Shown here: in pieces, positions 1-11,884 of the stretch | Numbering within the stretch: the first letter of the stretch is position 1 | Layout of the letters: the number at the start of each line of letters is the position of its first letter | Assembly (NCBI GenBank): GCA_043754515.1 | Contig: JAYUUO010000144.1 | Span: forward strand, 1 to 11,884 | Reading direction: 5' to 3' | Source: Armatimonadota bacterium | GTDB lineage: Bacteria > Armatimonadota > Armatimonadia > Armatimonadales > Armatimonadaceae | DNA: 11,884 bases | Made by a program: the position numbers and the translations under genes | Notes under the pieces: model-generated | The model's database searches: none | Told to the model about the DNA's origin: nothing | The model's input: only the letters and a program-made list of their open reading frames with translations

Positions 1-2441
1 CGCTCGCGCGACCCCGCTTCGGCGTACACGCGCACCACCGGCTCCGTGCCCGAGGAGCGCAGGAGCAGCCAGGAGGCGTCGGAGAAAGTGAGAAGCGTGC
101 CGTCTTTACGCGTGACGGACTGGAGTGTCTCGCCCGCGAACTCGGCGGGTTTCAAACCCTGCAAATGCGCGATGATGCGTGGCATCTTCTCCGGCGACGG
201 GTGCAAATCGCTCCGCGTGTAGGCGTGGAAGCCGACCTCGGCGTGCAGATCGTCCACCAGTCCGGCGAGCGATTTGCCCGCGAACGCCATCGCTTCGAGT
301 AGCAGAAGCCCCGCAAACACGCCGTCCCGCTCCGGCAGATGGTTCTTGAACCCGATCCCGCCGCCCTCCTCGCCGCCGATCAGGATGTCCTCGGATAGCA
401 TGATTTCGCTGATCCTCGCGAACCCGACCGGCGTTTCCGTGATCGGCAGCCCGTGCTTCGCGCAGAGCTTGTCAAGCATCCGGGTAGTGGACACGGTGCG
501 CGCCACGCCGCCCGTCCACCCCCGGCCGTTGATCAGGTGCCGCAGGAGCACGGCGATGACGCGCTGGCTGTCCACGAAAACGCCGTTCGCGTCGCACGCG
601 CCCAAGCGATCCCCGTCCCCGTCCAGCGCGATCCCGACCGAGGCACCGCCCGCGCGAACCGCCTCGAAGAGCGGCGACAGGTTCCGCTCTACCGGCTCCG
701 GTTGCACCCCGCCGAACCACGGGTTACGTTCGGCGCGGATCTCGGACACGTCTACGCCCGTGCCGCTTAATATTCCGGACAGGTAGCCCGCGCCCGAGCC
801 GTGCATCGGGTCAATGACCACCTTCAGACTGGCGGCTTTGATACGCTTCAAGTCCACGAACCGGGCGCAGTGAGCGAGGTAAGGCGCGGCGATCCGCTCG
901 GTGACGGGCGTGACACGCGCTGTTTTAGGAGCGGCTCCGGAGCGTAGCAACTGGCGCAGATGCCCCTCAATCTGTCCCAGCATCTCGCTTGTCGCCGGGC
1001 CGCCGAAGTGCGCCTTGATCTTCAGCCCGTTGAACTGCGGCGGGTTATGCGACCCGGTGATCATGATGCCAGCCGCCGCGCCATAGTAGCGGCACGCGAA
1101 CGATACCATGGGCGACACGCACGCCGCGTCACAAAGGCGGATCGGCACGCCGTTCGCCGTGGCCACCTGCGCGACCGCCTCGGCGAAAAACTCGGACTGC
1201 GCGCGGCAATCGTACCCGATCACCAGGCCGCTACCGGACACAGCGCCGGACGCCACCCAGTCGCAGACCGCCTGTGTCACGAGGCGGACGCTGTCCACCG
1301 TGAAGTCATCGGCGATGATCCCGCGCCAGCCGTCGGTGCCGAACTTGATTGCGGCCCGCTGAATATCGCCGCGCGTGGGGAGGCGTGCCACCACCGACGC
1401 GATCACGGCGTCCGCGCCGATTACGGAGCCGGGTTGCACCGACGCACCACCACGCACCACGCAGTTGTCGCCTAGAATACAGCCGCGCACCACCGCGCCT
1501 GCCTCAATCGTGGTGCCGCGCCACAGTATCGAGTCCTCAATCACCGCGCCCTCGTCAATGCGGCAACGGGACCCGATGGCACACACGCCCGAAACGCGGA
1601 CATCCTTGCCGATCTCGCAGTGATGGTTCACGAAGATACGTCCCGATAGCAACGCGGTCGGATGGATGGTCGTGTTCTCGCCGACCCAGACCCCCTGCCG
1701 CACCTCGTTCCCGCCGATAATCGCCTCCACCACGCCACCCAGAATATCGGCCTGCGCCTGCTGGTAGTCGGGGAGCGTCGCGATAGACCGCCAGTAGCGG
1801 CCGTTGTTGCCGACTCCGTACATGGGGACGCCTTCCGCGAGCAGTTGAGGGAACAGTTGCCGCTCGAACGAGACTTCGCGGTCGGGCGGCATCCGGCGGA
1901 GCAGATCGCGGCGGATCACGTACACGCCCGCGTTCACGAAGCCTGACTGCGTTTCCTCTACCGCCGGTTTCTCGCGGAACGCGGTGATGCGGTTGTCGCC
2001 GTCGAACGACACGACGCCGAAGCGCGACGGGTTCTCGACCTGCGCCAGGAGCATGGTGACGCCCGCCTCGCGCTCCGCGTGCCATTCCAGAAGCCGCGTC
2101 AGGTCGGCGTCGGTCAGGTTGTGTCCGTTCAGGATCAGCACCGACTCCTCAATCAGGCGCGGCAACACCGAGCGCACCGCCCCCGCCGTGCCGAGCGGCG
2201 CGAGTTCGCGGTGGTAGCGGATCGTCATCCCCAACGCGTCGCCCTCGCCGAAGCGCGATTCGAACACCTCGGGCATCACCTGCAAGCAGAGAATGGCCTC
2301 GGTAATGCCGTGTTTTCTCAGCAGTTCGAGCTGGTACTGCACCAGCGGCTTGCCGACGAGCGGGAGCATCGCGCGTGGCTGACGCGCGGTTAACGGGTAG
2401 AGGGGCGCGCCACGCTCCCCGGCGAGTATAACGGCTTGCAT
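1..2441 (-). CDS. Fusion of a sugar-phosphate nucleotidyltransferase-like domain (M1P-guanylyltransferase family, degenerate), a hexapeptide beta-helix and a phosphomannomutase/phosphoglucomutase; 3' end outside the window (>813 aa)
   Basis: Manual translation from ATG at 2441: MQAVILAGERGAPLYPLTARQPRAMLPLVGKPL...PLGTAGAV...FREKP...VNAGVY, then hexapeptide repeats (~1740-1390). It continues in the same frame without a stop into IKFGTDGWRGIIADDFT, IGYDCR, ITGSHNP, DPMHG, DGDGDR, GGEEGGG and RSSGTEPVVRVYAE. Frame checked at the domain junction (~1350) and at position 3. Confidence 0.93.
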   Translation of the reverse strand, partial: MQAVILAGERGAPLYPLTARQPRAMLPLVGKPLVQYQLELLRKHGITEAILCLQVMPEVFESRFGEGDALGMTIRYHRELAPLGTAGAVRSVLPRLIEESVLILNGHNLTDADLTRLLEWHAEREAGVTMLLAQVENPSRFGVVSFDGDNRITAFREKPAVEETQSGFVNAGVYVIRRDLLRRMPPDREVSFERQLFPQLLAEGVPMYGVGNNGRYWRSIATLPDYQQAQADILGGVVEAIIGGNEVRQGVWVGENTTIHPTALLSGRIFVNHHCEIGKDVRVSGVCAIGSRCRIDEGAVIEDSILWRGTTIEAGAVVRGCILGDNCVVRGGASVQPGSVIGADAVIASVVARLPTRGDIQRAAIKFGTDGWRGIIADDFTVDSVRLVTQAVCDWVASGAVSGSGLVIGYDCRAQSEFFAEAVAQVATANGVPIRLCDAACVSPMVSFACRYYGAAAGIMITGSHNPPQFNGLKIKAHFGGPATSEMLGQIEGHLRQLLRSGAAPKTARVTPVTERIAAPYLAHCARFVDLKRIKAASLKVVIDPMHGSGAGYLSGILSGTGVDVSEIRAERNPWFGGVQPEPVERNLSPLFEAVRAGGASVGIALDGDGDRLGACDANGVFVDSQRVIAVLLRHLINGRGWTGGVARTVSTTRMLDKLCAKHGLPITETPVGFARISEIMLSEDILIGGEEGGGIGFKNHLPERDGVFAGLLLLEAMAFAGKSLAGLVDDLHAEVGFHAYTRSDLHPSPEKMPRIIAHLQGLKPAEFAGETLQSVTRKDGTLLTFSDASWLLLRSSGTEPVVRVYAEAGSRE

Positions 2442-2450
2442 GATGCGTCT

Positions 2451-2481
2451 ATTCTACCCGCCCAGACGCCGGATCTGTCAA
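2451..2481 (-). promoter_or_regulatory. Putative sigma70-type promoter for the fusion gene (near-leaderless transcript)
   Basis: Minus-strand TTGACA (2481-2476), 19 bp spacer, TAGAAT (2456-2451). Only 9 nt separate the -10 box from the ATG, and there is no Shine-Dalgarno. Confidence 0.5.
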
Positions 2482-2482
2482 G

Positions 2483-2511
2483 TTGCACCCCGGCACGATT
2501 ACTGCTATAAC
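2483..2511 (+). promoter_or_regulatory. Putative sigma70-type promoter for the GH20 gene
   Basis: TTGCAC (2483-2488), 17 bp spacer, TATAAC (2506-2511) with an extended TGn. It lies back-to-back with the divergent -35. Confidence 0.55.
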
Positions 2512-2541
2512 ACCATGCAGTACAAGGATTGGTATAGACTA

Positions 2542-4077
2542 ATGTTCCGTTACACCGCCCCGCTTTCTCTCGCCGCCGCTCTCGCCGTCGTTACAGTGCA
2601 CGCCGCGCCCCCGCTCTTGATCCCGCGCCCGAAGCAGATCACTGCCACGGAGGGGGTACCTTTCGCGCTTCCGGCGGTGCCGCGCATTGTGATCGCCCTG
2701 GACGCGACGACAGCCGAAAAACGCGCCGCCGAACTGTTGAAAAAAGAAATGAGCCTTTATTACGGACGGAAAGCAACCACGGTGACGGTGCCGCGTGCGC
2801 AACTTTCTTCGCAAACGCACGCCATCGTGATCGGCGACCGCGCCGCCGCGCCGCCTCCCGCTCGCCCAGAAGGGTACGGAGTAAACGCGACGCGCATGCG
2901 CGTCGCGTTCGCGGGCCGTGACGACGCGGGAACATACTGGGCGGCGCAGACCGTGGCGCAACTCCTGCAACAGGGCGCGGGCGGCGAGCCCGTCATCCGC
3001 GCGGCGAAGATCACGGACTGGCCTTCGATGCGGCTACGCGGCGTCCACCTGTTCCACGGGCAGAACGCGCTCCCGTTCCAGGAGAAACTGATCGAGCGGG
3101 TATTGTCGCGCTACAAGATGAACTCCTTATTTCTGGAGGTCGAGCAGGTACGCTGGGATCACGACCCGTCCGTCGCGCCGAGCTGGGCGGGCACCAAAGC
3201 CGACCTCAAAAAAGAGATCGCGTTCGCGAAGGCGCGCTACGTCACGCCGTACCCGCTCGTGCAGGGCTACGGGCACATGGAGTGGATGTTCAACAAGCCG
3301 CAAAACAAGAAGTACGCAGAGGACCCCGATAAGCCGTACGCGGTCAACTTTACCGACCCGGAGGCAGTTAAGTATGTGGAAGGGTTCATCACCGAGGCGG
3401 ACGATCTGTTTCAGGCACCGGCGTTCCATGTCGGTATGGACGAGGTAACGATGCGCGGGCGGTTCCCGTACCGGTCAAAAAACAAGACGTTCCCGCAGTT
3501 GTACGGCGGCGCGGTGCGGCACTACCAGGATCTGTTCAAGAAGCGCGGCAAGCCGATCTTTATCTGGGCGGACATGGGGCTGTTCCCGGCGGACGTGACG
3601 CCCGATTTCGGCACGGCGCGGACGTCTGCGGAGGCGAAGGCGGTGCGCGACGGCCTGCCGCGCGACGTGATCCTGGCGAACTGGCAGTACGGCGAGCGCG
3701 ACGTCTACCCGTCCATGGATCTGTACAAGAAGGAAGGGTTCAAGAACCTGGTCGCGACCACGTGGAACCGCCCCGGCAACATCTCGGGGTTCAGCAAGAA
3801 GATCGCGCAAATCGGCGGCATGGGCGCGATTCAGAGCACGTGGGCGGGCTACGAGTCGAGCGAGTCGCAACTGGCGGACCCGAAGATGCGCCCGCAGTTC
3901 ACGGCGTTCATCCTCGCCGCCGAGTACTTCTGGAACGGCGGCACCGGCCCCGCGCCCGCGAAACTGCCGTACAACTGGGACGCCGTGTTTGCCCGATCGT
4001 ACGCAGGCGCGTCGGCGTCGGACGGCGTCGCGTATCACGCCGCGAAAGGCCGCGCGGTGGTCGCGCGGCGCAAGTAG
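2542..4077 (+). CDS. Secreted glycoside hydrolase family 20 (beta-N-acetylhexosaminidase-like)
   Basis: Signal peptide MFRYTAPLSLAAALAVVTVHA. GH20 domain-2 motifs LLIPRPKQ, PEGY, DDAGTYWAAQT and ITDWP..RGVHL, plus the catalytic HVGMDEV motif. Start placed at ATG 2542 (AAGGA at 2524-2528) rather than 2440, which overlaps the divergent gene. Confidence 0.9.
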   Translation: MFRYTAPLSLAAALAVVTVHAAPPLLIPRPKQITATEGVPFALPAVPRIVIALDATTAEKRAAELLKKEMSLYYGRKATTVTVPRAQLSSQTHAIVIGDRAAAPPPARPEGYGVNATRMRVAFAGRDDAGTYWAAQTVAQLLQQGAGGEPVIRAAKITDWPSMRLRGVHLFHGQNALPFQEKLIERVLSRYKMNSLFLEVEQVRWDHDPSVAPSWAGTKADLKKEIAFAKARYVTPYPLVQGYGHMEWMFNKPQNKKYAEDPDKPYAVNFTDPEAVKYVEGFITEADDLFQAPAFHVGMDEVTMRGRFPYRSKNKTFPQLYGGAVRHYQDLFKKRGKPIFIWADMGLFPADVTPDFGTARTSAEAKAVRDGLPRDVILANWQYGERDVYPSMDLYKKEGFKNLVATTWNRPGNISGFSKKIAQIGGMGAIQSTWAGYESSESQLADPKMRPQFTAFILAAEYFWNGGTGPAPAKLPYNWDAVFARSYAGASASDGVAYHAAKGRAVVARRK

Positions 4078-4122
4078 GGGGGAGAGCGGGGAACGTTGTT
4101 CCTCCGGTTTGCACACCTGCCC

Positions 4123-4182
4123 AATCTAAGAATGGGTGGAAAACGCGGCAGAAGCCGCCCCGATTTTGGCGTCATTTTATGC
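4123..4182 (+). repeat. Degenerate direct-repeat copy A of the lysA upstream region (partner at 11718-11783)
   Basis: Collinear shared blocks aatctaagaa / g.gtg / aaacgcggc / cgcc.cgatttt / gcg / tcatt.ta, found by manual gapped alignment. Confidence 0.6.
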
Positions 4183-4245
4183 AAGCCATGAAGGTTAATT
4201 ATACAAGTTGTTGATGAGTTCTTCGTACAAGCTGGCCAGCTAAAT

Positions 4246-5844
4246 CTAAGATGAAACTATGTTTCGTGTCCAGGAAGCCGTCCTAGCGACAAGCCTTGCT
4301 GCCTCTTCAGGTATTGTTATTTTATTTCCCGATAATGTGTAGGTAAGCCCACCTAGTTGAATAAGAGCCTGATCGAATACTAACAAAGCATATGTTGATT
4401 GTGTGCAGTATCGTCTTGCTTCATTGCGAATGGCGGTGACAAGTGCCACAGTATTTATTGCAAGGAAATCTGCACTTGTGAGTAGATCAGGGATGGGCAT
4501 GGTCGTCTCATACAAAGTGACGCAACGGTCAACAAGGCTTTCGTTTAAACTATCGCTTTTCCCTGTCGGTGATGTCTGGTGGAGAATCGCAGTCACTTCC
4601 AAGGCAGCGAGATCCTGTGCAGCTGGTTTCCGCCCCATACCTGCTGCGTCGAAAATATAGCCGTTAACTTGCTCGCCTCCCTCATCTATAGCGATATTAG
4701 TTATGTTCAAGTCGCCGTGGGTACAATTGCGAAACTTAACCCACTCTCTACGTTGGTCGTTCAATAGCTCATCAAAAAGCTTGAGAGGAGAGTTACATGG
4801 CTCCAAATCAATATTTCCACCGAACCGTTTCCATGCAGCTTCAAGACGATTACGGTCATGATCCTTCCAAACTAACTCGGCGTAAGAGATTTCGTCTGGT
4901 ATCACTCGACCTAAATCGTCAAGTTGATTAACTATAGCTTGGACAATACCGGGGATTGTCTCGAGTACTTTTGGATCACTCCGTTGTAAATATGATGCTA
5001 AAGAGGTGGGGCGTGCATCGCCTGCGCCAACCTTTTCTGTAACTAGAAGTGCCTTTCGCGGAGTTATCGCATGATGAACGACTTTTATATGTGGCAACTT
5101 ACTCGATAGCGTAAGGCAATCTTTGTGAGTGTAGTCAGCACCATCAGCACCAGTAAACTTAAAGAATAGAGGGCGTGAACAACCACGTCCATCATCTAAG
5201 CAAAACTTGCCTTGCAACACTTTTGTCCAAGACTGGGTGCCTTCACCACTTTTATTGCTTGTAGCACTCCACCAAGAAAAAAGTAATCCTAGACATTGTG
5301 ATTGTCCCAATACGCAACGACGCAGCATATCATCCTCTCGTGGGGAAAGTGGAGGGTAAGTGGCCTCGCTTTCTTGGGAGAATAAATGGATACCAACATC
5401 TGTGTAGCGTTGACATTGCTTGATGGCTTCTTCAATCGCTTCGTCTTCGTCCACGCTCTTGTTCACAGCACGTCCATACCAAAAATTTTCTCGCAATTGA
5501 TCTTGGAGAATATAGCGCGTTTCTGCCAATTGTCCGCTAACAACCAGTAAGGCTGGTACTGGGAAATTTTCCCTTTCTGCGGCTTGTTTTATCAATGCCA
5601 ACCCAGCTTGAGTTCCAGGTTCAGGATCTTCCCCTGCGGTCAGAGGTAATTGAAGGTCCACGATCACTAGATGAAAAGGTTCCCGTGACGCCAGACATTC
5701 CTGAGCATCATTATACGAAGGCACGAGACAAGGCGGAGCCACGTCGTAGTTCGCACTTAAATGATTGAACAAGTTCTGGTAGTTTTTGCGGGCAATCGAT
5801 GCATCGTCTATGATTAAAGTATGAATTCGGCGTGGATAACTCAT
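4246..5844 (-). CDS. Response-regulator receiver domain fused to an APH/choline-kinase-like (TCAD9-like) phosphotransferase domain
   Basis: Receiver motifs: LIIDD, VIVDLQLP (phosphoacceptor Asp), LVVSG and VNK. Kinase-fold motifs: LFFKF (beta3 Lys), LLVTEK, HGDLNITNI (catalytic loop), YIFDA (metal-binding Asp) and DLAALE. The start overlaps the upstream stop (ATGA). Confidence 0.85.
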   Translation of the reverse strand: MSYPRRIHTLIIDDASIARKNYQNLFNHLSANYDVAPPCLVPSYNDAQECLASREPFHLVIVDLQLPLTAGEDPEPGTQAGLALIKQAAERENFPVPALLVVSGQLAETRYILQDQLRENFWYGRAVNKSVDEDEAIEEAIKQCQRYTDVGIHLFSQESEATYPPLSPREDDMLRRCVLGQSQCLGLLFSWWSATSNKSGEGTQSWTKVLQGKFCLDDGRGCSRPLFFKFTGADGADYTHKDCLTLSSKLPHIKVVHHAITPRKALLVTEKVGAGDARPTSLASYLQRSDPKVLETIPGIVQAIVNQLDDLGRVIPDEISYAELVWKDHDRNRLEAAWKRFGGNIDLEPCNSPLKLFDELLNDQRREWVKFRNCTHGDLNITNIAIDEGGEQVNGYIFDAAGMGRKPAAQDLAALEVTAILHQTSPTGKSDSLNESLVDRCVTLYETTMPIPDLLTSADFLAINTVALVTAIRNEARRYCTQSTYALLVFDQALIQLGGLTYTLSGNKITIPEEAARLVARTASWTRNIVSS

Positions 5845-6902
5845 GATACCTCCAGAGGGAAAATCATTCGTACTCGAAACTCACCAACTGCTGTGGATAC
5901 TAAATCTATCGTTCCGTTTAGACGGTTCACTGCTTCCGATATTTCTAGAAGTCCTCGACCACGCCCCATGCCTTTTGTAGAGAATGGGTCACGGAATGCT
6001 TTCTCCGCAGCGAGCCTATCAAAGCCAGGACCGCTATCGCTGATTCGCAGCGTCATTTTATTGTTTGATACTTCCATATGGACAGTGATAATGCAAGGAG
6101 TAGTCACCGCTTGACGAGCGTTGTTCCATATATTCTTAAATACTGCGTTCAGTAGGTGATCACTAGCACGAATAGAAACTGACTCTATTCCAAGGGAGGC
6201 ATGAATACGTAGCTCAGCTGGAACAGAAGTTGTTTCCGCATAACGGGTGGCGCAATTTCTGAGCCAATCATGTAGACAAACAAGACGCATAGTGAAGTAC
6301 TCATCTCCCGTCTCAAATTCGACTAGTCGTCCCACGTTCTTCAAACCAGTTTGAGCAGCATGTATCTGATCATTTAAATTGACATGCAACGGATTAGACT
6401 CGGGAAGGTGCTTGGCGATACTACGTAGCTCGCGTAGGGGAATTTGCATTTCAATCAAAGCATTTCGTACTTCATGTCGTAGCTGCCCCGCAACATACCG
6501 ATATGCTCGTAACAGGTTCTCAGAACTGTAATTATCTTGTCCCTGTCCTTGATCTTGAGATAGAGTTGGCGGAATATCTCGTATTGCTTCTTCAATAGCA
6601 CGACGTGCAAATGTGTCTGTTTCAATCTCTAACCACTGCCTCAAGTGCTCTGCAATACGAACTTTTTGTGAATGAGTACGAACCGCATTTGCGATTACAT
6701 GACGAAGGCGGCCTTCACCCGGGGCAGCTGATTGCAGAAGTATATATTGAACCTGCTGTTCTTCAGTTTCAAGGATACGTGTGAAGGTGAGACGTGCTTC
6801 CCGTGCATCTTCCGTGGCGAGGGTGCGTAGGCGCAGATATATATCGTGTGCCTCATAGGTCGCTTTATCACGTCGCTGGATGTCTTCCTCAGTCACGAGC
6901 AT
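5841..6902 (-). CDS. Soluble histidine kinase with a helical (possibly HEAT-like) N-terminal domain
   Basis: H-box LRHEVRNAL, N-box FKNIWNNARQA, G1 ISDSGPG, F-box PFSTK and G2 GMGRGRGL. No hydrophobic transmembrane segment. Overlaps the upstream gene by 14 nt. Confidence 0.9.
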   Translation of the reverse strand: MLVTEEDIQRRDKATYEAHDIYLRLRTLATEDAREARLTFTRILETEEQQVQYILLQSAAPGEGRLRHVIANAVRTHSQKVRIAEHLRQWLEIETDTFARRAIEEAIRDIPPTLSQDQGQGQDNYSSENLLRAYRYVAGQLRHEVRNALIEMQIPLRELRSIAKHLPESNPLHVNLNDQIHAAQTGLKNVGRLVEFETGDEYFTMRLVCLHDWLRNCATRYAETTSVPAELRIHASLGIESVSIRASDHLLNAVFKNIWNNARQAVTTPCIITVHMEVSNNKMTLRISDSGPGFDRLAAEKAFRDPFSTKGMGRGRGLLEISEAVNRLNGTIDLVSTAVGEFRVRMIFPLEVS

Positions 6903-8772
6903 ACCGTTGGCGTCGTCGCTCGAACGCGTCCTGGCCGCCCTCTAGTAAGTTAACTATTTCGTCTCGACATTCGTCCAACGTACCTGCTTTTTCCACATAA
7001 CCACGTTTTCCGTCGGAGTTCATAACTACAACAAAATCTGCTTCTCCTAATACAGGAATGTTCGCGTTGTGCGTGATGAATATCATCTGTCGCTGACTAC
7101 GCATTTGTTGAATGGTTCCAACCACTGTTTCATATATGAAGTGGTTGTCGAGATTATCTTCCGGTTGGTCGATTACTAAAGGAATATCTCTTCTGGCAAG
7201 GAGCAGGGGCAAAAGTGCAGTGCATTTTTGCCCGCGAGAAAGATCAGATGCGTCTTTGAATATCGGCTCTATAGTAGTGCCAACGTTAAGTTCGATACAG
7301 ATTTGATCATCGGTTGGCAAAACCTCTAAGGCTAAAGGATCTAGTTTGGATTGAAACGCTCCAAGTAACTTTCTGCAACGCTCATCACCAAGAGAAGTTT
7401 GAAGTTCCAGTTCCTGAACATCGTCTGTTTGAATTATTTGTGCAAGCTGTTCCGGCCTCAATCGCTTGAGGGACGCTAAGATGTCTTCATGATTTCGCAG
7501 TCCAGACCCGCGAAGTGCCTCTATCAGGGTTTGCTGATAGACTAAATCATCGGCGTGACGTAATACTCGAACACGTACATTTGTTACGGCTTTACCCTGT
7601 AGTTCTGCAGCAGATTGTGCCCGAAGCTCGGAAACCTGGTCGCGCTCACGAAGAAAATTACCCTTGATATTGCGTCTTTGTTCCAGTAAATTTGTTAGCT
7701 CTACTTCTGCTTCGCTACGTGATTTTTCTACTGCTTCCAACCGAGTTATGGCTTCCTCTACTTTAGCTCTCGCTTGAATCATGTGACTAGCAGTCATATT
7801 CTCAGTTTCGAGTCGCTGGTGCTCCGCTTCCTGGCCCTCATGAGCGGCTAGGAAAGACCGGCGTATATTATGTAGTTCATTAACCCCATGTTCGACCAAT
7901 TCTGTTGCCCGCACCACACTAGATTCCAAAGACTCTGCTATTACATTTATAGCATTATCTGCTTCTTTGCCTATTAAAACATTTTTCGATTCGGTAAAGG
8001 AAAGAATGGGGTACTTGTTGTAAGAATGAGCTTCGTTCAGTGCTACAAGGTCCCGATGACAATCAGCGAGTTGTTTCAACGCGGCATCAACCTGAATCAA
8101 TTCACGTGCGTTGAGTGATCGTTGCTTGGACGCTCGGGTGAGACTTGTTGACATATCATTCACAGATGGTTGTGGGAGTGCTTGTAGACGTATACGTGCA
8201 TCACCAATTTCTTCCGCTTGCTCTTTCAAATCGCCTATCAATCGCCGAGTAGCCTTAATACGATCAGCATTCGCTTCCAGCGAACGTCGCAGGTCTGCAA
8301 TGCGCAATTGCACTTCACGTAGCGATTCAATATTAAGTTCATCGAGCAATGCACGTCGACGCTCTCCCAGATTCTCATCGGCGATTGCTTCGATCTCCGT
8401 GCTACTAAACCCATCAATTGGAAGAAAAGAGCCACGGTCTAAATCTACAGATGGGATTGATATGCCATCACCATTCAGCAGAGTTCCGGACTGACGAAAA
8501 GTGCGACGGATTGTATATATCGCGTGGCTACTACCTGTGATTGCAGCACGCAGTGTTATGCTCGCGGTCCCGAGGTTTGCCTGAATCATATCGGTGCGAG
8601 ACTTACTAGCACCCGTAAGTCCAGCAATCCCGTAGCGAATTGCTTCGGTAAGAGTAGACTTTCCACTCCCGCGAGGTCCTATGACGCAAGTAAGGCCAAC
8701 AGGAAAATGAAGGCGAACTCCCTCAAGGAATCCTCCGCAAATCTCTATCGAATTCAAACTCCAACTTGACAT
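6889..8772 (-). CDS. Coiled-coil ABC/SMC-like ATPase (TrlF/Ppl-type ATPase motifs, no PHP domain), 627 aa
   Basis: Walker A GPRGSGKST, a long heptad-rich centre, signature LSRGQK, Walker B/D-loop LVIDQPEDNLDN, H-loop ITHNANIPV and C-terminal LEGG..AF.RR. Start moved to ATG 8772 because AGGAGA lies 7 nt upstream. Confidence 0.9.
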   Translation of the reverse strand: MSSWSLNSIEICGGFLEGVRLHFPVGLTCVIGPRGSGKSTLTEAIRYGIAGLTGASKSRTDMIQANLGTASITLRAAITGSSHAIYTIRRTFRQSGTLLNGDGISIPSVDLDRGSFLPIDGFSSTEIEAIADENLGERRRALLDELNIESLREVQLRIADLRRSLEANADRIKATRRLIGDLKEQAEEIGDARIRLQALPQPSVNDMSTSLTRASKQRSLNARELIQVDAALKQLADCHRDLVALNEAHSYNKYPILSFTESKNVLIGKEADNAINVIAESLESSVVRATELVEHGVNELHNIRRSFLAAHEGQEAEHQRLETENMTASHMIQARAKVEEAITRLEAVEKSRSEAEVELTNLLEQRRNIKGNFLRERDQVSELRAQSAAELQGKAVTNVRVRVLRHADDLVYQQTLIEALRGSGLRNHEDILASLKRLRPEQLAQIIQTDDVQELELQTSLGDERCRKLLGAFQSKLDPLALEVLPTDDQICIELNVGTTIEPIFKDASDLSRGQKCTALLPLLLARRDIPLVIDQPEDNLDNHFIYETVVGTIQQMRSQRQMIFITHNANIPVLGEADFVVVMNSDGKRGYVEKAGTLDECRDEIVNLLEGGQDAFERRRQRYARD

Positions 8773-8860
8773 TACTGTTCTCCTGAGCAAAATATTACGC
8801 CCCAATACGCTTGCCACTATACTCCAATATTCACCTATCCAGGTGATCATGGACTTTAAC

Positions 8861-8866
8861 ATTATA
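8861..8866 (-). promoter_or_regulatory. Candidate -10 box for the three-gene operon
   Basis: Perfect TATAAT in an AT-rich intergenic stretch about 90 nt upstream of the ATPase start. No convincing -35. Confidence 0.4.
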
Positions 8867-9193
8867 CAACATATTCTGTTGTTTTTTGATATACATACTA
8901 CATATTGATTTTAATTTATCTCCCCTTCTCAAAACAAATGTTTCTGAAGCTTCCTTGTTACGGCGTGGGTCTAATTGTTGGTTGTGTTTGTGGTAGTTGT
9001 AAGTGGTGCAAATAATCGGCGGCAGTTTGCGCTTTACTGGCGGCGGCAAAGATTGCCCGATGATCAAGTTTGTACAATCGTGGGTTAGTTCTCGCCCCGG
9101 TCTGATTCGCTCATCGCCTTCAGTGGCTCCGTGTCCAGGGACCGCTTCAACGCCCATTCCTTCGTCATCCGCTGAAGCACCAGAGTACAAAGG

Positions 9194-9212
9194 TTGCAGG
9201 TATGCCATCGGA
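9194..9212. repeat. 19-nt insertion containing GCATACCTGCAA (minus strand)
   Basis: Removing it restores the reading ...SAAN-LCTLVLQR.... The same 12-mer occurs on the plus strand at 9614-9625. Confidence 0.7.
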
Positions 9213-9247
9213 TTCGCCGCGCTGGTATCGTTCGTGAAGATGCCGAC

Positions 9248-9270
9248 GCGCATTTTGGGACAAAATGCTG
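9248..9270. repeat. 23-nt palindromic insertion
   Basis: gcattttg-gga-caaaatgc (perfect 8-bp arms). Removing it restores KRRTRV-VGIF. Confidence 0.8.
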
Positions 9271-9342
9271 AACCCGCGTCCGTCGTTTCACCTCGCCGAA
9301 GACCCTCTCCAGCACGTTCGTCGTCCGCAGGAGACGGTGATG

Positions 9343-9381
9343 CCAAGAAAATCGCTCCAGGCGATTTCTCTGCCCCGAAGG
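9343..9381. repeat. ~39-nt double-hairpin in-frame insertion
   Basis: aaatcgc-tccag-gcgattt plus CCC-TTCG-GGG on the minus strand. Removing it gives FPSS-HHRLLRTTN, matching typical IS256 spacing. Confidence 0.65.
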
Positions 9382-9608
9382 GGAGGAGGGGAAGGTAAGC
9401 ACGTTCGTCAGACCGCTCTTCAGAACCCCGACTGCTTTCACGAACCGCTTCCCGTATCGCTCCACGAACGCCGCCGCCAGCGCGTCCGCGCTTTCTTTGC
9501 GATGCACGGCGGAAATGCCTTTCAGATCACCGGCAACTTCCGCCATGCCTGCGGCGGGCCGTGGCACAGTATGTTTCTCCGGAAGTGGACCACGCACTGC
9601 TGCCATGG

Positions 9609-9629
9609 CATTTGCATACCTGCAAATAG
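9609..9629. repeat. ~21-nt palindromic in-frame insertion
   Basis: atttgca-tacc-tgcaaat (perfect 7-bp arms). It adds LFAGMQM between ELPTA and PWQQC. Confidence 0.75.
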
Positions 9630-9850
9630 CGCCGTAGGTAGTTCGACTTGCACCGCGCTCTTGACGCTCTCGTGGTCGTCGGAGACCACTAGCTGGACGC
9701 CCGAGAGCCCGTGCCCGATCAGCCCCTTGAGCAGGTTACGATGGGCTTCTTTCTTTCCGCCCGCCGCGGATTCCACGGCAAGAACCTCCCGGAACCCGTC
9801 TTCATTCACACTGATCACAACGAGCAGAGCTAAATCACCCACATGGCCTG

Positions 9851-9877
9851 AGCAAAATGGCTCCGCCATTTGTGCGA
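9851..9877. repeat. ~27-nt palindromic in-frame insertion
   Basis: gcaaaatgg-ctccg-ccatttgtgc. It adds about 9 residues between YLKVNW and GHVGDLALL. Confidence 0.65.
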
Positions 9878-9950
9878 CCCAGTTGACCTTCAAGTACGTC
9901 GCGTCCGAGTAGAGGTACGGGTAACCCAGATACAGGCGGCGGGCGCGGAA

Positions 9951-10094
9951 GCAGGCATTTGTTTTAAGAGAGGTTCTTGTCACTTTCCCTTCCCAAACTG
10001 CGGCTATGTCCCAGTGCTGGGCGGAGGCGGGGTCGGCTAGAGCGACGGAAAGGGCGACGGACGCGAGGAACGGGAGGAGAACACACTTTTTCAT
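9951..10094 (-). pseudogene. 5' stub of a secreted-protein gene, fused in frame to the transposase remnant
   Basis: MKKCVLLPFLASVALSVALADPASA-QHW is a typical Sec signal peptide with an A-S-A cleavage site. A TATAAT lies at 10136-10131. The reading switches to transposase sequence at FRARR (~9950). Confidence 0.65.
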
Positions 10095-10095
10095 A

Positions 10096-10128
10096 TGGTA
10101 CCAACCTGCTTTCTGGTACCAACCTGCT
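10096..10128. repeat. 15-bp direct repeat (two copies, 18-bp period)
   Basis: tggtaccaacctgct at 10096-10110 and 10114-10128, between the TATAAT and the ATG of the stub gene. Confidence 0.9.
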
Positions 10129-10368
10129 GTATTATACCCGGCTGGCGCGGATTCCGGGACGATTTTGCGTAAGTATTTCTACTGTTTTTTGTCCCGGCCT
10201 GCGAACTTTTCAGTGTGCCGTCCGCCTCCCGGTTCCGACGGAACACTAAGCCAATGGCTTCCCCTTTTACCGCGAGCGCGTCCCCCAGCCCCGCGCCTAT
10301 CGCAAGCGCGTCCCCCGCAACCGTGCTTTCGTCGCGGATCGGGTCCGGGCGCGGCGACAGGCCCCCTC

Positions 10369-11703
10369 TTACCCCTTGCGCAACCGCTCCGGCAGCCGGT
10401 CTTGCCGGATTACATCGTCCAGCGTCTCGCGCTCCACGACGACGTCCGCGTGCCCGTCCCGCGCGAACACCACGGCGGGGCGCGTGAACCGGTTGTAGTT
10501 CGACGCCATCGCCTGGTTGTACGCGCCCGTGGTCTGCACCGCGAGCAGGTCACCCGCGTCCGTGTCGCCGAGCGGCAGATCCCAGATCAGAATGTCGGTC
10601 TCGCAGTGCTTGCCGCAGATCGTTACCGTCTTGTCTTTGGCTTGACCGGCGCGGTTCGCCACCATCGCCGAGTACACCGCGTCGTAGAGTTGCGGGCGCG
10701 GGTTGTCGCTCATGCCGCCGTCCACCGACACGTAGAACCGCTCGCCCGGCGCGTCCGGGAGCAGGACGCGCTTGGTGTGCCCGATGGTGTACAGCGTGGT
10801 GCCCGCCTCCGCGACCAGCGTCCGCCCCGGCTCCTGCCATAATCGCGGCAGGGGCAGATCGTGCTTCTTCAGTTCGGTGAGCAGTTTGCCGACGATCAGT
10901 TCGGCGAACTCCTCGTAGGTCGGCGGGTGTTGTGATTCCAGGTACCGCACCCCGAGTCCGCCCCCGATGTCGAGGTCGGCGACGGTGAACCCGGTCGCCG
11001 CGCGGATCTCGGCCAGGAACGCGACCATGATCTCGATGGCCTGCTCGTGCGTGTGCGGGTCGAGCAGTTGCGATCCGATGTGGCAATGAATACCGGTCAG
11101 TTCCACGCCCGGCAGATCGTTCATTGCCTCGGTGACGGCAGCAAGCGCGGAGCCTTCGCTGATGTTGATGCCGAACTTGCTGTCTTCCTGCCCGGTGCGG
11201 ATGCGGCGGTGCGTCTTCGGGTCAATCCCCGGCGTGACCCGGATCAGGATCGCCTGACGCTTGCCCCGCGCGAGTGCCATCGCGGACAGTCGGCGCAACT
11301 CGAAGAAGTTGTCCACCACGAACCGTCCGATACCGGCGTCGAGGCCCATCGCGAGTTCGGCGTCGGACTTGTTGTTGCCGTGCATCAGGAGGCGTTCGGC
11401 GGGGAATCCGGCGGTCAGGGCGGTGTGCAACTCCCCGGCGGACGCGACATCGAGGCCCAACCCCTCTTCGTCCACGAGCCGCGCCATCGCCTGAACCAGG
11501 AACGCTTTGCCGGCGTAGGTGACTTTGCTCTCGCCGGGGTACGCGGCGGCGAACGCGGCGACATAACGGCGGCAGTTGTCGCGTAACGCCTGTTCGTCCA
11601 TCACATAAAGCGGGGTGCCGAACTGTTCGGCGAGTTCGGCGGTGTCACAACCGCCGATTTCGAGGTGACCGCGATGATTGACGCGCTGTGTGCCTAATAA
11701 CAT
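10369..11703 (-). CDS. lysA: Diaminopimelate decarboxylase
   Basis: FGTPLYVMDE, YAGKAF (PLP lysine), HGNNKS, SKFG, HCHIGSQ, DIGGG, EPGR, DGGMSDNPRPQLY, GKHCE and GAY...ASNYN; 444 aa. Confidence 0.97.
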   Translation of the reverse strand: MLLGTQRVNHRGHLEIGGCDTAELAEQFGTPLYVMDEQALRDNCRRYVAAFAAAYPGESKVTYAGKAFLVQAMARLVDEEGLGLDVASAGELHTALTAGFPAERLLMHGNNKSDAELAMGLDAGIGRFVVDNFFELRRLSAMALARGKRQAILIRVTPGIDPKTHRRIRTGQEDSKFGINISEGSALAAVTEAMNDLPGVELTGIHCHIGSQLLDPHTHEQAIEIMVAFLAEIRAATGFTVADLDIGGGLGVRYLESQHPPTYEEFAELIVGKLLTELKKHDLPLPRLWQEPGRTLVAEAGTTLYTIGHTKRVLLPDAPGERFYVSVDGGMSDNPRPQLYDAVYSAMVANRAGQAKDKTVTICGKHCETDILIWDLPLGDTDAGDLLAVQTTGAYNQAMASNYNRFTRPAVVFARDGHADVVVERETLDDVIRQDRLPERLRKG

Positions 11704-11717
11704 AAAAGATGAACCCG

Positions 11718-11783
11718 AATCTAAGAAGAGTGAAACGCGGCGAACCTGGTTCGGATCGCCGCGATTTTCGCGATCATTGTAGC
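11718..11783 (+). repeat. Degenerate direct-repeat copy B (lysA promoter/leader; partner at 4123-4182)
   Basis: Same collinear blocks as copy A, with an extra cgaacc-t-ggttcg palindrome in the middle. Confidence 0.6.
11736..11763 (-). terminator. Stem-loop upstream of lysA (terminator of the upstream gene, attenuator or 5' hairpin)
   Basis: cgcggcga-N12-tcgccgcg, followed on the minus strand by tttcactcttc (a weak U tract). Confidence 0.4.
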
Positions 11784-11805
11784 GTCAAACGGGGGTCGGT
11801 GCCAA
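11776..11805 (-). promoter_or_regulatory. Putative lysA promoter
   Basis: Minus-strand TTGGCA (11805-11800), 18 bp spacer, TACAAT (11781-11776). Confidence 0.5.
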
Positions 11806-11807
11806 AA

Positions 11808-11884
11808 CTAGCGGGGGGAAGGCACCGCCGCGCTCGGGGACGGCGACGGGGACGGCGAAACATCCAGCGTCACGAACACGACCT
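11808..11884 (-). CDS. C-terminal end of an upstream gene (partial, Ser/Pro-rich tail)
   Basis: Reads ...VVFVTLDVSPSPSPSPSAAVPSPR* with host-like GC3 codons and a TAG at 11810-11808. Confidence 0.6.
   Translation of the reverse strand, partial: VVFVTLDVSPSPSPSPSAAVPSPR

Follow-up and report, generated by a model that had tools for sequence, protein, structure and literature searches.

A Rad50/SMC-like ABC ATPase, a soluble histidine kinase and a receiver-kinase fusion form a candidate anti-invader cassette in an Armatimonadota bacterium

Results

In this study, an 11,884-nucleotide stretch of DNA from an Armatimonadota bacterium (contig JAYUUO010000144.1; hereafter the window) was found to carry three intact, overlapping ORFs on the minus strand, which encode an ABC ATPase, a histidine kinase (HK) and a receiver-kinase fusion (Table 1). 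The ATPase and HK genes overlap by 14 nt (6889-6902) and the HK and receiver-kinase genes by 4 nt (5841-5844). The GC content is 46.2% in 4246-8772 and 40.1% in 8773-9084, whereas the two flanks stand at 65.6% and 65.0% and the host genome at 62.4%. The co-oriented trio, the low-GC insert and the IS remnant beside it, all of which had been claimed in the original prediction, were thereby confirmed. The remnant consists of two partial ORFs, 9522-10094 (positions 148-272 of the Transposase_mut model) and 9085-9606 (positions 270-362), is present in a single copy in the host genome (G000), and adjoins the cassette outside the conserved unit. The ATPase frame is open to 8862; its start was set at the ATG at 8772, which has AGGAGA upstream, because the homologues begin at the equivalent position. 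No sigma-70-like promoter was found on the coding strand in 8773-9084, and the promoter and terminator scan of the window stayed at chance level (7 vs 7.1; 7 vs 6.1).

Table 1. Positions of the genes, domains and flanking features in the window
Feature	Position	Strand	Basis
Receiver-kinase fusion, 532 aa	4246..5844	-	homologues, model
APH/choline-kinase-fold kinase domain, residues 165-532, TCAD9-related	4249..5352	-	Foldseek, VIA, Pfam
Receiver domain, residues 5-150: D14, D63, S/T103, K129	5395..5832	-	VIA structure match
Soluble class I histidine kinase, 353 aa: helical HEAT-like N-terminal domain, DHp, CA	5841..6902	-	Pfam, model
HEAT-like domain of HK (~residues 20-110), predicted ATPase-binding module	6573..6845	-	model, hhalign, interface
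Coiled-coil ABC (Rad50/SMC-like) ATPase, TrlF/Ppl lineage, without N-terminal PHP, 627 aa	6889..8772	-	NCBIfam, Pfam
AT-rich upstream region (40% GC) with ribosome-binding site	8773..9084	.	composition
IS256/Mutator-family transposase, broken, N-terminally incomplete	9085..10094	-	Pfam Transposase_mut

The cassette sits alone between housekeeping genes. Among the repeats listed, none were insertion-site repeats flanking it, and a clean empty site was found neither in two genomes of the same genus (G270 and G386), where other genes follow the GH20 gene, nor in G401, where the contig ends at that gene; all three have lysA on a different contig. One public contig corresponds to positions 3678-11884 of the window without any difference and at a depth like that of the host flank, and it may be the window's own source.

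The ATPase matched the NCBIfam TrlF model with 293.6 bits (cut-off 350, E 4.8e-87) over model positions 291-943 of 944, the Spaf_1101 model with 160 bits (cut-off 475) and the Ppl model with 112 bits (cut-off 1000), and its Pfam matches were AAA_23, SMC_N and AAA_21. The Walker A motif GPRGSGKST at residue 32 (K38, codon 8659-8661), LSRGQ at 511, DQPEDNLD at 535 and THNANI at 567 were invariant across 46 aligned rows, and DQPED and HN were invariant across the ATPase groups, including the sister clade described below. The TrlF match, the shared motifs and the ATPase tree support the placement in the TrlF/Ppl-type clade that had been proposed. The accompanying claim of intact core motifs held for every motif named but not for the Q-loop Gln, which was present in all 32 sister-clade ATPases and absent from all 30 kinase-output ATPases, that of the window among them; normal ATPase cycling is therefore uncertain. 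The ATPase has no CxxC hook. A split PHP gene upstream of it was considered and rejected, as no such gene was found in the window or among the named neighbours of related loci.

The HK had a HATPase_c match above the Pfam cut-off, and its model (pLDDT 86.9) gave fold matches to the ZraS, WalK and CpxA cores, all through the DHp-CA part. Its motifs are H143 (codon 6474-6476), an N-box at 256, DSGPG at 289 and GRGRGL at 313, and H143, N147, N257, N261, D289, G291, G293, F303, G315 and G317 were invariant in 46 rows. As predicted, the protein is membrane-free, with no transmembrane segment (maximum 19-residue hydropathy 1.0); it had no Pfam match to TPR at E<=0.1. The N-terminal domain is helical in the model and has invariant residues R65, R67, W90, E94, D96 and F98. 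Its likeness to HEAT repeats was indicated by an alignment over the whole protein with a sister HK bearing Pfam HEAT_2 (hhalign 97.5%) and, as a lead only, by Atlas feature matches to HEAT clusters (0.90-0.91).

Complex modelling, which the original prediction had suggested, docked this domain on residues 367-490 of the ATPase with a score of 0.79, compared with 0.10 for the best of three controls; 116 of the 157 solved pairs attained the mark used, as did 2 of the 215 mismatched ones, a calibration that is rough for the present alignments, which were our own. The runs shared at least 98% of the contacts with a partner pLDDT of at least 83, and the closest solved relative of the ATPase is distant (best E 1.8e-7). 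The interface columns were more conserved than their surroundings in both the ATPase (0.66 vs 0.51; 22 of 10000 permutations) and the HK (0.76 vs 0.56; 3 of 10000), which could partly reflect folding because the alignment also shaped the complex model. On this model, it is quite probable that the ATPase gates the HK through direct contact.

The receiver-kinase fusion (model pLDDT 92.2) has 238 homologues, and grouping at 50% identity yielded 157 clusters (E<=1e-30, with fragments counted). The receiver domain matched the LuxO receiver 3cfy (VIA Z 15.4, rmsd 2.1, 126 aligned), and D14, the phospho-acceptor residue D63 (codon 5656-5658) and K129 were kept in 93 of 93 rows, as were the catalytic residues K229, H376-G-D378, N383, D399 and D411 of the kinase domain, in which HGDLNITN begins at 376. 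This domain matched APH(3')-Ia in Foldseek (E 5e-9) and APH(2'')-IIIa 3tdv in VIA (Z 13.8, rmsd 4.1, 274 aligned), fold matches that do not separate a small-molecule kinase from a protein kinase. Its Pfam TCAD9 (PF19974) score was 32.5 bits (cut-off 40, E 7e-8) with Atlas TCAD9 clusters at 0.96, and PF19974 was precomputed for most of the 120 receiver-kinase homologues listed.

The order ATPase-HK-receiver kinase was kept in 67 of the 69 loci with at least 1300 nt upstream and in 20 of 21 clusters at 60% identity, which bears out the predicted co-occurrence. The HK gene abuts the receiver-kinase gene in the window and in 87 of the 89 loci with room, the same 14-nt overlap recurs in 45 of 65 loci, and across 27 loci the three proteins show correlated pairwise identities (Spearman 0.72-0.75). 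The trio is almost certainly one functional unit. Its spread is patchy: within the host phylum, 5 of 401 genomes have the cassette, and the named carriers belong to Planctomycetota, Acidobacteriota, Armatimonadota, Verrucomicrobiota and Pseudomonadota; a search of viral contigs with the kinase gave 24 pattern matches, none of which was confirmed.

Enrichment near defence genes, another expectation of the original prediction, was observed: defence families made up 33 of 239 neighbours and 0 of 74 controls (Fisher p 8e-5, overstated because genes within a system are interdependent), the family list having been picked after the output was known, with controls from nine genomes and mostly metagenomic test loci. 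A strict defence neighbour was present in 6 of the 17 genome loci with flanks, and many loci had no recognised one. Wadjet genes were separate neighbours in three loci (L007, L023 and L065). In four others (L004, L011, L013 and L018), the cassette was alone among the Pfam-named neighbours; such isolation, there and in the window, is as expected for a unit with its own effector.

An unnamed sister cassette, which was found in proviral contigs and Planctomycetota genomes, combines the ATPase and a HEAT-HK with a receiver that has an HTH-like part. The gene order is that of the window and the HKs of both align over 288 columns, whereas the sister cassette is only about 30% identical, and its ATPase retains the Q-loop Gln and falls on the other side of a 98% branch in the tree from the kinase-output ATPases. 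The sister output is 250-380 aa long and contains no kinase; a receiver with a short non-kinase C-terminal part was seen in all 32 viral loci that had room and in 16 of 20 genome loci, and this output is apparently DNA-binding. The neighbours include recombinases, WYL, CI-like, sigma and phage genes as well as BREX, GmrSD, RM and AbiV. Because the same core serves a non-kinase output in the sister clade, it need not be a killing device. Additionally, a STAS(DUF4325)-wHTH gene with a conserved FDFSFA serine motif lies upstream of 31 of 51 cassettes. These loci belong to a single subclade of the ATPase tree, and in 12 loci a Bil-like block of four genes comes in between. The STAS-wHTH product is a plausible kinase substrate. 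As an obligatory fourth gene, STAS-wHTH was rejected, since it is missing in 20 of the 51 loci and was not found in the host genome.

Discussion

We propose that the cassette is a self-contained mobile anti-invader system, an ATPase-gated defensive phosphorelay, with a probability of about 0.55; some role in defence or conflict is somewhat likelier. The ATPase, which belongs to the Ppl lineage and lacks the PHP nuclease, would be the sensor, and by analogy with Lamassu and Ppl its trigger would most likely be free DNA ends, aberrant DNA or a drop in NTP. The HK, which has no membrane or ligand sensor, would read the conformation of the ATPase through its docked HEAT-like domain. H143 would then autophosphorylate and pass the phosphate to D63, as the conservation of both residues suggests, and phospho-D63 may turn on the APH-fold kinase, which would phosphorylate a metabolite, a nucleotide or tRNA end, or a protein and so arrest the infected cell. 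Whether the kinase domain is a toxic effector is close to an even call, if slightly short of it. The original prediction was supported in part; it had overlooked that the HK carries a HEAT-like docking domain, that the Q-loop Gln is lost and that Detocs is the closest precedent.

As a set, the trio matched no PADLOC system, as expected from the original prediction; in PADLOC 2.0 the HK had no match and the receiver-kinase only a receiver-limited match to PDC-M60C (21.6 bits). No description of the trio was found in the literature searched, which did not extend to the relevant ABC-ATPase classification of Krishnan et al. (Nucleic Acids Research, 2020). Detocs (DtcA/DtcB/DtcC) is an anti-phage operon with an HK, a receiver fused to an enzyme, and effector swapping (10.1101/2023.01.24.525353). 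Going by the accessible part of that paper, Detocs and the cassette both pair an HK with a receiver whose fusion partner is an enzyme and not a DNA-binding domain, and the conserved His and Asp recur here as H143 (46 of 46 rows) and D63. However, Detocs has a stand-alone receiver, DtcB, whereas the cassette has none and no conserved extra receiver cluster occurs near the loci; DtcA is large, with a TPR sensor and, in the experimentally studied system, His at position 645, whereas the HK here has a helical N-terminus of about 100 aa; and the Detocs effectors are PNP, hydrolase, nuclease, TOPRIM or TM proteins, with no ABC ATPase. Membership in Detocs was rejected because of the missing DtcB and large TPR kinase and the other effector fold.

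The cassette shares the ATPase lineage and the DQPEDNLD/THN motifs with the Ppl/TrlF family (NF042955, NF045780 and NF045781). Ppl, as far as the available part of its description goes, is a single gene whose own PHP exonuclease provides the output, under the control of NTP depletion and DNA ends, whereas the ATPase here has no PHP, is 627 rather than 840-1035 aa long, has lost the Q-loop Gln and would hand its output to a two-component relay. Membership was rejected, as the match begins at model position 291 of 944 and falls below all three cut-offs. In Lamassu (LmuABC), an SMC-like ABC ATPase, a presumed DNA sensor, binds partners and controls an effector (PMC12663957). Such an ATPase with partner proteins and an effector is common to both, but Lamassu, in the portion of that source at hand, signals by effector release and the cassette, as proposed, by phosphotransfer; with no LmuA or LmuC match, a weak LmuB match (39.9 bits) and a higher Ppl score for the ATPase, Lamassu was rejected. 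Wadjet (JetA/B/C/D) was likewise rejected, the single JetC match (12.4 bits) being limited to the Walker A. The TCAD9 effectors of ternary conflict systems, a family that we take to derive from Kaur et al., have a kinase domain related to that of the cassette, which scores below the Pfam cut-off. The term TCAD9 does not occur in the searched text of Kaur et al. and two supplements, and the parts seen report no histidine kinases among the effectors of NTP-dependent ternary conflict systems (PMC7159879). Among the Pfam names of the 239 neighbours, no vWA/MoxR/VMAP-type ternary genes were found.

Defence neighbours carry less weight because defence islands take up all kinds of mobile cargo, and the sister output together with the STAS-wHTH gene keeps a regulatory role in play. 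The ATPase-HK core could sense DNA damage or infection, with the kinase phosphorylating a regulator such as the STAS-wHTH protein and thereby switching on defence or mobile-element genes nearby; the sister clade, whose cassettes lie beside regulatory, phage and defence genes, probably does this directly by means of its DNA-binding output. A precedent is Ambrosia, an anti-phage cluster in which an HK and a receiver are required and the two-component pair is linked to RM expression (10.1101/2025.09.30.679545); in the accessible part of that report it comprises XRE, MTase, HNH and REC-wHTH proteins and has neither an ABC ATPase nor an APH-fold kinase. We consider this explanation unlikely, since the window holds no co-oriented gene to regulate and the STAS-wHTH gene has the restricted distribution described above. 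Inducible detoxification, in which the ATPase would sense antibiotic-caused DNA damage or stress and the APH-like enzyme would inactivate the compound by phosphorylation, fits the best fold matches of the kinase (aminoglycoside phosphotransferases, maltokinase and choline kinase), a weak NCBIfam APH_3p match (14.8 bits) and the low-molecular-weight substrates suggested for APH-like effectors in the part of Kaur et al. at hand (PMC7159879). It is rather improbable given an identity to APHs of only 11-20%, named neighbours of related loci with no resistance genes but commonly defence genes, and no tblastn match of the kinase in 72,556 plasmids. Still less probable is selfish addiction or hitch-hiking, in which the ATPase-HK would keep a toxic kinase dephosphorylated so that cassette loss kills, and the company of defence genes stems from insertion hot spots that both use: H143-x-x-x-N147, a motif linked to HK phosphatase activity, the tight translational coupling, the patchy distribution and the nearby integrases, recombinases and IS would suit it, but a three-step relay that needs a large ATPase is an expensive means of addiction, decayed copies exist (L017, a split kinase without ATPase or HK partners) and the ATPase relatives are phage-defence proteins.

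If the phosphorelay reading is true, the mechanism is directly testable by four point mutants, the predicted interface and a natural output-swap series, in phyla with little-studied immunity. In the eukaryotic Rad50-ATM-Chk2 checkpoint, an ABC ATPase sensor is followed by a HEAT kinase and a downstream kinase, and the logic of the cassette would parallel it by convergence. More tentatively, the cassette may represent a new two-component class, in which a Rad50/SMC-like ABC ATPase is a detachable sensor of foreign or broken DNA or nucleotide depletion that gates a HEAT-domain HK by direct contact and signals to exchangeable receivers, which would be a DNA-binding regulator in the proviral elements and an APH-fold effector kinase here, with kinase-mediated arrest as the immune output. 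A cytoplasmic DNA- or nucleotide-sensing ABC ATPase, not a ligand or membrane sensor, would then be a new two-component input, an APH-fold kinase under receiver control would be a new effector chemistry in bacterial immunity, and the cassette would show a way in which a Ppl-type nuclease sensor might become part of a phosphorelay.

The locus and its insertion site

The window is one entire contig of the host genome (G000), and its analysis agreed with the original prediction that three co-oriented genes overlap, by 14 nt (ATPase/histidine kinase) and 4 nt (histidine kinase/receiver-kinase), within a low-GC insert (46.2% for the trio, against flanks of 65.6% and 65.0% and a genome value of 62.4%) that adjoins an IS remnant, a Mutator/IS256-type transposase broken into two pieces upstream. 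The upstream spacer has a GC content of 40%, the trio is flanked by a GH20 gene and lysA, and each of its genes is single-copy in G000. Positions 3678-11884 were matched without difference by one public contig, which may be the source of the window, at a depth of 26 compared with 25 in the host flank.

Open reading frames of the trio
Feature	Position	Strand	Length (aa)
ATPase	8772..6889	-	627
Histidine kinase (HK)	6902..5841	-	353
Receiver-kinase	5844..4246	-	532

The same-genus genomes G270 and G386 (82-88% complete) gave no strong match to the cassette and hold other genes past GH20. The small genes at this site (L141:5600-6656, L142:1-1936) differ in each same-genus genome, which suggests that it is a variable insertion spot. 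Three other G000 contigs match, at 80-87%, an element of ~70-85 nt just past the GH20 gene (4134-4219), and a fourth matches the small repeat at 10215-10287. Where the IS remnant ends distally (10096-10131), an 18-nt repeat with the core TGGTACCAACCTGC occurs twice in tandem. The gene at 3-2441 reads as a nucleotidyltransferase/hexapeptide and phosphomannomutase-like fusion, whose adjacency to GH20 is kept in genome G401.

Linkage and distribution

The trio is real, intact, mobile and conserved. With the receiver-kinase alignment, 19 genome loci and 80 of 98 metagenome loci were retrieved. HK was present in 87 of the 89 loci having at least 300 nt upstream, and both partners were found in 67 of the 69 having at least 1300 nt, which bears out the expected co-occurrence, as well as in 20/21 clusters at 60% identity. 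The exceptions look decayed: in L017 the kinase is split and the partners are absent, in L079 HK is partial and the ATPase absent, and in L034 the kinase is N-terminally incomplete. The 14-nt overlap is repeated in 45 of 65 loci, and identities between pairs of loci run in parallel for the three proteins (correlations 0.72-0.75; 27 loci), as co-transfer predicts. The distribution is patchy, with strong matches in 5/401 genomes of the host phylum, G000 included (these may overlap the 19 genome loci), and, among 401 genomes of the phylum of G403, in that genome only.

The three proteins

The assignment of the ATPase to the TrlF/Ppl type held, as its best family was NCBIfam TrlF (293.6 bits; cut-off 350) and its top PADLOC match was Ppl (82 bits). 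Because the TrlF match spans only model positions 291-943, the N-terminal ~290 positions, the PHP-bearing part of Ppl-type proteins, are missing. The core motifs are intact, as had been claimed; none of the 46 aligned homologues departs from the Walker A, signature, DQPEDNLD or THNAN motifs. The Q-loop glutamine is substituted in 30/30 kinase-output ATPases and retained in 32/32 sister-clade and 17/19 long-form ATPases.

The DHp-CA core of HK resembles ZraS/WalK/CpxA, all of its box residues are invariant over 46 rows, and no membrane segment was found in the protein. The N-terminal 110 residues form helices, and R65, R67, W90, E94, D96 and F98 among them are invariant; Atlas matches at 0.90-0.91, together with weak, sub-cut-off HEAT_2 matches in 5/5 sister HKs tested, provide a lead that this N-terminus is HEAT-like.

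In the receiver-kinase model (pLDDT 92.2), a receiver fold (Z 15.4, rmsd 2.1, 126 aligned) is followed by a C-terminal APH/choline-kinase fold (Z 13.8, rmsd 4.1, 274 aligned). D14, D63, K129, K229, H376, D378, N383, D399 and D411 are present in all 93 rows aligned out of 120 homologues listed. Five proteins of the same receiver family (P0331, P0337, P0359, P0361 and P0376), four with an apparent kinase N-lobe remnant, carry a different helical C-terminus that lacks the catalytic kinase lobe and has no Pfam name; judged by sequence, they may represent a third output type.

The predicted ATPase-HK contact

One complex prediction, in which the full ATPase and HK 1-115 were each supplied as a custom alignment, scored 0.79, while the best of three controls scored 0.10; the score mark was reached by 116/157 solved complexes and 2/215 mismatched pairs, rates that are only approximate for this input. 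Contacts agreed by at least 98% between runs, with partner pLDDT of at least 83. The model supports binding of the ATPase to the HK N-terminus. The ATPase profile matched 22 solved sequences, all distant SMC, Rad50, RecF and transporter chains (best E 1.8e-7), so recall of a similar solved complex by the predictor is unlikely. The modelled interface comprises ATPase residues 367-385, 402-409, 436-460, 487 and 490 and HK residues 27-34, 61-76 and 95-105, including the invariant R65, D96 and F98. Conservation is higher in the interface columns than in the remainder of the same regions, and ATPase K370, L374, R405 and R439 are clade-specific, being replaced by other residues in the sister clade.

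A sister clade with other outputs

An ATPase alignment search yielded 60 viral loci. In 37 of them (L152-L188, e.g., L185:5962-10081), the ATPase is ~30% identical and has no long N-terminal extension; where there was room, it is followed by a HEAT-HK (34/34) and a receiver of about 250-375 aa (32/32, two cut short), the search being partly circular since the sister HK and receiver profiles were each built from 13 of these loci. None of these receivers gave a kinase score. Pfam detected a receiver in 11/11 sister outputs tested and HTH in 1/11; the others probably carry an HTH-like output. A further 22 viral loci (L190-L211) encode 840-1035-aa ATPase forms without an HK match, and PHP was detected in two of the four tested. 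The sister score class occurs in 21/401 genomes of the phylum of G403, where 20 of 27 places were fetched (L258-L277), 16 being clean triads and four irregular. These triads adjoin both defence and phage/recombinase genes; across the sister clade, which is common in proviral contigs, the triad often stands with defence genes to one side and phage early or recombinase genes to the other. A quick ML tree was built from 81 ATPases, with L015 and rows without both heads excluded; it is unrooted, and long branches were flagged. A 98% branch separates the 62 short forms from the rest, and a 100% branch does so for the 30 kinase-output forms, a topology that does not fix the order of events.

Neighbourhood

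Within 5 kb, 239 of 240 de-duplicated ORFs (at least 170 aa, plus one shorter member from each of four conserved clusters) were scanned against Pfam. The anticipated enrichment in defence genes was found, with 33/239 neighbours (hand count) compared with 0/74 control ORFs from 15 fixed-coordinate 8-kb stretches in nine genomes carrying the cassette or its remnant (Fisher p 8e-5, a value to be read with a post hoc defence list, non-independent genes of the same system and controls unmatched to metagenomic hosts). The families counted were type I and III RM, GmrSD, Mrr, DUF499/DUF1156 (BREX-related according to PMC12839542), BrxL, Wadjet, DarTG, KwaB, DruA, TIR, AbiV, Abi_C, Schlafen, PLD-HerA-NOV, DUF4145 and BilD; Fic, HipA, PIN, SNF2, lone ThiF/E2 and integrases were left out. 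A strict defence neighbour occurs in 6/17 genome loci with flanks (L001, L002, L006, L007, L010, L014), and no Pfam-named one was seen at L004, L011, L013, L018 or the window.

Several cassettes (L001:621-7042, L002, L095; L014:1072-6882; L027:274-2328) immediately follow DUF1156/HEPN-DUF499, type I RM or BrxL genes in the same orientation. Of 51 loci with room for it, 31 (e.g., L005:6529-7068), all in one subclade, carry a STAS(DUF4325)-wHTH gene upstream of the ATPase; its product may regulate the island or be phosphorylated by the kinase, and no such gene was found in G000. In 12 loci (e.g., L046:2181-5051) a co-oriented Bil-like Ubl/E2/JAB/E1 block stands between this gene and the ATPase. 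A DACNG/DACNH sensor gene, a DarT-NADAR pair and a DUF6791-ThiF/M78 cluster were also seen near cassettes or remnants (L064:9924-12423; L066:3031-4303; L017:12156-16249).

Proposed function

We favour, at a probability of roughly 0.55, a defensive phosphorelay with a toxic kinase output. The ATPase may, as Ppl and Lamassu suggest, sense DNA ends or NTP depletion; Ppl requires both according to a review, and Lamassu binds dsDNA ends. HK, docked on the ATPase as modelled, would pass phosphate to the receiver, and the kinase output would be toxic, as the analogy with Detocs suggests, whose defence is abolished by His and Asp mutants. That the trio is instead a regulatory relay is a less probable but serious reading; a detoxification unit is improbable, and an addiction module slightly more so.

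Membership of Detocs, Ppl/TrlF, Lamassu or Wadjet was rejected; the trio would couple a sensor of the Ppl/Lamassu type to a relay of the Detocs type. No published description of it was found among the papers that the full-text searches covered or in two supplements of PMC7159879. HATPase and REC are named among predicted systems in the legend to DefensePredictor Fig. 6F. Given the sister clade and the other receiver outputs, the conserved device is ATPase-HK-receiver with a swappable output, and it possibly constitutes a new signalling class.

Follow-up and report, generated by a model that had tools for sequence, protein, structure and literature searches.

An IS256-family transposase gene in the genome of an uncultured Armatimonadota bacterium is dead and broken up by several short, mostly palindromic blocks, which raises the question of whether these blocks were inserted, what they belong to and what could have put them there. 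We addressed it in a stretch of 11,884 nt (the window) of the source genome, a MAG (G000) that represents, with G001, G002 and G003, one of four species of a single Armatimonadota genus. The window was compared with two same-genus IS256 copies, L003 (G001:C362) and L002 (G003:C537), and with nine intact IS256 proteins that were placed on it by tblastn. The features discussed below are these, the boundaries of inserts 2, 4 and 5 being uncertain by 1-2 nt:

9085..9975, minus strand: remnant of an IS256-family (Mutator-type) transposase gene, 5′-truncated and frameshifted, identified by Pfam PF00872 and by DNA identity to L003
9848..9877, minus strand: insert 1, a family B hairpin, TCGCACAAATGGC-GGA-GCCATTTTGCTCAG; a 30-nt block in place of 3 nt, net +27, in frame
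9608..9629, minus strand: insert 2, the hairpin ATTTGCA-GGTA-TGCAAAT; net +21, in frame
9558..9560, minus strand: a frame-shifting 1-nt gap relative to L003, between the two ORF pieces, from the alignment and tblastn
9343..9372, minus strand: insert 3, a family A element, CAGAGAAATCGC-CTGGA-GCGATTTTCTTG plus one base; a clean 30-nt insertion with no target duplication, in frame
9248..9271, minus strand: insert 4, a perfect 8-bp hairpin, GCATTTTG-TCC-CAAAATGC, with family-B-like ends; net +23, frame-shifting
9193..9211, minus strand: insert 5, a non-folding 19-nt block that shifts the frame back

Two ORF pieces of the remnant match PF00872 (profile positions 148-272 and 270-362 of 379), and window positions 9040-9990, read on the minus strand, share ~71% DNA identity with L003 in a pairwise alignment. 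This alignment opens five gaps in L003, of 27, 21, 30, 23 and 19 nt, and contains two 10-nt indels in the divergent 3′ tail of the remnant; L002 likewise is without inserts 1 and 2. With the intact proteins, the N-side tblastn piece holds 16 aa of gaps in seven of the nine (equal to 27 + 21 nt), and in eight of the nine the C side forms a piece of its own, gapped at 24 or 26 positions, where 30 + 23 + 19 nt would make 24 aa. Protein P0002 has only 12 gap positions in its N-side piece owing to a 9-aa insert of its own at the insert 1 site, P0033 shows 21, and P0003 aligns as a single piece with 30. A preliminary description of this DNA had claimed five discrete inserts in a dead transposase gene, a claim that both the same-genus copies and the intact metagenomic proteins confirm, as the blocks are additions that L003, L002 and these proteins do not have. 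Its coordinates needed correction: the third block, 9343-9381, ran 9 nt too far into IS256 coding sequence (insert 3 is an exact 30-nt addition between the coding bases CGGGG and CATC), and the fifth was one base off. It was right that the 23-nt and 19-nt inserts compensate each other, their sum of 42 nt restoring the frame. Other defects also leave the gene dead: its 5′ part, Pfam positions 1-147, is missing, and a 1-nt gap near 9559 shifts the frame. No second copy of the remnant was found in G000.

That nothing was inserted here, the blocks being either native to this IS256 lineage or products of faulty assembly, is a very improbable explanation. Logan assemblies of four runs from one study, which is probably the source of the window, were made separately and cover positions 8900-10150 with 0 differences and 0 gaps; since the four agree base for base, an assembly artefact was rejected. 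Their contigs, in which rare empty alleles would not show, contain no presence/absence polymorphism at the inserts. A unitig of 31 nt over insert 3 has ~7-9 times the depth of the flanking contig. The remnant ends left of 9976, as contigs of four other studies share 9976-10124 with the window and then diverge, and in the small-share runs X5-X8 the contigs have family A with different flanks, together with the native sequence that lies to the right of 9976, but not the remnant itself. An origin within the IS256 lineage could draw on P0002, an apparently intact 400-aa transposase with nine extra residues at the insert 1 site, and on a 164-nt contig from a glacier metagenome, ~88% identical to 9342-9511, that starts inside a family A element; given these two cases, some inserts may have been inherited with the IS. 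Most of the listed homologues (384-402 aa), however, are without the blocks, and the blocks match repeats at unrelated loci, copies that refute a native origin for inserts 1-3.

Inserts 1 to 4 fold as DNA hairpins, as the preliminary description had said of four of the blocks, with energies of −7.4 (z −3.3), −5.8 (z −4.5), −6.9 (z −3.7) and −6.7 kcal/mol (z −5.0), respectively, and with no more than 0-1 of 200 shuffles folding as well; insert 5 is no hairpin (fold −1.5, z −0.7). When searched together with their flanks at up to four mismatches, the inserts retrieved the window itself and nothing else, and their copies emerged after the flanks were removed. Near copies of insert 1 lie at C238:6899-6925 (25 of 27 positions) and C1:65062-65087 (23 of 27), and a simulated genome has 0. 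The 19-nt core of insert 2 recurs identically in G001:C415 (L082, about 1968-1986), beside IS3 and IS256 genes, and insert 3 is a member of a family of 29/30-nt elements, family A, of the form CAGAGAAA..TTTTCTTG. For insert 4 the stem is unique in G000-G003, and near copies were not found. Insert 5 agrees with inverted insert 2 at 14 of 18 positions, the two having GCATACCTGCAA in common on opposite strands; judging from the letters, it is probably a decayed inverted copy of insert 2, in a match that by sequence search alone is at chance level. The k-mer counts suggested earlier thus reveal dispersed copies for inserts 1-3, but find insert 4 unique and insert 5 at chance level. Inserts 1, 2 and 3 at least are copies of dispersed hairpin families that have expanded unevenly among the species of one genus.

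A regular expression for family A finds 53 matches in the genome and 3 in an order-3 Markov simulated genome. Requiring exact arms leaves 30 copies in G000, 7 in G002, 1 in G001, 0 in G003 and a doubtful one in G021, and none in 36 other relatives; reversed controls also gave 0. Among 185,579 species, one genome each, the AAATCG subfamily was present at seven loci in two Armatimonadota MAGs, with three further matches that are not of the family, and IMG/VR contained no family A copy. Among these species genomes, family A occurs in one genus only. A second family, GGCAAAA..TTTTGCC, has 20 loci in G000, 9 in G003, 1 in G001 and 0 in G002. For family B, with one mismatch allowed per arm, 25 real matches stand against 11 simulated ones, of which real matches only ~8 are convincing. 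When the genome was searched against itself by BLAST for paralogues that differ by a gap of 12-60 nt, 2 and 13 pairs emerged, a few of them hairpin-like, by a route that is weak where repeats are poorly assembled, as in this MAG.

The families also bear on the idea, raised in the preliminary description, that each hairpin is an excision footprint, that is, two inverted ends left behind by a departed larger element with terminal inverted repeats. Such a footprint would be palindromic with a variable centre. However, among the 39 exact left arms of family A, 17 have a partner right arm 10-11 nt away, five have theirs at 65-4137 nt in what are neighbouring small copies, and nowhere do the arms enclose a long element. 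Insert 3 has no target duplication, and the inner stems covary instead of being ragged. The footprint idea therefore fails on the observation that family A arms never bound a longer element, and we regard it as having hardly any likelihood.

What family A does have is a preferred target. Among the 33 flank-unique copies in G000, C stands at position −5 in 27 (P=3e-9), a purine at −3 in 29 and T at −1 in 20; C(−5) recurred at 4 of the 6 G001/G002 copies and at 3 of the 4 sites newly met in metagenomes, making 34 of 43 independent sites, whereas the remaining four positions show no more than a bias. The insertion of family A is clean, directly follows the pentanucleotide C-N-R-S-T/G and leaves no target duplication. 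In the window, the C at −5 of insert 3 is IS256 sequence and is present in L003 too. The rule is firm for family A only: an ACAG..CGAT superfamily has C(−5) in 6 of 8 cases, and the G001 copy of the insert-2 family, with boundaries as set, lacks it. The ends of the elements are defined as well, family A running from CAGAG.. to ..CTTG(N) and family B from (T)CGCAC.. to ..GCTSAG; the last five bases are CTTGN, CTSAG or CCGAT in three families, each starting with C. In 22 of 39 family A copies CTTG is followed by A (P=2e-7), and the following base tracks the loop subtype, from which it seems to travel with the element; this fits the 30-nt length of insert 3. When target flanks were compared with variable element positions, in a test for a guide-target relation, only this link between +1 and the loop appeared, with a p value failing correction for 208 tests. 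Copies lie mostly in transposase and prophage genes (IS256, IS630, IS3, ISL3, IS21 and one prophage), with some within methylase and other ORFs. The view that short hairpins are inserted into unconstrained DNA is consequently borne out as regards insertion, but a simply neutral choice of target is contradicted by the bias for transposase and prophage genes and by the C at −5. Empty sites for the prophage at C143:8839-16700 were sought in G001-G003, and only the hairpin matched.

The family A stem is preserved by compensatory changes. Of 408 cells, 96.1% are paired, against 89.9 ± 0.7% after shuffling, with 0 of 500 shuffles as high, and pairing drops to 41-61% if the partner is slid. Twenty-one cells are doubly changed, and pair 9-21 is U-A in 24 rows, C-G in 10 and broken in none. 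One rival reading needs no dedicated mover. In it, template switching during replication or repair (snap-back or copy-choice at microhomology) could have made the inserts, with families arising by repeated copying of existing hairpins. Flips of loop and inner stem are a signature of template switching in hairpins, and the inner stem plus loop does occur in both orientations relative to the asymmetric family A arms: the central 5-mers include CTCGG six times and CCGAG four times, TTGAG four times and CTCAA once, with six reverse-complement pairs among 22 types. Insert 4 is an orphan perfect palindrome, and 8 nt of insert 1, GGAGCCAT, are found again in the L003 target sequence immediately to the right of where insert 1 went in. 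The core of insert 1, GGC-GGA-GCC, is also in the C1 copy, though, and so was not templated by IS256. Snap-back synthesis would give perfect palindromes, whereas the family A arms, asymmetric and mismatched, recur with exact ends at dozens of unrelated sites. Moreover, the C(−5) motif and two tandem family A copies one base apart (C143:37041 and 37071) suggest an enzyme that chooses its site. Taking these points together, we consider template switching an unlikely source of the inserts.

Spread through RNA, in which hairpin transcripts would be copied into cDNA by a resident reverse transcriptase (RT) and pasted in, appears similarly doubtful. G000 does encode two candidates, a type XIII retron RT with a SWIM/BRCT partner (PADLOC E 6.6e-145), which G001 and G002 have as well, and a DGR-type RT adjoining a bAvd gene. 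The family A arms contain two invariant G-T pairs that would be G-U wobbles on one strand only, and the authors of the 2008 paper on the small dispersed repeats (SDRs) of Nostoc, Elhai and colleagues, reportedly favoured RNA intermediates. Yet the search of G003 (82% complete) yielded no RT, although this genome carries nine GGCAAAA-family loci, and the orientation of family A to host genes is near even, with 9 sense and 8 antisense by our count. Among variable pairs, cells of G-T type (13) are barely more numerous than those of A-C type (9), and inspection of the retron and DGR loci as a hairpin source revealed no resemblance.

We propose instead, at about even confidence, that the five inserts (three clear, one decayed and one orphan) are copies of genus-specific hairpin repeats of 19-30 nt, pasted in without target duplication, and that these are likely non-autonomous and moved in trans, as single-stranded DNA hairpins, by a host enzyme predicted to be a nuclease-ligase of the Y1/HUH type. 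The element would move through a single-strand intermediate, with a cut at a fixed distance from C on both sides. Its pile-up in mobile DNA might come about because insertions at other sites are selected against, or because mobile DNA is single-stranded more of the time. As to the mechanism for inserting short hairpins that the preliminary description had put forward, the presence of copies in dispersed, unevenly expanded families argues for the part that concerns repeated, fairly recent insertion. G000 has one intact-looking, conserved, single-copy Y1/HUH gene (C71:14121-14621) and another that is frameshifted. Several observations count against tying the former to the hairpins. It scores 25.8 bits against the IS200 model, whose cut-off is 55, and 36 of the 41 genomes searched, G000 among them, have relatives of it, whereas family A occurs in one genus only. 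The searched flanks of this gene and of two orthologues contain G+C-rich inverted repeats but no A-tract hairpin, and the hairpins have no link to any enzyme. The Y1 transposases known so far work with a pair of hairpins, one per end; the elements here have one. HUH and RT genes, which the preliminary description had advised looking for, are both present in the genome. A bolder version, which we offer as speculation with little chance of being correct, is a genus-specific hairpin-pasting machinery of a new kind, which would read shape (A-tract, G+C core, T-tract, bulged arms) and not sequence, insert single-hairpin units of 19-30 nt five bases after a C, and prefer transposase and prophage genes, acting in effect as genome defence; its candidate engine would be a domesticated, fast-evolving Y1/HUH gene next to trpB.

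The likeness to the small dispersed repeats of Nostoc noted in the preliminary description is apt, both being dispersed hairpins of 20-30 nt with compensatory changes. SDR1-8 of the Nostocaceae measure ~21-27 nt, against 19-30 nt here, and in both cases several families have a common fold but little common sequence, insert next to or within one another, are restricted to one lineage and have neither a gene of their own nor a known mover. The type of evidence used for recent mobility of SDRs is found here too, with copies lying within other repeats (IS genes, a prophage) and copy numbers differing between relatives. The SDRs belong to another phylum, and their sequences are probably unrelated to ours; the sites here are mainly transposase and prophage genes with C-N-R-S-T/G just upstream, unlike those of SDRs. 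Heptamer repeats are the site of other SDRs. SDR5 is reported to lie within HIP1 octamers (PMC5861425). The SDR features compared here are partly general background and partly from passages of PMC5861425 and PMC3116915.

The REP and REPIN-RAYT systems, as outlined in PMC3116915 and PMC3733652, likewise consist of 20-40-nt palindromes, imperfect and able to fold in single-stranded form, which reach high copy numbers, are lineage-specific and have a proposed single-strand HUH mechanism. The preliminary description had also drawn an analogy with REP-like elements; by the features that define REPs, however, the elements here are not among them. REP palindromes have an unpaired GTAG or CGTC tag at one end (PMC3733652), and our element ends have no such tag, their flanks being unconserved except for the C at −5. 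REPs are mostly extragenic and often form inverted doublets, while the elements here are singlets in ORFs, a second arm lying within 5 kb of only 5 of 39 family A left arms; and RAYT is a single-copy gene flanked by its own REPs, whereas the Y1 gene here has no hairpin cluster. IS200/IS605 elements such as IS608 and ISDra2, the subject of PMC5934647, PMC3201880 and PMC5027513, insert just 3′ of a short specific sequence, make no target duplication, depend on imperfect hairpins and have the cleavage site set at a distance from the hairpin. Ours resemble them in the hairpins and in the lack of a duplication at insert 3, and in part, through the C at −5, in the choice of target; a cleavage site at a set distance would be a further likeness. 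Those elements differ in having two distinct subterminal hairpins, in being at least ~10 times longer and in a tnpA carried by the element or a relative; here a single ~30-nt hairpin makes up the complete element, and the motif at the target is less strict. Nor do the elements look like IS200/IS605-derived PATEs, having one hairpin each and Y1 genes that are degenerate or unlinked to hairpins.

Other classes of repeat were considered. A MITE was rejected on size (19-30 nt, against about 50-500 bp), lack of duplication and lack of a parent element with these termini, and a CRISPR repeat because that of the genome (81 copies with a period of ~67 nt, on C61, C77 and C302) differs in sequence and the hairpins are dispersed. 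In chloroplast non-coding DNA, minute hairpin-loop inversions are found in which loop and inner stem flip repeatedly; those are fixed local hairpins, whereas the families here are dispersed and mobile. Rfam gave a single, chance-level match in 8800-10200 (E 0.57). The literature searched yielded no report of such elements outside the Nostocaceae, and nothing on hairpins, repeats or transposases for Armatimonadota.

In size, elements of ~30 nt mark the lower limit for DNA with mobile behaviour. To our knowledge the Nostoc SDRs are the only described parallel, one for which a mechanism has been lacking since 2008, and the families here provide a second, independent system outside the cyanobacteria, with clean pairs of filled and empty sites, a measurable target motif, families that differ from one sister species to the next, and transposase genes as hosts, for which the intact sequence is available. 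A mover of a single 30-nt hairpin would be directly testable in vitro with oligonucleotides, and a single-strand integrase that is guided by a hairpin and leaves no duplication would also make an interesting tool. Should the bias for mobile DNA reflect active targeting, it would amount to a new form of transposon defence. For annotation, the inserts account for many transposase genes of these MAGs that look frameshifted or unusually long.

The window is the whole of contig C144 (11,884 bp) of the source genome, G000, an assembly of 313 contigs (5.13 Mb, 92.7% complete). Its IS256-family transposase remnant was recognized by Pfam PF00872 on two ORF pieces covering positions 148-272 and 270-362 of the 379 in the profile, so the first ~147 profile positions are absent; neither DNA nor protein searches found a second copy of the remnant in G000. 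A low-G+C island (G+C 0.43-0.51 at ~4050-9000, against about 0.66, range 0.58-0.71, in the rest of the window) ends in the remnant and carries three other genes:

4246-5844, minus strand: receiver/TCAD9 protein
5841-6902, minus strand: HATPase_c (histidine-kinase-type ATPase) protein
6889-8862, minus strand: SMC/AAA_23-like ATPase
about 9085-9975, minus strand: IS256-family transposase remnant

Positions 9976-10124 are common to ice and glacier metagenome contigs from four other studies, in which the sequence to the left of 9976 differs, and we therefore place the border at which native DNA meets the island with its IS at 9975/9976. An ORF with a signal-peptide-like start (MKKCVLLPFLASVALSVALA.., from 10094, minus strand) reads directly into the remnant. 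Given the match and divergence of the same contigs, the arrival of the island and IS probably cut a native gene for a secreted protein. A short direct repeat, TGGTACCAACCTGCT, occurs twice at 10096-10128, and one glacier-metagenome contig has an additional copy ("goes back 33").

The preliminary description had claimed that this dead transposase gene contains five tiny inserts, and comparison with related sequences bears this out. L003 and L002, IS256 copies from two other species of the genus (G001, contig C362, and G003, contig C537), are 76-79% identical to the remnant in protein and 68-71% in DNA. A global alignment with L003 opens five long gaps in that copy; it also has a gap of one base near 9559, and the divergent tail shows two 10-nt indels. 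The extra blocks, numbered from the 5′ side of the gene, are:

9848-9877, minus strand: insert 1, gap of 27 nt in L003, keeps the frame
9608-9629, minus strand: insert 2, gap of 21 nt, keeps the frame
9343-9372, minus strand: insert 3, gap of 30 nt, keeps the frame
9248-9271, minus strand: insert 4, gap of 23 nt
9193-9211, minus strand: insert 5, gap of 19 nt

The last two compensate each other as proposed (23+19=42), which restores the frame. Inserts 1 and 2 are missing from the L002 translation as well, and nine intact metagenomic IS256 proteins reveal the same extra residues in the remnant. For seven of the nine the first piece has 16 gap positions, the exceptions being P0002 (12), P0033 (21) and P0003, which aligns as one single piece with 30; the other eight give a separate second piece with 24 or 26. 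As for the boundaries proposed earlier, all five blocks had been located, but the third overran by 9 nt and the fifth was misplaced by a single base. We also considered an assembly artefact. Independent assemblies of four runs, all from one study that is probably the source of the window DNA, cross 8900-10150 and agree with the window at every base, free of gaps, so the blocks are not the artefact of a single assembly. Four were said to be hairpins, and four do fold, as DNA, far better than shuffled sequence (z -3.3 to -5.0; 0 or 1 of 200 shuffles equally good), while insert 5 forms no hairpin by this measure (z -0.7). No Rfam family matched the insert region.

Most of the blocks have relatives elsewhere. 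Insert 3 belongs to a family of 29/30-nt hairpins, family A, of the form CAGAGAAA[T/C]-core-loop-core'-[A/G]TTTTCTTG. Its core has 18 further copies at no less than 70% identity in G000 against 0 in an order-3 Markov genome, a family A regular expression allowing one mismatch per arm matches 53 places against 3 in the simulated genome, and a 31-nt unitig across the insert is 7-9 times as deep as the contig around it. Insert 1 belongs to a second hairpin family, B (GCACAAAT..ATTTTGCTSAG); two close matches to it (25/27 and 23/27) occur, where the simulated genome has none, and it also has relatives with different inner stems. G001 has an exact match to the 19-nt core of insert 2, ATTTGCAGGTATGCAAATG, on contig C415, adjoining IS3 and IS256 genes; the insert 2 stem TTTGCA-N4-TGCAAA, a short pattern with noisy controls, has 5 loci in G000, 4 in G001 and 6 in G002. 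Insert 5 is insert 2 copied in the opposite orientation, its pairing now lost (14/18 positions alike). Insert 4 is an orphan whose stem is unique among the four genus genomes, although its plus-strand ends, GCGCA.. and ..TGCTGA, resemble those of family B. Further families share this build:

Further hairpin families of the same build in G000, each with 0 occurrences in the simulated genome
GGCAAAA..TTTTGCC: 20 loci
TCTCGAAA..TTTCGAGA: 7 loci
GGTG[G/C]AAA..TTT[G/C]CACC: 6 loci
GTCAAAA..TTTTGAC: about 31 loci

Around the hairpin GTCAAAA-CTTG-TTTTGAC lies a longer repeat (CAGGCAATCGTCAAAACAAGTTTTGACTGTACTTGT) with ~31 exact copies in G000, often at the ends of contigs (within 300 nt for 7 copies); it may belong to some larger element, not assembled here, that received other hairpins. 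A G+C-rich hairpin family, CCCCTCTCCCT-CCGA-AGGGAGAGGGG, has ~23-25 copies (e.g., C41:34896 and C68:14572), often in close inverted pairs, and its build is unlike that of the A-tract hairpins. Also unrelated to the hairpins are CRISPR arrays with the repeat GTTTCCATCCCACACTGGTTCGATTAGAGG (period ~67 nt; 70 repeats on C61, 7 on C302 and 4 on C77), which accounts for the most over-represented 10-mers of G000.

Family A conserves structure, not sequence. In an alignment of 34 distinct 29-nt copies the outer arms are near-invariant, with three fixed irregularities (G-T, A-C and G-T), and what varies is the loop together with the four or five pairs next to it. Cells are paired in 96.1% of cases, against 89.9 +/- 0.7 in shuffles (0/500 as high) and 41-61% with the partner slid. 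Twenty-one cells are doubly changed, and pair 9-21 is U-A in 24 rows, C-G in 10, and never broken. Unexpectedly, the inner stem and loop are found both ways round relative to the asymmetric arms: among central 5-mers, CTCGG (six times) faces CCGAG (four) and TTGAG (four) faces CTCAA (one), and the 22 types include six reverse-complement pairs. Family B flips likewise, the loop being GGA in insert 1 and TCC at C1:65067 with arm orientation unchanged. Template switching in an extruded hairpin yields such loop flips, a match which suggests that the hairpins do fold in vivo.

The insertion sites share a feature. Insert 3 adds exactly 30 nt, a 29-nt element and one further base, at the point where CGGGG meets CATC in the IS256 coding sequence, and alignment with L003 shows no target duplication. 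When 33 flank-unique G000 copies of family A are oriented by their arms, 27 have C at position -5 (background 0.31; P=3e-9), 29 have a purine at -3 and 20 have T at -1. C at -5 also occurs in 4/6 copies from G001 and G002 and at 3/4 new sites on JGI metagenome contigs. At insert 3 this C is IS256 coding sequence and L003 has it too, which makes it part of the target and not of the element. On the sense strand, C-N-N-N-N precedes all five inserts (CTGGG, CGGCG, CGGGG, CGGGT and CGAAT, by the boundaries of the L003 alignment, which carry an uncertainty of 1-2 nt for inserts 2, 4 and 5). In 22 of 39 family A copies the base that follows CTTG is A (P=2e-7), and this base goes with the loop subtype, a link that would fail correction for 208 tests. 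The pattern nevertheless suggests that the base travels with the element, which fits the 30 nt measured for insert 3. Three families end in CTTGN, CTSAG and CCGAT, and would thereby have a C at five bases from the right-hand cut presumed for them. Two tandem family A copies on C143 are spaced by one base.

We class the inserts as very small mobile hairpin repeats, a kind already known. Both resemblances suggested earlier were weighed. The nearest known likeness is indeed to the small dispersed repeats (SDRs) of Nostocaceae, which are counted among unexplained short palindromic repeats (PMC3116915) and which PMC5861425 states were not found outside that family. The REP-like part fails: we rejected REP/REPIN membership on end tag, extragenic location, doublet organization and RAYT linkage. 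Full-text literature searches turned up no description of elements like these from Armatimonadota or from any non-cyanobacterial lineage. Excision footprints, the other origin proposed, are ruled out, as no long element in G000 is bounded by family A arms. Obligatory pairing, insertion after a short motif, absence of duplication and tandems spaced by one base, in combination, come closest to IS200/IS605 elements, described as single-strand "peel and paste" transposition. These four features lead us to favor a trans-acting Y1/HUH-like enzyme, which would insert the hairpins as single strands, although known enzymes of this type need two hairpins. G000 contains these Y1/HUH-related and reverse transcriptase (RT) genes:

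C71, 14121-14621: Y1/HUH gene directly after trpB, single-copy and divergent, HUH and Y..Q motifs recognized by eye
C279: second Y1/HUH gene, with one frameshift
C244: decayed IS605 remnant
C263, 16997-19828: type XIII retron RT with SWIM/BRCT partner, also in G001 and G002
C197: DGR-type RT with bAvd, adjoining a cNMP-binding Crp-like regulator

Like RAYTs, the C71 gene is single-copy and widely kept, with relatives in 36 of 41 genomes searched (G000 included) and orthologues in most members of the family. Its orthologues within the genus are only 56-66% identical, its protein scores far below the IS200 model cut-off, and no A-tract hairpins lie in the flanks searched, those of the gene and of two orthologues. 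The retron RT was not found in G003, and no sequence resembling the hairpin families was seen beside the retron genes inspected.

A search for exact family A arms gives 30 copies in G000, 7 in G002, 1 in G001 and 0 in G003; beyond the genus it gives a single doubtful copy, in the wider relative G021, and 0 in 36 other family or order relatives (reversed-pattern controls, 0). The GGCAAAA family has 20 loci in G000, 9 in G003, 1 in G001 and 0 in G002, and is at background level elsewhere. This expansion of different families in different sister species argues for activity since the species split. A scan of one genome per species (185,579 species) found the AAATCG subfamily at 7 loci of two Armatimonadota MAGs, along with 3 matches, in Bacteroidales and Bifidobacteriaceae, whose sequences fall outside family A. 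IMG/VR contains no family A copy; ice, glacier and other metagenomes hold additional ones with different flanks.

Among 104 ORF pieces around 31 family A loci we found no housekeeping families. Transposase domains occur at 10 loci (IS630-type DDE_3/HTH at four, IS3-type rve at two, and IstB, DDE_5 and ISL3, plus a DDE_Tnp_4 match below its cut-off), a large serine recombinase at one, DUF488, a weak RHS match and a weak DUF4351 match across three, and no domain at ~14. C143 is a prophage carrying family A together with DNA methylases, a phage metallopeptidase, DUF2280 and a minor tail protein. By our reading the elements lie sense to the host gene in 9 cases and antisense in 8. Within the window, no hairpin family occurs inside the three intact defence-like island genes (4246-8862), whereas the dead IS256 beside them holds five inserts in 0.9 kb. 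In-frame inserts may be tolerated. The apparently intact 400-aa transposase P0002 has 9 extra residues of its own (LCKCSAFHN) within a codon of the insert 1 site, and a 164-nt glacier contig, ~88% identical to 9342-9511, begins within the family A element. On these two observations, some inserts may have been carried along by an IS that was still active, or the site itself may be an insertion hot spot.
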